A DNA stretch of 64,000 nt from Spirochaetia bacterium. GTDB lineage: Bacteria; Spirochaetota; Spirochaetia; DSM-2461. Shown piece after piece: positions 1-64,000 of this stretch. The stretch spans positions 448,001 through 512,000 of the forward strand of contig OY764216.1 of the NCBI GenBank assembly GCA_963668315.1, in the 5' to 3' direction. The notes beneath the pieces were generated by a model, which saw only the letters and a program-made list of their open reading frames with translations, did no database searches and was not told where the DNA came from. A program made the position numbers and the translations under genes. How positions within the stretch are numbered: position 1 is the stretch's first letter; the number at the start of each line of letters is the position of its first letter.

Positions 1-788
1 CTATTGATTCGGTCCAGTTCATAGGGGTTGTGGGTATAGGTGAAGGCGGCGAAGACCTGCTCTTCCCCCTGGGGAGTATAGGCGGCGAAATCATCGGCGC
101 CCTGGGCTCCGATAAAGGTGTTGTAGCCTTCGTCGGCAAAGAGGGCCACCACGTCCACGCCGTCCTTTCTCTTGGATTTCATCTTGGCTCCCACCGCATC
201 GACGGCGCCGTATTTGCCGGGGTCCGTGTCGGAGATAAAGTGGCGGGCGCCGCCGCCGGCGAAGAAGTCCACGCCGCTGTCGGCGAAATCCAGGGCGATG
301 CCGTTTTCATCGTTCCGGTCGGGATTGTGGGAAGCGAAGCAGGCGGGGGTGGCGTGGGTCAGGCGGGTGGTGGAGATGAGTCCGGTGCCCATGCCTTTCT
401 CTTCGGCGGATTCCACGAGGGTCTTCAGGACGGTTCCGTCGGGAAGCTCGGCGATCATGCCGTTGTCCGTTTTGTATCCGGCGGCCAGGGCCGTGGCGGC
501 GGCGGCCGAATCGGTTACCAGAGAGCTGGAAGAGTGGGTTGTGTTGATTCCCGATACGGGAAGGGTGTTCATGGCCAGATGGGCCGATGCATCGCCGGTC
601 TTGTGCTGCAGGTAGTACTCGGATACCTGCCTCTGCGCGGCTCCGAGACCGTCACCGATCAGGTAGAATACATATTTGGGGGGATTTTTTACGGCGAATT
701 CCGCGGAAGCGGTGTCTTTCTGCCCGTTGGCGCACACTCCGGCGATGGCGGCCAGCGTCACGAGCAGCATGGATAATGCTCTTTTCAT
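1..788 (-). CDS. phoA: Alkaline phosphatase (PhoA family), 3' end runs off the window; absent from the ORF track
   Basis: Manual translation from ATG at 788: MKRALSMLLVTLAAIAGVCANGQK...YVFYLIGDGLG...VTDSAAAATALAAGYKTDNG...TTRLTHATPACF, giving the IGDG, DSAA (catalytic Ser) and THATPA motifs. AGGAGA RBS upstream. Confidence 0.9.
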   Translation of the reverse strand, partial: MKRALSMLLVTLAAIAGVCANGQKDTASAEFAVKNPPKYVFYLIGDGLGAAQRQVSEYYLQHKTGDASAHLAMNTLPVSGINTTHSSSSLVTDSAAAATALAAGYKTDNGMIAELPDGTVLKTLVESAEEKGMGTGLISTTRLTHATPACFASHNPDRNDENGIALDFADSGVDFFAGGGARHFISDTDPGKYGAVDAVGAKMKSKRKDGVDVVALFADEGYNTFIGAQGADDFAAYTPQGEEQVFAAFTYTHNPYELDRIN

Positions 789-1034
789 TTTTTTCTCCTT
801 ACGTTCATGGACGGGAAGGTCTGAGTCATCCCTTCCGGCCTGTTCTTCAAACGACCTAAAGAATGGGCCGCCCATGTTTCCTTTTTATTCGCCTTCGGTT
901 AGTAGTACGTTAACATCAGTATACATTTACTACCTTTTCATTAGTATTTAGCCTGTTCTCCCTTCCTCCACGGCAGGACGGGCTAAATGTAAAAAAAGCT
1001 TGCATTTAGGGAATTTATAGCCTAAAATCAATTC

Positions 1035-2246
1035 ATGGATTACGGCTCCCTCTCCCGTGATGAATTAATTAAGGAACTGGAAGAAGCTCATTGTCAAAAC
1101 AGTTCAATTCTTTCTCTCCTTTCCACTTTGAGAGACGGTATTATCACGATTAACCGCGAGGGACGCATCCTGTTCATGAACAGAATGGCGGAAGAGCTGA
1201 CCGGATGGAGTTCGGAAGAGGCTCAGGGACAGCTTCACAGCGAAGTCCTGACGTTTATCGATCACTTCACTTCAGAGCCGATTACCCTGAATCTCAGAGA
1301 AATCCGGGAGGACAACACGATCAGGGAGTACTCCGGATTCGTGGATATTCTCGATAAAAGGCACACGGCTCACCACATATCCCTTCGCTTTCTTCCCTTT
1401 GAGGGGATCTGTCCCGATTCGGACATGGTGATTAATATTCACGACATCACCGAAACCCGCCATTTGCGCGAAGAGATTAACCGGGTTCAGAAACTGGATG
1501 CGCTGAGCAAGCTGGCCGGCGGGATCGCCCACTCTTTCAACAACATGCTGACAGGTATCATGGGCTTTTCCGAGCTGATAACCCAGGAATTGGACGAAGA
1601 GATGAATTCCGATCTTTTTGCCTACAACCAGGTCATTCTGGAAACCTGCGAAAGGGCTTCCGACGTGACCGGGGAACTGCTCAATTTCTCACGAAGGAGA
1701 AATCTCGGCTACGTCAGAATCGATCTGAACGAACAGATTGAAGCGGCGATTACTACGCTGAAAACCTTTCTCGGCACGAAGATCACCCTGGAGTGGGACT
1801 CTCAGGCCCAAAACAGTCTGACCAATGCCGATCCCTTTCAGGTGAGGGAGATTATCACCAATCTGGGTAAAAACGCCCGGGACGTCCTGCCCCTGGGCGG
1901 GAAGATTATTATCAAGACGAAGAACCGCCGTTTCACGGAAGAGGAGTGCCGGAGAAAGTCCCGCCTGATGAATCCGGGAGATTATTATCTGATTTCCTTT
2001 TACGATTCCGGCCCGGGAATCCCCGCCGACGTTCTCCCCCATATCTTCGATCCCTTCTACACGACAAAGTCATTTATCGGAGGAAGCGGCCTTGGCCTTT
2101 CATCGGTATACGGATCGGTAATAAGCCACGGGGGGACAATCTCCGTAAAAACGAAAGAGGGAAAGGGGACCTGCTTTGAGATCGCCCTCCCCCTCAGTAC
2201 GCGGCAAAGCAGTTCTATAAATTCAATAAACCGAGACAGCCGTTAA
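1035..2246 (+). CDS. Cytoplasmic PAS-domain sensor histidine kinase
   Basis: PAS region, H-box [14 protein letters not shown]-box [18 protein letters not shown] and GSGLGL. No TM segment. Confidence 0.9.
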
Positions 2247-4443
2247 AGCTGGCGGAAGGCCTCATGAGGGAATCCATACACGCTTCTGACGGCCGGTAGT
2301 AACCGTCCAGTTCGGCCGGTTTTCCCTGCACCCCTCTCAATTCATCCACGATCTTCTCTTCCTGTTCGGAAAGTCCCTCATAGACGGGGATAAACAGTTT
2401 CTTCATGTCCCCGTCCTTATCCTGCTCCGCCAGAGCCTTCGCCCAGTATAGGGTCAGATAGAAATGGCTTCCCCGGTTGTCCAGCTCCCCCGCCCTTCGG
2501 GAAGGTCCCCGCCGGTTCTCCAGATAGAGGGCCGTTCCCCGGTCCAACGTTTCAGCCAGCAGAGCCGCCCGGCCGTTTCCGTCGATCCCCAGCTGTTCCA
2601 GTGAGACGGCCAGGGCCAGGAATTCGCCCAGAGAGTCCCAGCGCAGATGATTTTCGGCGATAAACTGCTGAACATGCTTGGGAGCCGAACCGCCCGCACC
2701 CGTCTCGTAGAGGCCGCCGCCGTTCATGAGGGGAACCACGGAGAGCATTTTCGCGCTGGTTCCCAGTTCCAGAATGGGAAACAGGTCGGTCAGATAGTCG
2801 CGGAGGACATTTCCCGTAACGGAAATAACGTCTCTTCCCGCAGAGATTTCGTCCATGGTCACCGTGGCCGCTTCCACGGGGGAGAGAACGGAAATGTCCA
2901 GACCGGCCGTATCGTACCCGGGCAGGTAGAGAGCGACCTTTTCTCTCAGGGCTCTGTCGTGGGCGCGGTTTTCATCGAGCCAGAAGATGGTTTTGCTCTT
3001 CGTAAGGCGGGCGCGGGTCACGGCCAGTTTGATCCAGTCGCGCACAGGAGCGTCCTTGGCCTGGCACATGCGGAAGATATCCCCGTCATGCACGGGCTGT
3101 TCCAGGATGATTCGTCCCGATCCGTCGGTAACCCGGACGGTCCCCTCCCCCTTTATCTGAAAGGTTTTGTCATGGGAGCCGTACTCTTCGGCTTTCTGCG
3201 CCATGAGTCCCACGTTGGCGACACTGCCCATGGAGGCCGGATTAAAGGCGCCGTGCTTTTTACAATAGTCGATCGCCGCCTGGTATACTCCGGCGTAGGC
3301 TCTGTCGGGAATGACCGCCTTCATGTCCTGGAGTTCCCCGTTCCTGTTCCACATTTTACCGGAGGTACGGATGGCGGCCGGCATGGACGCGTCGATAATG
3401 ACGTCGCTGGGAACATGGAAATTGGTTATGCCCCGGTCCGAATCGACCATGGCCAGATCGGGACCGTTTTCCATGCAGCGGTCCAGCTCCTCGCGGATCT
3501 CCTTCTGCAGGGCATCATCGAGGGATTCGATTTTCTTCAGGAGATCCCCGAGGCCGTTATTGGGATCCACCCCGGCCCGGGCCAGGGCATCGCCGTACTT
3601 ATCGAAGAGAGAAGCAAAAAACACCGAGAGGCCGTGACCGAAGATTATCGGATCGGAAACTTTCATCATGGTGGCCTTCAGATGAAGGGAGAAGAGCACG
3701 CCCTTCTCCTTCGCATCCCTGATTTCCCGGGCATAAAAATCCCGCAGTTTGGCCTTGTCCATAACGGCGGCATCCACGATTTCCCCTTCCATCAGGGTCA
3801 GATTCTCCTTGAGAACCTGGGTCGTCCCGTCCTTTTTATGAAAAACAACGGAGACCTTATCGGCCTTTTCCATGATATGGGATTTCTCGCTTCCGTAGAA
3901 ATCCCCTTCGGTCATACTGGCCACATGGGAGAGGGAGCCGGAAGACCAGGCTCCCATGGAGTGGGGATTCCTCCGGGCGAACTCCTTCACGGCCCCGGGA
4001 GCGCGGCGGTCCGAGTTGCCCTCCCGCAGAACGGGGTTTACCGCGGAGCCCTTGATTTTATCATAGCGGGCCTTGATTTCCCTTTCCCCGTCGGATGAGG
4101 GGGACTCGGGATAATCGGGAAGGGCGAACCCCTTCTCCTGCAGCTCCGCCACGGCCGCTTTCAGCTGGGGAACGGAAGCGGAGATATTGGGCAGCTTGAT
4201 AATATTGGCATCGGGCTCCTTCACCATGTTCCCCAGAATAGCCAGATCGTCGGAGACCCGCTGTTCGGGGGTCAGGTTTTCGGGGAAAGCGGCCAGTATA
4301 CGGCCGGCCAGAGAGATATCCCTGGTTTCCACATCTATACCGGCGGTTGCCGTGAAAGCCCGGATAACGGGGAGGAGAGAACGGGTGGCCAGCGCGGGCG
4401 CCTCGTCTGTCAACGTATACGTAATGGTTGATTTCTGTGCCAT
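2215..4443 (-). CDS. icd: Monomeric NADP-dependent isocitrate dehydrogenase
   Basis: [31 protein letters not shown] and [14 protein letters not shown] motifs. Start set at MAQKS. Confidence 0.96.
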
Positions 4444-4480
4444 GATATTATCCTGATTGTGGTGTGATGCGCCATTATAC

Positions 4481-4510
4481 AAAAAAAGGGGTCCCTTGGT
4501 TAAGGGACCC
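4481..4510 (-). terminator. Intrinsic terminator after the Gld-like ABC operon
   Basis: On the minus strand: GGGTCCCTT-AACC-AAGGGACCC followed by C and 7 T. Confidence 0.8.
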
Positions 4511-4531
4511 GCAGACCGAAATAAAACCGGA

Positions 4532-5389
4532 TTATTCCATGAAATCCAGGATATCCTTCATCTGATATTCGGAGAGGCGGAAAAAATCCTCCCCCCGGGA
4601 GCTTTTACAGATATAGCCTTCATCGTCCTTAAGGAAAACGGAAAGGGTCATCGTCTCCTCGCCGCTTTTCATTTCTATTTTCCACTCGGGGGATAGGGTG
4701 GTGAGGAAATCGGGCAGATATTCCCGGCAGCTCAGGGAGGACAGGGTCCGGATTTTCGATCCCAGTTCTTCGCTCTTACCGAAGGGGGTGTCTCCTTCCA
4801 TCCAGCCGGAGTCACCCCTGGTCAGAAGAATATCTTTTTCCCCATGACTCAGCCGGATCTCCGTGAGACTGTCCGCATCAAAGCTGAGGACCGTCTTGTC
4901 CCTCAGATCGCCGGGCTTTTCCGGCAGCAGGCTGTTCCAGTCTCCCGTTAAAAGATAAACCTTGTCATCCCCGGGGAACATGCCGTAGGTCCCGTGACCG
5001 GTAGAGGCCTTCTTCCCGAAGAGAAAGACTTGCTCGCCCTTTTCCGTGGCGATCCTTACTTTTACGGCCTTACCCTCTTCCAGCTGATAGTTCTCGTAAA
5101 GACCCGCCCGGGAAACCAGATCGGTCACGGCCAGTTCCTCAATCCCCGTCATCAGCTTATCCTCCTTGGACGCCATGACGGGCCTTTCCGGATCTCCCAT
5201 GACCCACTGGTCTCCGGATTTCCTCAGATGATGGGCCTCGTCATCCCCATAGTAGATATCGGTGATATCTCCCCTTTCAGGAGCTTTCCAGGAGGGCAGC
5301 TTATACCGGACTTTCCCGTCGGGCCTGAAGGCAAGATACAGGATTCCCAGCAGGATAACCGCTCCGACGATGATAAACTCTTTTTTCAT
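4532..5389 (-). CDS. DUF4340-like membrane-anchored protein
   Basis: N-terminal [13 protein letters not shown] repeat signature, last gene of the GldA/F/G-like operon. ATGA overlap with the upstream gene and GGAGG RBS. Confidence 0.75.
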
Positions 5390-7506
5390 TTCTCCTCCTC
5401 CGGGGTAAACATTTTTCTGATCCGCTTCTTCCTGCCTATCCAGTTGAACCATACGCCCACCCCGACAAGAATGACCAGGAAGGGCAGGACGACGATGTTG
5501 AAAACTTTGATCCCGGTCTTGACGCCCGACGGGAGCCCATCGCTGATCGGGTTGTAGTACTGCCCTTTGCTGCGCATCAGTGCGTAATCGCCCCGCCCGC
5601 TCAGCTGGTCCAGGCAGTTCAGAATGAACATGGCATTGGAAGACTGCCCCGAATCATCCAGGATATTATCCTTGAGGACCGAACTGGAGCCGACGAGAAG
5701 GATCTGTCCTTCCGTCCCCTTCTCCACCATCTTCTCGTCTGTCAGAGCCTGATTCAGAAGACGGCCCTTCTCTTCCTGCCCGGTCTGCCCGCCCTCTTCC
5801 GGCGCGGGAGGAGCGGGTATTTCCTTTCCGGCGAAGTAACTGTCAAAGGTACCGGTCAGGCGCAGGGCCAGAGGATAGGACGCCATCTCTCCTTCGGGGG
5901 GAGGAGTCATCATCTGGGGATTCAGATTGATGTTATCAGACATCTCCCAGGATTTGTCGCTGGATGAGAGGAGCGTTTCCACCCTGACGTCACCGGGAAC
6001 ATCCCCGGTAATTTCCAGGGGCGCCGCATCCAGGAAAATCATACCCTTCAGATTGTGCATGAAGGGAAGAGCCTGATTGACCTTTTCGGTCTGAATTTCC
6101 GGTGCGTTATAGAAGCGGATTTCCTGATATCCCCCGGCGGCGGTCTGGCGGCGGGACAGGTAGCCGTTCTTGTCCAGAAGGTAGCTCTGGTGTTCTTTGA
6201 CGCCGTACTTATCCAGCAGTTTTTCCAGTCCTGTCTGAACGGGAACATACTGGGGCTGGGCGCCGTACATCATCATCTGCTGGTTAGGCAGCTGTTCGTC
6301 GAAGGGATCGAGGAAGAGAGCCAGAGACCCGCCCCTCATGAGAAACTGATCGAGCTGATAGAGTTCCCAGTCGCTGAACGGTTCGGTCACGCCGGCAATC
6401 ACCAGAGTCTTGAGCCCCCGGGGCAGGGAATCCATGGTAACCGGGGTCACCTGATACTCCGAGGAGAGGAGGGAGTAGAAATTCCGGAGGGACTCTTCAT
6501 TCTGCGAATAGGAGTAAAGGGGCAGGGCGCCGTGATCGGACAGATAGCCGACTCTCTGCTGGACGCCGAGAAGCCTTTCGCCGATCTGCCGGAGGGGTTC
6601 CTTGAGATCGGCCGGCTCCTCCAGGCGGTTCCCCAGAATGCTCCGTGAGATCAGTTCTATCTTGCTGAATTCACTCCCCTTCTCCACGACCAGGGCGGCA
6701 TATAGCTTTCCCCCGTCCTGTTCGTCGGAACCGAAGCTGTTGAGGCCGTACGTTCCCAGCCCGTCCGTACCTGTTTTATCGGGATCGATGAACTCGTATT
6801 CCAGCCTGTGGTAGAATTCATTTTCCAGCCCCTTAACCATCTCTTCCACTTCCGAAGGATAGCTTTCCAGTCCTTCGCCCATCCGGTTCAGGGAGGACGA
6901 GAAAACCAGCTTGACCTTCAGGTCCTGATCCAGGGCCAGCAGGGCGTTGGTTTTGGAGGCCAGGTCGCGTATCATGCCGGTCACTTCATACTCCAGGTTG
7001 GTCCGCTTCTCCCGGTTGTCCTGAACGCCCAGATAATTGTTCCGTCGGGTCAGATCGCCCTGGATCATCGCCATGCCCATATAAACTTTCTTCAGGCTGA
7101 ACTGATTGTCCACGAGCACCTGGGTCTCCACCGGCGAGATGCCGTACTGGGCGGCAAGATCGGTCAGAAGAACCCCCTGGGAGTTCCGCCGTTCCCCTTT
7201 GCTGTCGATCATATGTACTTCATAGTTGAAGTTCCTGTTTCCCTTGCGGGAGTACTCCCCCATCAGATCCCGGACTTCCTGTTCCAGAGTCTGGTTGGGC
7301 TGGGGAAGATCCTCGGAAAGAAAGAAGCGCACCGTCAGGGGTTCTTCCAGGGAGGAAACCGCCTTGACCGACGCGTCGGATAGGGTATACAAACCGTTTT
7401 TCGTCAGATCCCATCGAAAATAGAGGGAGCTGGATACCAGATTGATAATGATCAGAAGGACCGCGTACAGCCCCAGTCTTATTCCGTCCTGTTTTTGTAT
7501 TTTCAT
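5386..7506 (-). CDS. GldG-family ABC transporter auxiliary component
   Basis: RWDLTKNGLYTLS, LDQFLMRGG, N- and C-terminal TMs. Confidence 0.85.
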   Translation of the reverse strand: MKIQKQDGIRLGLYAVLLIIINLVSSSLYFRWDLTKNGLYTLSDASVKAVSSLEEPLTVRFFLSEDLPQPNQTLEQEVRDLMGEYSRKGNRNFNYEVHMIDSKGERRNSQGVLLTDLAAQYGISPVETQVLVDNQFSLKKVYMGMAMIQGDLTRRNNYLGVQDNREKRTNLEYEVTGMIRDLASKTNALLALDQDLKVKLVFSSSLNRMGEGLESYPSEVEEMVKGLENEFYHRLEYEFIDPDKTGTDGLGTYGLNSFGSDEQDGGKLYAALVVEKGSEFSKIELISRSILGNRLEEPADLKEPLRQIGERLLGVQQRVGYLSDHGALPLYSYSQNEESLRNFYSLLSSEYQVTPVTMDSLPRGLKTLVIAGVTEPFSDWELYQLDQFLMRGGSLALFLDPFDEQLPNQQMMMYGAQPQYVPVQTGLEKLLDKYGVKEHQSYLLDKNGYLSRRQTAAGGYQEIRFYNAPEIQTEKVNQALPFMHNLKGMIFLDAAPLEITGDVPGDVRVETLLSSSDKSWEMSDNINLNPQMMTPPPEGEMASYPLALRLTGTFDSYFAGKEIPAPPAPEEGGQTGQEEKGRLLNQALTDEKMVEKGTEGQILLVGSSSVLKDNILDDSGQSSNAMFILNCLDQLSGRGDYALMRSKGQYYNPISDGLPSGVKTGIKVFNIVVLPFLVILVGVGVWFNWIGRKKRIRKMFTPEEEK

Positions 7507-7516
7507 GTCTGCGTCC

Positions 7517-8227
7517 TTAACGTTTTTCCCTGTGAACCAGATGGGTCAGGTACAATGCCGCGGCGATAATGCTCAGAAAATAGACCAGATCCCGTGAGTC
7601 GATGAGTCCCTTGGCGATGCTCTCGAAGTGATAGCTGGAACTGAGGAACTGGAGAAATCCCGTAAGAAAGGGGGGAACCAGAATGAGCATACTGTTCAGA
7701 ATATAGAGGAAGAAGCAGACCGCCACGCTTATGATAAAGGCCACCACCTGGTTATGGGTCAATGAAGAGGCCAGCACGCCAATGGCCGTATAGGCGGCGG
7801 CGAGAAACAGAGCTCCCACGAAGCCTCCCACAACGGGCCCCATGTCCAGGTCTCCGGTCATAGCCACGAAGATAGGATAGAGCAGAGTGGGCACCATCAT
7901 GACAAGCACCATGGCCAGGGCGGAGAAGTATTTTCCCAGAACCACTTCCAGGCGGGAGAGGGGCAGGGTCATGAGGATCTCGTAACTGCCGCTCCGGTAC
8001 TCTTCGGAGAAAACCCGCATGGTAAGGGCGGGAATCGTGAAGGTAAGAATCAGGGGCAGAAGACTGAAGAATCGTCTCATATTCACCTGATTCAGAAGAA
8101 AATAGGTCGAGAAGAAAAACCATCCGGCCGTAACCAGAAACAGGGCCATAATGATATAGGCGACGGGACTGACAAACAGAGCCCGGAATTCCCGTTTGAA
8201 GACTTTACCTGTATTCACAAAACTCAT
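7517..8227 (-). CDS. ABC-2 type permease (GldF-like)
   Basis: FKREFRALFVSPVAY, MRVFSEEYRSGSYEILMTLP, about 6 TMs. Confidence 0.88.
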   Translation of the reverse strand: MSFVNTGKVFKREFRALFVSPVAYIIMALFLVTAGWFFFSTYFLLNQVNMRRFFSLLPLILTFTIPALTMRVFSEEYRSGSYEILMTLPLSRLEVVLGKYFSALAMVLVMMVPTLLYPIFVAMTGDLDMGPVVGGFVGALFLAAAYTAIGVLASSLTHNQVVAFIISVAVCFFLYILNSMLILVPPFLTGFLQFLSSSYHFESIAKGLIDSRDLVYFLSIIAAALYLTHLVHREKR

Positions 8228-9156
8228 CAGTTTTCTCCTCCCTGTGTCAGCTGTCTGAAAATGCTTTCCAGGGATTGGCTCTCCCGGTGCAGTTCCATAA
8301 GAATCCAGTCCTGCCTTCTAACCGCCCGGTAAACCGGTTCTCTCAGATCTTCCTGCGACTCCAGATGGACGTTTACAAGTCTCTCCCGCTCCTCAAAACG
8401 TGACTTGCCGATTCCGGGGATGTTCTCCAGCACTGATCTGGCCTCCGCTTCCGAAGCTCCCTTAATCTGCAGAGAGAGGGAGGAAGTTCCCTGCCCGGCA
8501 AGGAGTTCTCCCATGCTGCCGTCCGCGGCGATCTTTCCTTTGTTGATGATAACGACCCGGTCGCATGTCGCCTCGGCCTCGCTGAGGATATGAGTCGAAA
8601 AGATAACCGTTTTCTCCCTGCCTATCTCCCGTATAATGGACCGGATCTCGCCGATCTGGTTGGGGTCGAGACCGCTTGTCGGTTCGTCCAGCACGAGAAT
8701 GGCCGGATCGCTCATCATGGCCAGGGCCAGGCCGACCCTCTGTCTGTACCCCTTGGAAAGGGCGGCGATATTCTTATGCATTACGCCGCCGATGCCGCAG
8801 AGCTCGGCCATTTCCCTGATTCTCTTAACCCGCGCTTCCCCGGAGATGCCCCTCACTTCGGCAATGTACATGAGATAATCGAAGACCAGCATATCCGTAT
8901 ACAGGGGAGACGATTCGGGGAGATAGCCGATAAGGGCCTTGGCCTGTTCCGCTTCGTTCCGGACATCATGGCCGTCGACATAGATGGTTCCTCCCGTGGG
9001 CTGGAGAAATCCTGTCAGAATTCTCAGGGTCGTGGACTTCCCCGCTCCGTTCGGCCCCAGAAGCCCCATAACCTGTCCCTTCGGAATTTCCAGCGAAAGC
9101 CGGTCTACCGCCAGAAGATCGTCATAACGCTTTGATAGCTCATCGATAGTAATCAT
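8227..9156 (-). CDS. ABC transporter ATP-binding protein (GldA-like)
   Basis: Walker A GPNGAGKST, signature LSKGYRQR, Walker B LVLDEPT. Confidence 0.92.
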   Translation of the reverse strand: MITIDELSKRYDDLLAVDRLSLEIPKGQVMGLLGPNGAGKSTTLRILTGFLQPTGGTIYVDGHDVRNEAEQAKALIGYLPESSPLYTDMLVFDYLMYIAEVRGISGEARVKRIREMAELCGIGGVMHKNIAALSKGYRQRVGLALAMMSDPAILVLDEPTSGLDPNQIGEIRSIIREIGREKTVIFSTHILSEAEATCDRVVIINKGKIAADGSMGELLAGQGTSSLSLQIKGASEAEARSVLENIPGIGKSRFEERERLVNVHLESQEDLREPVYRAVRRQDWILMELHRESQSLESIFRQLTQGGEN

Positions 9157-9405
9157 TTATCCTCCTGTCTGATTTTATCCGGACGTTCCTTGATCCGTCC
9201 GGAGGATTAGGCTTTATCCCTATAACAAGACAATCGGACAAAGGTTACAACTTTAACAGTCTTTATAAGACATTAATACCCTCCCTTATACATTACAGGA
9301 CTGTAATGTTGTAAATAAGAAGCAGGTTCCAGTTGCATAAATCCTTTGTTGCATTACCCTTAGACTCCTGTTACCATATAAGGAAAGAGAGAGAGGAGCG
9401 ACTCC

Positions 9406-10209
9406 ATGGGCAAAGATAAAATTGTGGAAAAAAAAGAGATTCCCAAAAAGGTTTATGAAAAGGAACTGCAGAAAATGCAGCTCGAACTGATAAAGCTGCA
9501 GCAGTGGATAAAGTTCAAAGGCCTTAAGGTCGTAGTCATCTTCGAAGGAAGGGATGCGGCGGGAAAGGGGGGGATCATCCAGCGGATATCCCAGAATCTG
9601 AATCCCCGTATCTGCCATGTCGCCGCCCTGGGAAAACCCTCAGAGAGGGAGGAGTCGCAGTGGTATTTTCAGAGGTACGTGCCCTACCTTCCGGCCAAGG
9701 GCGAAATGGTTCTCTTTGACAGAAGCTGGTACAACTGCGTCGGTGTGGACAGGGTTATGGGCTTCACCACCCCCGATCAGTGGGAAGAGTTCTACCAGAG
9801 CTGTCCCGCCTTCGAGGAGATGCTCATACGCTCCGGCATCATCCTCATCAAGTACTGGATCTCCGTTTCCGACGGCGAACAGGAGAGGCGTTTCCGCCGC
9901 CGCATTCAGGATCCGACGAAACGCTGGAAACTCAGCCCCATGGATCTGAAATCACGGCTTTACTGGGACGAGTACTCCCGCGCCAAGGACACCATGTTCC
10001 AGTACTGCGACACGGAGATATCCCCCTGGTACGTGGTCCCGGCGGACAGCAAGAGACAGGCCCGGCTGAACTGTATCGATCATCTCCTAAGCCTTATCCC
10101 CTACGAAAGCGTCCCCCCCCGTGATAAAATCGACCTGCCCGAAAGGAAAATTACCGATTACGAGAGGCCGAACTATCATCACCAGAGGATCATTCCTCAG
10201 AAATTCTAA
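9406..10209 (+). CDS. ppk2: Polyphosphate kinase 2
   Basis: [18 protein letters not shown] and WKLSPMD motifs. Confidence 0.95.
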
Positions 10210-12061
10210 AGATATTGACGTTCTTCTCCAGACTGTCGGTCGCATCATCCAATCTGCGGGCCTGCTCCTGGAGGGAGAGGGAGGATTCCATGACCTCCCT
10301 GGCGCCTATGCTCATCTCCCCCATGGCGGCCTGATTTTCCGCGGAAATCTGAAGAACCCCTTCCAGAGCCTCGGAGACCTCCTCCCGTTCCCGGTTCATC
10401 TGCTGGGAAAGATCCCTCAGATTCAGGGAGTTCTGATTCAGATCTGTCATGGCCCGGGTTATCTCCGTGCTTCCGATTTTCAGTTCGGAAACGCTGCTTT
10501 CTATCTCCATCAGGGAATTGACCACTTCGCCTATTCCCCTGGTCAGGCTGTCAAAGGATTCCTGGGTTTTTCCCCCCCGGCGGGCGGCTTCCTCGATACG
10601 GCCGATGATCTCCTTGATATTCTCGTTTATCTGTTTGGAATTTTCCGATGAGGTTTCTGCCAGCTTTCGGATCTCCTCGGCCACCACGGAAAATCCCCGG
10701 CCCGCGTCACCGGCATGGGCCGCTTCGATGGCGGCATTCATGGCCAGAAGATTCGTCCGTGAGGCGATGGTCAGAATAACCTGGGTGATGGCTTTGATAT
10801 TATCGATGGAAGCGTCAATCTCCTGAATTCCCGTAATGGTCTCCTCCATGACGCCCCGCCCCTCTTCGGCCTCGCCGTTCAGCCTCCGGGCCGCGTCAAT
10901 TCTGCCGCGGGCGATTCCGGCGATGCTCTCTATGTTGGCGGCCATCTCGGTCACAGCCGAGGTGGACTGCTGCTGCAGTGTCACCTGATTATCAATACCG
11001 CTGTCGATGGTGCCCACCGCCTCGCCGAGCCGTCCCATGGACTGGGAAACCTGGCCTATGTTCCTGTCCAGCTCCCCGGCGGACCGGTTGATGGACTCGA
11101 GATTACCGTTCATTTCGGTCATGGCGGAACTGGTCTGTTCCGATACGGCCGACAGATGCTCCTTAATCTCCACCGTACGGGAGGAGGATTCGGTGATGGA
11201 GCTGATGAGGGAAGCCACGCTCAGACGGACATTGGACAGATCGGAAAGAAGGCAGCCCAGCTCATCGCGGGAAGTGATCGTGGGGGGCTCAAAGGAGAAG
11301 TCTCCCCCGGCCATTTTGTTCAGAAGGGTACGGGAAGTTCCCACCCGGTGAAGAATTCCGTCCAGAAGCATGATCACGTCCAGGGTGGCTATGGCCACAC
11401 AGGCCAGGAAGATGACGGACTGCTTGATCCGGATCTGCCTGTACAGTCCGAAACCGCCGCCGTACTCGGCATGGTGGAGAATAATAAATTTCGTGCTGAT
11501 GAGGGAAACACCGTAAAGACCGACCATGCAGAGCATCACGACCAGAAGAAAACGGAGTTTCAGGCTCAGGGAGAGATGTTTCTCGGTGAAGGGAATATGA
11601 CCGTTCTGCTGCTCGTAGTAGCGGATAAAAAGAATATAGGAAGGCATTCCGAACAGGACTTCCAGTGAGAAGCAGATAAGGACCTCCTCGGCCAGATACT
11701 CCTTGAAGCTTCCCTTGATGAAGGCAATAATGACGCCGGCGAGAAGGCTGTAGAGAATCGCCGCGGCCAGGGGGATGGTAGGATATTTGACGAAGGTCTT
11801 CTGAAAGCTCTCCAGCTCCTCCCCTGTCATACCGGGGACATAACCTTTCATGAAGCGGTTGTTCCTGACAAGGGTAAGCATGATAAATGCCATATAGCCA
11901 AGAAGATATACATACATAAGCGGGCTTTTAAGGAGAAAAATAACTCCTCTCGCCCCGTCGATATAAAACCTCATTACAACGTTGGCGACAATGGGGATAA
12001 AGTAGATACCGACGATGTGGGGAAACAGCAGATGGGCTCTACCGGTTGAACTCTCTGTCAT
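10190..12061 (-). CDS. Methyl-accepting chemotaxis protein with multi-TM N-terminus
   Basis: [34 protein letters not shown] signalling domain, HAMP, several TMs. Start set at MTESS. Confidence 0.9.
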
Positions 12062-12181
12062 GGAAGGACTCCGAATAATATTTAATATGCCTTTATTATA
12101 GGCCCATGGCGGAAATATTACCACGAAGTTTTTACAATTCCTCTTCTTGTTCTCTCCCGGCAATCCTGATAGGATGGGTTC

Positions 12182-12949
12182 GTGGAAACTTTACATGATT
12201 TTATAGAACGGATTTCCCGCGAGGCGGGACGGCTGGCCCTCCAGTACAGAGACAAGGACTCTCTTCTTATAGAGAATAAACACGCCAACCGCAAGGACAT
12301 TGTGACAGCCGCGGATAAGGCCATAGAACGGTATCTGAGGGATGAGATTCTCCATGCCTACCCGGATCACTCCATCATGGGGGAAGAGGGGGATGACATC
12401 AAGGGCAACGAATGCCTGTGGGTGCTTGATCCCATCGACGGAACGGTCTCCTTTGCCCACGGCCTCCCCATATTCACCGTTTCCATCGGCTATATGGAAG
12501 GGGATGTGATCAAGGCGGGGGCGATTACCGCGCCCGTCCTGGATGAGTTTTTCTATGCCGAAAGGGGCAAGGGGGCGTTCCTCAACGGAAGGCCTATCCA
12601 TGTATCCGACTGTTCCGTACCGGAAGAAGCGGTTATGGCCACGGGATTCGCCTGTCTGAGGGATAACCTGAAAGAGAACAACCTGGAGCGGTTCAGCCGC
12701 ATCGCCCCCCGGGTCCAGCACATGAGCCGTCTCGGATCGGCGGCTTACGACATGGCCATGGTCGCCGCGGGTCGGGTGGAAGGGTACTGGGAACAGCAGC
12801 TCAATCTCTACGATATCGCCGCCGGGGTCGTTCTTGTGGAAGAGGCGGGGGGAATCGTCTCCGATTTTTCCGGGGCCCCGGTGGTCAATCCCCGGCAGAT
12901 ACTCGCCGCCAATCCGGCCATGCACGGACAAATGCTTTCATGGATGTGA
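12182..12949 (+). CDS. suhB: Inositol monophosphatase family protein
   Basis: [19 protein letters not shown] and YDIAAG motifs. Confidence 0.88.
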
Positions 12950-13326
12950 GAATACGGCGCTACGCCCCTTCCCTGTTCTGCCTGATGATGATTACGGTTC
13001 TATCCGCCATTCCGGGAGTCACCTTTAAAGAGCCCCGTTATAACTTCTTCGGGACCGATAAGATCGGACACATGGGGCTCTATTTTCTCTTCACCCTGAG
13101 CCTTTTCCACTCCGCCGGAAGAAAGAAAGCCGACGGAAGCGCTCTGCTGCTGGCACTGGGAGCCTCCCTCGGCTGGGGCGGGCTTATGGAACTGATGCAG
13201 ACCCTGGACATCATCGGCCGTTCCGCCGACTGGCGCGACATGCTGGCGAATCTGACCGGAGCCCTTTTGGCTTTCTCTCTGTTCGCCCTCTACCTGGCGG
13301 TGAGAAACCGGAAGCGGGCGGTCTGA
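12940..13326 (+). CDS. VanZ-family membrane protein
   Basis: DKIGH, ELMQ, GRSADWRDMLAN. Confidence 0.8.
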   Translation: MDVRIRRYAPSLFCLMMITVLSAIPGVTFKEPRYNFFGTDKIGHMGLYFLFTLSLFHSAGRKKADGSALLLALGASLGWGGLMELMQTLDIIGRSADWRDMLANLTGALLAFSLFALYLAVRNRKRAV

Positions 13327-13330
13327 TTTT

Positions 13331-14401
13331 ATGTCCGTCATGACCTGTCTCATCTGCCCTAACGGCTGCGGGCTTTCCTATCGAGAGAAAGACGGAGTCT
13401 GTTATATCCGGGGCAACCGCTGTCTTCGGGGAGTCGGCTTCGCCGAAAAAGTCCTCATAGAAAAGGGAATCCCCGGTCCCTTCCGTTCGGAAAAGCCGTT
13501 CCTCCGCTACAGCGAAGAGGAGATCGCCGCCCTTCTGGCCCGGTGGGATCTCCCCCTGACGTCCCTGGAAGAGAACCGCTTCATCCAGGGCAGCCCCGAA
13601 CGTTCCCTTTACCGCACATCCCTCCTCAGCGGAGAGAGAAGACTGATACTCGAACAGATAACCCCGGAACGGGCGGAGAAAAATGAAAATACCGCCCTCC
13701 GCCTGGAACATATGAAGGAGGGGGGACTGCCCGTACTGCCCTTCCTGAGGGGAAAGGACGGAAGGGCTTCCCAGGAGGAGGGGGGACATTACTGGCGCCT
13801 TCTCCCCTTCGCCCGGGGGATATCACTGAACAGAAGCGCTTATCCCGGTGACGAATGGCGGGGAAAGGCCCTGGGACAGTTTCTCTGCCGCCTCTACAGC
13901 CTTGAAAAGCCCGATCCCGACGAACAGACGTTCAGCCTCACCGGTTTCATCAACGGGCTTATCGAAAAAATCAGCCTGCACCATACGGACCTTCTCATGC
14001 CCCTGAATCCCATACTGCACCGGCTCGAGGAGAGGATTTTTCCCCTCTACGACCAAATCCCCGCCGTATTCGGACACGGCGATCCCCACCCTCTGAATGT
14101 CATCTGGGGCGAGGAAGAGATCAAGGCTGTCATTGACTGGGAATTCAGCGGAACGAAGCCGATTCTGTACGATGCGGCCCTGATCATGGGATGTGTCGGA
14201 TCCGAAGCTCCCGAAGCCTTTGACAGCCCCTTCAACAGGGCCTTCTACAGGGAGATAGCCTCGGTCATCCCCCCGGAATGGCTGGCCCTTCTGCCCGACT
14301 TCATCCTGGCCCAGCGTTTCGCCTGGCTGAATGAATGGCTCCGCCATGAAGACGAAGCCATGGTAAGTCAGGAGCTGCGCTACATGGAAATGCTGCTTTA
14401 G
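13331..14401 (+). CDS. APH/type II homoserine kinase-like phosphotransferase with an N-terminal DUF1667-like Cys motif
   Basis: N-terminal CLICPNGC...GNRCLRG; C-terminal HGDPHPLNV and IDWEF kinase motifs. Confidence 0.7.
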   Translation: MSVMTCLICPNGCGLSYREKDGVCYIRGNRCLRGVGFAEKVLIEKGIPGPFRSEKPFLRYSEEEIAALLARWDLPLTSLEENRFIQGSPERSLYRTSLLSGERRLILEQITPERAEKNENTALRLEHMKEGGLPVLPFLRGKDGRASQEEGGHYWRLLPFARGISLNRSAYPGDEWRGKALGQFLCRLYSLEKPDPDEQTFSLTGFINGLIEKISLHHTDLLMPLNPILHRLEERIFPLYDQIPAVFGHGDPHPLNVIWGEEEIKAVIDWEFSGTKPILYDAALIMGCVGSEAPEAFDSPFNRAFYREIASVIPPEWLALLPDFILAQRFAWLNEWLRHEDEAMVSQELRYMEMLL

Positions 14402-14437
14402 CTTCCCTCCGTCCCGGCCGGTTGAGCCGGCAACGGA

Positions 14438-16573
14438 CTAGAAATTCTCAAACTCATCGTCCCACTCTTCGGAGGGAGCTTCAATCTGCTTGGCGGCAGG
14501 TTCGATCCTCTCCGGCTTCATGGTCTCTCTTTTATTTTTGACAGGAGCCGGTCTGGACGGACCGGTTTCCGATCCGATTTTAAAGTAATTCACCGCATCC
14601 TTCATGGCGTTCGCCTGGGCTGTGAGCTCCTCGGACATGGAGGATAGCTGCTCCGCCGCGGAGGAATTCCTCTGTACGACGCTGTCCAGTTCCAGAAGGG
14701 CGTTGTTAATCTGGGTGGCTCCGTTGCTCTGTTCCTGACTGGCCACGGTTATCTCTTCGACGAGATCGGCCGTTTTCTTCATGGCGGGAACGATCTGATC
14801 GATCAGATCCTTCGCCTCGACCGCCCGGTTCACGCTGTTCTGGGTGATTTCGGTAATCTCCTTGGCCGCTTCGCCGCTGGATTCGGCCAGCTTTCTGACT
14901 TCCGAGGCGACCACGGCAAATCCCTTACCCGCTTCGCCCGCTCTCGCCGCTTCGATCGCCGCATTCAGGGCCAGCATATTGGTATTGCGGGCGATATCTT
15001 CAATCACACCGATTTTTTCGGCAATATCCTTCATGGCTTTCACCGTATCATCAACGGCGGTACCGCCCTTCTGCGAATCCTGAGTCACCTTCTGCGCCAT
15101 GGTATTTGACTGCTGGGCATTATCGGTATTCTGCTGAATATTCGAATTCAGCTGTTCCATGGAGGCGGAAACCTCTTCCATATTGGTCGCCTGCAGATTT
15201 GTTCCCTTGGCAATCCCTTCGGAGGATGCCGCTATCTGATTACTGCCCGAGAGAACCTCGTTGGAGGAGTTCATGATGGTGAGGATGGACTCCTTCAGCT
15301 TCTGCTGCATCTCCTTCAGGGCGCTCACCAGGGCTCCGATCTCATCCTTCTGGGTGATATCAATCTGCTGGGTAAGATCTCCCGCCGCGATATTTTCCGT
15401 GAAGACCAGCGCCCGCTTGATGGGAAGGACGATACGGGACGAGAGGAAATAGAGAAGGATCAGGGCGATAACCGTAACAACAAGCCCCACGATGATTCCC
15501 GAAAGGGTCGTCCTTCGGTATTCCGCAGACAGATCCTCCGTCAGAGCCAGAGCTTGCTCAAAAACCAGGGCCCGGTCAACCTCTATGATAATAGACCAGG
15601 GTGTTCCCGTTCGCCCCAGGGGAATGGGCGCCTGAACTTTAACGATCCCCGTCTCCAGTCCCGTGTCAATGAAGGTTTCCCCCTTCTGGGTCCTGCTGAC
15701 CTCCTCGTCCCAGTTCTCTCCTCCCAGATCCTTCAGGGGTTTTCCGATGTAATCGGGAAACTCGCTGTCGGCCACGACAATTCCTTCGAAACTGACGACT
15801 TGTACGTTATTATGCCCCGAATACAGTCCTTCGGAAACGCTCACGCTGAGATTCTGGATAAATCCCAGTCTCAGGTCCGTACCGCCGATACCCAGGAATT
15901 TCCCGTCCACAATGATGGGCACGGATATCGTCGTCAGCCAGTCGGTCTGTCCCTGCACGATATAGGGGAAGGGATCCAGAATGTTCTCTCTCAGTCTTTC
16001 CCGGGGATTCAGATACCATCCGCCCCGCCTGATACCGTTCTCATAAAGGGAGTTGTCCTCGTAGTTAACCAGGGCCTGGCGGGCGATATTTCCCTCAAGA
16101 TCACGGTTCCAGTAGGGAATGAACCGTCCCGATTCGTCGTATCCCTCACCGGTCAAACCCCTGAATTCGGCATCTCTGCCGTCGAGGGCGTTCGGCTCCC
16201 AGGCGCTGTAAGTCCCCAGGAAGTCGGGATTCGTCTCCAGAACCGTCAGGAGAATATCGTTGAAGACAGTTCTCAGATCGATGTTTCCCCGGTCCTCATT
16301 ATTCTGTCTGACGGCTTTAAAGGAGTCGGCGATTGTCCGGGCTGAATCAAGGTTGATTTCCAGCTTAGACTGAATAAAACGCGCTTCACTGACGGCGAGG
16401 TTGAGAAGGACATCCTTCGTCTGTTCTTCGATCAGAGCATTGACTCGTGTTTCCACAGTATCCTGAGTACTGTTCTGTGATACGATCTGATTGCCGATAA
16501 GGATGATCCCCGTCAAAATCAGACTGATTCCTGCCATAAGTACGATTTGTGTTTTTAGTGATCTGAACTGCAT
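14438..16573 (-). CDS. Methyl-accepting chemotaxis protein with periplasmic Cache-type sensor
   Basis: Two TMs around a [20 protein letters not shown] sensor region, [29 protein letters not shown]. Confidence 0.92.
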
Positions 16574-16738
16574 CCCTTGACTCCTCGTTGTATATATGTT
16601 TTTTTTAATTTACAAGAACTAATTAAAGCTTAGGTGACGGAATCTGCGAATTCAATAGGGAGTTTCAAAAAGAATTTCAGCCATCTTTACTGATATTTTT
16701 ACATATTTTCCCTTCAAAGCTTCTTATATCCTATATAG

Positions 16739-16778
16739 ATGTAATAATCCCGCCGGAGACGCTTCGGGATTATTACAT
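16739..16778. terminator. 14-bp inverted repeat just downstream of asd, probable terminator
   Basis: ATGTAATAATCCCG ... CGGGATTATTACAT. No strong U-tract. Confidence 0.55.
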
Positions 16779-16792
16779 TTACAGAGAAATCC

Positions 16793-17878
16793 CTACGGGA
16801 TAAGCCCCCGGGATAGGAGCAATTCAGCCGTCAGAACGGCGCCGCCCGCCGCTCCCCTCCGGGTATTATGGGAGAGGGCCGTGAACCGGTATCCCAGAAC
16901 CGGGCTCTTTCCCAGCCGTCCGACGGTGACGGCCATGCCGCCGCAGGCATCCCTGTCCAGCCGGGGCTGGGGATGAAAATCCCCGGGGAAGTAGCGCACG
17001 GCCGGACGGGGAGCGGAAGGAAGATCCCGTTCCTGCGGCTCCCCTTTGAACCGCCTGAAGAGGTCTTCCAGCTCACCGATCTCCGGCTGCCTTCCCTCAA
17101 CGGAAAACCAGACACAGCTGGTATGGCCGTGAACCACGGGAACACGGAGACAGTTGGAAGAAATGGAAAGGTTTTCATCGGATACGATCCGGTCCCCCTC
17201 AATCCGGCCGAAAATCTTCTGGGGTTCACAGAAAGCCTTCTCCTCTTCCGAGGGAAGGGCGATGAGATTATCAATAACATCCAGGGCGGACTGACCGGGA
17301 TACCCCGCCCCGGACAGGGCCTGCAGATTCGTGGTGATAACCTCTCCGATAGAAAAGCCCGCTCGACGCAGGACCGCAAGGGGCAGGACATAACTCTGAA
17401 CCCCGCAGTTTGGCTTGGTCACGAGGAAACCCTTCGTCCATCCCTCCCTTTTCTGCTGACGGGGAATAATCTCAAGAAGGTCAGGATTGACTTCGGGCAT
17501 GAGAATGGGAACGTTCTCTGTCAGGCGATGGGCGGAATTATTGGAGACCACGGGAAAACCGGCCGCGGCATAATCCCGCTCCACCCGGCGTGTGGTCTCT
17601 TTGTCGGCGGAGAAGGCGGAAAACAGCAGGGAGCATTTTCCACGGGCCGCCTCAATATCCCCCACGGCATAGACGGGAAGTTTCCCCGTTTTTTCCGGGA
17701 GGGGGCTCTCCATTCTCCATCTCGTGCTTACGCCTTCCCCATAGGTCTTTCCCGCCGACCTCTCCGAAGCGGCGAGAAAGGACAACTCGAACCAGGGATG
17801 GTTCTCCAGCAGCACCACATAATTCTGACCTACCATTCCCGTAGCGCCCAGAATACCGACTTGAATCTTCTCTTTCAT
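16793..17878 (-). CDS. asd: Aspartate-semialdehyde dehydrogenase (peptidoglycan-lacking/archaeal-like subtype)
   Basis: GILGATGMVGQ, KPNC catalytic Cys, QALSGAGYPG, RVPVVHGH, SHNTRRGAAG. AAGGAGG RBS before MKEKI. Confidence 0.93.
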   Translation of the reverse strand: MKEKIQVGILGATGMVGQNYVVLLENHPWFELSFLAASERSAGKTYGEGVSTRWRMESPLPEKTGKLPVYAVGDIEAARGKCSLLFSAFSADKETTRRVERDYAAAGFPVVSNNSAHRLTENVPILMPEVNPDLLEIIPRQQKREGWTKGFLVTKPNCGVQSYVLPLAVLRRAGFSIGEVITTNLQALSGAGYPGQSALDVIDNLIALPSEEEKAFCEPQKIFGRIEGDRIVSDENLSISSNCLRVPVVHGHTSCVWFSVEGRQPEIGELEDLFRRFKGEPQERDLPSAPRPAVRYFPGDFHPQPRLDRDACGGMAVTVGRLGKSPVLGYRFTALSHNTRRGAAGGAVLTAELLLSRGLIP

Positions 17879-17918
17879 AGGTTCCTCCTTACAGCGCCGT
17901 ACGCCTTGGGCGGGACAT

Positions 17919-17945
17919 AAAAAAAGCCCCGCCATCGGGCGGGGC
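17919..17945 (-). terminator. Attenuator terminator upstream of asd
   Basis: On the minus strand: GCCCCGCC-CGAT-GGCGGGGC followed by 7 T, lying between the leader ORF and the asd RBS. Confidence 0.88.
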
Positions 17946-17968
17946 CTGTATTCGAAAAGATTATCCGA

Positions 17969-18043
17969 TCACACCACCAACGCCGAAGGCTTTCTGCAAA
18001 GAGAAGGTTTGGTTGTTGTGGTAGTGACGGTTATAAAATTCAT
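17969..18043 (-). CDS. Thr-rich attenuator leader peptide (ThrL-like), 24 aa: MNFITVTTTTTKPSLCRKPSALVV
   Basis: Manual translation shows 6 Thr codons, 5 consecutive. It is followed by a terminator and asd, with a TTGACG -35 at 18076-18081. Confidence 0.85.
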   Translation of the reverse strand: MNFITVTTTTTKPSLCRKPSALVV

Positions 18044-18090
18044 ATTAACTACGGTTTAGTTTATTTTTCCCCTTTCGTCAAGGCGTAAAG

Positions 18091-18732
18091 CTAGGAAAGG
18101 GACAGTCCCAGGGCCAGAGCCATATGGGCGGCATAGTAGGTGGGAAGGATGAGTTTCCCCGGCGGGGTAAAGCCTATCAGCTCGGCCTCGGCAATGCAGA
18201 GGTCGGAGAAAAGGATAAGCCCGATTCCCAGAATAAAGAAAAGACGTCCCGATCCGGCTCCCCGAATCCCCCAGGCGAAGGAGAAAGAGAGACAGGAGAT
18301 GACCATATACAGGGTAATGGCGATTTTCAGCGGAAGTTCCTCCACCCTGGGAATCAGTCTGAAGATACAGTAGAGGACGAGGCTCCCGAAAAGGACCAGG
18401 AAAAGGATCGGGGGAAAGCGAGAGTTACCCGCCGCATAGGCCAGATAGAAGACATGGGCGAAAAAGAAAAGAACCGTACCGTATACGAACCATCCGGGCT
18501 TCTCCTTCCCCTCTTCCTCACGGTGGCTGAGGAAGAAATCCCCGGCGATGGAAATAAGAAGGGCGATGAGAATAAGCCGGACAGGGTCATTACCGGAGCC
18601 GGCAGGCAGTCGGCTGAAGAGAATTATCCCGATACAGGAGAGAGTCACTCCCACCTTGAAGGGAAACTTATTCGTTCTCACGGCCAGAACGGAGAAAATC
18701 AGGGGTAAGATAAAAAAGGGGTAAAGCAGCAT
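18091..18732 (-). CDS. YhhN/lysoplasmalogenase family membrane protein
   Basis: SIAGDFFL, FFFAHVFY, LFSDLCI and PTYYAAH motifs. Confidence 0.8.
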   Translation of the reverse strand: MLLYPFFILPLIFSVLAVRTNKFPFKVGVTLSCIGIILFSRLPAGSGNDPVRLILIALLISIAGDFFLSHREEEGKEKPGWFVYGTVLFFFAHVFYLAYAAGNSRFPPILFLVLFGSLVLYCIFRLIPRVEELPLKIAITLYMVISCLSFSFAWGIRGAGSGRLFFILGIGLILFSDLCIAEAELIGFTPPGKLILPTYYAAHMALALGLSLS

Positions 18733-18763
18733 GATCGGTCCTCGCCCTTTGAATTATAGTTCA

Positions 18764-20221
18764 TTATACCAGCATTGCAATAAGGGTCTGCTCTTTTTCG
18801 CTTTTTTCTTTCTCCTCCCCTTCGGACCTGCTGTCCAGGATACTGCGGATCTCTTCCTGGACCTCTTTGACCAGGGGATACCTGAGGGCGATGCGGAAGC
18901 CGAAGCTCAGGAGAATAATCGGAACGAAAGTCAGAATCAGACGGATCATAAGCAGGACCCCGTCGGGCTGTTCCTGTTCAATGGACCGGAGGATTCCCTG
19001 GTCCATCATTTCCACCGGTTCTCTGTAGCCGATGAATCCCAGCAGGGCCAGCACGGTGGACTGGGCGATCGCCGTGGTGGACTTTCTCAGAAACGTGATC
19101 ATCCCGCTGAAGCTCCCCGACCGGTTTTCCCCGAAGGCGAGCTCCCCCACATCCACCACATCGCCGAACATGGTATAGGGGGTCACGATGGCCCCTGCCA
19201 TCCCGATTCCCACCACGGCGCCCAGGAGATAGAGGGCCCAGAGGGGCGTGGAAGGCTGTATGAAAAACATCCCCAGGCAGGCCACTCCCCATATCGCCGC
19301 GCCGATCATATAGGCCGCCGTTTTCCCCCGCCGGTGGGAGATTTTCGAAAAAAGCGGAACCGCCGCAACTTCGACGATAATCAGGATGCCCAGCAGGAGA
19401 TTCATGGCGTCGTAATTCTTCATCCAGTACTTCATATAATGTCCCACGATCAAAACGATGATATCAAAGGCGATGAAGGTGAACAGCTGGAGGGCCAGGT
19501 ATTTTCGGAAGACTTTAATCTTAAGCGGCTCGAACATGGACTTCAGCCAGCCCTTCTCATAGGTTTTCTTCTCCGCGGGGTGCTCGAAGGTAAAAAGGAA
19601 TGTTCCTATCCAGGGAAGGGCGAAGAACAGTCCGAATACCACGCTCATGGCGATGTACCCCTTTCTTATCCCCTCCACACCGGTTCCGAAGGCATTAATG
19701 ATAAACAGGGGGAAGAGGGCGCAGAGGAGGGAGGATACCAGGCTGAAGATAAGGCGGATGGAATTCAGGCTTGTCCTCTCTTCATAGTCCGATGTCAGCT
19801 CGGCGCTCATGGCCTGATAGGGAACCATGACCAGGGTCACCACCGTGTTGAAGAACATGTAGGCGATTAGGATATAGACGAAGCGGGACAGCTCGGAATC
19901 GTAGTTCACGGGAAACCAGAGCATTACGAAGGAGAGGAAAATAAGGGGAATACCGGCCAGGTAATAGGGGCGGCGCCTTCCCCAGGGGGAGCGGGTTCTG
20001 TCGGAAAAGTACCCCATGAACGGGTCGGTAACCGCATCCCAGATCTTGCTGATCAGAAAGATCATGGCGCTGTAGGAGGGATGGATTTTCACCACGTCCG
20101 TGAGGAATACGGCATAATAGAAATTGACGATGTTAAAGGCACCGCCGCCGTAGATATCCCCCATACCGAAAAAGAGTCTCGTACCGAGGGACAGCTTATC
20201 CCCTTTACCGTGAGTTTTCAT
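18764..20221 (-). CDS. Glycoside-pentoside-hexuronide (MelB-like) MFS transporter
   Basis: KIWDAVTDPFMGYFSDRTRSPWGRRRPY; ELTSDYEERTSL. Confidence 0.9.
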   Translation of the reverse strand: MKTHGKGDKLSLGTRLFFGMGDIYGGGAFNIVNFYYAVFLTDVVKIHPSYSAMIFLISKIWDAVTDPFMGYFSDRTRSPWGRRRPYYLAGIPLIFLSFVMLWFPVNYDSELSRFVYILIAYMFFNTVVTLVMVPYQAMSAELTSDYEERTSLNSIRLIFSLVSSLLCALFPLFIINAFGTGVEGIRKGYIAMSVVFGLFFALPWIGTFLFTFEHPAEKKTYEKGWLKSMFEPLKIKVFRKYLALQLFTFIAFDIIVLIVGHYMKYWMKNYDAMNLLLGILIIVEVAAVPLFSKISHRRGKTAAYMIGAAIWGVACLGMFFIQPSTPLWALYLLGAVVGIGMAGAIVTPYTMFGDVVDVGELAFGENRSGSFSGMITFLRKSTTAIAQSTVLALLGFIGYREPVEMMDQGILRSIEQEQPDGVLLMIRLILTFVPIILLSFGFRIALRYPLVKEVQEEIRSILDSRSEGEEKEKSEKEQTLIAMLV

Positions 20222-20309
20222 AAGCCTCCCCCTTCGCTTTTACCGATTATAATAGCATGAAAAAAGAATTCCTGTATCTCATAAAGAGAAAAAGATGTAA
20301 GATGCCCCC

Positions 20310-21557
20310 ATGAGCAGTGTAAAAGTAATAATCGCCGGAGGAGGCGCCCGGGGCTATACCTATGCGTCCTATGCCCTTGAGCACCCGGACAGGATGAAAG
20401 TCATCGGAGTAGCCGAACCGCGCCGGGAATACCGGGAAAAGCTGGTCCGGGCCCATAATATTCCCGAGGAAAATGTGTATACCGACTGGAAGGAGATGGC
20501 CTCACGCGGGCGCTTCGCCGATGCGGTCGTCATTGCCACCCAGGACAGCATGCACCGGGAACCGGCCGAGGCCTTTGCCTCGGCGGGGTATCATATTCTC
20601 CTGGAAAAACCCATGGCACCCACCGAAGAGGACTGCCGGGCGATAACAAAGGCCTTTGAGGGGAAGGACCGGATATTCGCCGTATGCCATGTGCTGCGCT
20701 ATACCCCTTTCACCAAAAAGCTGAAGGCGATCATCGATTCCGGAGCGATCGGCGAAGTGGTGAGCATCCAGCGGCTCGAACCGGTCGGCTTCAATCACCA
20801 GGCCCACTCCTTTGTCAGGGGAAACTGGGGAAACGAGAGAAAATCCTCCTTCATGCTCCTGGCCAAATCGTGCCATGACCTGGACTGGATACGCTATATC
20901 ATGGGATCATCCTGCCGGAAGGTCTCCTCCTTCGGTTCGCTGAAGCATTTCCGTAAAGAGGAAAAACCCGAGGGCGCCTCGGAAACCTGCCTCAGCTGCT
21001 CTTTGGAAAAGGAGTGCCCCTACTCGGCCCCTCGTTTCTACCTGAACCTTCTCGGAGAGGGCAAGAGATCCGGATTCCTGGGGGTTCTGACCCAGGACTT
21101 TACCCGGGAAGGAGTTCTGAAAGCCCTGGAAGGCCCCTACGGCCGCTGCGTTTACGCCTGCGATAACGACGTGGTGGACAACCAGGTCGTGGCCATGGAA
21201 TTCGAAGGGGGCAAAACGGCCAACTTCACCATGACAGCCTTCACGAAGATGCAGCACCGCATGACCCATGTATTCGGAACGAAGGGCCATATATACGGAG
21301 ACGGGGAAACCCTGACCCATTTCGATTTCCTCACAGAGGAGACCCGTACCTATGATACGGCGCAGGGCGGCCCCGATGCGGGAAGCGGCCACGGAGGCGG
21401 AGACTTCGGATTAATGGATGCGTTTATCGAGGCCGTGGCCAAAAACGACAAATCCCTTATTCTCTCAGGACCGGAGGAGACGCTGGAGAGCCATCTCATG
21501 GTCTTCCGGGCGGAGCAGAGCCGCCTCGAAAGCCGGGTCATGAATATCGACGGCTGA
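20310..21557 (+). CDS. Gfo/Idh/MocA family oxidoreductase
   Basis: IAGGGARG, LLEKPMA, HVLRY, HSFVRGNW, KSCHDLD, GHGGGD. Confidence 0.9.
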   Translation: MSSVKVIIAGGGARGYTYASYALEHPDRMKVIGVAEPRREYREKLVRAHNIPEENVYTDWKEMASRGRFADAVVIATQDSMHREPAEAFASAGYHILLEKPMAPTEEDCRAITKAFEGKDRIFAVCHVLRYTPFTKKLKAIIDSGAIGEVVSIQRLEPVGFNHQAHSFVRGNWGNERKSSFMLLAKSCHDLDWIRYIMGSSCRKVSSFGSLKHFRKEEKPEGASETCLSCSLEKECPYSAPRFYLNLLGEGKRSGFLGVLTQDFTREGVLKALEGPYGRCVYACDNDVVDNQVVAMEFEGGKTANFTMTAFTKMQHRMTHVFGTKGHIYGDGETLTHFDFLTEETRTYDTAQGGPDAGSGHGGGDFGLMDAFIEAVAKNDKSLILSGPEETLESHLMVFRAEQSRLESRVMNIDG

Positions 21558-21563
21558 TCGGCC

Positions 21564-22484
21564 TCAGCTCCCGATGGCCCCCAGGTCAAAGGGAGTCTGC
21601 TGGTAGACATAATAGTTCAGCCAGTTGGAATAGAGGAGAAACCCGTGGCTTCGCCAGTTGACCACGGGCTGGTTCGCCGGATTGTTGCCGGGAAAATAGT
21701 TGCGCGGGAGCTCGATGTCGTCCCCTTTTTCCAGGTCCCTCTCATACTCTTCCTTAAGGGAATCAGGCTCGTACTCGGAATGGCCCGTGACGAAAATCTG
21801 CCGCCCCTCCCTATCCGACACGATATAGACGCCGCTGTCGGGAGATTCGGAAAGGATCTCCAGATTCTCCTTCATCAGAATATCCTCCCTGTGGAGTTCG
21901 GCATATCGGGAATGGGGGGCATAGAAGATGTCGTCGAATCCCCGCAGCAGGGGAACGTGGGGATAGCTTTTCACATGGGGAAAGATCCCGAACATCTTTC
22001 TTCCCAGGGAATACTTGGGAATGTCGTAATGATAATAGAGACCGGCCAGGGCGGCCCAGCAGATATGCAGGGTGGAAAAGACATTCTTCCGGGACCAGGT
22101 CATGATGCGGGAAAGCTCCTCCCAGTAGGACACATCCTCAAACTCCAGGTGTTCCACGGGGGCTCCGGTGATGATCATTCCGTCAAATTTCTCCCTGGCC
22201 ACCTCGTCAAAGGTATGGTAGAATTTATCCAGATGCATCCGGCTGGTATTTTTGGACTCATGGCTCTCGGGATGAATGAAGGAGATTTCCAGATGGAGGG
22301 GCGTGTTGCTTAAAAGACGCAGGAGCTGTATCTCCGTCTCGATTTTCTTGGGCATGAGATTCAGAATAAGAATCTTCAGGGCACGGATATCCTGATGCAG
22401 GGCCCTGTCTTCTCCCATGATAAAAATATTTTCACTTTCCAGCACTTTACGGGCCGGCAGATCATTGGCAATTTTAATAGGCAT
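21564..22484 (-). CDS. metA: Homoserine O-acyltransferase (MetA family), probably acetyl-CoA specific
   Basis: [47 protein letters not shown]. Confidence 0.95.
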
Positions 22485-22627
22485 AGCTTAACCTCACAAG
22501 TTTAGATATTCATTATACTACTATTTTGGTTTGAATTTCCAGAATGAGCCCCCGGGAAGGGGGAATTTCACGAACTATTATGGAAAAACAAATTGACATA
22601 TCTTATTAGATATATAAATAATGGAGT

Positions 22628-23593
22628 ATGGGTGAGATTAAAAAGAAGCCGTTAATCCAACGGCAGAAAGTTATGTTTCATGTGGTTTATGCACTGATCC
22701 CCCTGGCCGTCTTCTCGATCTATCTCTTCGGGTGGAGATCTCTTATGATCCTCGCCGTAGTCAACGCCGCCGGATTTCTAAGCGAATACATTTTCGCGCG
22801 AACCTATAAGAAACAGGTCAGTTCAGCTGTTTTCGTCACCAATTTCCTCTTTGCCCTTTCCATGCCCCCCGCCGTCCCCCTGTGGATAGCCGTAGTGGGT
22901 ATCGTCTTCGGCGTTGTTTTCGGGAAAATGGTGTTCGGAGGCTTCGGAAGAAACGTTTTCAATCCGGCCATCTCCGGCCGTGCTTTCGTATACATCAGCT
23001 TCGGTGTACCCCTGACGGCAGGATTCGTCCAGCCCGCCGGAGGATTTCCCGGAGGATTCTCCACCTGGCTCCACGGCGTTGACGCCGTCTCCCGGGCTAC
23101 GCCCCGGGCCGCCCTCACGGGCGGAGAGCCCTTCCCCTTGTCCCGCCTGATTCTCGGGAATACGGCCGGCTCCCTCGGTGAGACCTGCGCCCTGCTGATC
23201 ATCCTGGGGGGGATCTATCTTATCTGGAAGAAGGCGGCCAGCTGGCGGATAATGCTCGCCGTCCTTATCGGTTTTCTCGTCACCCAGTCGGCCCTCTATT
23301 TCGGAGGCGTGGACGGTGTAGTCAATCCGGTAAGCAGCCTTTTCACCGGCAGCCTTCTCTTCGCCCTGGTCTTCATGGCAACCGATCCGGTTTCCTCATC
23401 CCAGTCGACCGACGGGGGACGCTGGATATACGGATTAACCATAGGCATACTGGTCTCCCTGATCCGTGTCTTCTCCATATGGGTGGAGGGGGTAACCTTC
23501 GCCATTCTTCTGGCCAACATGTTCGCTCCCCTCCTGGACCACTACATGAAGGAAGCCAAGAAAAAAAAGAAGCAGCGGGAGGCCGCCCGATGA
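22628..23593 (+). CDS. NqrB/RnfD-family membrane subunit
   Basis: KMVFGGFGRNVFNPA, DAVSRATP (FMN Thr), GSLGET, FMATDPVSS. Confidence 0.9.
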   Translation: MGEIKKKPLIQRQKVMFHVVYALIPLAVFSIYLFGWRSLMILAVVNAAGFLSEYIFARTYKKQVSSAVFVTNFLFALSMPPAVPLWIAVVGIVFGVVFGKMVFGGFGRNVFNPAISGRAFVYISFGVPLTAGFVQPAGGFPGGFSTWLHGVDAVSRATPRAALTGGEPFPLSRLILGNTAGSLGETCALLIILGGIYLIWKKAASWRIMLAVLIGFLVTQSALYFGGVDGVVNPVSSLFTGSLLFALVFMATDPVSSSQSTDGGRWIYGLTIGILVSLIRVFSIWVEGVTFAILLANMFAPLLDHYMKEAKKKKKQREAAR

Positions 23594-24204
23594 GCGATGC
23601 AAAAAAGAAAAACCAGTTCTACATAGAAAGAATAAGACCCGTCACCGTCACGGCCGTTCTGACCATCATCTGCATCACTCTGGTCTCCCTTCTCTATCTG
23701 TCCACCCGCGACCAGGTTCTCGCCAACGAGGGTCTGGTTCTGAAAAAGGCCGTTCTCTATGCGGCGGGACTGGCCGTTCCCGGTTCGAACCACGAAATCA
23801 ATGAGCTGTACGACAGCCGCGTGACCGAAGAGGACGGGATTTTCACCGTGAAGGATGATGCCGATAAAACGAAAGCCTACGCCTTCATCCAGGCGGGCCC
23901 CGGACTCTGGGGCGAAATCCAGGCGGTCGTTGCCTTCGATACCGATCTGGCCACCTTCGCCGGAGTGGATTTCATCAGCCAGAACGAGACCCCCGGACTG
24001 GGCGCGAGGATAACCGAGTCCTGGTTCAAGGAACAGCTCAGGGGTCGGAAAGCTCCCCTGACCATGAATCCGGAAGGAACCGAATCGACCGCGTCCTCCG
24101 AAATAGACGCCATCACCGGAGCCTCCCGAACCAGCGATTACGCCCTTTCCCTATTCAACAAAGCCGGTGAAAAAGCCGCCGCTCTCGAAGGGAGGTTACC
24201 CTAA
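23590..24204 (+). CDS. NqrC/RnfG-family FMN-binding subunit
   Basis: GPGLWGEI, QNETPGLGARI, DAITGAS. ATGA overlap with the previous gene. Confidence 0.88.
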   Translation: MSDAKKKNQFYIERIRPVTVTAVLTIICITLVSLLYLSTRDQVLANEGLVLKKAVLYAAGLAVPGSNHEINELYDSRVTEEDGIFTVKDDADKTKAYAFIQAGPGLWGEIQAVVAFDTDLATFAGVDFISQNETPGLGARITESWFKEQLRGRKAPLTMNPEGTESTASSEIDAITGASRTSDYALSLFNKAGEKAAALEGRLP

Positions 24205-24797
24205 TGGCAGGAAAAGCACTGAAAACATTCACCGCCCCCCTGGGAAAGGACAATCCCGTCTTCGCCCAGATTCTGGGCATCTGCTCGACTCTGGCGGTGA
24301 CGAATAACTTACAGAATACGGTGGTGATGGTACTGGGCGTGATGTTTACCACGACCCTCTCCTCCTTCACCTTTTCCCTCTTGCGAAAGGTGATACCCGG
24401 AAGAATCCGCATGATCGCCGAAACCATGATCATCGCGACCTTCGTCATCATCGTGGACATTATGCTCAGGGCATATATGCCCGAGATCTGGCAGCAGCTG
24501 GGCCCCTACGTGGGACTGATTATCACCAACTGCATCGTCATGGGCCGGATGGAAGCCTTCGCCGCCGCCAATCCCCCCGGGCTGAGCCTGATAGACGGAC
24601 TGGCTTCGGGTATGGGCTATGCCTACGTTCTCGTGGTCATAGCCTTCTTCAGGGAACTGCTGGGAGCGGGAACCATCTGGGGGATTTCCGTACTGGGAGA
24701 CTGGTGGAACAACTGGGCGATCATGATCATGCCTCCCGGGGCATTCTTCATGCTGGCCATTTTCATTTGGGTTGTCAAAGGGAGGATGAAGGAATGA
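24204..24797 (+). CDS. NqrD/RnfE-family membrane subunit
   Basis: QILGICSTLAVT, YVGLIITNCIVMGR, PPGAFF. Confidence 0.92.
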   Translation: MAGKALKTFTAPLGKDNPVFAQILGICSTLAVTNNLQNTVVMVLGVMFTTTLSSFTFSLLRKVIPGRIRMIAETMIIATFVIIVDIMLRAYMPEIWQQLGPYVGLIITNCIVMGRMEAFAAANPPGLSLIDGLASGMGYAYVLVVIAFFRELLGAGTIWGISVLGDWWNNWAIMIMPPGAFFMLAIFIWVVKGRMKE

Positions 24798-25384
24798 CAG
24801 AACTGCTGCCGGCCGCCGTATTTTTCGGCTCAATTTTTACCAGTAACATACTTCTGGCCAACTATCTGGGAATGTGCTCATTCCTTTCCGTATCCAAGGA
24901 GATCGAGACTTCGGCGGGACTGGGGGCGGCGGTCATCTTCGTCATGGCCGTCACGAGCGCCCTCAACTGGCTCGTCTATAATCTGATCCTAATCCCCCTG
25001 GGGCTGGACTATCTCAGATTCATCGTCTTCATCGTCGTCATCGCCGCCTTCGTTCAGCTGGTGGAAATGATTATCGAGCGGATAAGCGAGGGGCTCTACG
25101 CCGCCCTGGGAATCTTCCTCCCCCTTATCACGGTCAACTGCGCCATTCTGGGAGTCAGCCTTTTCATGGTGATACGGGACTACAACTTCATCAACAGCTT
25201 CTTCTTCGGGCTGGGAAGCGGCATCGGCTGGTTCCTGGCTATCATGGCCATGGCGGGAATTCGCAAGAAGATCGCCGGGGCGCAGATTCCGAAGGGACTT
25301 GAAGGGGCGGGCATCACCCTAATTATCGCCGGTATGATGGCTCTGGCCTTCATGGGATTCTCCGGCATGATCAATGTGACTTAG
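24794..25384 (+). CDS. NqrE/RnfA-family membrane subunit
   Basis: LGMCSFL, GIFLPLITVNCAILG. ATGA overlap with the previous gene. Confidence 0.92.
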   Translation: MTELLPAAVFFGSIFTSNILLANYLGMCSFLSVSKEIETSAGLGAAVIFVMAVTSALNWLVYNLILIPLGLDYLRFIVFIVVIAAFVQLVEMIIERISEGLYAALGIFLPLITVNCAILGVSLFMVIRDYNFINSFFFGLGSGIGWFLAIMAMAGIRKKIAGAQIPKGLEGAGITLIIAGMMALAFMGFSGMINVT

Positions 25385-25393
25385 GAGGCCGCG

Positions 25394-26494
25394 ATGTTAA
25401 CTCAACTGCTGATAAGCGTGGGCACCATTACGGGGATAACGGTTATTCTGGCCGTTATCCTGGTTATCGCCGACGCCTTTATCGCCGATTACGGGGAAGT
25501 GGAACTCACCATCAACGGACAGAAGAAACTGACGGTCAAAGGCGGGCGCCCCCTTCTGGGAACTCTTATTGAAGAGGAGATATTCATCCCTTCGGCCTGC
25601 GGAGGCCGGGGTTCCTGCGGTCTGTGCAAGCTCAAGGTGGAGTCGGGGGCCGGGCAGTATCTGCCCACCGAACTTCCCTGGCTGAGCAAGGAGGAACAGG
25701 ATCAGAACATCCGCCTCTCCTGCCAGCTCAAGGTGAAGCAGGATATGGCCATACGCATTCCCGAGGAACTCTTCAGCGTCCGCCGCTTTCAGGCCCGGGC
25801 GGAGAAAATCACCGACCTGACCCACGATATCAAGGAACTGCGGCTCAAGCTGCTTTCCCCGAACACCATAGATTTCAAGGCGGGCCAGTTCGTTCAGATC
25901 CAGGTTCCCGAGTACAAATTAAGCGACGAATCGGTCTTCCGTGCCTATTCGGTCTCCTCCTCCCCTTCCGAGACGGATACGGTAGAGCTGGAAGTGCGGC
26001 TTGTTCCTGAGGGGATCTGCACCACCTGGGTTCACCAGTTTCTGAAGGAAGGACAGGAAGTCACCATCAACGGACCCTACGGGGAGTTTTTCCTGCGCGA
26101 CACGGAAAGGGACATCGTCTGCATCGCCGGAGGATCGGGCAACGCCCCCATAAAGTCCATCATGATGGATATGGCGGAAAAGGGAAATCCCCGCAAGCTC
26201 ACTTACTTCTACGGAGCCAGAGGGAAAAAGGACCTGGTCCTTCCCGATGATATGAAAGCCATCGCCGACAGGCTTCCCAACGGAAGTTACGTCCCCGTCC
26301 TTTCCGAACCGGACGAAAACGACAAGTGGGAGGGAGAAACGGGCTTCGTAACCGATGCGGTTGCAAGATATCTTAAATCCGGAGATAATACGGAAGCTTA
26401 TCTTTGCGGAAGCCCGGGTATGATTGACGCCTGCATCAAAGTCCTTACATCGAAGGGCGTTCCCGAAGAACTGATCTACTACGACAAATTTTAG
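25394..26494 (+). CDS. nqrF: NqrF-like NADH dehydrogenase subunit (TM anchor + 2Fe-2S + FAD/NAD domains)
   Basis: PSACGGRGSCGLC...RLSCQ, RAYS, GPYGEF, AGGSG, YLCGSP, YYDKF. Confidence 0.88.
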   Translation: MLTQLLISVGTITGITVILAVILVIADAFIADYGEVELTINGQKKLTVKGGRPLLGTLIEEEIFIPSACGGRGSCGLCKLKVESGAGQYLPTELPWLSKEEQDQNIRLSCQLKVKQDMAIRIPEELFSVRRFQARAEKITDLTHDIKELRLKLLSPNTIDFKAGQFVQIQVPEYKLSDESVFRAYSVSSSPSETDTVELEVRLVPEGICTTWVHQFLKEGQEVTINGPYGEFFLRDTERDIVCIAGGSGNAPIKSIMMDMAEKGNPRKLTYFYGARGKKDLVLPDDMKAIADRLPNGSYVPVLSEPDENDKWEGETGFVTDAVARYLKSGDNTEAYLCGSPGMIDACIKVLTSKGVPEELIYYDKF

Positions 26495-26504
26495 GAGGAA
26501 ACCG

Positions 26505-26966
26505 ATGAAAGAAAACCCAGCTAAGCACAGGGTATTGGAAAACATGAAACCGGGTGTCATCTCCCTCCACGGATTTCTGGGCTCCGACTCACGGGACCTG
26601 GATACGATAATAGAGCACGATGCGGGAGAGCTCGAGCGGCTGGGTCTGACCAGAGAGCAGATTGCCGACAAGCTTGAAGTGATACGGGATAAAGCCCAGG
26701 AAGGGCTCGGCGTTTACGTTAAGCTCAACGCCACCTACATGGCCAAGGCCGATTCCATCAGGGGAAAGATTCCCTGTCCCTTCGACCATGCGGGGATTTA
26801 CAGCAAAACGGTTATCACCATACAGAATATCGATACCGATGAGGAGATGATCTATACAGACCTGGGAATTCACCTCATAAGGGAGCACGGATTCTTTCAG
26901 GGAAAGGGAAGCATCTTCCGTATGGAACCGGAAGCCCTCGCCGATCTTCTGGAGAAATGCTGCTGA
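26505..26966 (+). CDS. Hypothetical protein at the end of the Nqr-like operon
   Basis: AGGAGG RBS, 10 nt after nqrF. GFLGSD, CPF and HLIREHGFFQG look like conserved motifs. Confidence 0.7.
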   Translation: MKENPAKHRVLENMKPGVISLHGFLGSDSRDLDTIIEHDAGELERLGLTREQIADKLEVIRDKAQEGLGVYVKLNATYMAKADSIRGKIPCPFDHAGIYSKTVITIQNIDTDEEMIYTDLGIHLIREHGFFQGKGSIFRMEPEALADLLEKCC

Positions 26967-27006
26967 CAGCGGACGTACAGAATAACAAACAGGAGAGAAC
27001 AAACCT

Positions 27007-27366
27007 ATGAGATTTCTCGGTAATTTGATCTGGCTTATATTCGGAGGCCTGGAAGCCGCCCTTGGCTGGGCCCTGGCGGGACTCCTCCTCTGCATTACCA
27101 TAATCGGCATTCCCTTCGGGATTCAATGCCTGAAAATCGGCGGTTTCGTACTCCTTCCCTTCGGTCGGCCCATAGAAAACACCGGAAGCGGCCTGACAAG
27201 TCTGATCGGGAATATCCTCTGGCTCATCATCTTTGGATGGGGTCTGGCCCTGGGCCACTTCCTGGCGGGGATACTCTTCTCTATTACCATCATAGGTATT
27301 CCCTTCGGGAAGCAGCATTTCAAGCTGGCCCGGCTCGCCCTCCTTCCCTTCGGTAAAACAGTCTAG
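27007..27366 (+). CDS. YccF-domain inner membrane protein
   Basis: Duplicated GNLIWLIFGG...ITIIGIPFG...LLPFG motif. Confidence 0.9.
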   Translation: MRFLGNLIWLIFGGLEAALGWALAGLLLCITIIGIPFGIQCLKIGGFVLLPFGRPIENTGSGLTSLIGNILWLIIFGWGLALGHFLAGILFSITIIGIPFGKQHFKLARLALLPFGKTV

Positions 27367-27432
27367 TATATCTTTACAAATAAAAGGACAGAAGTATATA
27401 CGGGGAATCCTATTCCTGATATTCTGTCCTTT

Positions 27433-28272
27433 ATGCTTTTCATTTTATTGGCCGTCCTTTGTTCGACGGGCGTCTCTCTGATACTGAAAATCACCCATAC
27501 CCGCAAGATGGCGGTGGAACCGATTTTCCTTATAAATTACGTAACCGCTACTGCCGCCTCGGCCCTGCAGGGAGACTTCTCCACCCTGCCGCGTCTTACG
27601 GATGATCTGGGATGGGGATTCTATCTTTCCGCGGTGTTCCTGGGGTTCCTCTTTATCGGGGCGTTCTACGTTTACAGAAAAACCATCGCCGAACTGGGAA
27701 TCTCCCTCTCCTCCACGATCTCCCGGCTCTCCGCCGGCCTCCCCCTGCTGGGAACGATATTGCTCTTCCATGAAACGCCCCATCTCCGTCAGATCATAGG
27801 AATGGGACTTATGTTTCTGGCCATTCCCCTGGCTTCGGAAAAATCCGACGACGCCCGGCACAAGGGTCACAACTTCTGGGGAGCCATTCTGTTCCTCGCC
27901 TTCGGAATCAACGATTTCACCTTGAAAGTGGTGGGGGAACTCTGGCCCCAGGCGAGCGAGGGGGCCTTCCTCTTTTTCGTTTTCTTGACCAGCACGGTTA
28001 TCGCCCTTGTCCTCACTCTGGCCAAGGGGCACTCCTTCAACCCCGCCCTGCTTCTTCCGGGCATCATCCTGGGCGTTATAAATCTGGGATCCTCCTTTTT
28101 CATCCTCAAATCCCTGCGGCGGGTGGATGCCATTATCGTCTATCCTCTCCTGGCGCTGGGAATAATTTTCATGGGGCTGGTAACGGGAATGCTCTTCTGG
28201 AAGGAGAAACTGACAAAGGGCCATGCCATTTTTATCGCGATAGCGGCGGTGGCGGTTCTGCTGATTTCCTGA
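27433..28272 (+). CDS. DMT/EamA-family transporter
   Basis: About 10 TMs with an internal repeat (LFHET / LFWKEKL). Confidence 0.8.
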   Translation: MLFILLAVLCSTGVSLILKITHTRKMAVEPIFLINYVTATAASALQGDFSTLPRLTDDLGWGFYLSAVFLGFLFIGAFYVYRKTIAELGISLSSTISRLSAGLPLLGTILLFHETPHLRQIIGMGLMFLAIPLASEKSDDARHKGHNFWGAILFLAFGINDFTLKVVGELWPQASEGAFLFFVFLTSTVIALVLTLAKGHSFNPALLLPGIILGVINLGSSFFILKSLRRVDAIIVYPLLALGIIFMGLVTGMLFWKEKLTKGHAIFIAIAAVAVLLIS

Positions 28273-28476
28273 GATGAAGATTACGATCTATGTCCGGGCT
28301 CTATACTTATACATGGGATAATAATGAGGGGAGAACTGTTTCTCCGGAACCGATGAAACGAATGATTGACCTGTCATACTTCGTATTCTATCAACTGTAC
28401 ATTATAGTAAACTTCATGTTAAAACATTAATCGGAACGGCGTAAAAAATATCAAAAATCTCCCGAGGACGGTCCCC

Positions 28477-30129
28477 ATGATCTACCATCTGTTGAGCAGA
28501 TTATCTGCAATTCTGCTTCTACTGCTCATCCCCCTGCCCTTTGCCACGGCACTGAATGCGAGCCTGATCTCATCGGAGACCGATGTGGTGATCCGCAGCG
28601 ACGGAAAAGCCGATATATACTATAGCCTCCACTGGAAGACTTCCGGAGATAAGATGCACGGGTTCTATTTCCAGGGAAGCGCGGTAAAACCGGAATTCGA
28701 TCTCCAGAACTGTTTCGCAGATATTAACGACGACGAACGGGTTCCTCTGGATATTACTTCCATGGGAGGAGGACTCTACGATATTGTACTGGCCTATAAC
28801 GGGGGATTCACCGGGGAGGCTTACTATTACCTGCATTACGGGGCCGATCTGAGGGGTGGCGGATTTACCGGTCAAACCCGATCGGAAGACTACGGAGAGC
28901 TTTTCTATTTCGACTGGGCTCCGGTAGATTGGGAATACTCTCTGGAGCACCGTACGGTACGGGTTCAGCTGCCCGTTCAGGTCCCCTCTCAAGAGTTGAG
29001 TCAAGATTGGGTCTCCGACCGGGGAATCCTTACGGAACCCTATGTAAACCGCAACTATCTGGTCGATTACTACGGAACACCCGGAGATGACGGAAAGAAT
29101 TATCTGACCCTCCGGTTCCACAAAAAGCATGTGCCCGCCTATGACTCCATGCGAATACAGTTTTACCTGCCCCTGGCCACATCCGGTCAGACCGGAATCG
29201 AAGGCTCAGGGGAAAGAACTCTTTCTAACGGGCGACTTAAGACCCTGACCGTCAAGAAAATAGATTCTGCGCAGCTGATAACGTTAATATTTCTGGCAGC
29301 GGTTTTGATTGTGGCGGTTCTGCTTTACCTTCTGAAAGACCGGAAGTTTTCCCATATGGCAGACAAAGTGGATCAGATATCCTGGGCCGGAGACGACTGG
29401 CTGCCCCCCAGGCTGGAGGTGGGTTCTTTTCAGGTTGAGGGAAAGATCATAAAGGATCTGCATCCCGTAGAAGCGGCCCTGCTTCTGGAACTCCCTCTGC
29501 CGGATATTACAGCGTTGCTGGCGGAATCTCTGGAAGACCGACGGATTATCCATATACGGAGCCGTGATCCCTTTGAAGTGGATGTACTTGATCGTGAAAA
29601 GGCGACCGACGAAATGGACGCCCGGTTTCTATCCTGTTTTCTGCCCGACGGCCGGCTGTTGACGAAAGTGCTCTGTGACTTTTTCGAGATACTGATCATG
29701 CAGCTCCAGGAGAAAATCTGGGACTGCGATATTGAGGCGACCAAGACCTATTATAGAAAGGAACTTGAAGGCCAGGGAAAACCCGAAGAAAACATAAAGG
29801 ATAATTCAGCTTCCCCTTCTCCGAACCATTACCGTCACTACCCCCATTACTACAACCGCTGGTGGTATTTAAGCCAAGGCAAGGAACCCCATGAAGCCAT
29901 AGCCCTGCCTGATGAACTGAGCGGTGGATACAGCCGCTTTATGTCTTCCTCCTCCTGCTTCAGCGGCTGCTTCACACCGGCGGCCTTCCAATCGGGCAGC
30001 ATCAATGCCTGTCACTCCGCCTGCCATAATGCCTGCCATTCGGCCTGTCACAGTGCCTGTCACAGCGCCTGCCATTCAGCTTGTCATTCCGCCTGCCATT
30101 CAGCCTGCGTCTCCGGGGGAAGCCATTGA
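28477..30129 (+). CDS. DUF2207-like single-pass membrane protein with C-terminal (ACHS)n Cys/His tail; candidate radical SAM substrate
   Basis: Signal peptide, DVVIRSDGKADI and LHPVEAALLL (DUF2207-like by recall), one TM near residues 267-286, and the tail ACHSACHNACHSACHSACHSACHSACHSACHSACVSGGSH. Confidence 0.8.
   Translation: MIYHLLSRLSAILLLLLIPLPFATALNASLISSETDVVIRSDGKADIYYSLHWKTSGDKMHGFYFQGSAVKPEFDLQNCFADINDDERVPLDITSMGGGLYDIVLAYNGGFTGEAYYYLHYGADLRGGGFTGQTRSEDYGELFYFDWAPVDWEYSLEHRTVRVQLPVQVPSQELSQDWVSDRGILTEPYVNRNYLVDYYGTPGDDGKNYLTLRFHKKHVPAYDSMRIQFYLPLATSGQTGIEGSGERTLSNGRLKTLTVKKIDSAQLITLIFLAAVLIVAVLLYLLKDRKFSHMADKVDQISWAGDDWLPPRLEVGSFQVEGKIIKDLHPVEAALLLELPLPDITALLAESLEDRRIIHIRSRDPFEVDVLDREKATDEMDARFLSCFLPDGRLLTKVLCDFFEILIMQLQEKIWDCDIEATKTYYRKELEGQGKPEENIKDNSASPSPNHYRHYPHYYNRWWYLSQGKEPHEAIALPDELSGGYSRFMSSSSCFSGCFTPAAFQSGSINACHSACHNACHSACHSACHSACHSACHSACHSACVSGGSH
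30007..30114 (+). repeat. Nine imperfect tandem 12-bp units encoding A-C-H/V-S/N
   Basis: GCC TGT CAC TCC / GCC TGC CAT AAT / GCC TGC CAT TCG / GCC TGT CAC AGT / GCC TGT CAC AGC / GCC TGC CAT TCA / GCT TGT CAT TCC / GCC TGC CAT TCA / GCC TGC GTC TCC. Confidence 0.95.
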
Positions 30130-31451
30130 AAACATTAGGGATTTCCGATTTACAGTGGATCGACAGCTATTTCCATCATATCCGTAAATATCTCTTTTTC
30201 CGCAGGGAAGACGGGGTGCTGATATTTCCCCCCAACCGGGTTACCCGCCTCAATGGAACCGGCCAGGAACTTCTGAGTCATCTCTTTTCCGGCCGGAGCA
30301 TTGCCTCATTCCCTGGACTGAATGGAGCAGACCGCTGCCGGGATGTGAATGTATTCTTCTCCAATCTGAAAGCCTTTTACGAAGATCAGTCCATAAACCT
30401 GGATCAGGCGGAAGCGGTAGAGCGCAGGCCCTACGACTTCCAATTCACCCGGCTGCCCATATTGGGGGAAATTGCCCTTACTTACCGCTGCAATAACCGC
30501 TGTCTGTTTTGCTATGCCGGCTGCGGCAAAGAATCTCCGGCAGCCCAAGGCACTCCGAAAGAGCTGACCACCAGGGGCTTTAAAAAAATCATCCGGATTT
30601 TCCGTGATGAGGCCCGCATTCCCTTCTTCTCCTTTACCGGGGGAGAACCTCTGCTGCGGGGGGATCTGGAATCCCTGATATCCTATGCCGAAAAGAGAGG
30701 ACTGCGGACCAACCTCATTACCAATGGCACCCTGGCTACGGAACAACGGAGCAGAAAACTCTACCGTGCAGGTCTGAGAACCGCCCAGGTCAGTATCGAG
30801 GCACCTGAAGCGGAACTGCACAACCGCTTGACCGGAAGCTCTTCCTTCCAGAAGACATGCCAGGGCATCGCCGCCCTGAAATCAGCCGGCATAAAGGTGC
30901 AGACCAATACGACTCTTACCGCGCTGAATGTGGACAGCACAGAAAAGATGCCGGCCTTTTTGAAAGAGCTGGGCATCGACAGATTTTCCATGAATCTCTT
31001 TATTCCCACAGAAAAATCGCCGGGGAATGACAAACTTTTTCTTTCCTATAGTCAAATCGGACCGGTGGTGGACCGGGTCAGAAAAGAGGCGGCAAGGCTC
31101 TCCATGACCTTCTACTGGTATTCCCCCCTGCCCCACTGCCACTTCAATCCCCTTTCCCGGGGTATGGGAAACAAATCCTGCGCGGCCATGGACGGTTTGA
31201 TATCCGTAACGCCTACGGGCGATATTCAGCCCTGCTCCTCCTATGCAGAATCCATGGGCAGCCTGCTCTCCGGAAAGTTCCAGGATATCTGGTTTTCTAA
31301 GCGTGCAGGTTTTTTCAAAGAGAAGCGCTACGCCCCCGAGGAATGTTCAGGATGCGACCGCTTCATCGCCTGCCAGGCGGCCTGCCCTTTATACTGGCAA
31401 TACGCCGGAACCTGTGAAATCAACAAAAGGGAGGCCCTCCGATGCCCATGA
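30126..31451 (+). CDS. Radical SAM/SPASM peptide-maturase-like enzyme with PqqD/RRE-like N-terminus
   Basis: CNNRCLFC (CxxxCxxC), FTGGEPLLR, LITNG, and SPASM cysteines CAAMDG...PCS...CSGC-x5-CQAAC. A TTG start at 30126 overlaps the upstream TGA and has GGGGGA just before it; the ORF track start at 30081 is probably too early. Confidence 0.92.
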   Translation: MKTLGISDLQWIDSYFHHIRKYLFFRREDGVLIFPPNRVTRLNGTGQELLSHLFSGRSIASFPGLNGADRCRDVNVFFSNLKAFYEDQSINLDQAEAVERRPYDFQFTRLPILGEIALTYRCNNRCLFCYAGCGKESPAAQGTPKELTTRGFKKIIRIFRDEARIPFFSFTGGEPLLRGDLESLISYAEKRGLRTNLITNGTLATEQRSRKLYRAGLRTAQVSIEAPEAELHNRLTGSSSFQKTCQGIAALKSAGIKVQTNTTLTALNVDSTEKMPAFLKELGIDRFSMNLFIPTEKSPGNDKLFLSYSQIGPVVDRVRKEAARLSMTFYWYSPLPHCHFNPLSRGMGNKSCAAMDGLISVTPTGDIQPCSSYAESMGSLLSGKFQDIWFSKRAGFFKEKRYAPEECSGCDRFIACQAACPLYWQYAGTCEINKREALRCP

Positions 31452-32359
31452 AATACCACCTCCTTCCTAACCTGACCCTCCACTGCCGCCTGGGAATTTT
31501 CGCCTTACTGGAGACTTCGGGAGTCGCCCTTCAGATGCTGGTATCCCGGGGCGGCTTCCCCGGGATACTGCTGATGCTCGGGGGAATCTCCTTCCTTCTG
31601 TCAGAAAACTACAACAATGCTCCGGAAGATCAGGGATATGCAGACTGGAAACCGGTTACCTTCAAGGAACTAAGCCGTATCCGCATCAATATGAAGGACA
31701 CACGCCAATTCACATTGCCCATGTATTTCCGTTCTTCCGCGTCGGTGGGGGCCGTTATAATTCTTCTGGCGCTGCTGATTATCCCCCTTTTGCTGGAGGC
31801 CCATCCGGGGCGTTATTACTATTTGCCCCTGGTCGACCTGTTTATCATTACCTTGCCCTTGTTTTTCAGCGGAAAGATCCGGCTTTTTTACCCCTCCCTG
31901 CTGGATATGAAGTTCAATGCCTTTGATGGAATTCTCCAGGAGACTCCTGAGGGAAGTGATATCTGCGTAACCCCCTATTTACGGTTCGACCGGGATAAAG
32001 CAGGACACCTGATTCCCGAAGATCTCCGTTTTATGGTGGAATTAAGACGGAATCCTCCCGATTTTCTGGGGGCTCAGTTTCAGGTGGCCATAAATAATGG
32101 ACCCAATGGAGCCGTACCCTATATGTACGCCGTTCTACTCTTTCGAAAAGAGGCGGTTCCCCAGGGGCAAAAATCATCCTTCGATCATCTTGCCGGACTG
32201 GACCTGGGATCTTTTTTCATAACGGAAACCGGGGAAGATGAGGATTTCCAGACCCTGGTAATCCGGCAGAAAACCACCGGAGGGGGTTATCATACCGAAC
32301 CCCAGGACTGCCGGAATCTGTATCGTCATATTCTGAAGGTAATGAATTCACTGGAATAA
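31448..32359 (+). CDS. Uncharacterised membrane protein, third gene of the radical SAM operon
   Basis: ATGA overlap with the rSAM stop (alternative ATG at 31442). Two hydrophobic hairpins followed by a soluble domain (FLGAQFQVAINNGPNGAVPYMY, GGGYHT). Confidence 0.75.
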   Translation: MKYHLLPNLTLHCRLGIFALLETSGVALQMLVSRGGFPGILLMLGGISFLLSENYNNAPEDQGYADWKPVTFKELSRIRINMKDTRQFTLPMYFRSSASVGAVIILLALLIIPLLLEAHPGRYYYLPLVDLFIITLPLFFSGKIRLFYPSLLDMKFNAFDGILQETPEGSDICVTPYLRFDRDKAGHLIPEDLRFMVELRRNPPDFLGAQFQVAINNGPNGAVPYMYAVLLFRKEAVPQGQKSSFDHLAGLDLGSFFITETGEDEDFQTLVIRQKTTGGGYHTEPQDCRNLYRHILKVMNSLE

Positions 32360-32384
32360 AGCTTACAATAGGGAGTTTTGCCGT

Positions 32385-34310
32385 TTGGAAAAATCAGAAT
32401 TCACAAAAAAGGAACTCTATAGCATATTACCTTTTATCTGCACTCTTGTTTTCGTTGCAGGATTTTTCATGGTCGATTTTCGGCTGAATGACACGACGAT
32501 ACGGGCAGATAATCCTGAAGCGAAAAATGGGATTTACACCCTTACCTGTGAGGACCTTCAGAAAAACAGGCTTGTTTCACTTGGCGGGGAATGGGCTTTT
32601 TATCCCGAACTTTTTCTATCAAATAAACGGCAGGATCTACATACCGGCGAAAAAAGATATCTGCAAGTGCCCGGAGGCTGGAACAATATACCATCGCCCA
32701 TAAATTCTCCCGGCAAGGCAATGAGCACGAACTCCTTGAATCCCGTTTTCTACGGAACATATCATCTGACCCTGATAAACAGAACTGAAAAACGACAATG
32801 GCTGCTCTACTTTCCGGCTGCTTTTTCAGAAGCCTTCACTCTGTATATAGATGACGAGAAAATTGCGGAGAGCGGAAAGATTGCGACTTCTGCATCAGAA
32901 AGTCAGCCTGAATATCGGGTTATGGTGGCAGATCTGGACCTGGCCCCATCCGGACAAGCAGACATATGGATTCAGACATCCAGCTTCCAATTTGAAAACG
33001 GAGGTCTGAGAAGACCTATTCTGCTGGGAGAACGCGATACGATTCAAAAGCTAGAGCAGTCTAATTCCAGGAAAGATGTCTTCATCATTGGTATATTATG
33101 CGGCTTCATCTTCTATTTCAGCCTGACAATGATAATAAATAGAAAAAATGACAAGCCCCTATTTTATTTAATCTATGCTTCTGTCATAACGGTTTTATAT
33201 ACAGCCACCAGCAATGCTATGCTGATAAATGAGTGGATACCCGATCTTTCATTCCGTATAATGGATATGTGGCAGTACATGCTGGCCATTTCAGGCGGTT
33301 GTCTTTTTATATTGCTTATTCATTTCCTATATGAAGAAGAAAGCCAGAATACCGTTAAACGAATCAGTCTTGTAAAAACAGTCTTCTTCCTTATTTTGAA
33401 CGTAGTTCTGGAACGCCAGGTCATCAGCCGGTTTATTCTGCTCTTCAGCTTAATCACATTGCTGGAATTTTTATATGGGATTTATATTCTATCTAAAGCC
33501 ATAATACATACGAAAGAGGGAATCATTCCGCTGCTGATTGGCACGGCCATCCTTTTAGCCAGTATTCTATATGATCAGCTTCTTGTCTCCCTGGTGATTT
33601 TTTCACCCTTTGGCGTGATGACTCCCATAGGACTGACTGTCTTTATTTTGAGCTTTGCTGTCATTGTTTCGATTGAACATGAGCGTACCTTGATAAAATT
33701 GCAAGAAACAAAAGCAGCCAATCAACGTCTGGAGGAAAACAAAGTAAAGCTGGAGTCACAGAACATAGAACTGCAGCAGCTGCACGATTTGAAAGCGAGA
33801 GAAGCCAGTACCGATTTTTTAACAGGACTATTTAATCGCCGCTACATCGATGAAGCCCTTCAGTCTATGGCGGAAATATCTATGCATGACGATGGAACAA
33901 TGTCGCTAAGCATATTATTAATCGATGTCGATTACTTTAAGCAGATTAACGATCGCTGGGGGCATGATGCGGGAGATGCCGCCCTGCAAAAAATTTCTTC
34001 TCTCCTTAAAAAAAATCTCCGTGGAAATGATATTGCGGGAAGATACGGAGGAGATGAATTCATCGTACTCCTGCCGGCTATCGATTTGAAATCGGCGAAA
34101 CTCATTGCCGATCGATTCGCAAGTCAGGCTGCCTCCAAACATATTTCAGATAACAATAGGGATCTTCAGGTAACGCTCAGCATCGGGTGCATCAGCTGGA
34201 AAGGCTCAGTACAGCAGTATGACTTTGAAAAACTCATCACAGCTGCGGACACAGCGCTTTATAAGGCAAAGGAGGGCGGACGCAATCAATGCTGCGCAGA
34301 ATCGTTATGA
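32385..34310 (+). CDS. Diguanylate cyclase with 7TM-DISM-like sensor
   Basis: LGGEWAFYP/VPGGW extracellular domain, about 7 TMs, coiled coil, TDFLTGLFNRR, DVDYFKQIND, RGND I-site, GRYGGDEF. Confidence 0.9.
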   Translation: MEKSEFTKKELYSILPFICTLVFVAGFFMVDFRLNDTTIRADNPEAKNGIYTLTCEDLQKNRLVSLGGEWAFYPELFLSNKRQDLHTGEKRYLQVPGGWNNIPSPINSPGKAMSTNSLNPVFYGTYHLTLINRTEKRQWLLYFPAAFSEAFTLYIDDEKIAESGKIATSASESQPEYRVMVADLDLAPSGQADIWIQTSSFQFENGGLRRPILLGERDTIQKLEQSNSRKDVFIIGILCGFIFYFSLTMIINRKNDKPLFYLIYASVITVLYTATSNAMLINEWIPDLSFRIMDMWQYMLAISGGCLFILLIHFLYEEESQNTVKRISLVKTVFFLILNVVLERQVISRFILLFSLITLLEFLYGIYILSKAIIHTKEGIIPLLIGTAILLASILYDQLLVSLVIFSPFGVMTPIGLTVFILSFAVIVSIEHERTLIKLQETKAANQRLEENKVKLESQNIELQQLHDLKAREASTDFLTGLFNRRYIDEALQSMAEISMHDDGTMSLSILLIDVDYFKQINDRWGHDAGDAALQKISSLLKKNLRGNDIAGRYGGDEFIVLLPAIDLKSAKLIADRFASQAASKHISDNNRDLQVTLSIGCISWKGSVQQYDFEKLITAADTALYKAKEGGRNQCCAESL

Positions 34311-34324
34311 GAGGTAACGAAAAT

Positions 34325-34353
34325 GGACCCCGGTGCGAACAACACCGGGGTCC
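34325..34353. terminator. GC-rich hairpin between the convergent DGC and mglC genes
   Basis: GGACCCCGGTG-7 nt-CACCGGGGTCC, followed by ATTTT on the minus strand. Confidence 0.7.
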
Positions 34354-34379
34354 GGAAGGAAGTTTTGTATGAAAAAAAA

Positions 34380-35417
34380 TTAAGACTTTTTCAGATATTT
34401 CTTCGTATCAAGCGATACGGCAGCCACGATAATCACGCCCTTGATGATGTACTGGTAATACATATCCATTCCCACAAAGGTCATACCGTAGTTAATGATG
34501 GTAAATAGCAGAACACCGATGATGGCGCCGGAAACCTTTCCGATACCGCCCGAGAAGGAGATACCCCCCACAACGCAGGCCGCGATGGCGTCAAGCTCGT
34601 AACCGAAACCGGTACCGTTGTTGGCGCTTCCGATACGGGCCGCTTCCAAAAAGCCGCCGATACCGTAAAGGGCGCCGGCCAGGACGTATACCAAAACGGT
34701 CGTTCTGAGTACGTTAACGCCGGAAACCTTGGCGGCTTCGGGGTTACCGCCCACGGCGTACATGTTCTTTCCGAAGGTGGTTTTATTCCACAGAATCCAT
34801 ACGAGCACCGAGATAACCACGGCGTAGATAACCAGATTGGGGATTCCCAGGGTATTTCCGATAACGAAATCGGTGTATCTCTGGTCAAAGCCGCCGATGG
34901 GCTGGGGACCTGGATCGCCCGAAGCAAAGTAGATGGAGAGGATACCGTAAACGGCGATCATCATACCCATGGTAGCCAGGAAGGGGTGGATCTGGAACTT
35001 GGCCACCACAAAACCGTTGATTCCGCTGAAGACGGCGATAACCGCCATGGCTATCAGCAGGGGAACGATAAGGGGCACCGGCGACATGTCGGAATAGAAA
35101 CGGGCGGCATAATCGGTGCGCTGCAGCAGGGAGGCGGAAATGACGGCGGCAAAACCGACGAAACGTCCGAGACTCAGGTCCGTTCCCTGAAGTATGATGA
35201 TACCGCCGACTCCGAAGGCCAGAATCAGTCTTACCGATGACTGGGTCAGGATATTCTTGAAAACAGTCAGCGAAAGGAACGCCGGCTCCTTGATGATAAC
35301 GGCGATGATAATGCCCACCAGAACAATATTGATGGCATTATTGATAAGGAAATCTTTCCACTCGTCGCCAGATTTGGCAAAGAACCCTTTCCGGGCCTTT
35401 AATGTCGTATCGCTCAC
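34380..35417 (-). CDS. mglC: Galactoside ABC transporter permease
   Basis: [52 protein letters not shown]. Confidence 0.9.
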
Positions 35418-36937
35418 GCTCCTACCTCTCTATTTTTCGTTAAATGCATGGATGCCAGATGGAAAATCTCCGTCTGGGTTGTCTCTTCCGTATTCACAAT
35501 ACCCGCCATGTAACCGTTGCTCATGACCATGATGCGGTTCGTCAGGCCCAGAAGCTCGGGCATTTCCGAGGAGACCACGATAACCGATTTGCCCTTATTG
35601 GCCAGATCGATGATCAGCTGGTAAATCTCGTACTTGGCGCCCACGTCTATACCCCGGGTGGGTTCGTCCATCAGAAGGATATCCGGATCGGTCAGCAGCC
35701 AGCGGCCGATGATGACTTTCTGCTGGTTTCCCCCCGAGAGGGAGCGGATAAGTTCCCGGCGGTTGGGTGTTTTAATCCTCATATTCTTGATCTGAACGTC
35801 CGTATCGTCTTTCATCTTCTTGTCTATCAGCCAGCCTACCTTGTTCCGGTAGTGCTCAACATTGGCAATGGTGGAGTTGAAGGTGATGTCGGCCACGGGA
35901 TAGATACCCGTTTCCCGCCTCTCCTCGGTCAGGAGGGCAAAGCGGTTCTTGATCGCCTTGTGGGGGGTGGAGTTGTCAATCTGCCTGCCATCGACAAGGA
36001 TCTCTCCGGTCCGTTTGGTTCGGGCGCCGAAAATTGCCTCGATCATCTCGGTCCGTCCGGCGCCTACCAGTCCGGCCACGCCCAGGATCTCGCCCCGGCG
36101 CAATTCGAAATTGATATCATGTATATAGGGAGCGAAGCGGGTGGAAAGGTTTTTAACCTCCAGGTGGACTTCGCCGGGCACATTGGTCTTGGGGGGAAAG
36201 CGGTGTTCCAGATCCCGTCCGACCATCATATTAACGATAGACTCCATGGTCAGGTTCTCTATCGCCTCGGTACCGATATAGGAACCGTCCCGCAGAACGG
36301 TCACGTCATCGGATATTTCGAATATCTCCTCCATTTTGTGGGAGATGTAGACGATTCCCACACCTTCCGACCTGAGGAGACGGATGATTTCAAAAAGTTT
36401 CTCCACTTCGTTTTCCGTGAGGGACGAAGTCGGCTCGTCAAGAACGATGATCTTCGCATCGTAGGAAACGGCTTTGGCTATTTCGACCATCTGTCTCTGG
36501 GAAACGGAAAGCTTATCCAGGGTAATCCTCGGATCCACCTCCATACCCAGGCGGTCGAACAGGGCCTTCGTATCGTTATACATCTTCTTTTCGTCCACGA
36601 ACAGTCGGCCCGTGGGGTAGCGGCCCAGCCAGATATTATCGGTTACGGTTCTCTGGAGAACCTGATTCAGCTCCTGGTGAACCATGGATACACCGTTCTC
36701 CAGGGCATGCTTGGGATCGGTGAAGTTGAATTCCTTACCTTCAAGGAAGAACTTTCCCTTATCCTGCGTATAGATACCGAAGAGACATTTCATAAGGGTG
36801 GATTTACCGGCGCCGTTCTCTCCCATGAGAGAGTGAACCGATCCTTTCCTGACGTCCAGACAAACGTCTTTAAGAACCTGGACACCGGAGAAAGACTTGC
36901 ATACGCCCTGTATGCTCAGTAAAGTATCATTTTCCAA
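35414..36937 (-). CDS. mglA: Galactoside ABC transporter ATP-binding protein (two NBDs)
   Basis: [47 protein letters not shown]. Confidence 0.92.
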
Positions 36938-36975
36938 AAGTCTCTACTCCTAAAACATTCTAAAATGACAGTGAA

Positions 36976-37004
36976 GAAACGCCGGGGAATTCCCCCGGCG
37001 TTTC
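36976..37004 (-). terminator. Intercistronic hairpin between mglB and mglA (mRNA stabiliser or partial terminator)
   Basis: GAAACGCCGGGG-AATTC-CCCCGGCGTTTC, a 12-bp stem. Confidence 0.7.
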
Positions 37005-37020
37005 CCGATTAACTCAGAAC

Positions 37021-38031
37021 TTATCTGAACTCTTTGTAGTTGGCGGGTGTTACGGCAACGTAGGGAACCCGTACAGCTTTGGTGGTGCTGTTGTCGATGG
37101 TCCATTCGGTACCGGCAACGATGTCATTTCCCATGGCGGCGTTGATAGCCAGATCGATGGTAGCCTTGGCCTGGTTCTTACCGTCGTTAAGAACGGTACC
37201 GTCCAGTTCGCCGTCCTGGATGTGGGTCAGAGCCTGATCCAGAGCGTCTACGCTGTAGATGGGGAGTCTTTTGCCGGCGGCCTTCATAGCGGTAATGGCA
37301 CCGAAGCCCATACCGTCGTTGTTACAGATAACCAGCTCGATGTCGTTGGCAAATCCAGAAGTCAGCCAGGCGGCCATCTTGTCGTTTCCGAACTGGGTGG
37401 ACCAGTTGGGGTCTGCTTCGAGGGCCAGCTGTTCTACGCCGATTCCGGCGTCAACGAACTCCTTAACGGAGTATTTGGTTCTTGCTTCGGCATCGGGATG
37501 TCCCGGTTCGCCCTTAAGCATAACGTACTGTACTTTTCCGTCGCCGTTCTTGTCCCATTCGGGATGGGCTTTCCAGTCGGCAACCATCATTTCGCCCTGG
37601 ATCATACCGGATTCGGCGGAGTTTGTTCCCACGTACCAGACTTTGTCATAGGTGGTCATGATGCCCTCTTCGGTGGCTTCCTTGTTGAAGAGGATGAGGG
37701 GGATATCGGCTTTCTTGGCTTTTTCGATAATAGCGGAAGCGGCGGCGGGGTCTACCAGGTTGATAGCCAGGGCGTCTACTTTCTTGGTGATGAAAATATC
37801 TACCTGGTCGTTCAGTTTGGCCTGCTGACCTTCGGAGTCTACGATGTCAATTTCAACGCCCTTTTCTACGGCATAGCTTTCCAGTACGGGCTTGATAGCT
37901 CCGTTCATGAAGTTGTCCTGGAAGTTGTAGATGTTACAACCGATGGTAATGGTTCCGTCATCCTGGCCGTTGGCGAAAACGAACGTGGCTGCAGAGAGCA
38001 GTACGAGGCATAAAAGCAATGCTTTTTTCAT
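37021..38031 (-). CDS. mglB: Galactose/glucose-binding periplasmic protein
   Basis: IYNFQDNFM, AINLVDP, WDKNGDGKVQYVMLKGEPGHPDAEART. Confidence 0.92.
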   Translation of the reverse strand: MKKALLLCLVLLSAATFVFANGQDDGTITIGCNIYNFQDNFMNGAIKPVLESYAVEKGVEIDIVDSEGQQAKLNDQVDIFITKKVDALAINLVDPAAASAIIEKAKKADIPLILFNKEATEEGIMTTYDKVWYVGTNSAESGMIQGEMMVADWKAHPEWDKNGDGKVQYVMLKGEPGHPDAEARTKYSVKEFVDAGIGVEQLALEADPNWSTQFGNDKMAAWLTSGFANDIELVICNNDGMGFGAITAMKAAGKRLPIYSVDALDQALTHIQDGELDGTVLNDGKNQAKATIDLAINAAMGNDIVAGTEWTIDNSTTKAVRVPYVAVTPANYKEFR

Positions 38032-38190
38032 TAAACAATCTCCTTATTCTTCCCCTATTCAGGAAAGATCAATTGGTGTGAGAGATGCAAAATCTCTCTT
38101 AATTACGCTAATCAGCGTACCACCGATCGGAGAGTAAACAATGTGATTTTTTCCATCTTTTTTGTAAAATACGGGAAAAACAGAGGGTTT

Positions 38191-38790
38191 TCAGCTTATT
38201 TTTGCTAAATATTTGAGCATGGAACCTTTGTTTTCTTCGACGTAATCCCGCAGTTCCTCGAAGTCTTCCTTCGTCTCTGTGGCGGCTCCCGAGAGTATGA
38301 GAACACGGTTGATCCAGCGGAACCAGAGGTAATGCCGTCCGATCTGAGATCGGGAATCCAGAATGCGCCGGGCATGGAGCTGGGCATCCAGCTGTGTATC
38401 AAGATCGATATGATTGGCCGTCCCCGTGACATAATAAACCGAGCCATCGTCCATGATGGAGATGACGCACCTCTGGAACCCCTCGGCCATGGCGTCGTCG
38501 TTACGGAACCCCTCCAGCTTCAGATCAATGGAACCGAGCCGCAGGTTATACCCCTGCTGGCGGAGCACTTTTCTGAGAGCCACCAGCTGCTCCCTCACCT
38601 CCCGGTGGGCATCCACATCGTTCCTGTTCCTCTCAAGCTCATGCCTCAGCCGGCGGAGCATAGGCTCGTACTGATTAAAGATCTTCGTATGGTTGGAGAG
38701 GAAAATCGTGGTGTCCGACATAAGGGTCCATACGGAGACGAAAGATTCCTGGATGTTGGTTATGGCAGACCTTATGCCTCTGTTCATCAT
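38191..38790 (-). CDS. Hypothetical protein
   Basis: 199-aa ORF filling the gap between genes, with a TAGAAT -10 element 6 nt upstream. Confidence 0.7.
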   Translation of the reverse strand: MMNRGIRSAITNIQESFVSVWTLMSDTTIFLSNHTKIFNQYEPMLRRLRHELERNRNDVDAHREVREQLVALRKVLRQQGYNLRLGSIDLKLEGFRNDDAMAEGFQRCVISIMDDGSVYYVTGTANHIDLDTQLDAQLHARRILDSRSQIGRHYLWFRWINRVLILSGAATETKEDFEELRDYVEENKGSMLKYLAKIS

Positions 38791-38900
38791 GATTCCATTC
38801 TATTATCTTTTATATTAAAATCAAGGTTTTCGGGAATTTAAATGCTTTTCGCCTTTATATTCTCTCCGAGAAATGGGAAAATAGCCCGGGAAGTTTATTA

Positions 38901-39629
38901 ATGAAAGCACTGGTAATTTCAGATATACACGGAAACCTGGAAGCGCTGAATGCGGTTTTACGGGAAGCTGCCGAACATAGGTGGGAGGAAATCTGGTTTT
39001 TAGGCGATCTCTGCGGCTACGGCCCGGACACGAAAGCCTGTTTCCTGGCGCTCAAGGAACACAGACTGATTTTCCTGACGGGCAACCATGACCTTTATAT
39101 AACGGGCGACATGGATAAGGAGTTTTTTTCCGACATGGCCCGCATATCCCTCATATTGACCCGGTCGGACATAACCCCCGAGCTCATGGGTTTTCTCTCC
39201 CATCACTCGGCCCGGCAGTTGTACAGGGGAATGGAACTCGTCCACGGCAGCCCGATCGATCCGGAAGCCGCCTATATCCTGAACGAAAGCGACGCGGCCG
39301 CAGGAATAGTCCGGGCCAGAAAAAAAACCGTCCTGTTCGGCCACACCCATGTCCAGGAGTACTACCTGAGGGACGGGAGTAAAAAAATCATACGCAAGTC
39401 TCCCGGGACCGGGCCGGTCAGTCTGAAGGGCTGCCATATCCTGATAAACCCGGGAAGCGTCGGCCAGCCCCGTGACGGGGACAACCGGGCGGCCTGGGGA
39501 CTCATGGATACGAAGAGCAGGGAGTTCACCTTTTTCCGCACCGCCTACGATTACGGAATAACACAGCAGAAAATGGCCGATCGGGGGTTCCCCTCCTATC
39601 TTGTAGAAAGGCTGGCCGAAGGTCGATAA
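38901..39629 (+). CDS. Metallophosphoesterase family protein
   Basis: SDIHGN, LGDLCGYG, GNHD, HGSP, FGHTH, NPGSVGQPRDG. Confidence 0.92.
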   Translation: MKALVISDIHGNLEALNAVLREAAEHRWEEIWFLGDLCGYGPDTKACFLALKEHRLIFLTGNHDLYITGDMDKEFFSDMARISLILTRSDITPELMGFLSHHSARQLYRGMELVHGSPIDPEAAYILNESDAAAGIVRARKKTVLFGHTHVQEYYLRDGSKKIIRKSPGTGPVSLKGCHILINPGSVGQPRDGDNRAAWGLMDTKSREFTFFRTAYDYGITQQKMADRGFPSYLVERLAEGR

Positions 39630-39656
39630 TTAATAAGTAAATCAGGAGGATTTATT

Positions 39657-40361
39657 ATGAGCATACATATCGGAGCGCCCGAAGGGGCCATTGCCGACAC
39701 GGTTTTAATGCCCGGGGATCCGTTAAGGGCCCGTTTCGTGGCGGAGAATTACCTGGAAAACGCCCGGTGCTACAGCGAAGTGCGGGGCATGTACGGCTTT
39801 ACGGGCACGTACAAGGGCAAGAAGATTTCCATCCAGGGCAGCGGCATGGGACAGCCGTCCCTCTCCATTTACGTGAACGAACTGATACGGGACTACGGCG
39901 CCAAGCGGATCATGCGCATCGGTTCCTGCGGTTCGATGAATGAGAAGGTGAAGATCCGGGATATCATCCTGGCCATGAGCGCCAGCACGGACAGCAGCAT
40001 GAACGACATTACCTTCCGGAACATGCACTTCGCTCCCACGGCCAGCTTCGACCTGTTCAACAAAGCCGTCAAAGCGGCGGAAAAGATGAACCTTCCCTTC
40101 CACGGGGGCAATATCTTCTCCTCGGACATTTTCTACAACGACGATCCGGAAGAGTGGAAAATCTGGTCCGCCCACAACGTACTGGCCGTGGAGATGGAAA
40201 CAGCCGCCCTCTATACGCTGGCCGCCAAACACGGGGTGGACGCCCTGACGATCCTCACCGTAAGCGACTCCCTGGTTTCGGGGGAAGCCACCAGCAGCGA
40301 AGAGCGGGAAAAGACCTTTACCCAGATGATGGAACTGGCCCTGGAGACGGCGATCAGCTAG
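39657..40361 (+). CDS. deoD: Purine nucleoside phosphorylase, DeoD type
   Basis: [28 protein letters not shown]. Confidence 0.96.
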
Positions 40362-40364
40362 GCC

Positions 40365-41393
40365 CTACTCCGACATATAGGGTGAGTAGCTGTTCCAGAT
40401 ATAGGCGCCGTCCTGCAGGAGGTAGGAACTATCCTCGGCGGGACGGCCGGTCAGGACAGTGGCTGCCAGATCGACGATCGCCCGGGCCTGGGCGGCCTCG
40501 TCATTGATGACCGTGCCGTAAAGCGTCCCCTCTTCTATGGCGCGGAGGGCTTCGGGCAGTCCGTCTATCCCGATAACGGGGATCCAGTCGGCGTCCTGCC
40601 GGTCGATGCGTCCGTTTCCGTCGGTATCCCTGAAATACGCCCTGTCCTCCATCAGCTCAATGGCCCCCAGGGCCATTTCGTCGTTATTCGCAAAGATCAC
40701 TTCCAGCTCGTCCCCATAGAGATTGATCACCTCATCCATCTTCTCGTATGCCTCGCTCCGGCTCCAGTTGGCAATAACCGATGTGAGCATGACAAAGGAG
40801 AAGCCCTTCTCGGCCAGGGTATCGCGAACCTCCCGGGTACGGATTTCCGAATCCTGATGGCTCTGCTCCCCCCGGATGATCACCCCCTGTATCATGCCGT
40901 CCCCGTTCCGGTCGAACCGGTTCAGCTCGTTCGGATTCCCGCCGAAGAGTTTCATGGCCAGCTCCGCCTGCAGCTGTCCGGCCTGCTCCGCCGTGGCGCC
41001 TACATAGTAACAGCGGTCCCACAGGTCCATGTCCTTTTTCAAAGGCTGGCGGTTGAAATAGATAAGGGGAATATCCTTCGCCCGGAAAGTACGGATAACC
41101 GTATAGGCTCCCAGGCGGTCCACCGGATTGATAATCGCCAGATCCACCGGATCGTTCAGCATCGTCTCAATCTGCTCATTCTGCACCATCTGGGAGTTCT
41201 GAGCATCGTAGACACTCAATTCACAGCCGATTTCGCTGAACTGCAGGGCCAGTTCCTTGTATAGGGACGAAATAAAGGGATCCTCCCCGTTATACAGAAA
41301 AACGGCAACCCTTTTCGCTCCCGAGGAACAGCCGGAGAGACCGGAAAGCAGCAGAAAACCTCCTGTCAGGAAAAGAAGCAATACTCTTTTCAT
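40365..41393 (-). CDS. MglB-like sugar-binding lipoprotein encoded with a two-component system
   Basis: LSGC lipobox, INPVD, DRNGDG, GEQSHQDS, ANNDEMALGA. Confidence 0.85.
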   Translation of the reverse strand: MKRVLLLFLTGGFLLLSGLSGCSSGAKRVAVFLYNGEDPFISSLYKELALQFSEIGCELSVYDAQNSQMVQNEQIETMLNDPVDLAIINPVDRLGAYTVIRTFRAKDIPLIYFNRQPLKKDMDLWDRCYYVGATAEQAGQLQAELAMKLFGGNPNELNRFDRNGDGMIQGVIIRGEQSHQDSEIRTREVRDTLAEKGFSFVMLTSVIANWSRSEAYEKMDEVINLYGDELEVIFANNDEMALGAIELMEDRAYFRDTDGNGRIDRQDADWIPVIGIDGLPEALRAIEEGTLYGTVINDEAAQARAIVDLAATVLTGRPAEDSSYLLQDGAYIWNSYSPYMSE

Positions 41394-43105
41394 ACGGCCT
41401 CCAGGGGCAGCAGCAGGGAGACACGGGTCATCTCGTCCAGTTCACTCTCCATGAGCAGATCGGCCTTTTCGCCGTAATAGATTTTCAGCCTCTGATACAC
41501 GTTGCTGAGGCCGACGCCCTCCTGCCGGTCGGGATCTTTTATCGTTTTCATGATCTCCTCTATCCGCTCTTCCGTGATGCCGTATCCGGTGTTCTCCACC
41601 TCGAAGACCAGATAATTTTCCCTGATAAAGCTGCGTATGGTTATGACTCCCCTTTCGTCGTCCGCTTCCCCGCCGCCGTGATAGATCGCGTTTTCCACCA
41701 GGGGCTGGAGAATCAGCTTCATGACCTGGTACCCATAGACCTGCGGATCGATATCCAGAAGGTACTCGAATTTCTCCACATAGCGGATTTTCTGAATGGT
41801 CAGATAGTTCTCGATATGGGCGATCTCATCCTTCACGGGAATGAACTGCTTACCCCGGGAGATGCTGATTCTGAAAAAACGCGCCAGGGCGACGACCGTG
41901 TTCACCACATCTCTGTTGCGGTTGTTTTCCGCCAGCCAGACGATGGAATCCAGCGTATTGTAGAGAAAATGGGGATTAATTTGATTCTGGAGGGCGGCCA
42001 GCTCGTTCTTTCTTTTGTCCCGCTGTTCCTTGACCACCGCATCCATGAGGGTGCGAATCCTCTCAAGCATCTCGTTGAAGGCTCTTCCCAGATGGATGAT
42101 CTCCTTCTGCCCCGAAACCTCCAGGGGCGTGAAAAAATCCCCCTCTTCAATGCGCGACATGGCCTGCTCCAGCTGATAAAGGGGGCCGGAGATACGGCGG
42201 GAGACAAAGGCCCCTACCAGGAGAGTGACAATCAGACTCACAGCCAGAATGACAAAGATCAGCTGGATATTGCGGGTCCGGGCCAGGGCCAGCTCATTGA
42301 TATTGCTCATGGTTATGATCCGCCACCGGGTCTGGATGAGCGTATTGGAATTCAGGTACATTTCCCGGGATCCCAGTACGATCCGGGCTCCCCCGAAGTA
42401 GTGGTTCCTTGCCAGCTCGAAACTCTGCCGGTAGGCGGAGGAGTTCACGGGGAGTGTTGAATAGACCAGGGAATCATCATCGCCCAGCATGAGGATATGC
42501 CCGCCTTCACCCAGATTGGTCTGGCTGGCCAGGGCTTCGATAGCCTGAAAGTTCAGATTTATGAGAAAAATGCCCCGCTTCTCATGACCGCGCTCCAGAT
42601 AGGTCACCATTTTCGCGATGGATATCACCTGGCCTTCGTTGGACCAGCCCTCGCCCATCTCGTGGGGCGGGGAAAAATGATAAATGGAGTCGTCATCCAG
42701 CGCCTCGGCCGCCCAGACACCGTCCTGAACGGGATCGCGGTGTCCCACGGAAATCAGTTCGTTAACGGAGAGATCGAACAGCGTGATGGAAGCGATGTCC
42801 CTGTTGCTGTCCACGCTCAGGGAGAACGTCTTTTCCAGGTCATCCCCGGAGGGGGAGATATCCCTCTCCATCAGGGCCAGCTGCAGATAGTTCGCCGTTT
42901 CGATGACCCGGTTTATATAGCTTTCGTAATTCAGAATGATCTGCTTGTTTATCTCCCTGGCCTGACTCTCGATGACCGAACGGGTGGCCCGGGAGAAGGA
43001 AGTGAAATAGAAAAGGCTGGAGAAAAAGAGGGAGATAGCCACCATGGCCACGGTAACGGCCAGGATGCTCTGGCGGATGGTCAGATTATGAAAGAGCTTC
43101 TTCAC
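41390..43105 (-). CDS. YesM/LytS-type sensor histidine kinase
   Basis: Cache-like periplasmic region, HAMP, ALQNQINPHFLYNTL, LQPLVENAIYHG, GVGLSNV. Confidence 0.92.
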   Translation of the reverse strand: MKKLFHNLTIRQSILAVTVAMVAISLFFSSLFYFTSFSRATRSVIESQAREINKQIILNYESYINRVIETANYLQLALMERDISPSGDDLEKTFSLSVDSNRDIASITLFDLSVNELISVGHRDPVQDGVWAAEALDDDSIYHFSPPHEMGEGWSNEGQVISIAKMVTYLERGHEKRGIFLINLNFQAIEALASQTNLGEGGHILMLGDDDSLVYSTLPVNSSAYRQSFELARNHYFGGARIVLGSREMYLNSNTLIQTRWRIITMSNINELALARTRNIQLIFVILAVSLIVTLLVGAFVSRRISGPLYQLEQAMSRIEEGDFFTPLEVSGQKEIIHLGRAFNEMLERIRTLMDAVVKEQRDKRKNELAALQNQINPHFLYNTLDSIVWLAENNRNRDVVNTVVALARFFRISISRGKQFIPVKDEIAHIENYLTIQKIRYVEKFEYLLDIDPQVYGYQVMKLILQPLVENAIYHGGGEADDERGVITIRSFIRENYLVFEVENTGYGITEERIEEIMKTIKDPDRQEGVGLSNVYQRLKIYYGEKADLLMESELDEMTRVSLLLPLEAV

Positions 43106-44699
43106 GGTATTTCTTCGGAGAGAGCCCCATGGATTTCTTGAAGCTGTGGCTGAAATAGTAGACGTCGTTGTATCCGCACCGCCCCGCGATGTCGACGATT
43201 TTGTCTCCGGTCAGCCGGAGCAGCTCGCAGGCCCGGTCGATGCGGATCTTCGTGAGATATTTGACAAAGGTGGTATCCAGATTTTTACGGAAAAGCAGGC
43301 TCAGATAGGAAACGCTTATCCCCAGTTCCTCGCAGATATCATCCAGGGAGAGGCGGGGATCGGCATACTTCTGCCCGATGATGTGAATCGCCTGATCCAG
43401 AAGCTTCCGGGACCCGGATTTCCTCGTATTGAGGTTCCACTCCCTGAGCTTGAGGGCCGATTTCATGACCCAGTCGTAGACCTGATCAAGAGACCGGAAA
43501 CGGACCAGTTTTTCCAGGACGTCCTCGCCGGTCAGGACATTGAGGTCCACCCCGATAAAGGCGGCATATTTGATGAGGATATCGGCCAGATTCACCGAAA
43601 GCATGCGAAAATTCACCCCTCCCTTGCTGTCTCTGAGCCCCGCCATTTTCATCGATTCCAGAAGATCGCGCACCTCTCCGTCCGTACCGAAGCGGATCGT
43701 CTGCTCCAGGGTTTTGATCTCCCCCTCCGTAAGGGAAAGGACCGAAGGAACCCGGGCCCCCTCCTCCAGCTGATCGATATACACGATCCGCCCGGCGTTC
43801 AAAAAGCGGCTGTGTTCCAGGGCTTTGCAGGACTCCTCGTAAGCCAGATTGAGCTGGCGGAAATTCGTCCTGAGCTGACTGATCCCGATATTGATGTTCA
43901 TGGAGAGAAATTTCTCCGCCAGTTTGACGATTTCGAAAAAAACCGGGTCGATCTCCTTCAGAAAGAGCTTGTTCTTCTGTTCGATGAGGAGAAAAAGCCC
44001 GTCGGAAAAGCGGAATGTCCTGAAGGGGAAACCGTGCCGTCCCAGGGCGGAACCGATCATGGTCCGGAGGGCGTGCTTCATCTTCTCCTCCTCCCTCAAG
44101 TCCCTTCCGGAGCCGTCGTCCTCGATCTGCACCTGGGCCACCAGATAGTTTTTGCCGTCCAGTTCCACACCGCAGGACCGGAGATCCTCACAGGCCTGCT
44201 GCTGCCCTTTCCCTGTGGAGACCAGAAAGGAGGCGAAGCTGTTGTCCAGCAGAAGGGGCAGATTCTCATCGTAGCTCTTCCGCAGTCTTTCCAGGTTGTA
44301 TTTTTCCTTGAACTCCCGGTCCAGCTCACCCTTGAGGCGGACCAGGAATTTGGAGATATCCTCCTGGGTAACCGGCTTCATCAGATAACTGGTCACGTTT
44401 AGCTCGATCGCCTCCCGGGCGTATTCGAATTCGTCGTAACCGGAAATAAAGGCCACTTTCACCGTGGGATAATCCCGGTGGATAAGGGAGGCCAGCTCGA
44501 TGCCGTCGATAAAGGGCATTCTGATATCGGTCAGAACAATGGCGGGAGAGTGCTTTTCGATGAGCTCCAAAGCATCATACCCGTTACCGGCCGTCCCCAC
44601 GATGGTAAAGCCGCTCTCTTCCGATATTTTCGATGAAATGCGGCCCCTGACCTCATCTTCATCATCCACAAGAATTATTTTATATAGATCTTCCGCCAT
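43086..44699 (-). CDS. YesN-type response regulator (receiver + AraC HTH)
   Basis: ILVDDE, TDIRMP, ISGYDEF, C-terminal YFSHSFKK...SPKKYR. Start set at MAEDL. Confidence 0.92.
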   Translation of the reverse strand: MAEDLYKIILVDDEDEVRGRISSKISEESGFTIVGTAGNGYDALELIEKHSPAIVLTDIRMPFIDGIELASLIHRDYPTVKVAFISGYDEFEYAREAIELNVTSYLMKPVTQEDISKFLVRLKGELDREFKEKYNLERLRKSYDENLPLLLDNSFASFLVSTGKGQQQACEDLRSCGVELDGKNYLVAQVQIEDDGSGRDLREEEKMKHALRTMIGSALGRHGFPFRTFRFSDGLFLLIEQKNKLFLKEIDPVFFEIVKLAEKFLSMNINIGISQLRTNFRQLNLAYEESCKALEHSRFLNAGRIVYIDQLEEGARVPSVLSLTEGEIKTLEQTIRFGTDGEVRDLLESMKMAGLRDSKGGVNFRMLSVNLADILIKYAAFIGVDLNVLTGEDVLEKLVRFRSLDQVYDWVMKSALKLREWNLNTRKSGSRKLLDQAIHIIGQKYADPRLSLDDICEELGISVSYLSLLFRKNLDTTFVKYLTKIRIDRACELLRLTGDKIVDIAGRCGYNDVYYFSHSFKKSMGLSPKKYREEALS

Positions 44700-44748
44700 G
44701 CTGGGCATTATAAACCGATTCTTTCTTTTTGGCAAAGTCCGTTTTTTC

Positions 44749-44777
44749 TTGACTTAGTACTAATTAGTAATTAAATT
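44749..44777 (+). promoter_or_regulatory. Sigma70 promoter of marR with palindromic operator in the spacer
   Basis: TTGACT-17 nt-TAAATT; palindromes TTAGTACTAA (44754-63) and TACTAATTAGTA (44758-69). Confidence 0.7.
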
Positions 44778-44783
44778 GAATCC

Positions 44784-45239
44784 ATGAAACGAAAGAACAG
44801 GGATTACGGAAAGGAAAACAACATCAATCTGAGAATAGCCATCGGCATCGAGCGCAACCATTTGAGCAACGACAGGATGATGAACGCCTTTCTCTCTCCC
44901 TACGGAGTGACCCTTCCCCAGTTCAGCGTTATGGAATCTCTTTACCATCTGGGCGATATGAAGATAGGAGAGATTACCAGAAAAACCCTTTCCACCAACG
45001 GCAGTATGACCGTGGTGATAAGGAACATGGAAAAAACGGGACTGGTCAGGAGGGTTACCGCCCCCGATGACAAACGGGCCAGTCTCATAAGTCTGACGGA
45101 AAAGGGAGAGAAACTGATAGAGGATATCTTTCCCCGCCATCTGGAAAATCTGGCCGGTCACTACAGTCGTCTGACCGAAGAGGAGAAGGAGACCCTGATC
45201 TCCCTTCTCAAAAAAATGAGAGGAATAGGAAATGGATAA
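44784..45239 (+). CDS. MarR family transcriptional regulator
   Basis: GVTLPQFSVMESLYH, DKRASLISLTEKG. Confidence 0.92.
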   Translation: MKRKNRDYGKENNINLRIAIGIERNHLSNDRMMNAFLSPYGVTLPQFSVMESLYHLGDMKIGEITRKTLSTNGSMTVVIRNMEKTGLVRRVTAPDDKRASLISLTEKGEKLIEDIFPRHLENLAGHYSRLTEEEKETLISLLKKMRGIGNG

Positions 45240-45840
45240 TAATATTTTTACAGAGAGAAGAAGCGTGAACTTTTTTGATCCCTCGAAGCAATTGGAAAAG
45301 GCAAAACTCAAGGAGATTATCGATCTGGCGGCCAACGCGCCGTCCGCCTTTAATCTGGAACCTTGGCGCGTCATAGCCGTGGGTTCAGATGAGGGAAAGG
45401 AAAAACTTTTTCAAAAGGCCAATAATCAGCCTAAGGTGAAGCAGGCTCCCTACAATCTTATCATTATCGGAGACAGAAACGGCTACGGCCCGCAGAATCC
45501 CGCCTGGAAGGAACTGGAAGGGCTTGTAGGAGTGGAATCGACCAAAGGGGCCATGGATGCGGCCGCCTTCCTTTACGGTTCCTCGGAGGAGAGAAAGATC
45601 AAATTCGCCGAAAGCAATGCGGGGCTTCTGGCCATGAGCATCATGTATGCCGCCCAATCCAGGGGAGTACATACCCATGCCATGAGCGGACTGGATTTCG
45701 AAGGCATTAAAAGAGAATTCCGACTCGGCGAGAGCGAAGAGGTCGTCATGGTAATCGCCGTGGGCTACCGCAGCGAGGAAACCGGGCTTTATCCCCGCCG
45801 GAGCCGCAAAGGATACGAGACCCTCGTCGAGGAAGCCTGA
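45232..45840 (+). CDS. Nitroreductase family protein
   Basis: RRSVNFFD, APSAFNLEPWR, THAMSGLD. Confidence 0.92.
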   Translation: MDNNIFTERRSVNFFDPSKQLEKAKLKEIIDLAANAPSAFNLEPWRVIAVGSDEGKEKLFQKANNQPKVKQAPYNLIIIGDRNGYGPQNPAWKELEGLVGVESTKGAMDAAAFLYGSSEERKIKFAESNAGLLAMSIMYAAQSRGVHTHAMSGLDFEGIKREFRLGESEEVVMVIAVGYRSEETGLYPRRSRKGYETLVEEA

Positions 45841-45844
45841 CCTT

Positions 45845-47032
45845 CTACTTCTCCGCCCTTGCCAGAAAAAGGCAGATGAGGAGCAGGAGAAAAATCGTCA
45901 TCATATAGGGGGATATGACCTCCAGCCCGAACACCCGGGCCAGCACTCCGGCCAGGGACGGAACGGCGGCGCCCCCTATTCCTGACGCGGAGATCTGCAT
46001 GCCGATGGTATTGGCCACATGCTTCCGGCCGACCCGTTTTTCCGTATCGGACATAAGGGCGGGGAAAATGGGCGCGATGGCAAAACCGACGAGCCCAATG
46101 CCCGCCACCGATCCGACGACTCCCCTGAAAAGGGTAAGGATGACCGTCCCGGTTAAGGCGAGTCCTATGCTGAAGTAGAGCAGATTGCGGGGCGTAAGCT
46201 TGCGGGTATACCATCCGGCGGTGAATCGCCCCAGGGTGAACATGCCCCAGTAACTGCTTGTGACGAATCCGGCAACGGCCGGATCCACGCCGCGCGAACC
46301 GGTCAGGAGGGAGTAAACCCAAAGCCCCAGGCCTATCTCGGCCCCTACATAGAGAAAAAACAGAACCATGCTCAGCCAGGCTCCGGCCACCTTGAGTGTC
46401 TCCCCCATGGACGCGTCGCTTCCGGCGGAAGCCTCTTCCTCCGCGGCCGTCTCACCGGCGTCCTGTCTCTCCCAGAGATTGCGGGTCAGGAAAAAGAGAA
46501 GCGCCATGACGGCCTGGAATCCGCACACGGTCAGATAACCGATCCGCCATCGGCCGGTCAGCTGAATCCCCATGGTCATTATGATAGGTCCGGCCGTAAT
46601 GCCGATTCCGAAGCTGGCGTGCAGCCACTGCATCAGCCTTTCGGAATAGTGCTTCTCCACATAATTGTTCACCCCCGCATCGATGGCTCCCGCGCCCAGC
46701 CCGCCTACCGTGGCGGCACCGACGAAAAGGGGCCACCACCGGGTTAGGCCGTAGGTGAGCTCCGCCAGGGACGTCAGGGTGCAGCTCAAAGCCAGAAGCC
46801 CGCCTACTCCCAGAAGGCGCACGGTCACTCCGCTGAAGAATCCGCTCAGAGAATACCCCACGGTTCCGCATATCATGACAAGGGCGATGGCGTCGATGGG
46901 CAGGCCGAAAGTCTCCCGGATCCCCGGCCAGGCGACGCCGTGGAGTCCGTCGGGCAGTCCTAGTGAGATAAAGGCGATATAGGAGAGGATGAGCAGAAAA
47001 AGTCCTCTTTTTACTGTTCGTGTGTTTTCCAT
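45845..47032 (-). CDS. MFS transporter
   Basis: FISLGLPDG, GAGAIDAGVNNY, WLHASFGIG, about 12 TMs. Start at 47032 or 47038. Confidence 0.88.
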   Translation of the reverse strand: MENTRTVKRGLFLLILSYIAFISLGLPDGLHGVAWPGIRETFGLPIDAIALVMICGTVGYSLSGFFSGVTVRLLGVGGLLALSCTLTSLAELTYGLTRWWPLFVGAATVGGLGAGAIDAGVNNYVEKHYSERLMQWLHASFGIGITAGPIIMTMGIQLTGRWRIGYLTVCGFQAVMALLFFLTRNLWERQDAGETAAEEEASAGSDASMGETLKVAGAWLSMVLFFLYVGAEIGLGLWVYSLLTGSRGVDPAVAGFVTSSYWGMFTLGRFTAGWYTRKLTPRNLLYFSIGLALTGTVILTLFRGVVGSVAGIGLVGFAIAPIFPALMSDTEKRVGRKHVANTIGMQISASGIGGAAVPSLAGVLARVFGLEVISPYMMTIFLLLLICLFLARAEK

Positions 47033-47601
47033 AGGCACTCGCTTAAGTTCATGTGAGAGAATAGGGCGGTGAAACGGGAATCCAGCGGACTGCAGGCGTA
47101 AACACCGATGCGAGCCGCTTTAACCGGCTCATGAAAATGGAAGATGCGCATTTGATGGAATTCCTCCCCGTCGGAAGAGTTCTCGATAAGAAAATCCTGT
47201 CCCCGCCGGGAAAGGCGGTACCACATTTCGCCCGAGGACGCATCTATATCGGTCGAGGCCCAGTCGGAGTATCCCCCGTTGGTCACCACGCTGCCCAACT
47301 TGGAGACCCGGGGAGATTCATACTCGATGGAACCTTTACACCAGGTGTCGCTGTTCTGATAGACAACGACACCGCACTGGTCGAACAGGCGGGACGAATC
47401 GAAGGAGGTTTTAACGGTAAAGGAAAAGTTCCCCTCCCGTTCGAAATAGCATACGGACCCGTTATCGTTTCGAAAACCGTAATAGGTCCGCTGCCAGAAA
47501 TCTGTCTCCGGATCGGTGACGAGGCGGAGAACCCCGTCGGCCAGGTCCCATTCGGAAGGTTCGTTCAGCCATTGCAATTCATCAAATCTGATCTCTTTCA
47601 T
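47011..47601 (-). CDS. DUF1349 (concanavalin-like) protein
   Basis: TDFWQRTYYGF, FDQCG, GSVVT...SDW, GVYACSP. Confidence 0.85.
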   Translation of the reverse strand: MKEIRFDELQWLNEPSEWDLADGVLRLVTDPETDFWQRTYYGFRNDNGSVCYFEREGNFSFTVKTSFDSSRLFDQCGVVVYQNSDTWCKGSIEYESPRVSKLGSVVTNGGYSDWASTDIDASSGEMWYRLSRRGQDFLIENSSDGEEFHQMRIFHFHEPVKAARIGVYACSPLDSRFTALFSHMNLSECLWKTHEQ

Positions 47602-47654
47602 CCCGCCATTCTACTACCCCTTGGCAGGGATGGCCAGAAAAAAAGAGACAAATG

Positions 47655-48965
47655 TTAATCTTTAAGCTTGAACGCCACCTTCAGATCTTCTATTACCTCT
47701 TCCTCCATCACCCGGACATTACCCAGCTGATAGGCACCCAGAACCGCCTGGGCCGTATAATCGGCCACCTCCAGCCTGTCGAAAGCCTTGAGAAGAGAAT
47801 CAGCCGTCACGATAAATCCGTTGTTCTGGATCATGAGGAGGGGATTCGCCTCGGTAAGCTTTTCGACAACCAGGTCATGGTCATCGATGGGAGCGACAAA
47901 GGGCAGAGTCTGCAAATCCCTCATCAGGATATAGGCTTCCGGTATGATGCGGGAATTCAACAGTGTCTCGGTCACGTTGAAAGCCATCAGGTTGGCCGAA
48001 TGGGCGATCAGGATGGCATTGATCTCGGGACGCTTGTTGAAGATGTCCCTGTGAAGCATGACCGAACGGCTGGGCAGCTTGTCCGCCTCCCTCATGCCCT
48101 TGCGTATCAGGACTATATCCTTGGGTTCCAGATATCTCCTGTCGTATCCGTAGGGGGTGATGAGGAACTCGTCATCGGCCAGTCTGACGGCGAAGGTACC
48201 CTCGGTACTGGTAAAAAGCCGCTGATCGTAACTGCGGTGGATAAGCTCGCACATCTCCCGGCGAAGGGCCTTCTCCCGGCTTCCCGGGGCGGAGGGGATG
48301 AACTCATCCAGCTCGTTGCTCTTGTTGTGGGTCGATTTCAGCTCTTCCTCGGTTATTTTCCGCGGTTCTCCCAGAATACGGGCCTTGATCTGAATCCGGG
48401 CGGTGAAATCCAGGGTTTCGAACTGCATGAAGGCCTGAAAAAGATCCTCCGCGGCGGTAACCGTTCCGTGGTTCTCCAGAATAACCATATTTTTCCCTGC
48501 GGCGAAGGACTTGGCGATCTTCTCACCCAGTTCCTCACTGCCGGGAAGGGCGTAGGGGACGAACTCCACCTCGCCGCAGATCCGCCGCGTGTTGGGGAGG
48601 ATATCCGTGCGGGGACAAACTCCGGCGGCGGAGAAAGCGACAAGGGCCGGCGGATGGGCGTGAAGAACCGCTTTGACATCCGGCCTGGCCTCGTAAATCG
48701 CTCTATGAAAAGGGAATTCCGAAGAGGGGGCGTGCTTCCCGTGGATTTCTCCGTCCGGGGTGACCCAGACAATATCGTCGCGGGTCAGGTTTCCCTTGTC
48801 TATACCGCCGGGAGTAATCCAGATAACACCCTCTTCATCCATAACAGAGATGTTTCCTCCCGAAGTGGTGGTCATCTCGTTCTCATAAACCCGCTGCATA
48901 ATCATGACCAGCTGATCCATAGGATGGAGAAATCGGAATTTACTATCGTTATACTTATAATTCAT
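47655..48965 (-). CDS. Class II aldolase/adducin family protein with two tandem domains
   Basis: Domain 1: TTSGGNIS, PSSEFPFH, LHAHP, LENHG. Domain 2: STEGTF, PSRSVMLH, IAHS, QNNG. Confidence 0.88.
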   Translation of the reverse strand: MNYKYNDSKFRFLHPMDQLVMIMQRVYENEMTTTSGGNISVMDEEGVIWITPGGIDKGNLTRDDIVWVTPDGEIHGKHAPSSEFPFHRAIYEARPDVKAVLHAHPPALVAFSAAGVCPRTDILPNTRRICGEVEFVPYALPGSEELGEKIAKSFAAGKNMVILENHGTVTAAEDLFQAFMQFETLDFTARIQIKARILGEPRKITEEELKSTHNKSNELDEFIPSAPGSREKALRREMCELIHRSYDQRLFTSTEGTFAVRLADDEFLITPYGYDRRYLEPKDIVLIRKGMREADKLPSRSVMLHRDIFNKRPEINAILIAHSANLMAFNVTETLLNSRIIPEAYILMRDLQTLPFVAPIDDHDLVVEKLTEANPLLMIQNNGFIVTADSLLKAFDRLEVADYTAQAVLGAYQLGNVRVMEEEVIEDLKVAFKLKD

Positions 48966-49190
48966 GACATACTCCTTTACCGGCTTAGCCTCGTCCTTCC
49001 TCCCCGTGACGGGAGGGGGGCAACCGATTATAATTCTAAGGGAGAATCGGCCTGACTGCCATAAACTTCCCGAAAAAAGTCAAAAGCCTCTCTCTATTAT
49101 CGAGATTATTTTATCTATTTTAACTTATTTACACAATTACTAATCGGTCAATTTTTAGCACAATACTCCCAAAATCCGGGAATCGCCGAA

Positions 49191-50027
49191 TCAGCCCCCG
49201 ATGCCGATCAGAGCCGCTCCGGCGATGGCGAGAACCAGTCCGGTGATACGGGAGAGATTCAGCCTTTCCTTGAGAACAAGCCACTGGAAGAAAACGGTAG
49301 GCCCCGGATACAGGGCGGTAAGAATCACAGCCAGGATCAGGTAGCCGGAACGGGCCGCGAGCAGGTAGAAGATATTGGCCATCATATCAAGAAAGCCGCT
49401 GGCCAGGGTAATTTTTACCGTTCCTCCGGCGGGAATCATCGCTCTCCTGCCGAAAAGAAGTATCAGAAAATACAGGGGAACCGTAATACCCCGGGCGGCC
49501 AGCAGAGGCCACATGCCGGAATCATCTCCGGTCTGGGCGATAAGAATGAAAAATCCCCCGAAAGCCGTTCCCGCCAGAAAGCCCAGACGCAGGGATTTGA
49601 AAACGGAGCTTTTCTCACCGCCCTTTTCCATGGAAAGAAGAAGAATGGCCGGCAGAGCCAGGGCGACCCCCATCCAGGTCAGCAGCGAAGGACGTTCTCC
49701 GGCGAGAAGCCCGTAGACGACGGGAAGAACAGCTCCCGTCAGGGCCGCCGTGGGTGAAACAACCGAAGCCAGCCCCGTGGAGAGCCCTCTGAACAGGAGC
49801 CCTACCCCCATGCTTCCCACCAGACCGGCCGCCATACCCCAGAGGATATCCACCGGGGGCACCGATACGGCCCCGATAAGAGGAGCGGCTATCAAAGCCG
49901 TGAGAAGACCGGCGACCTGGGACCAGGCAACCGTGGTAAGGGGGGAGTTTTTCCGTGATGAAAGCCCCCCCATGAAATCGGAGATACCATAGGAGCAGGC
50001 GGACAGCAAAGCGTAGATGATAACCAT
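49191..50027 (-). CDS. DMT/EamA-family transporter
   Basis: YGISDFMGG, LAGERP, LYP...LKERL, about 10 TMs. Confidence 0.85.
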   Translation of the reverse strand: MVIIYALLSACSYGISDFMGGLSSRKNSPLTTVAWSQVAGLLTALIAAPLIGAVSVPPVDILWGMAAGLVGSMGVGLLFRGLSTGLASVVSPTAALTGAVLPVVYGLLAGERPSLLTWMGVALALPAILLLSMEKGGEKSSVFKSLRLGFLAGTAFGGFFILIAQTGDDSGMWPLLAARGITVPLYFLILLFGRRAMIPAGGTVKITLASGFLDMMANIFYLLAARSGYLILAVILTALYPGPTVFFQWLVLKERLNLSRITGLVLAIAGAALIGIGG

Positions 50028-50117
50028 GGCTCATCCTAATCCTTTTCCCTGTTTTGTAGAAGTAACCTACTTGCCCCCCCTGACGGAACCGGCTTTTTAC
50101 CCTATAATACGTTTCCA

Positions 50118-50666
50118 GTGATGAAAGTAGACGTTTTTAAAAAAGATATCATTCCCCACTACAGCTGGCAGACCGGCGAAATCTTCCGGGACGACTGGGG
50201 AGTCGTCTGTTTCAATCACGGTCCCCGCACCCTGGAACACCACACGAGAAAAGCCGTCTTCACCTTCCAGACCGACGTCATGGAATTTTACTGGTTCGAT
50301 AAGCCCTACAGCCTGCACGTCGCCCTGGACCGGGAGACGGAAGAACTTCACTACTACGCCAACATCCACGACTACCCTGAAATCGGCGAAGAGCGCATCT
50401 CCTTTGTGGACTACGATCTGGATGTGGTACGGGAGGACGAGGGGCCGACGGAAATCATCGACCAGGACGAATTCATCATCCATGCCGATCTTTACGGCTA
50501 CTCCCGGGAAGTTAGGAAAATGGTTCCCGAAGCGGCGGACGAAATGAAACGGCTCGTCAGCGAATCACCCCTGTTCCAGAAAGAGATGCTCCTGAAAACC
50601 TTCTCCCGGATTGAAGAAGGAGAACGGGCATTCCTCTCCCGCTGGACCGCCCTTAAGTCGGCCTAG
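50118..50666 (+). CDS. DUF402 family protein (nucleoside phosphate phosphatase-like)
   Basis: YYANI, FVDYDLDV, IIDQDEF. Confidence 0.8.
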   Translation: MMKVDVFKKDIIPHYSWQTGEIFRDDWGVVCFNHGPRTLEHHTRKAVFTFQTDVMEFYWFDKPYSLHVALDRETEELHYYANIHDYPEIGEERISFVDYDLDVVREDEGPTEIIDQDEFIIHADLYGYSREVRKMVPEAADEMKRLVSESPLFQKEMLLKTFSRIEEGERAFLSRWTALKSA

Positions 50667-50697
50667 ACCGAAGCCAGGGCGGCGTTTGTTATCCTTC

Positions 50698-51975
50698 TCA
50701 GTCGGCGTTCCGATAGAGACGTAAGCCCGCAGGAGTTATAGCAATAGATGGTATATTGGCAAAGATATTACCAATCTGCATGATACTGCTACTATCACAC
50801 CAACTCCCGCCAAGAAGCAGCCGGTTTGTCCCTTGATCACTATATACGGTTTCCCAGTCAAAATTCCACTCGTGAACATTTCCGCTCATATCGTAACAGC
50901 CCAGGGCATTGGCAGCCTTGCTTTTTACCGCGGCGGTAGAACTGCCGGAATTCGAGTCGTATACGGCGACATTGCCCAGTACGGCGGCATCATCAAAGTC
51001 CGCCGCCGCTCCGCTGGCGTAACTCCCGGGGGTCCAGCTGCTGCCGTCAATATAACGGGCGGCACACTCCCATTCGTACATTGCGGGAAGGCGGAAGCCG
51101 GTGCCGTCGGGGTTCACATAGGGATCGTCCTGGGAGCCGTCATTATCTCCCGTACCCTCTTCCCAGGTTATCGCAGTGGAATTTGTCGCAGTTCTGATAG
51201 GTGTTGCATAACCGGAATCACTGGTATATACACAGGTGAAGCTGTCGGAATTATGGGCATTATAATACTCGGTCAAGGCGTTGCAGAACAGGACGGCATC
51301 TCGCCAGTTGATGGTTGTTACCGGCTCCTGGCTGTCCGTATCGGTTCCCGCCGTGCCGTCATTCCCGGGAATCCCCGTATTGGCGAAGCTGTATCCGTTG
51401 TCAACAGCCCAGGTATATACGGTGTACCACAATTCATAGGTTACCTCCGTTTCACCTATCCAGAAGGCATCGCTGATAATCTCACTACCGGAATCATCGA
51501 TACCCGTGGGGAAGGTGCCTCCCGGGCAGTACTGCATGTTAAGAGTAGCCGAACCTATGGAATAACTGCGGATACTCCCTTTGAAAGTTCCGGCGATGGA
51601 AACGGTAATCCTATAATTCGCGGAGGAACCGTCCTCAGCCGTAACGCAGTAGGTCACATCATCGGAAAAATTATTGGCCGTGAATCCGCTCGTCTGGGTT
51701 GCTCCGCCTACAGAGACACTCGAACCGGTGGTGGTAAAAGTCGCCACCAGGGCGGTCACATCGGTTCCGTAAGGCACAGTAGCTGTGATATTCGTGCCGT
51801 CCATGATTACGGAAACATCAGAATCCAGGGCCGCGTTGGCTTCGGAGGTAAAACCGAAGGAGGTCAGGGCTTTTTCGCTGCTCCGGCTGCTTGAAGGATC
51901 GGAACAGCCGGCCAGAGAAAGCGAAAGAATTATTGCGAGAGTTAAAAAACGTGTTTTTGATAATTTAATTTTCAT
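50698..51975 (-). CDS. FGE-sulfatase/CLec-fold lipoprotein with an extra Ig-like N-terminal domain
   Basis: LAGC lipobox, ITATVPYGTDVTALVATF...VTAEDGS, FWIGETEVTYELW, GFRLP, NALGCYDMSGNV. Start set at MKIKL. Confidence 0.88.
   Translation of the reverse strand: MKIKLSKTRFLTLAIILSLSLAGCSDPSSSRSSEKALTSFGFTSEANAALDSDVSVIMDGTNITATVPYGTDVTALVATFTTTGSSVSVGGATQTSGFTANNFSDDVTYCVTAEDGSSANYRITVSIAGTFKGSIRSYSIGSATLNMQYCPGGTFPTGIDDSGSEIISDAFWIGETEVTYELWYTVYTWAVDNGYSFANTGIPGNDGTAGTDTDSQEPVTTINWRDAVLFCNALTEYYNAHNSDSFTCVYTSDSGYATPIRTATNSTAITWEEGTGDNDGSQDDPYVNPDGTGFRLPAMYEWECAARYIDGSSWTPGSYASGAAADFDDAAVLGNVAVYDSNSGSSTAAVKSKAANALGCYDMSGNVHEWNFDWETVYSDQGTNRLLLGGSWCDSSSIMQIGNIFANIPSIAITPAGLRLYRNAD
51353..51477. 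repeat. 125-bp direct repeat, copy 1 (copy 2 at 52648-52772)
   Basis: By-eye alignment gives 2 mismatches in 125 nt between the two FGE genes. Confidence 0.85.
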
Positions 51976-51998
51976 GAATGATCTCAATTATACCTTAC

Positions 51999-52994
51999 TC
52001 AGTCGGCCGACCGGCAGAGTCTGAACCCCGAAGAGGAGTCTACAAAATACGGATGATCATAATTTACTTCTCCTACACCTAAATAAACAGCTCTGTTGTT
52101 CCAGCAGCCGCTGCGCTGGATTCGATAAATACCTACTCGATCTGAAGTCCATTCATAATTCCATTCCCACACGTTTCCGCTCATATCGTAGCAGCCCAGG
52201 GCATTGGGATCTTTACTCTTCACGGCAGCTATGGTATCCCCGCTTGTTTCGTCGTAGACGGCAACGGCGGCTGTTTCCGTCAAATGATCTCTATCCGCCG
52301 ATGCTCCGCTGGCGTAATTCCCGGGTGTCCAGCTTTCCCCATCGATATACCGGGCGGCGCATTCCCATTCATAACTGCCGGGAATCCGAAATCCGGTGGC
52401 GTCGGGATTCACATAGGGATCGTCCTGGGTTCCGTCATTATCTCCCGTGCCCTCTTCCCAGGTCACGGTGGTTGAATCGGTACTGGTTCTGATGGGGGTA
52501 GCGTAACCGGAATCACCGGCATAAACACAGGTCAGGTTGCCGGAATTATGGGCGTTATAGTATTCAGTCAAGGCATTGCAGAAAACCATTGAATCCCGCC
52601 AGCTAATATTCGTGACCGGTTCCTGACTATCCGTTTCGGTCCCGTCGGTGCCGTCATTCCCGGGAATCCCCGTATTGGCAAAGCTGTATCCGTTGTCAAC
52701 AGCCCAGGTATATACGGTGTACCACAATTCATAGGTTACTTCCGTTTCACCTATCCAGAAGGCATCGCTGATGGTCTCGCTGCCGGTATCACCGGCACCG
52801 GTGGGGAAGGTGCCTCCCGGGCAGTACTGCATATTGAATTCAGTTGTGCTGAGGTTAAAGAATTGGCTGTCTCCGGCGGAAATGACTTTTTCACTGCTCC
52901 GGCTGCTGGAAGGATCGGAACAGCCGGCCAGGAAGAGAAGCGATAAAAATAGGGGGACAAATAAAAGATTCGGTCTAAATAGTAGGTTACCCAT
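51999..52994 (-). CDS. FGE-sulfatase/CLec-fold lipoprotein, tandem paralogue
   Basis: LAGC lipobox, FWIGETEVTYELW, NALGCYDMSGNVWEW, GFRLCR. Confidence 0.88.
   Translation of the reverse strand: MGNLLFRPNLLFVPLFLSLLFLAGCSDPSSSRSSEKVISAGDSQFFNLSTTEFNMQYCPGGTFPTGAGDTGSETISDAFWIGETEVTYELWYTVYTWAVDNGYSFANTGIPGNDGTDGTETDSQEPVTNISWRDSMVFCNALTEYYNAHNSGNLTCVYAGDSGYATPIRTSTDSTTVTWEEGTGDNDGTQDDPYVNPDATGFRIPGSYEWECAARYIDGESWTPGNYASGASADRDHLTETAAVAVYDETSGDTIAAVKSKDPNALGCYDMSGNVWEWNYEWTSDRVGIYRIQRSGCWNNRAVYLGVGEVNYDHPYFVDSSSGFRLCRSAD
52648..52772. repeat. 125-bp direct repeat, copy 2
   Basis: Matches 51353-51477. Confidence 0.85.
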
Positions 52995-53086
52995 GGAAAA
53001 CTCCTGTAAATATGTTAAATGTTCGGAGAGTTAATATATCCCGAAAAATAGGATTTACAAGATTTTCGATTCAGTTTCCCGATTAT

Positions 53087-53512
53087 TTAATGAACATCAG
53101 TAGGTTTTATCTGAAGGGGACCAATCGATCTGCCTCCCTCATCTCCCGTCAGGGTTTTCAGAGAAAGGAGATACAGGGTTACACCGCAGGCAATGAGAAG
53201 AAGAAGAATTCTCAGCCAGAGAAGGGATATAAAAAACAGAACCGAAGAGAGTATCGCCAACCACAGCATGGAGATGGAAACAACTTTGGCTTTTACCGTT
53301 ACCGCCCTGTGCTCGATGTAGGAGCGGATATAAAGGCCCAGGACTTTATGATGGATAAGCCAGGTGTAGAGCCTCTCAGAACTGCGCATATAGCAGGCGG
53401 CGCTGAGAAGCAGAAAGGGAGTCGTGGGAAGTACGGGTAAGAAAATACCCAGGATGCCCAGAAAAAGGGCCAGACTTCCGGCGGAAATCAATAAAACTTT
53501 TTTTACTAGCAT
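53087..53512 (-). CDS. YbaN/DUF454 family membrane protein
   Basis: LGILGIFLPVLPTTPFLLLSAACYMRSS. Confidence 0.92.
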   Translation of the reverse strand: MLVKKVLLISAGSLALFLGILGIFLPVLPTTPFLLLSAACYMRSSERLYTWLIHHKVLGLYIRSYIEHRAVTVKAKVVSISMLWLAILSSVLFFISLLWLRILLLLIACGVTLYLLSLKTLTGDEGGRSIGPLQIKPTDVH

Positions 53513-53602
53513 AGGATAGGCGAGTATAGCATAGCAGATTATCCAGTGAAAACGGGCTGGCCTCCTATAGACAAAAAAAGGCGGGCATCTTACGTTGAGA
53601 AT

Positions 53603-53863
53603 ATGGATTACGTGACCTGCACGAACTGCCGCTGCCGGACCTGGGTGGACCGTGCCGCCTGGGGAGACAAGGATAATTCCATGCGTTTCAAATGCACCCG
53701 ATGCGGTAAACTGATTAAGCTGACCGGATGCTCAAAATGCGGCGCCACCCGCTGGATAAGGGAAAATGATCTTTATGAAAAGGGCTCACGCAAACCGATT
53801 GTCCGATACAGGTGCGAGGGCTGCGGGCGGATAGTCGGTCTCTGCCTGGATCACGATCATTAA
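53603..53863 (+). CDS. Small Cys-rich protein with four CxxC motifs (double zinc ribbon-like)
   Basis: CTNC, CTRC, CSKC, CEGC. Promoter TAGACA-17-TACGTT ends 6 nt before the ATG at 53603. Confidence 0.7.
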   Translation: MDYVTCTNCRCRTWVDRAAWGDKDNSMRFKCTRCGKLIKLTGCSKCGATRWIRENDLYEKGSRKPIVRYRCEGCGRIVGLCLDHDH

Positions 53864-53877
53864 ATTCAAGAATTAAT

Positions 53878-53905
53878 TTGACATATCTCTCTATTAATCT
53901 ATAAT
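53878..53905 (+). promoter_or_regulatory. Consensus sigma70 promoter for the rrf2-tauE pair
   Basis: TTGACA-16 nt-TATAAT, followed immediately by the palindrome GTCTATAGAC. Confidence 0.75.
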
Positions 53906-53942
53906 GTCTATAGACCAACTACACATTAAAGGATAAGCCATC

Positions 53943-54341
53943 ATGAAAATGTCAACAAAAAGCGAATACACCCTTCTGGCCCTGATGTATCTGGCAAGGC
54001 ATGACGGTTCCTACGTGAAGATGGCCGATATCTGCGATTATTACGGGATTTCAAAAAAATACCTGGAACTGCTTTTCTCCATACTCAGGCAGAACCGTTA
54101 TATAAAGACAAAGCGGGGAGCCGAAGGGGGATACGCCCTGGCCCGGCCGGCAAAGGAGATATCCCTGGCCGAGATCATCCGCCTGATGGACGGAGCTCTG
54201 GCTCCCACCGAATCGGTCAGTACCTACTTCTATGCCGACACGCCCATCAGTCAGGAGGAGAAGCTGCTCGATCTTTTCGGAGAGATCAGAGATTACATAG
54301 CAAACAGAATGGAGAACGTGTATCTGGCTGACCTTGTATAA
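53943..54341 (+). CDS. Rrf2 family regulator (CymR-like, lacks the IscR Cys triad)
   Basis: MSTKSEY, YLE, KRGAEGGYALARP, IIRLMDG. Confidence 0.92.
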   Translation: MKMSTKSEYTLLALMYLARHDGSYVKMADICDYYGISKKYLELLFSILRQNRYIKTKRGAEGGYALARPAKEISLAEIIRLMDGALAPTESVSTYFYADTPISQEEKLLDLFGEIRDYIANRMENVYLADLV

Positions 54342-54356
54342 CGAGAGGAGGAAAAG

Positions 54357-55298
54357 ATGGCCGATCCGGAAAGAATTACGGGCTGGGAAGAAGCGGAAGA
54401 CAGAGACAGACTCACCATGAGAGAGAGGGCCCGCCTGACGAAGGAAGAAATCCGTTCTTACGGGATATTTTCCCTCCTCTTTGTGCTGATGCTCTTCCTG
54501 AGCGTGAAAAGTTTATCATCGGATCAGCTTTTCTGCTGGCCCGTAGTCGCCATAACCGTTCTATTCGGATTCATGGACTCCGCCGCCGGGATGGGATTCG
54601 GGACCGCCGTGACTCCCCTGCTTCTTGTCATGGGTTACGGTTCCCTGGAAATCATCCCCGCCATAATGATTCAGCAGGCCTTCGCCGGGCTCTCCACGGC
54701 TTATATCCACAAGGAACTGGGCAATATCTCATGGCGCCTGAAGCCACCGTCCGAATCGGTCAAGCTGGCTCTTATCCTTTTTCTGTCCGGATGCCTGGCA
54801 GCGGTCGTATCGATAACCTCGGTTTACTTCCTTCTTCCCGTCAAGGAAGTATGGATTAAACTTTACGTCGGCTTCCTCCTGGCTTTCATGGGGATTATAT
54901 CATTTTTCACTCTTAACAGGACCAAGGCTTACCGCCCCAAAAAACTTTTCGCCTTCGGAGCCCTGGCAGGCTTCAATAAGGGAATAGGGGGCGGCGGTTA
55001 CGGCCCGGTGGTAACCCTGGGGGGAATGCTCTCCGGAGTGCCTCCTAAAAGCATGACCGCCATCACGGCTCTGGCGGAGGGAATGGTCTGCATTGCTTCG
55101 GTCATTAACTGGGAGATTCTGCGCCGCAAGGGCACGGCTGTGGATTACCTCCTTCTCCCGTCCATGATTCTGGGCAGCGGGGTCTCGATCATTGCCGCCC
55201 CCTACGTGGTCAGAATTTTACCGGGAAAAACCCTCAAAAAGATCATTCCCGCCTACTGCCTGATCATCTGTCTGGTCCATTTCGGCAAAATGTTATAG
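54357..55298 (+). CDS. TauE/SafE sulfite-exporter family membrane protein
   Basis: FMDSAAGMGFGT; NKGIGGGGYGPVVT. Confidence 0.82.
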   Translation: MADPERITGWEEAEDRDRLTMRERARLTKEEIRSYGIFSLLFVLMLFLSVKSLSSDQLFCWPVVAITVLFGFMDSAAGMGFGTAVTPLLLVMGYGSLEIIPAIMIQQAFAGLSTAYIHKELGNISWRLKPPSESVKLALILFLSGCLAAVVSITSVYFLLPVKEVWIKLYVGFLLAFMGIISFFTLNRTKAYRPKKLFAFGALAGFNKGIGGGGYGPVVTLGGMLSGVPPKSMTAITALAEGMVCIASVINWEILRRKGTAVDYLLLPSMILGSGVSIIAAPYVVRILPGKTLKKIIPAYCLIICLVHFGKML

Positions 55299-55453
55299 AA
55301 AGGTCGCAAATTTCTTATCACACAACCTTTTATCAGTCTTGACCACCTAACCCTATTCATGGCAATATAACAGTCCGTTGCATTTTTTTCACCGAAGTCT
55401 CCACCGATGCACCCGGAGACTTAGGAAATTGATTAAAAGAGGCAGAAAATACA

Positions 55454-55885
55454 ATGAAGACTAAATTCGTAAAACCTGCGGACGCTGACCGCAAATGGGT
55501 TCTGATCGACGCCGAGGGCGTTGCTATGGGACGCGTTGCCGTTAAGGCCGCTTCCATCCTGCGGGGCAAAAACAAGCCCAGCTTCACCCCCAACCTCGAA
55601 ACTGGCGATTATGTTGTAATCATCAATGCCGCGAAGGCTAAGATGACCGGCAACAAAGCAAAGGGAAAGATCTACTATAAGCACTCCGGTTACCTCGGTG
55701 GACTTACCAGTGAAAACTACGAATCCCTCCTTGCTCACAAGCCTACTGCTCCCATGGAAAAGGCCATCAAGGGTATGCTCCCCTCCGGTCCCCTGGGAAA
55801 TCAGCTCTTCCGGAACGTAAAGGTCTACGCCGGGGCAGAACATCCCCACGCAGCCCAGCAGCCCGTGAAAGTAGAAGTAAAGTAG
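55454..55885 (+). CDS. rplM: 50S ribosomal protein L13
   Basis: WVLIDA, LRGKNKP, GDYVVIINA, HSGYLGG, GMLP, HPHAAQQP. Confidence 0.98.
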   Translation: MKTKFVKPADADRKWVLIDAEGVAMGRVAVKAASILRGKNKPSFTPNLETGDYVVIINAAKAKMTGNKAKGKIYYKHSGYLGGLTSENYESLLAHKPTAPMEKAIKGMLPSGPLGNQLFRNVKVYAGAEHPHAAQQPVKVEVK

Positions 55886-55896
55886 AGGAGTAAGCT

Positions 55897-56289
55897 GTGA
55901 TTAAGAACTTAGCAAACGCTGTAGGAAGAAGAAAGACTTCGGTTGCCCGCGTCTACATAAGAGAAGGCAAAGGCGACATCATCGTTAACGGAAAAGCCCT
56001 CAACGAGTTTTTCCCCATCGAAGAGCATCAGGATATCGTGAAAAGACCCCTCAAGGTCACCGACATGGAAGGTAAGTGCAATATTCTTATCACCGTTCGG
56101 GGCGGAGGAATCACCGGCCAGGCCGGTGCTTGTCTGCACGGTCTTTCCCGGGCTCTCGTAGAGCTGGACGAAACCAACAGAACTTCTCTTAAAGCCAACG
56201 GATATCTCACCAGAGATGCCAGAATGGTCGAAAGAAAGAAATACGGTCAGCCCGGCGCAAGAAGGAAGTTCCAGTTCTCCAAACGTTAG
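55897..56289 (+). CDS. rpsI: 30S ribosomal protein S9
   Basis: GRRKTSVARV, GGGITGQAGA, ERKKYG...QFSKR. Confidence 0.98.
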   Translation: MIKNLANAVGRRKTSVARVYIREGKGDIIVNGKALNEFFPIEEHQDIVKRPLKVTDMEGKCNILITVRGGGITGQAGACLHGLSRALVELDETNRTSLKANGYLTRDARMVERKKYGQPGARRKFQFSKR

Positions 56290-56298
56290 TTTGCCGAA

Positions 56299-56868
56299 AT
56301 GGAATATTCCATACAGGAAGGAGGATCTACCCCTGGAGTACTTCAAGTGCTTCTGGAGGACGGATCCTCTTTTTTTATAGCCAAAGATCTTCTCTACAAT
56401 AATTCACCTCCCGAGAACAGGGAAGACCTGGAGTTCAGGGCTGCCATTACAGCGGCCCGGAAAAAATCCCTGGACCTGCTGGCCCGGCGGGATCATGCCC
56501 GGGGCGAATTGCGCATTAAACTCATGCAGCGGGACTTTGATCCCGAAGCGGTGGAGCAGGCTCTCGACTGGATAGACTTCAAGGGCTACCTGAATGACGA
56601 GCAATTCGCCCGGCGATGGATCAAAGAGAGGCTCAGGAAACACCCGGAAGGCCCCATGGCCCTTGAGGCGGGACTCAAAAGCAAGGGAATCGACACAGGG
56701 ATAATCCGCAAAGTACTCGGTGAGCTCGGAGAGGAAGAGAGGCGGGACGCCCTGCAGAGGGCCCGGGATAAAATGGCCCGGAGGCATCAGGATCCCGCCA
56801 AGCTGAGAACGGCCCTCATGCGAAGGGGATTCGGCCCTGCCGACTTTCGCCTCCTGGACAGGGACTGA
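56299..56868 (+). CDS. recX: Regulatory protein RecX
   Basis: LLARRDH..GELRIKL, GYLNDEQFA, LKSKGI, LMRRGF. Confidence 0.88.
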   Translation: MEYSIQEGGSTPGVLQVLLEDGSSFFIAKDLLYNNSPPENREDLEFRAAITAARKKSLDLLARRDHARGELRIKLMQRDFDPEAVEQALDWIDFKGYLNDEQFARRWIKERLRKHPEGPMALEAGLKSKGIDTGIIRKVLGELGEEERRDALQRARDKMARRHQDPAKLRTALMRRGFGPADFRLLDRD

Positions 56869-56882
56869 CGGCTTAGATAAGT

Positions 56883-57350
56883 CTACTTCAGCATTTTCAG
56901 AGCGGAGATCGCCATTTCACTATCGGGAAAGCGCTGTAGAACTGTTTCATATTTCCCAATAGCTTCAGCCTTTCTTTCAAGCTGGGCCAAACAGAATGCT
57001 TCATTAAGCAAAGCCATTTCCACATAGGAAATCCTTGATGAGCTGAGCATAGTAAGGAATCGATATTTATCCAGCCATGGATTTCTAGAGAAAAAGGAAT
57101 AACTCTCCTGAAAGCACGGAATCGCTTCTTCATACCTTTTCTTTCTGAATAGCTTGACTCCTCTTCTATGGCAAGATGGGATCAATGTTCTGAGCAGATA
57201 AAAGACAATAAAGTAGATTGAGAAACCTATCACATAGGGGTACTCAGGAAAAAAACGACTGCAAACGGAAAAAATGATCACAAGCAAAATGATCTGAGGA
57301 ATAAGAGAAAGCCATGCCACCTGCTTCACAACGGGTAATTTAGATGCCAT
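56883..57350 (-). CDS. Two-TM protein with TPR-like C-terminus
   Basis: Two hydrophobic segments, YEEAIPCF and EAIGKYE...FPDS. GGAGG RBS; AT-rich. Confidence 0.7.
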   Translation of the reverse strand: MASKLPVVKQVAWLSLIPQIILLVIIFSVCSRFFPEYPYVIGFSIYFIVFYLLRTLIPSCHRRGVKLFRKKRYEEAIPCFQESYSFFSRNPWLDKYRFLTMLSSSRISYVEMALLNEAFCLAQLERKAEAIGKYETVLQRFPDSEMAISALKMLK

Positions 57351-57435
57351 TTTTATTCCTCCTTACAATAGGGGAGATATTATATTTCAAAAACAGCCGT
57401 TTGCCAATGCTGGTCTCAGAGGCCCGATTCCATAC

Positions 57436-58374
57436 CTATTTGGATGTAATGATCACCGTGAGAATATCTTCGTACTCCCCGTGGGCCAGGCCGGGATCTC
57501 CCGTATAGGAAAGGGTCAGTTCCTTTGTCAGCCATTCCGATCCGGTAATCCCCAGGGAATTGGTGATAAGCGCGGTTCCGCCCGTCCAGAGCGTTACGGG
57601 AACGCCGTCATAGGCCAGGGAGTAGTCCAGCCGGTCCGCATCGGTCTCGTGGGCCATGAAGGGGACGGAGGCGGAGGCATCGGCAGCCAGATTGGCGCTG
57701 CGGATAGTCACCTCGTAACCCAGGGGCGAGTTGCTTCTTTCGTGAATAAGGGCGATCCGCTTATCGATCAGATCGGAAGTAAGGTCCAGCGACCGGTTAT
57801 CCGGCTCCCTGTCGGCATAGATATCGATCAGCTCCGCCATGCGCCCCATTACCAGCAGATCCACCGAATCGACCGGAACATAGGTCCCGCTGTCGGTATA
57901 ATCCCCTTCGTACAGGGTCAGAGTCACCGTATCGCCGTACTCTCCGCCGGCGGAGAACTGGCCGGAAAGAAGGGAGAAATAGAGGCTGTATGTCACCCGT
58001 TCCACAACGGCGGCCGCGGCGGAAAAATCACCGGCGGAGATAACATTGTCCAGGGTCAGGGCCTGGGGGGGAGCCATCAAAACGGCCGTGGACGGAGGGG
58101 CTTCTTTATAAACCTGATAATCCAGATTATACCCTCCCTGATCCATGGTCCTGGCGGCATAGGTTCCGGAGTTTCCCGCACTCAGAGTCATAAACCAGGC
58201 GGGGATACCCGCCCCTTCATGCTCCACGGTAATCTGAACCTGTACCAGCTCATCCCGCTCAAAGGAGGCATTCATATACACCGCTCCCGGAGGGGCATAG
58301 AAACGGAAATAATCCTGGGAGTAAAGAAACTGAGTCAGAAAGAAACCTATTAAAAGAACATATTTACTTTTCAG
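57436..58374 (-). CDS. Putative pilus tip/adhesin subunit (two pilin-like domains); probable CTG start
   Basis: Two pilin-like ends (GGEYGDTVTLTL and GEYEDILTVII). The frame stays open 31 codons upstream of the ORF-track start and encodes a signal peptide. Confidence 0.65.
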   Translation of the reverse strand: MKSKYVLLIGFFLTQFLYSQDYFRFYAPPGAVYMNASFERDELVQVQITVEHEGAGIPAWFMTLSAGNSGTYAARTMDQGGYNLDYQVYKEAPPSTAVLMAPPQALTLDNVISAGDFSAAAAVVERVTYSLYFSLLSGQFSAGGEYGDTVTLTLYEGDYTDSGTYVPVDSVDLLVMGRMAELIDIYADREPDNRSLDLTSDLIDKRIALIHERSNSPLGYEVTIRSANLAADASASVPFMAHETDADRLDYSLAYDGVPVTLWTGGTALITNSLGITGSEWLTKELTLSYTGDPGLAHGEYEDILTVIITSK

Positions 58375-60712
58375 GACTCACCACCCCCAGATCGCAGAAA
58401 CCGCTTTCATCCACGGTTACTTCCACTTTATAGGTTAACCCTTTATCCCTTTGAGTCAAGAGATATTCCCCCGGAGTCAGGCTGTAACACTCAAAATACC
58501 CCTTTTCATCGGTAAAAAACTCCCGGGGCCACTCCCCTTTCTCATAGGTCAGACCCAGCTCCGAATAGGGCATAATCTCTCCCAGAATCAAGGGCAGGGG
58601 CATATCCTCCCCGTCGCTCAGGATACCGCCGGCGTACATGTAAACCTTCTCCTCCGCTCTGATAAGGGTACCGCTCCGGTAGGTGGGAAAAACCGATGTG
58701 GTGTAATCGTTGATATCGGAGCCAACGGGCAGAGAATCGGGCATGAGCCTGAATGTGGTATAGCGGTAGGACGAGACGGAGGACAGTATGGCCGGCTCTT
58801 CTCCCCCCACTTCCATCAGGGAACCAAGGGAGGTGGGATTAACAGAAAGGGGACCGATATCCGACTGGAATATGACGAAACTGTTCCTGACGGGCCGGGT
58901 TACGCCCAGAACTCCGTCGGCATAGACCAGGGCGGTGCCGGCCGATAGGCTGGTGGAATTGCTGTATTCATTGGTCGCGAAGAACGCGCTTAATCCCTGC
59001 GAAAGGTTTGCGTTAAATCGGGGATGGATGAAGCCTCCGTTTAGAGAAAGGGTAAAGCGGTCTTCGTTGCTGGCCGGAATGATGGAGGAAGCCCCCAGGC
59101 TATAGTCGGCGTCTCCGTCCGACCGATTATACCGATTCCATGCCACATTCATTTTCTGCCCGCTTAAATCGCCCCGGGCATAGAAGTTCTGCTGAATATC
59201 CGGGAAGGATGCGGAATAGGTTATGGCGGCCGTGGGGGTCCAGACGCCCTCGTCCATCGTCACTCCCAGATCGGCGGACACGCTGCTTCCATCGGAACTG
59301 CTCGTTCTGAAGCGGAGAGACAAGGAGAAGGAGTTCTGCGGTTCAACGGCTTCATAGGACCAGTTGACGGCGGGAGTTATGGAAAGGCGCGTCAGGGGCA
59401 GATACACATAATAGGCTCTCAAGGAGATTGTCTGCGAAGCCGTCTCGTAGGATTCCAGGGTGAAGGACAGAGAGCTTCCGAAATTCTGCCTTCTATAACC
59501 TTTCCTCTGTTCCGAATAGGAGTGATTCAGAGAGAGGCCCAGTTCATACCCCTCCCCCATAGTCAGACTGGTCGAGGGGACCAGGTTGAAAGTTCCGAAA
59601 GGAGAAGCCAGCAGCAGGGGCGCTTCCAGAGAAAAAAGTTTCCCATTCCAGTCGTAATAGGTGCTGAAGCCGGCCGTGAACGTATCGGTGACCCCGTTTG
59701 AAAGATGAAAGAGAAATGCCGGATTCGCCGCCGTCCAGCTGTCCGTACCGAAAGAGCCTCCCCAATCGAGTTCTTCCTTTTTTAAAAGGCCGCTGTCGTA
59801 AATTTGAAAAAAGCTTTCCCTGTGCTCCGTCCCCTGGCTGTCGGTCCAGAGGATCACGACTTCGTTAGGCCCCGAACTCAAGGGAAAATTCTTAAAAGTC
59901 CATGTTCCGGCCGGAACGGACTGCTTTCTGATCATCCGGTCATTTATCCTGATTTCCACATCCGCCGGGTCGGGAAAGAAAATCGTTCTTCCCATCTCGG
60001 GACGGGACTGATAATTCAGATCCAGGGCGGTCTTTCGGAAAAATGACAGGCCCACCATATTATCCGGCAGGAATCCGTCGGCGCTATAAGTTAGGTCCCC
60101 CGCTTCGGCCCGGGCCGCAAGAGAATCGAACTCCCGGACAAAACGGAGATAATCCAGAGAGAGAGGCTCTCCCCCGGTCTGGACATTGCCCCTTGATTCC
60201 ATAACATAGCCGTCATAGTTCACAACCAGCTCCGGCTGAAGTCTGAGATTGACATATCTGTCTTCATAATCAAAGCGACTCCAGCCTTCCAGATTCAGAA
60301 TTCCGGAGAGCCCGGAAGGGGGAGTAAGTTTTCCCGGGGGAGCTTTTATTTCCCGGACAAAGGAAAGCGTTTCCGGCCGTCTCGATTCGGGGGGAATGGC
60401 AACTGTAAAGATAAGAAGAGATTCGTCAAAATCGGCCTGAATAAGACTTCCCGACAAGGATTCATAGGGGACCCACTCATCCGGCGTCCACCGGCTCAAC
60501 GCCGCATCCAGGCTGCTCTCATTAAGCAGGGGCCGCAGCTCCTCCAAGAGCGGACGGGGCTGGATCTGCACCTTCCCATTAATTCTCAGCGTGATTTCAC
60601 CGGAATAGACATCATCCACATAAAAAGGAACAGGGATAAGAACTTCTTCCTGCGCCCAGAGAGCAGCAAAGAGACAAAATAGCAATGGAACGAACAGGAA
60701 GGAACGGAACAT
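58364..60712 (-). CDS. Fimbrial usher-like outer-membrane protein
   Basis: Signal peptide, AEAGD, ADVEIRIND...VPAGTW...FPLSSGPNEV plug-like motif, beta-rich, FFTDEKGYF. Confidence 0.78.
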   Translation of the reverse strand: MFRSFLFVPLLFCLFAALWAQEEVLIPVPFYVDDVYSGEITLRINGKVQIQPRPLLEELRPLLNESSLDAALSRWTPDEWVPYESLSGSLIQADFDESLLIFTVAIPPESRRPETLSFVREIKAPPGKLTPPSGLSGILNLEGWSRFDYEDRYVNLRLQPELVVNYDGYVMESRGNVQTGGEPLSLDYLRFVREFDSLAARAEAGDLTYSADGFLPDNMVGLSFFRKTALDLNYQSRPEMGRTIFFPDPADVEIRINDRMIRKQSVPAGTWTFKNFPLSSGPNEVVILWTDSQGTEHRESFFQIYDSGLLKKEELDWGGSFGTDSWTAANPAFLFHLSNGVTDTFTAGFSTYYDWNGKLFSLEAPLLLASPFGTFNLVPSTSLTMGEGYELGLSLNHSYSEQRKGYRRQNFGSSLSFTLESYETASQTISLRAYYVYLPLTRLSITPAVNWSYEAVEPQNSFSLSLRFRTSSSDGSSVSADLGVTMDEGVWTPTAAITYSASFPDIQQNFYARGDLSGQKMNVAWNRYNRSDGDADYSLGASSIIPASNEDRFTLSLNGGFIHPRFNANLSQGLSAFFATNEYSNSTSLSAGTALVYADGVLGVTRPVRNSFVIFQSDIGPLSVNPTSLGSLMEVGGEEPAILSSVSSYRYTTFRLMPDSLPVGSDINDYTTSVFPTYRSGTLIRAEEKVYMYAGGILSDGEDMPLPLILGEIMPYSELGLTYEKGEWPREFFTDEKGYFECYSLTPGEYLLTQRDKGLTYKVEVTVDESGFCDLGVVSPEK

Positions 60713-60745
60713 CTCTTATATTTTCGGTAGCCGGGAAAGACTTGC

Positions 60746-61498
60746 TTAATATACGGGCCTATAAGTAAAATCCCAAAGCACGTCCTCACCTTTGATAACA
60801 GCCGGTTCGGGGATCAGAAAAACCCGTCTGTTCCCCGCCAGAATATTCTCCCCGGCCACACCCGCCAGGTCATCGGGGCCCAGTACCACCGGTTCGAAAT
60901 TATCATAGGAACTGGTCAGGGTTAAGTTCAGATCTCCCAGAATGGCATGGCCCGTACCGCTGTTTTCAAAAACGAGCCGCAGCCATGACGCCCCCTCAAG
61001 AAGGACCGAAGACACGGAAAGCAGCTCCACCGAAGGAGCCCTGTCCTCAGGAACGACGTAGAGACTCCCCTCGTACCGGAAGGTAAAGCGGATTCCCCCT
61101 CCGTCGTCATGGGTCTCTTCATCGCCCATCTCCACGGGAAGCTGTTCGGCGATAATGCGGTAGGCCTTCTCACGGCCCGTGACCGGACCTCCCTGCCATT
61201 TGACCCTCACCGAACGGGTTTCCCCGGGAGCCAGGATACTCTGGGAAGGATAGATTAGGAAATCCCCGGGCCGGGGCGCCAGAGTCTCCCTTCCCTCTTC
61301 GTCCACTTCGCGGGAGAAAATGGAAACCTTGACGGCGATTTTATCGGTGAGCGAATCGTTATGAATGGAAAAGATGCGATTGCTGTTTTTCCCTTCCGCC
61401 GAGAATTCCTGGGAAATGGGAGAAAAGGTAAAAGCCGACAAAGCCCCCTGAACCAGAAGGAACAGGAGGCCCGGTAAAATCAGGAAATGCTTCCGCAC
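60746..61498 (-). CDS. Fimbrial periplasmic chaperone (PapD-like)
   Basis: FLIYPSQSILAPGETRSVRV, EKAYRIIAEQLP, ENSGTGH. Start set at GTG 61498. Confidence 0.82.
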   Translation of the reverse strand: MRKHFLILPGLLFLLVQGALSAFTFSPISQEFSAEGKNSNRIFSIHNDSLTDKIAVKVSIFSREVDEEGRETLAPRPGDFLIYPSQSILAPGETRSVRVKWQGGPVTGREKAYRIIAEQLPVEMGDEETHDDGGGIRFTFRYEGSLYVVPEDRAPSVELLSVSSVLLEGASWLRLVFENSGTGHAILGDLNLTLTSSYDNFEPVVLGPDDLAGVAGENILAGNRRVFLIPEPAVIKGEDVLWDFTYRPVY

Positions 61499-61499
61499 C

Positions 61500-62006
61500 C
61501 TACTTGGCCCGCAGAACAATGGTCAGCTGGTCGGAGTAGTAGCCGGCGGGATAATCTGCCCCTTGAGTATAGTCAATCGTCAGATCTCCCGTATCATCAT
61601 AGGCGGTGGCGCCGGCATTGGAATCGCCCACAGTCAGTCCTACAGTAGCAGGGATGGCGGCAGCGGCCACACCGCCCGCTCCCGTATAGGCTATCTGATA
61701 GGCGACCGGATCGTTATCGTCATTCCTCAAACCGGGGTTTCCGGCGTCGGAGTTGGCGGACGTGACGATGAGAGTCCAGCCCGCCGTATTATTTGTCGCA
61801 ATGGTAATGGCGGCAAGAACTTCACCTGTTACGGCCGCACCACCCGCATCGACAAGATCCAGATTGTCATAATTCGTCCCGGTGGGATCGACCGTTAAGT
61901 CCAGGATAAGGGGAACCACCCCTCCGATGTTAAGGGTATCGCCGTTGGAGGCGAAAACGGGCAGCATCATAAAAACCGCCGATAAAACAATAACTAATTT
62001 CTTCAT
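61500..62006 (-). CDS. Putative major pilin subunit (spore coat U/Csu-like)
   Basis: Signal peptide, C-terminal PAGYYSDQLTIVL, AAGGAG RBS, first gene of the chaperone-usher cluster. Confidence 0.7.
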   Translation of the reverse strand: MKKLVIVLSAVFMMLPVFASNGDTLNIGGVVPLILDLTVDPTGTNYDNLDLVDAGGAAVTGEVLAAITIATNNTAGWTLIVTSANSDAGNPGLRNDDNDPVAYQIAYTGAGGVAAAAIPATVGLTVGDSNAGATAYDDTGDLTIDYTQGADYPAGYYSDQLTIVLRAK

Positions 62007-62167
62007 GAAAATCTCCTTGTGTGGTGTGTTTGCGCTTTTACAGCGCCATCCACTTTTTTTAAATTACCCCTCACCTCTCTATAGTTTATTCATATAAACG
62101 GGGAATTCAAGCATTTTTTCTTTTTGACTCGGTTGACCCGGCCATCGGGGGACGTTAAACTTTACTC

Positions 62168-63352
62168 ATGCAGAGTTTACATAAAGATATATCCGAGCAG
62201 ATCGTCCGTTCGAACAGGAAGCGGGAAGAGGCGATTCTTTCTCCCCACGCCTGTTTTTCCGGAGACGCGATCCGCCTGAATCCGGATCGCCTCAAGATGC
62301 CCGACGAGATAAATATGCGGCCCTCCTTTTTCCATGATACGGATAAAATCATCCATTCCCGGGTTTATACCCGCTACATAGATAAAACCCAGGTCTTTTC
62401 CCGCATGGACAACGACCATATAACCCACCGGGTCCTCCATGTACAGCTGGTGGCGAAGATCGCCCGGACCATAGGCCGCTCCCTGGGACTGAACGAAGAC
62501 CTGATAGAAGCCATCTCCCTGGGCCATGATCTGGGACACGTCCCCTACGGCCACGCGGGAGAAAGGGCTCTGAATATTATCTGCGAGCAGGAAGGGATCG
62601 GCTATTTCACCCATGGAGCCCAGAGCATCCGTTCCGTCATGGAACTGGAAAACCAGGGGGCGGGGCTTAACCTGACCCTTCAGACGATGGACGGGATACT
62701 CTGCCATAACGGGGAGCTCTTTTCCAAGAACTACGCTCCGTACAGGCAGAAAACGGTGGAGAAATTTCTTGACGATTACCGTTCCTGCTTTACCGTTCCC
62801 AAGTACCCCAACAAGCTGATTCCCATGACCCTTGAAGGCTGCGTGGTGAGGCTGAGCGACATCATCGCCTATATCGGGCGGGACGTGGAGGATGCCATCA
62901 CGGTGGGACTCATTGAAAGGAGCGAACTGCCCGAAGACGTGTCCCATGTTCTGGGAAGCCGTAACGACGAAATCGTCAACTCCCTGGTCTGCGATATCAT
63001 CAACAACAGTTTCGCCAAGGACGAGCTGGAATTTTCCCCCTTCGTTTTCGACGCTCTCGTTTCCCTGCGAAAGTTCAATTACACAAAGATTTACCTGAAC
63101 GACGCCAATAAAACGGACGAGGAGAAGCTGATTCCCATGTTCCGCTTTCTCTTCGACAGCTTCATGAAGGATCTGGAAAACCACGACTCCTATATCTCCC
63201 GCTGGGCCGAGGAGAAGATCAGTCACAACTACAGGTCGGAAACCCGGGAGAAGCGGATAATCATCGACTATCTGGCCGGTATGACCGACCGCTTCTTCAA
63301 TAAGCAGTATATGGAGAGAGCCCTTCCGAAAATTCGCGGTTACAAGTTTTGA
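62168..63352 (+). CDS. dGTP triphosphohydrolase-like HD protein
   Basis: DKIIHS...DKTQVF, LGHDLGHVPYGHAGE, SDIIAY, DYLAGMTD. Confidence 0.9.
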   Translation: MQSLHKDISEQIVRSNRKREEAILSPHACFSGDAIRLNPDRLKMPDEINMRPSFFHDTDKIIHSRVYTRYIDKTQVFSRMDNDHITHRVLHVQLVAKIARTIGRSLGLNEDLIEAISLGHDLGHVPYGHAGERALNIICEQEGIGYFTHGAQSIRSVMELENQGAGLNLTLQTMDGILCHNGELFSKNYAPYRQKTVEKFLDDYRSCFTVPKYPNKLIPMTLEGCVVRLSDIIAYIGRDVEDAITVGLIERSELPEDVSHVLGSRNDEIVNSLVCDIINNSFAKDELEFSPFVFDALVSLRKFNYTKIYLNDANKTDEEKLIPMFRFLFDSFMKDLENHDSYISRWAEEKISHNYRSETREKRIIIDYLAGMTDRFFNKQYMERALPKIRGYKF

Positions 63353-63389
63353 TTTCCATGGTATAATTCCTTTCATCAGGAGGAAAGAG

Positions 63390-63872
63390 ATGAAGAGTCC
63401 CATTTCCCGTATCCTCGTTTATGTAGACGGCAGTGATGAATCCGTATCGGCTGCCATGTACGCCATCATGCTGGCCGCATCGAACCAGGCCGAACTCAGG
63501 GCTCTTTACGTCGTAAACACACGGGCTCTCAATGACCTTCTGAAAAGCCGTATCTTCATAGAATCGGAGCAGGAAGAGTATAAGACCGATCTGGAAAGCG
63601 ATTCGGAGCGGTACCTTAACCACGTGGAAAAGCTGGCGTCCCAGAAGGGCGTCCCCGTGACCCTTTCCAAGCGGAGCGGCTCCATCTTCCAGGAGATTAA
63701 AAACGAAGTTGAGGAGAACGGCATAGACCTTCTGGTTTTCGGGAGGGGTTCCACGGTCAGAAGCCGGCGGGACGAGCTTTACAGCGATACGGAAAGGGCG
63801 GCCAAACTCGTGTCGTGCGCCGTGCTGTTCGCCAAGGACGAAGACAGGATAGACGATCTGTTTGATGAATAA
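63390..63872 (+). CDS. Universal stress protein
   Basis: RILVYVDGS, LYVV, IDLLVFG. Confidence 0.85.
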   Translation: MKSPISRILVYVDGSDESVSAAMYAIMLAASNQAELRALYVVNTRALNDLLKSRIFIESEQEEYKTDLESDSERYLNHVEKLASQKGVPVTLSKRSGSIFQEIKNEVEENGIDLLVFGRGSTVRSRRDELYSDTERAAKLVSCAVLFAKDEDRIDDLFDE

Positions 63873-64000
63873 AATTGAAGAACTGAGCAAAACACCGGTC
63901 GTGGTGATTTCGGGCCATTACGGCAGCGGAAAGACGGAAATATCCGTTAACCTGGCCCTGCAGATACGCCAATTAACCTCAGAACCGGTAACCATAGCCG
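63865..64000 (+). CDS. P-loop NTPase, 5' part only; absent from the ORF track
   Basis: Manual translation MNKIEELSKTPVVVISGHYGSGKTEISVNLAL... includes Walker A GHYGSGKT. Confidence 0.75.
   Translation, partial: MNKIEELSKTPVVVISGHYGSGKTEISVNLALQIRQLTSEPVTIA

What the first reader, a model, noticed from the sequence alone, without database searches (positions are those of the whole stretch)
28477..32359. Candidate new RiPP-like system: membrane protein with an (ACHS)n tail, RRE-radical SAM/SPASM enzyme and a membrane partner
Seen in the sequence: three genes coupled by overlapping stop/start codons (TTGA at 30126-29, ATGA at 31448-51). Gene 1 has a signal peptide, an extracytoplasmic domain, one TM, and a C-terminal part ending in eight A-C-H-[S/N] units plus ACVSGGSH. 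Gene 2 has CxxxCxxC, a full SPASM Cys set and an N-terminal extension. Gene 3 is an unknown membrane protein. I saw no small precursor ORF, protease or exporter nearby. Established knowledge: RRE+rSAM+SPASM enzymes typically crosslink peptides encoded next to them, either Cys thioethers (sacti-/ranthipeptides) or aromatic-X-X cyclophanes (triceptides, including His-containing motifs). Inference: the substrate is the tail of the 550-aa membrane protein, which by topology faces the cytoplasm where the enzyme is. The product would be a poly-macrocyclised, membrane-tethered tail, possibly for metal handling or envelope signalling, rather than a secreted peptide. I cannot confirm novelty without a search.
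Basis: partly seen in the sequence, partly recalled or inferred. Interest (0 to 1): 0.95.

Follow-up and report, generated by a model that had tools for sequence, protein, structure and literature searches.

The report
Membrane protein tail with radical-SAM maturase
A three-gene cassette conserved mainly in spirochaetes encodes a membrane protein that ends in nine near-invariant Ala-Cys-His-x units, followed by a radical SAM/SPASM enzyme that likely cross-links those cysteines, which would be peptide-type (RiPP) chemistry on a whole membrane protein.

Summary
Three same-strand genes lie at 28477-32359, with TTGA and ATGA stop/start overlaps.

- Gene 1 has a signal peptide, a beta-sandwich ectodomain (distant DUF2207), one TM helix, a cytoplasmic domain and a tail of 8 ACH[S/N] units plus ACVSGGSH.
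- Gene 2 is a radical SAM/SPASM enzyme with a weakly PqqD/RRE-like N-domain.
- Gene 3 is a membrane protein of no known family.

The triad is obligate. Of 80 enzyme-selected genome loci, 78 have gene 1 upstream; the other 2 are at contig edges. 77 of those 78 carry the tail. Of gene-3-selected metagenome loci with room, 42/43 have the enzyme, 37/39 the tail and 25/25 gene 1.

The tail has 9 units in 75/78 cases. It is 92.6% identical in protein but 48.7% identical at codon position 3, so selection acts on the protein.

The enzyme is far below the cut-off of every curated family tested (AhbD, NirJ, PqqE, PapB, CXXX-repeat, ACGX, CrpC).

Best reading (0.55): the enzyme installs thioether cross-links in the cytoplasmic tail. 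The chemistry is untested. The closest precedent is CrpC/CrpA (2026). No paper in the searched library describes this cassette. This scan noted the same cassette earlier on two other genomes.

Verdict: new variant of a known kind, interest 0.68.

The parts
28477..30129 (+). Gene 1: 550-aa type-I membrane protein carrying the Cys-His repeat tail (predicted substrate)
   Evidence: ORF. Homologues at 31-51% identity in alignment A3. Directly upstream of the enzyme in 78/80 loci.
28477..28551 (+). Signal peptide, about aa 1-25 (MIYHLLSRLSAILLLLLIPLPFATA, then LNAS); no lipobox Cys
   Evidence: Hydrophobic window aa 1-32 and model helix 2-17. The cleavage site is my reading of the sequence.
28555..29184 (+). 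Periplasmic beta-sandwich ectodomain (aa 27-236), distant DUF2207 N-terminal domain
   Evidence: pLDDT above 90. Foldseek matches ribophorin I/OST1 (8pn9_E, E 7.6e-8) and the N-domains of M1 aminopeptidases. PF09972 hits 8 of 47 family members but not the window's own protein.
29275..29334 (+). Single transmembrane helix (aa 267-286)
   Evidence: Hydropathy and charge bias; model helix 264-299.
29464..29772 (+). Conserved cytoplasmic folded domain (aa 330-432; H-H-E-E-H-H-H pattern, winged-helix-like by my reading) with an invariant WD(C)D motif at aa 415-418
   Evidence: pLDDT about 90-96; invariant columns.
29938..29979 (+). Conserved pre-tail motif FMSSSSCFSGCFTP (aa 488-501), a possible recognition sequence
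   Evidence: S491, C494, G497 and C498 are invariant in A3. The motif is absent in the divergent lineage L104, which still keeps the repeat.
30007..30126 (+). Tail: 9 xCxx units (8 ACH[S/N] plus ACVS) followed by GGSH
   Evidence: 75 of 78 tails have 9 units, Cys is present at 699/699 unit positions and Ala at 690/699. Protein identity is 92.6% against 48.7% at codon position 3.
30126..31451 (+). Gene 2: radical SAM/SPASM enzyme (441 aa from TTG 30126; the ORF is open from 30081)
   Evidence: Pfam Radical_SAM 92 bits and SPASM 30.1 bits. More than 120 homologues at 50% identity or more.
30126..30449 (+). N-terminal domain of gene 2 (aa 1-108), divergent PqqD/RRE-like
   Evidence: Conserved VLILPPNRVYKLNxTG block. 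hhalign against 24 true PqqD proteins gives 86.7% probability, E 4.3e-6. The nearest named Atlas clusters are PqqD at 0.87-0.89. The Pfam PqqD model and the PDB profile search find nothing.
30489..30512 (+). CxxxCxxC radical SAM cluster motif (C122, C126, C129)
   Evidence: Invariant in 25/25 sequences; positions.
31137..31385 (+). SPASM region with seven invariant Cys (C338 to C420)
31448..32359 (+). Gene 3: membrane protein of unknown family (303 aa from ATG 31448; another ATG at 31442)
   Evidence: No family found. Model pLDDT 93.1. Downstream of the enzyme in 76/80 loci by tblastn, plus a distant form in L067.
31895..32356 (+). Gene 3 cytoplasmic C-terminal alpha/beta domain (aa 150-303)
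   Evidence: Model. Best structural matches are type III secretion chaperones: Spa15 at Z 6.8, rmsd 3.6 over 117 residues, and Foldseek probability 0.95-0.97 at E 0.03-0.05. These are weak and are a lead only.

Best explanation
The radical SAM/SPASM enzyme (gene 2) likely acts on the cytoplasmic C-terminal tail of the membrane protein encoded just upstream (gene 1), and is predicted to convert the nine repeat cysteines into intramolecular thioether cross-links.

Shown here:
- The three genes are adjacent and overlap.
- The triad is obligate, whichever gene is used to find it.
- The tail is under very strong selection at the protein level.
- The enzyme has the radical SAM motif and a seven-Cys SPASM region.

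Inferred:
1. The tail and the enzyme are on the same (cytoplasmic) side of the membrane.
2. The divergent PqqD-like N-domain of the enzyme docks on gene 1, perhaps on the FM.S.SCF.GCF.P motif or the folded cytoplasmic domain.
3. Each Cys thiol is joined to a carbon of a nearby residue, with loss of 2 H per unit. That would give a ladder of about 8-9 small rings studded with histidines.
4. Gene 3, whose cytoplasmic domain weakly resembles peptide-binding secretion chaperones, would hold the tail or the enzyme at the membrane.
5. The product stays tethered to the membrane protein rather than being released.

I put about 0.8 on 'the tail is the enzyme's substrate' and about 0.55 on the full statement including thioether chemistry.
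For: 1. Gene order and coupling: TTGA and ATGA overlaps.

2. Co-occurrence starting from the enzyme. 232 relatives were found in one-genome-per-species contigs, and the best 80 were examined. Gene 1 is upstream in 78/80, with the 2 misses at contig edges. The tail is present in 77/78. Gene 3 is downstream in 76/80; 2 misses are contig edges and 2 loci have a divergent membrane gene at that place, shown to be a distant gene 3 in one of them (L067).

3. Co-occurrence starting from gene 3 in metagenomes. Among loci with room, the enzyme is present in 42/43, the tail in 37/39 and gene 1 in 25/25. In 5/5 genomes of the phylum sample that had gene 3 and were tested, gene 1 is adjacent.

4. Tail constraint. 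75/78 tails have 9 units. Cys is at 699/699 positions, Ala at 690/699 and His at 560/699, with the exceptions at the first and last units. The last 40 codons are 92.6% identical in protein but 48.7% identical at codon position 3. A deep-branching lineage at roughly 30% overall identity keeps the repeat.

5. Enzyme type. It has the rSAM and SPASM domains. Its best solved relatives include peptide-modifying enzymes: SkfB (E 1.4e-20), PqqE, SuiB and CteB. The N-domain is PqqD-like in a profile-profile comparison at 86.7%.

6. Precedent. CrpC, an rSAM/SPASM enzyme with a predicted RRE, installs thioethers on C-terminal Cys repeats of the protein CrpA, including an ACAGM motif (PMC13692751, sections 8 and 12).

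7. No conserved protease or exporter was found in the 80 loci.
Against: - No chemistry has been measured, and all support is comparative.
- The PqqD Pfam model does not hit the N-domain even at E up to 10. A profile of that domain finds no RRE structure in the PDB.
- The enzyme's highest curated HMM scores are to the heme enzymes AhbD and NirJ2, though far below their cut-offs.
- The repeat lacks the Asp/Glu acceptors typical of Cys-X3-Asp ranthipeptide motifs (recalled).
- The fixed number of units, and the fact that units keep their identity by position (second unit ACHN, last ACVS), would also suit a defined metal-binding structure.
- The invariant His has no assigned role in thioether formation.
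- The tail is modelled only as a low-confidence helix, pLDDT about 46.
Confidence: 0.55

Rival explanations
1. The tail is the enzyme's substrate but the chemistry is not Cys thioether formation. Candidates are oxidation of Cys to formylglycine or dehydroalanine (as in anaerobic sulfatase maturases), a Cys-His or carbon-carbon cross-link on the invariant histidines (triceptide-like), or epimerisation.
For: - His is nearly invariant at unit position 3, in 560 of 699 units, with the exceptions at the end units. A simple Cys-to-acceptor model does not explain this.
- The enzyme belongs to no curated thioether-maturase family: StsB 96.4 bits against a cut-off of 625, PapB 68.6 against 340.
- The anaerobic sulfatase maturase also matches weakly.
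Against: - Cys is the only fully invariant residue of the unit, at 699/699.
- From recall, characterised RRE-bearing rSAM/SPASM enzymes paired with Cys-rich peptides form thioethers.
- CrpC does so on a protein (PMC13692751, section 12).
- Sulfatase maturases lack an N-terminal RRE-like domain (recalled).
Confidence: 0.2
2. The tail is mainly a metal- or Fe-S-binding, or redox-sensing, module. It has 9 Cys and 7-8 His at a fixed spacing of four residues, which recalls metallothioneins. The neighbouring rSAM enzyme does not cross-link it. The enzyme would either act on another molecule or use the tail as a docking or cluster-handling site.
For: - The unit number is fixed: 9 in 75/78 genome tails and in 37 of the 40 tails found in the metagenome loci.
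- Units keep their identity by position.
- Cys and His are both invariant.
- If the tail is helical, as in the low-confidence model, the i/i+4 spacing puts all Cys on one face and all His beside them (my inference).
- The authors of the CrpA work also suspect metal binding for their protein (PMC13692751, discussion passage seen).
Against: - A metal-binding tail alone does not explain the obligate pairing with an RRE-like rSAM/SPASM enzyme from whichever gene one starts.
- No metal transporter or chaperone gene is conserved in the 80 loci.
- This rival is not exclusive with modification. A cross-linked His ladder could still bind metal.
Confidence: 0.15
3. Gene 1 is an outsized precursor. After modification the tail is cut off and released or exported as a free RiPP.
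For: The leader-then-core order (a conserved motif followed by the repeat) resembles RiPP precursors.
Against: - No protease or exporter is conserved beside the cassette in 80 loci.
- The EamA gene upstream in the window is not conserved elsewhere.
- The ectodomain, TM helix and cytoplasmic domain of gene 1 are conserved and confidently folded. That argues for a function of the whole protein.
Confidence: 0.05

Closest known systems
CrpC/CrpA of Methanococcus voltae (rSAM/SPASM family TIGR04463). Source: PMC13692751, 2026; I read the abstract, sections 8 and 12, and passages of the discussion.
   Same: An rSAM/SPASM enzyme with a predicted N-terminal RRE modifies a protein rather than a short peptide. 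The protein carries C-terminal Cys repeats, and the modification is a set of thioether cross-links. It is a three-gene cluster, and the product's function is unknown.
   Different: - Gene 2 scores 44.7 bits against TIGR04463, whose cut-off is 525, so it is not a member.
- CrpA is a soluble archaeal protein with 17-residue repeats and C-X-X-Q/D motifs.
- Here the carrier is a bacterial signal-peptide/TM protein with a 4-residue ACHx unit, and the partner is a membrane protein of unknown family.
- The paper's text has no occurrence of 'membrane'.
- Its three supplements held as text have no 'Spirochaet', 'DUF2207', 'Treponema' or 'ACHS'.
In-silico 'repeat target' systems in NCBIfam: the CXXX-repeat maturase TIGR04115 with its target TIGR04117, and the ACGX system rSAM TIGR04340
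   Same: An rSAM/SPASM gene sits next to a product with tandem four-residue Cys units. ACGX differs from ACHX by one residue.
   Different: - All three are below cut-off: TIGR04115 26.8 against 350, TIGR04117 10.6 against 50, TIGR04340 83.1 against 400.
- From recall, those targets are short peptides, not tails of a 550-aa membrane protein.
- I know of no characterised chemistry for them (recalled). No paper in the library holds 'TIGR04340' or 'TIGR04341'.
Thioether RiPP maturases: SkfB, CteB (SCIFF), PapB (freyrasin) and StsB
   Same: Same domain order of (RRE)-rSAM-SPASM. SkfB is the best solved match (E 1.4e-20) and CteB also matches. Like CteB, there are seven SPASM Cys rather than eight, which in CteB leaves an open iron site for a substrate Cys (recalled).
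   Different: Scores are far below the family cut-offs: StsB 96.4 against 625, PapB 68.6 against 340. Their substrates are free peptides with leader sequences.
DUF2207 membrane proteins (PF09972)
   Same: The ectodomain of gene 1 family members matches the DUF2207 N-terminal domain in 8 of 47 sequences (best E 9.3e-6). One database homologue is named DUF2207.
   Different: The window's own protein gives no Pfam hit even at E up to 10. I know of no DUF2207 protein described with a Cys-His repeat tail or an rSAM partner (recalled). No listed paper held 'DUF2207'.

Membership tests
Radical SAM superfamily (PF04055) | CxxxCxxC cluster motif and a match to the core domain above the gathering score | tested here: met
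   92 bits against a cut-off of 29.5. C122/C126/C129 are invariant in 25/25 sequences.
SPASM domain (PF13186) | C-terminal Cys-rich region, Cx9-15Gx4C ... Cx2Cx5Cx3C, holding auxiliary 4Fe-4S clusters | tested here: met
   30.1 bits against 21.5. Seven invariant Cys at 338, 352, 370, 407, 410, 416 and 420. Cluster binding itself was not tested.
RRE / PqqD-like domain (PF05402) | Match to the PqqD model, or a winged-helix fold of three strands and three helices | tested here: inconclusive
   - Pfam gives no hit at E up to 10.
- A PDB profile search finds no RRE.
- hhalign against one PqqD protein gives 5.4%.
- hhalign against an alignment of 24 PqqD proteins gives 86.7%, E 4.3e-6, over 46 columns.
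- The nearest named Atlas clusters are PqqD at 0.87-0.89.
CrpC family, TIGR04463 (rSAM_vs_C_rich) | Score of at least 525 bits | tested here: not met
   44.7 bits.
CXXX-repeat peptide maturase, TIGR04115 | Score of at least 350 bits | tested here: not met
   26.8 bits at gene 2.
Cys-Xaa-Xaa-Xaa repeat radical SAM target, TIGR04117 | Score of at least 50 bits | tested here: not met
   Tail (last 70 aa) scores 10.6 bits, E 0.47.
ACGX-system rSAM, TIGR04340 | Score of at least 400 bits | tested here: not met
   83.1 bits.
Cofactor rSAMs: AhbD (TIGR04545), NirJ2 (TIGR04055), PqqE (TIGR02109), MftC (TIGR03962) | Score above the equivalog cut-off (500, 500, 381 and 265 bits) | tested here: not met
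   127.9, 122.3, 95.6 and 87.7 bits.
Ranthipeptide and sactipeptide maturases: PapB (NF047865), StsB (NF045574) | Score above the cut-off (340 and 625 bits) | tested here: not met
   68.6 and 96.4 bits.
DUF2207 (PF09972), for gene 1 | Match to the N-terminal domain model | tested here: inconclusive
   The window's protein gives no hit. 8 of 47 family members match at E up to 0.01.
RiPP (as a class) | Ribosomal precursor with a recognition part and a core, modified by a dedicated enzyme, usually cleaved and released | not testable with these tools
   The motif-then-repeat order is present. Modification and cleavage cannot be seen in sequence. No protease or exporter is conserved nearby.
Type III secretion chaperone / YbjN-like fold, for the gene 3 C-domain | Alpha-beta-alpha fold match well above background | tested here: inconclusive
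   Best match is Spa15 at Z 6.8, with several other secretion chaperones and YbjN-family proteins at Z 4.9-5.7. All are under the Z 8 level that the tool calls common. Foldseek E is 0.03-0.05.

The most novel reading that the evidence does not exclude
An integral membrane protein carries a dedicated, enzyme-built cytoplasmic 'ladder' of about nine thioether rings lined with histidines. It is made in place by an RRE-type radical SAM enzyme with the help of a membrane-anchored chaperone-like partner. It serves as a permanent structural or metal-binding device that couples a periplasmic sensing domain to the cytoplasm. This would be the first RiPP-type maturation system whose product is a membrane protein rather than a peptide or soluble protein.
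Probability: 0.4. Interest if true: 0.85.

Novelty: new variant of a known kind. Interest (0 to 1): 0.68.

Why it matters
Radical SAM/SPASM maturases are known almost entirely from small secreted peptides. Cross-linking of a large protein was first shown in 2026.

This cassette would extend that chemistry to the cytoplasmic tail of a membrane protein. The enzyme has 232 relatives among one-genome-per-species contigs, and the best 80 of those loci all come from MAG-type records, named mostly as uncultured spirochaetes.

Three features make the hypothesis sharp and cheap to test by mass spectrometry: the substrate is almost invariant, the unit number is fixed, and the gene set is small and obligate.

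It would also give a first functional handle on a DUF2207-like membrane protein and on a protein family (gene 3) that has no annotation. That family has 228 clusters at E up to 1e-30 in the 1.84-billion-protein representative library.

Tried and rejected
- **Complex prediction.** I submitted gene 2, three 4Fe-4S clusters, SAM and gene 1 residues 450-550. The score was 0.22 against a mark of 0.32, so there is no verdict. It is not used as evidence either way.
- **RNA evidence.** No RNA holder is listed for 28300-32500. Four DNA-type runs from one study hold the stretch. No reads were laid.
- **Sequence-level RRE tests.** Three found nothing usable: the Pfam PqqD model, a PDB profile search with the N-domain (only designed coiled coils at E 0.64 and above), and hhalign against a single PqqD protein (5.4%).
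- **Gene 3 fold.** Foldseek against the PDB gave no match at E up to 0.001.
- **Gene 1 fold search.** The list was filled by the ectodomain, so the cytoplasmic domain was not tested on its own.
- **Weak tail-like hits in relative G013.** These are alternative frames of a QKGM-repeat gene and were dropped. Real gene 1 hits among the 60 relatives are therefore 4, not 5.
- **Apparent fusions.** P0015/L022 (gene 1 joined to gene 2 without the tail), P0297 (gene 1 joined to the gene 3 C-domain) and P0260 (gene 2 to gene 3 read-through) all sit on short or single metagenome contigs. I treat them as deletions or assembly errors, not as evidence of natural fusion.
- **Promoter.** I considered a promoter in the 204-nt gap before gene 1 (TTGACC, 17 nt, TATCAA by eye). 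The scan did not list it, so I make no claim.
- **Literature.** No paper on this cassette was found. The terms 'ACHSACHS', 'CHSACHSA', 'TIGR04340' and 'TIGR04341' occur in no paper of the library. Subscription-only papers are not covered.

Full report
**1. What is in the window**

Three same-strand ORFs fill 28477-32359.
- Gene 1 is 28477-30129 (550 aa).
- Gene 2 is open from 30081, and a TTG at 30126 overlaps the TGA stop of gene 1 (TTGA). From that start it is 441 aa.
- Gene 3 starts at ATG 31448, overlapping the TGA of gene 2 (ATGA). A second ATG lies at 31442. It ends at 32359 (303 aa).

A 204-nt gap separates gene 1 from an upstream EamA-family gene at 27433-28272 (Pfam). Only 25 nt separate gene 3 from a 7TMR-DISM/GGDEF gene at 32385-34310. 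That gene lies in a stretch of 43% G+C, against 51-53% on either side.

Homologues of all three genes carry names such as Spirochaetia, Spirochaetales and Treponema, so the organism is very probably a spirochaete. Its genome is a single 5.62-Mb contig.

**2. Anatomy of gene 1**

Hydropathy finds only two hydrophobic segments, aa 1-32 and 261-291. The AlphaFold model (47-row alignment, mean pLDDT 80.7) shows:
- a confident beta-sandwich at 27-236;
- a long helix at 264-299;
- a confident folded domain at 330-432, with a helix-helix-strand-strand-helix pattern that I read as winged-helix-like;
- a low-confidence (about 46) helix over the tail.

The ectodomain matches ribophorin I/OST1 (E 7.6e-8) and the N-domains of M1 aminopeptidases. 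The Pfam DUF2207 N-terminal model hits 8 of 47 family members, but not this protein.

Net charge is -0.23 before the TM helix and +2.09 after it, averaged over 47 sequences, with after greater than before in 35. With the N-terminal signal peptide, this places the C-terminal half in the cytoplasm (inferred).

The last 40 residues (nt 30007-30126) are ACHS ACHN (ACHS)x6 ACVS GGSH. They are preceded at aa 488-501 by a conserved FMSSSSCFSGCFTP motif.

**3. Anatomy of gene 2**

Pfam gives Radical_SAM (92 bits) and SPASM (30.1 bits), both above their cut-offs. In 25 orthologues, C122/C126/C129 (CxxxCxxC) and seven C-terminal Cys are invariant.

No curated NCBIfam family is reached. Scores against cut-offs:

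| Family | Score (bits) | Cut-off (bits) |
|---|---|---|
| AhbD | 127.9 | 500 |
| NirJ2 | 122.3 | 500 |
| StsB | 96.4 | 625 |
| PqqE | 95.6 | 381 |
| MftC | 87.7 | 265 |
| ACGX-system rSAM | 83.1 | 400 |
| PapB | 68.6 | 340 |
| CrpC family TIGR04463 | 44.7 | 525 |
| CXXX-repeat maturase TIGR04115 | 26.8 | 350 |

The best solved relatives are SkfB (E 1.4e-20), a cytosylglucuronate decarboxylase, MoaA, PqqE, SuiB and CteB.

The first 108 residues or so are conserved (VLILPPNRVYKLNxTG...). The evidence that this is an RRE is mixed.
- Against: the Pfam PqqD model finds nothing at E up to 10, and a PDB profile search finds nothing relevant.
- For: the three nearest named ESM-Atlas clusters are PqqD at 0.87-0.89, which the tool rates as a lead only.
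- For: a profile-profile comparison with 24 true PqqD proteins from the same class gives 86.7% probability (E 4.3e-6, 46 columns), in the register of the PqqD 'LNxTG' turn. Against a single PqqD protein it was only 5.4%.

I therefore call it a divergent PqqD-like domain, probable but not settled.

**4. Anatomy of gene 3**

No Pfam or NCBIfam family matches, and all 88 close homologues are 'hypothetical'. A profile search of 1.84 billion representatives finds 500 clusters at E up to 0.001 and 228 at E up to 1e-30.

The model is confident (pLDDT 93.1). It has N-terminal helices at 11-31 and 36-47, strongly hydrophobic helices at about 96-115 and 125-140, and an alpha/beta domain at 150-303. The basic 53-95 loop and the basic residues after the last TM helix suggest that the loop and the C-domain are cytoplasmic (my inference).

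Structure searches give only weak matches. Foldseek has none at E up to 0.001. VIA-align's best is the secretion chaperone Spa15 (Z 6.8, rmsd 3.6, 117 residues), followed by several other type III chaperones and YbjN-family proteins at Z about 5. The tool warns that Z under 8 is common. I keep 'peptide-binding chaperone-like' as a lead only.

**5. Is the pairing real? Starting from the enzyme**

A scan of one genome per species (185,579 species) found 232 relatives, and the best 80 loci (50-61% identity) were kept. By my count of the record titles, 73 are named as spirochaete lineages, 4 as other phyla (Holophagaceae, Myxococcota, Myxococcales, Bacteroidaceae) and 3 simply as 'bacterium'.
- Gene 1 lies directly upstream in 78 of 80. 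The two misses (L025, L059) have the enzyme at the contig edge.
- 77 of those 78 end in the Cys-His repeat. The exception, L022, is a 4-kb contig where gene 1 runs into gene 2 without a tail.
- Gene 3 follows in 76 of 80 by tblastn. L053 and L075 end too early. L065 and L067 have a 345-352-aa membrane gene there. For L067 it aligns to the gene 3 profile at 91.5% probability. L065 was not tested.

**6. Starting from gene 3**

A metagenome scan kept 80 loci. Among those with enough upstream DNA, the enzyme is present in 42 of 43, the repeat tail in 37 of 39 and gene 1 in 25 of 25. The exceptions are L153, which has a weak enzyme fragment and no tail, and L194, which has the enzyme but no tail detected.

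In an even sample of the phylum, the gene 3 profile hits 8 of 401 genomes, including this one. In the 5 of those I tested, gene 1 is adjacent.

Among 60 relatives, gene 1 was found in 4, all in other families of the class. A fifth weak hit was spurious. So the cassette is patchy in distribution but internally obligate.

**7. The tail is under strong protein-level selection**

In 78 tails (77 loci plus the window), 75 have nine xCxx units and 3 have eight.

| Unit position | Residues (of 699 units) |
|---|---|
| 1 | Ala 690 |
| 2 | Cys 699 |
| 3 | His 560, Val 82, Tyr 56 (Val and Tyr mostly at the end units) |
| 4 | Ser 552, Asn 77, Asp 40, Gln 14, His 9 |

In nearly all tails the units keep their identity by position: 1 is AC[Y/H/V]S, 2 is ACHN, 3 is ACH[S/D], 4 is ACH[S/Q/H], 5-8 are ACHS and 9 is ACVS, followed by G[G/S]x[H/R].

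Over the last 40 codons of 75 tails, protein identity is 92.6% while third-position identity is 48.7%. Within the window the Ser codons are TCC, TCG, AGT, AGC and TCA. The repeat is therefore old and kept by selection on the protein, not by DNA slippage or a nucleic-acid signal.

A lineage in another class of the phylum, whose gene 1 scores only 276 bits, still ends in ...CHSACHAACHS(ACHS)x6ACVSGGSH although the pre-tail motif is gone.

Shorter and longer tails do occur on metagenome contigs. Proteins have about 3-5 or about 13 units, and one search found 4 units twice and 5 once. Some may be assembly artefacts, so the number is typical rather than absolute. The window's genome has no second such repeat.

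**8. Mechanism**

From recall, an RRE-type rSAM/SPASM enzyme encoded beside a Cys-repeat product forms Cys thioethers (sactionine or ranthionine) in the characterised cases I know of. In 2026 CrpC was shown to do this on C-terminal Cys repeats of a whole protein, CrpA, including an ACAGM motif (PMC13692751, sections 8 and 12).

By analogy, and given the obligate pairing, I infer that gene 2 binds the cytoplasmic part of gene 1 and cross-links its repeat cysteines, with a loss of 2 Da each.

Two ring registers fit the pattern: Cys(i) to Ala(i+3), or His(i) to Cys(i+3). Each register gives eight complete pairs. Each is broken in the last unit, where ACVS-G lacks both the His and the following Ala. 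This is my reading and is not tested.

Seven rather than eight SPASM Cys would leave an open iron site for a substrate thiol, as in CteB (recalled).

Gene 3 would act at the membrane as a holder of the tail or the enzyme (speculative).

The fixed unit number, the positional identity of units and the invariant His equally suit a defined metal site. I keep that as a rival, and note that the two are not exclusive.

**9. Other context**

In 44 of the 80 loci a fourth gene of about 210 aa precedes gene 1 on the same strand. By my reading of the sequences it has N-terminal hydrophobic helices and a charged, helical rest. Pfam gives only a weak Halogen_Hydrol hit, E 0.069. It is not found in this genome; the best hit has E 0.15. 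It is therefore accessory. No protease or exporter is conserved.

**10. Novelty**

Four full-text searches found no description of this cassette. The CrpC paper and its three supplements held as text do not mention it. Subscription-only literature was not searchable.

This scan had already noted the same cassette on two other genomes (e1-2787156 and e1-3933536) with the same reading. I re-tested their main claims here.

The kind of system (rSAM/SPASM maturation of Cys repeats, now also on proteins) is known. The enzyme family, the membrane-protein carrier, the ACHx unit and the gene 3 partner are not. My verdict is a new variant of a known kind, with interest 0.68.

Noticed in passing
L010:3675-4298 (+), L002:849-1475 (+), and 42 further loci of L010-L089: A fourth gene of about 210 aa lies directly upstream of gene 1, often overlapping its start, in 44 of 80 loci. 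It has N-terminal hydrophobic helices and a charged rest. Pfam gives only a weak Halogen_Hydrol hit (E 0.069). It was not found in the window's genome (best E 0.15).
   Followed up: partly
window 30081-30126 and gene-2 homologues P0119, P0122, P0130, P0184: The repeat DNA is also open in the frame of gene 2. Gene callers therefore give many gene 2 homologues N-termini such as MSFRLPFSL..., which are simply the tail read in another frame. The true starts are probably near the conserved L.WID block.
   Followed up: partly
P0006, P0017; L022/P0015; P0297; P0260: Several metagenome versions are frameshifted inside the repeat and read as ...PATTPAIPPAI.... Others are chimeric: gene 1 joined to gene 2 without the tail, gene 1 joined to the gene 3 C-domain, or gene 2 reading through into gene 3. 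These are probably assembly errors or decayed copies.
   Followed up: partly
window 32385-34310 (+): A 7TMR-DISM/GGDEF diguanylate cyclase gene starts 25 nt after gene 3. It lies in a 43% G+C stretch, against 51-53% around it. It is not conserved beside the cassette in other loci. Co-transcription here is possible but untested.
   Followed up: no
G000:C1:4260383-4260586 (L096:1486-1776, minus strand) and L096:1050-1574 (minus strand): The genome has one true PqqD-family gene (74 bits). The overlapping neighbour ORF of 174 aa looks to me like a lasso-peptide B2-type (transglutaminase-like) protein. This may be a separate RiPP cluster. That reading is from recall and was not scanned.
   Followed up: no
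G000:C1:5486166-5487128 (L090): Another rSAM/SPASM gene of this genome gives the best match to the CXXX-repeat maturase model TIGR04115, at 125.3 bits against a cut-off of 350. Its neighbourhood was not examined.
   Followed up: no
window 23479-27366: Upstream context on the same strand: ORFs that look like NqrC/D/E/F of a Na+-NADH:quinone reductase (my reading of the translations, not scanned), an unannotated 153-aa ORF at 26505-26966, and a YccF-family gene at 27007-27366 (154.8 bits).
   Followed up: no
P0266, P0270 and similar 320-345-aa proteins; Atlas cluster 3: The gene 3 family has a more distant branch of about 320-345 aa, as in L065 and L067. One Atlas look-alike cluster has Candidatus Thorarchaeota as its commonest recorded phylum. 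Whether these also sit beside rSAM genes and Cys-tail proteins was not examined.
   Followed up: no
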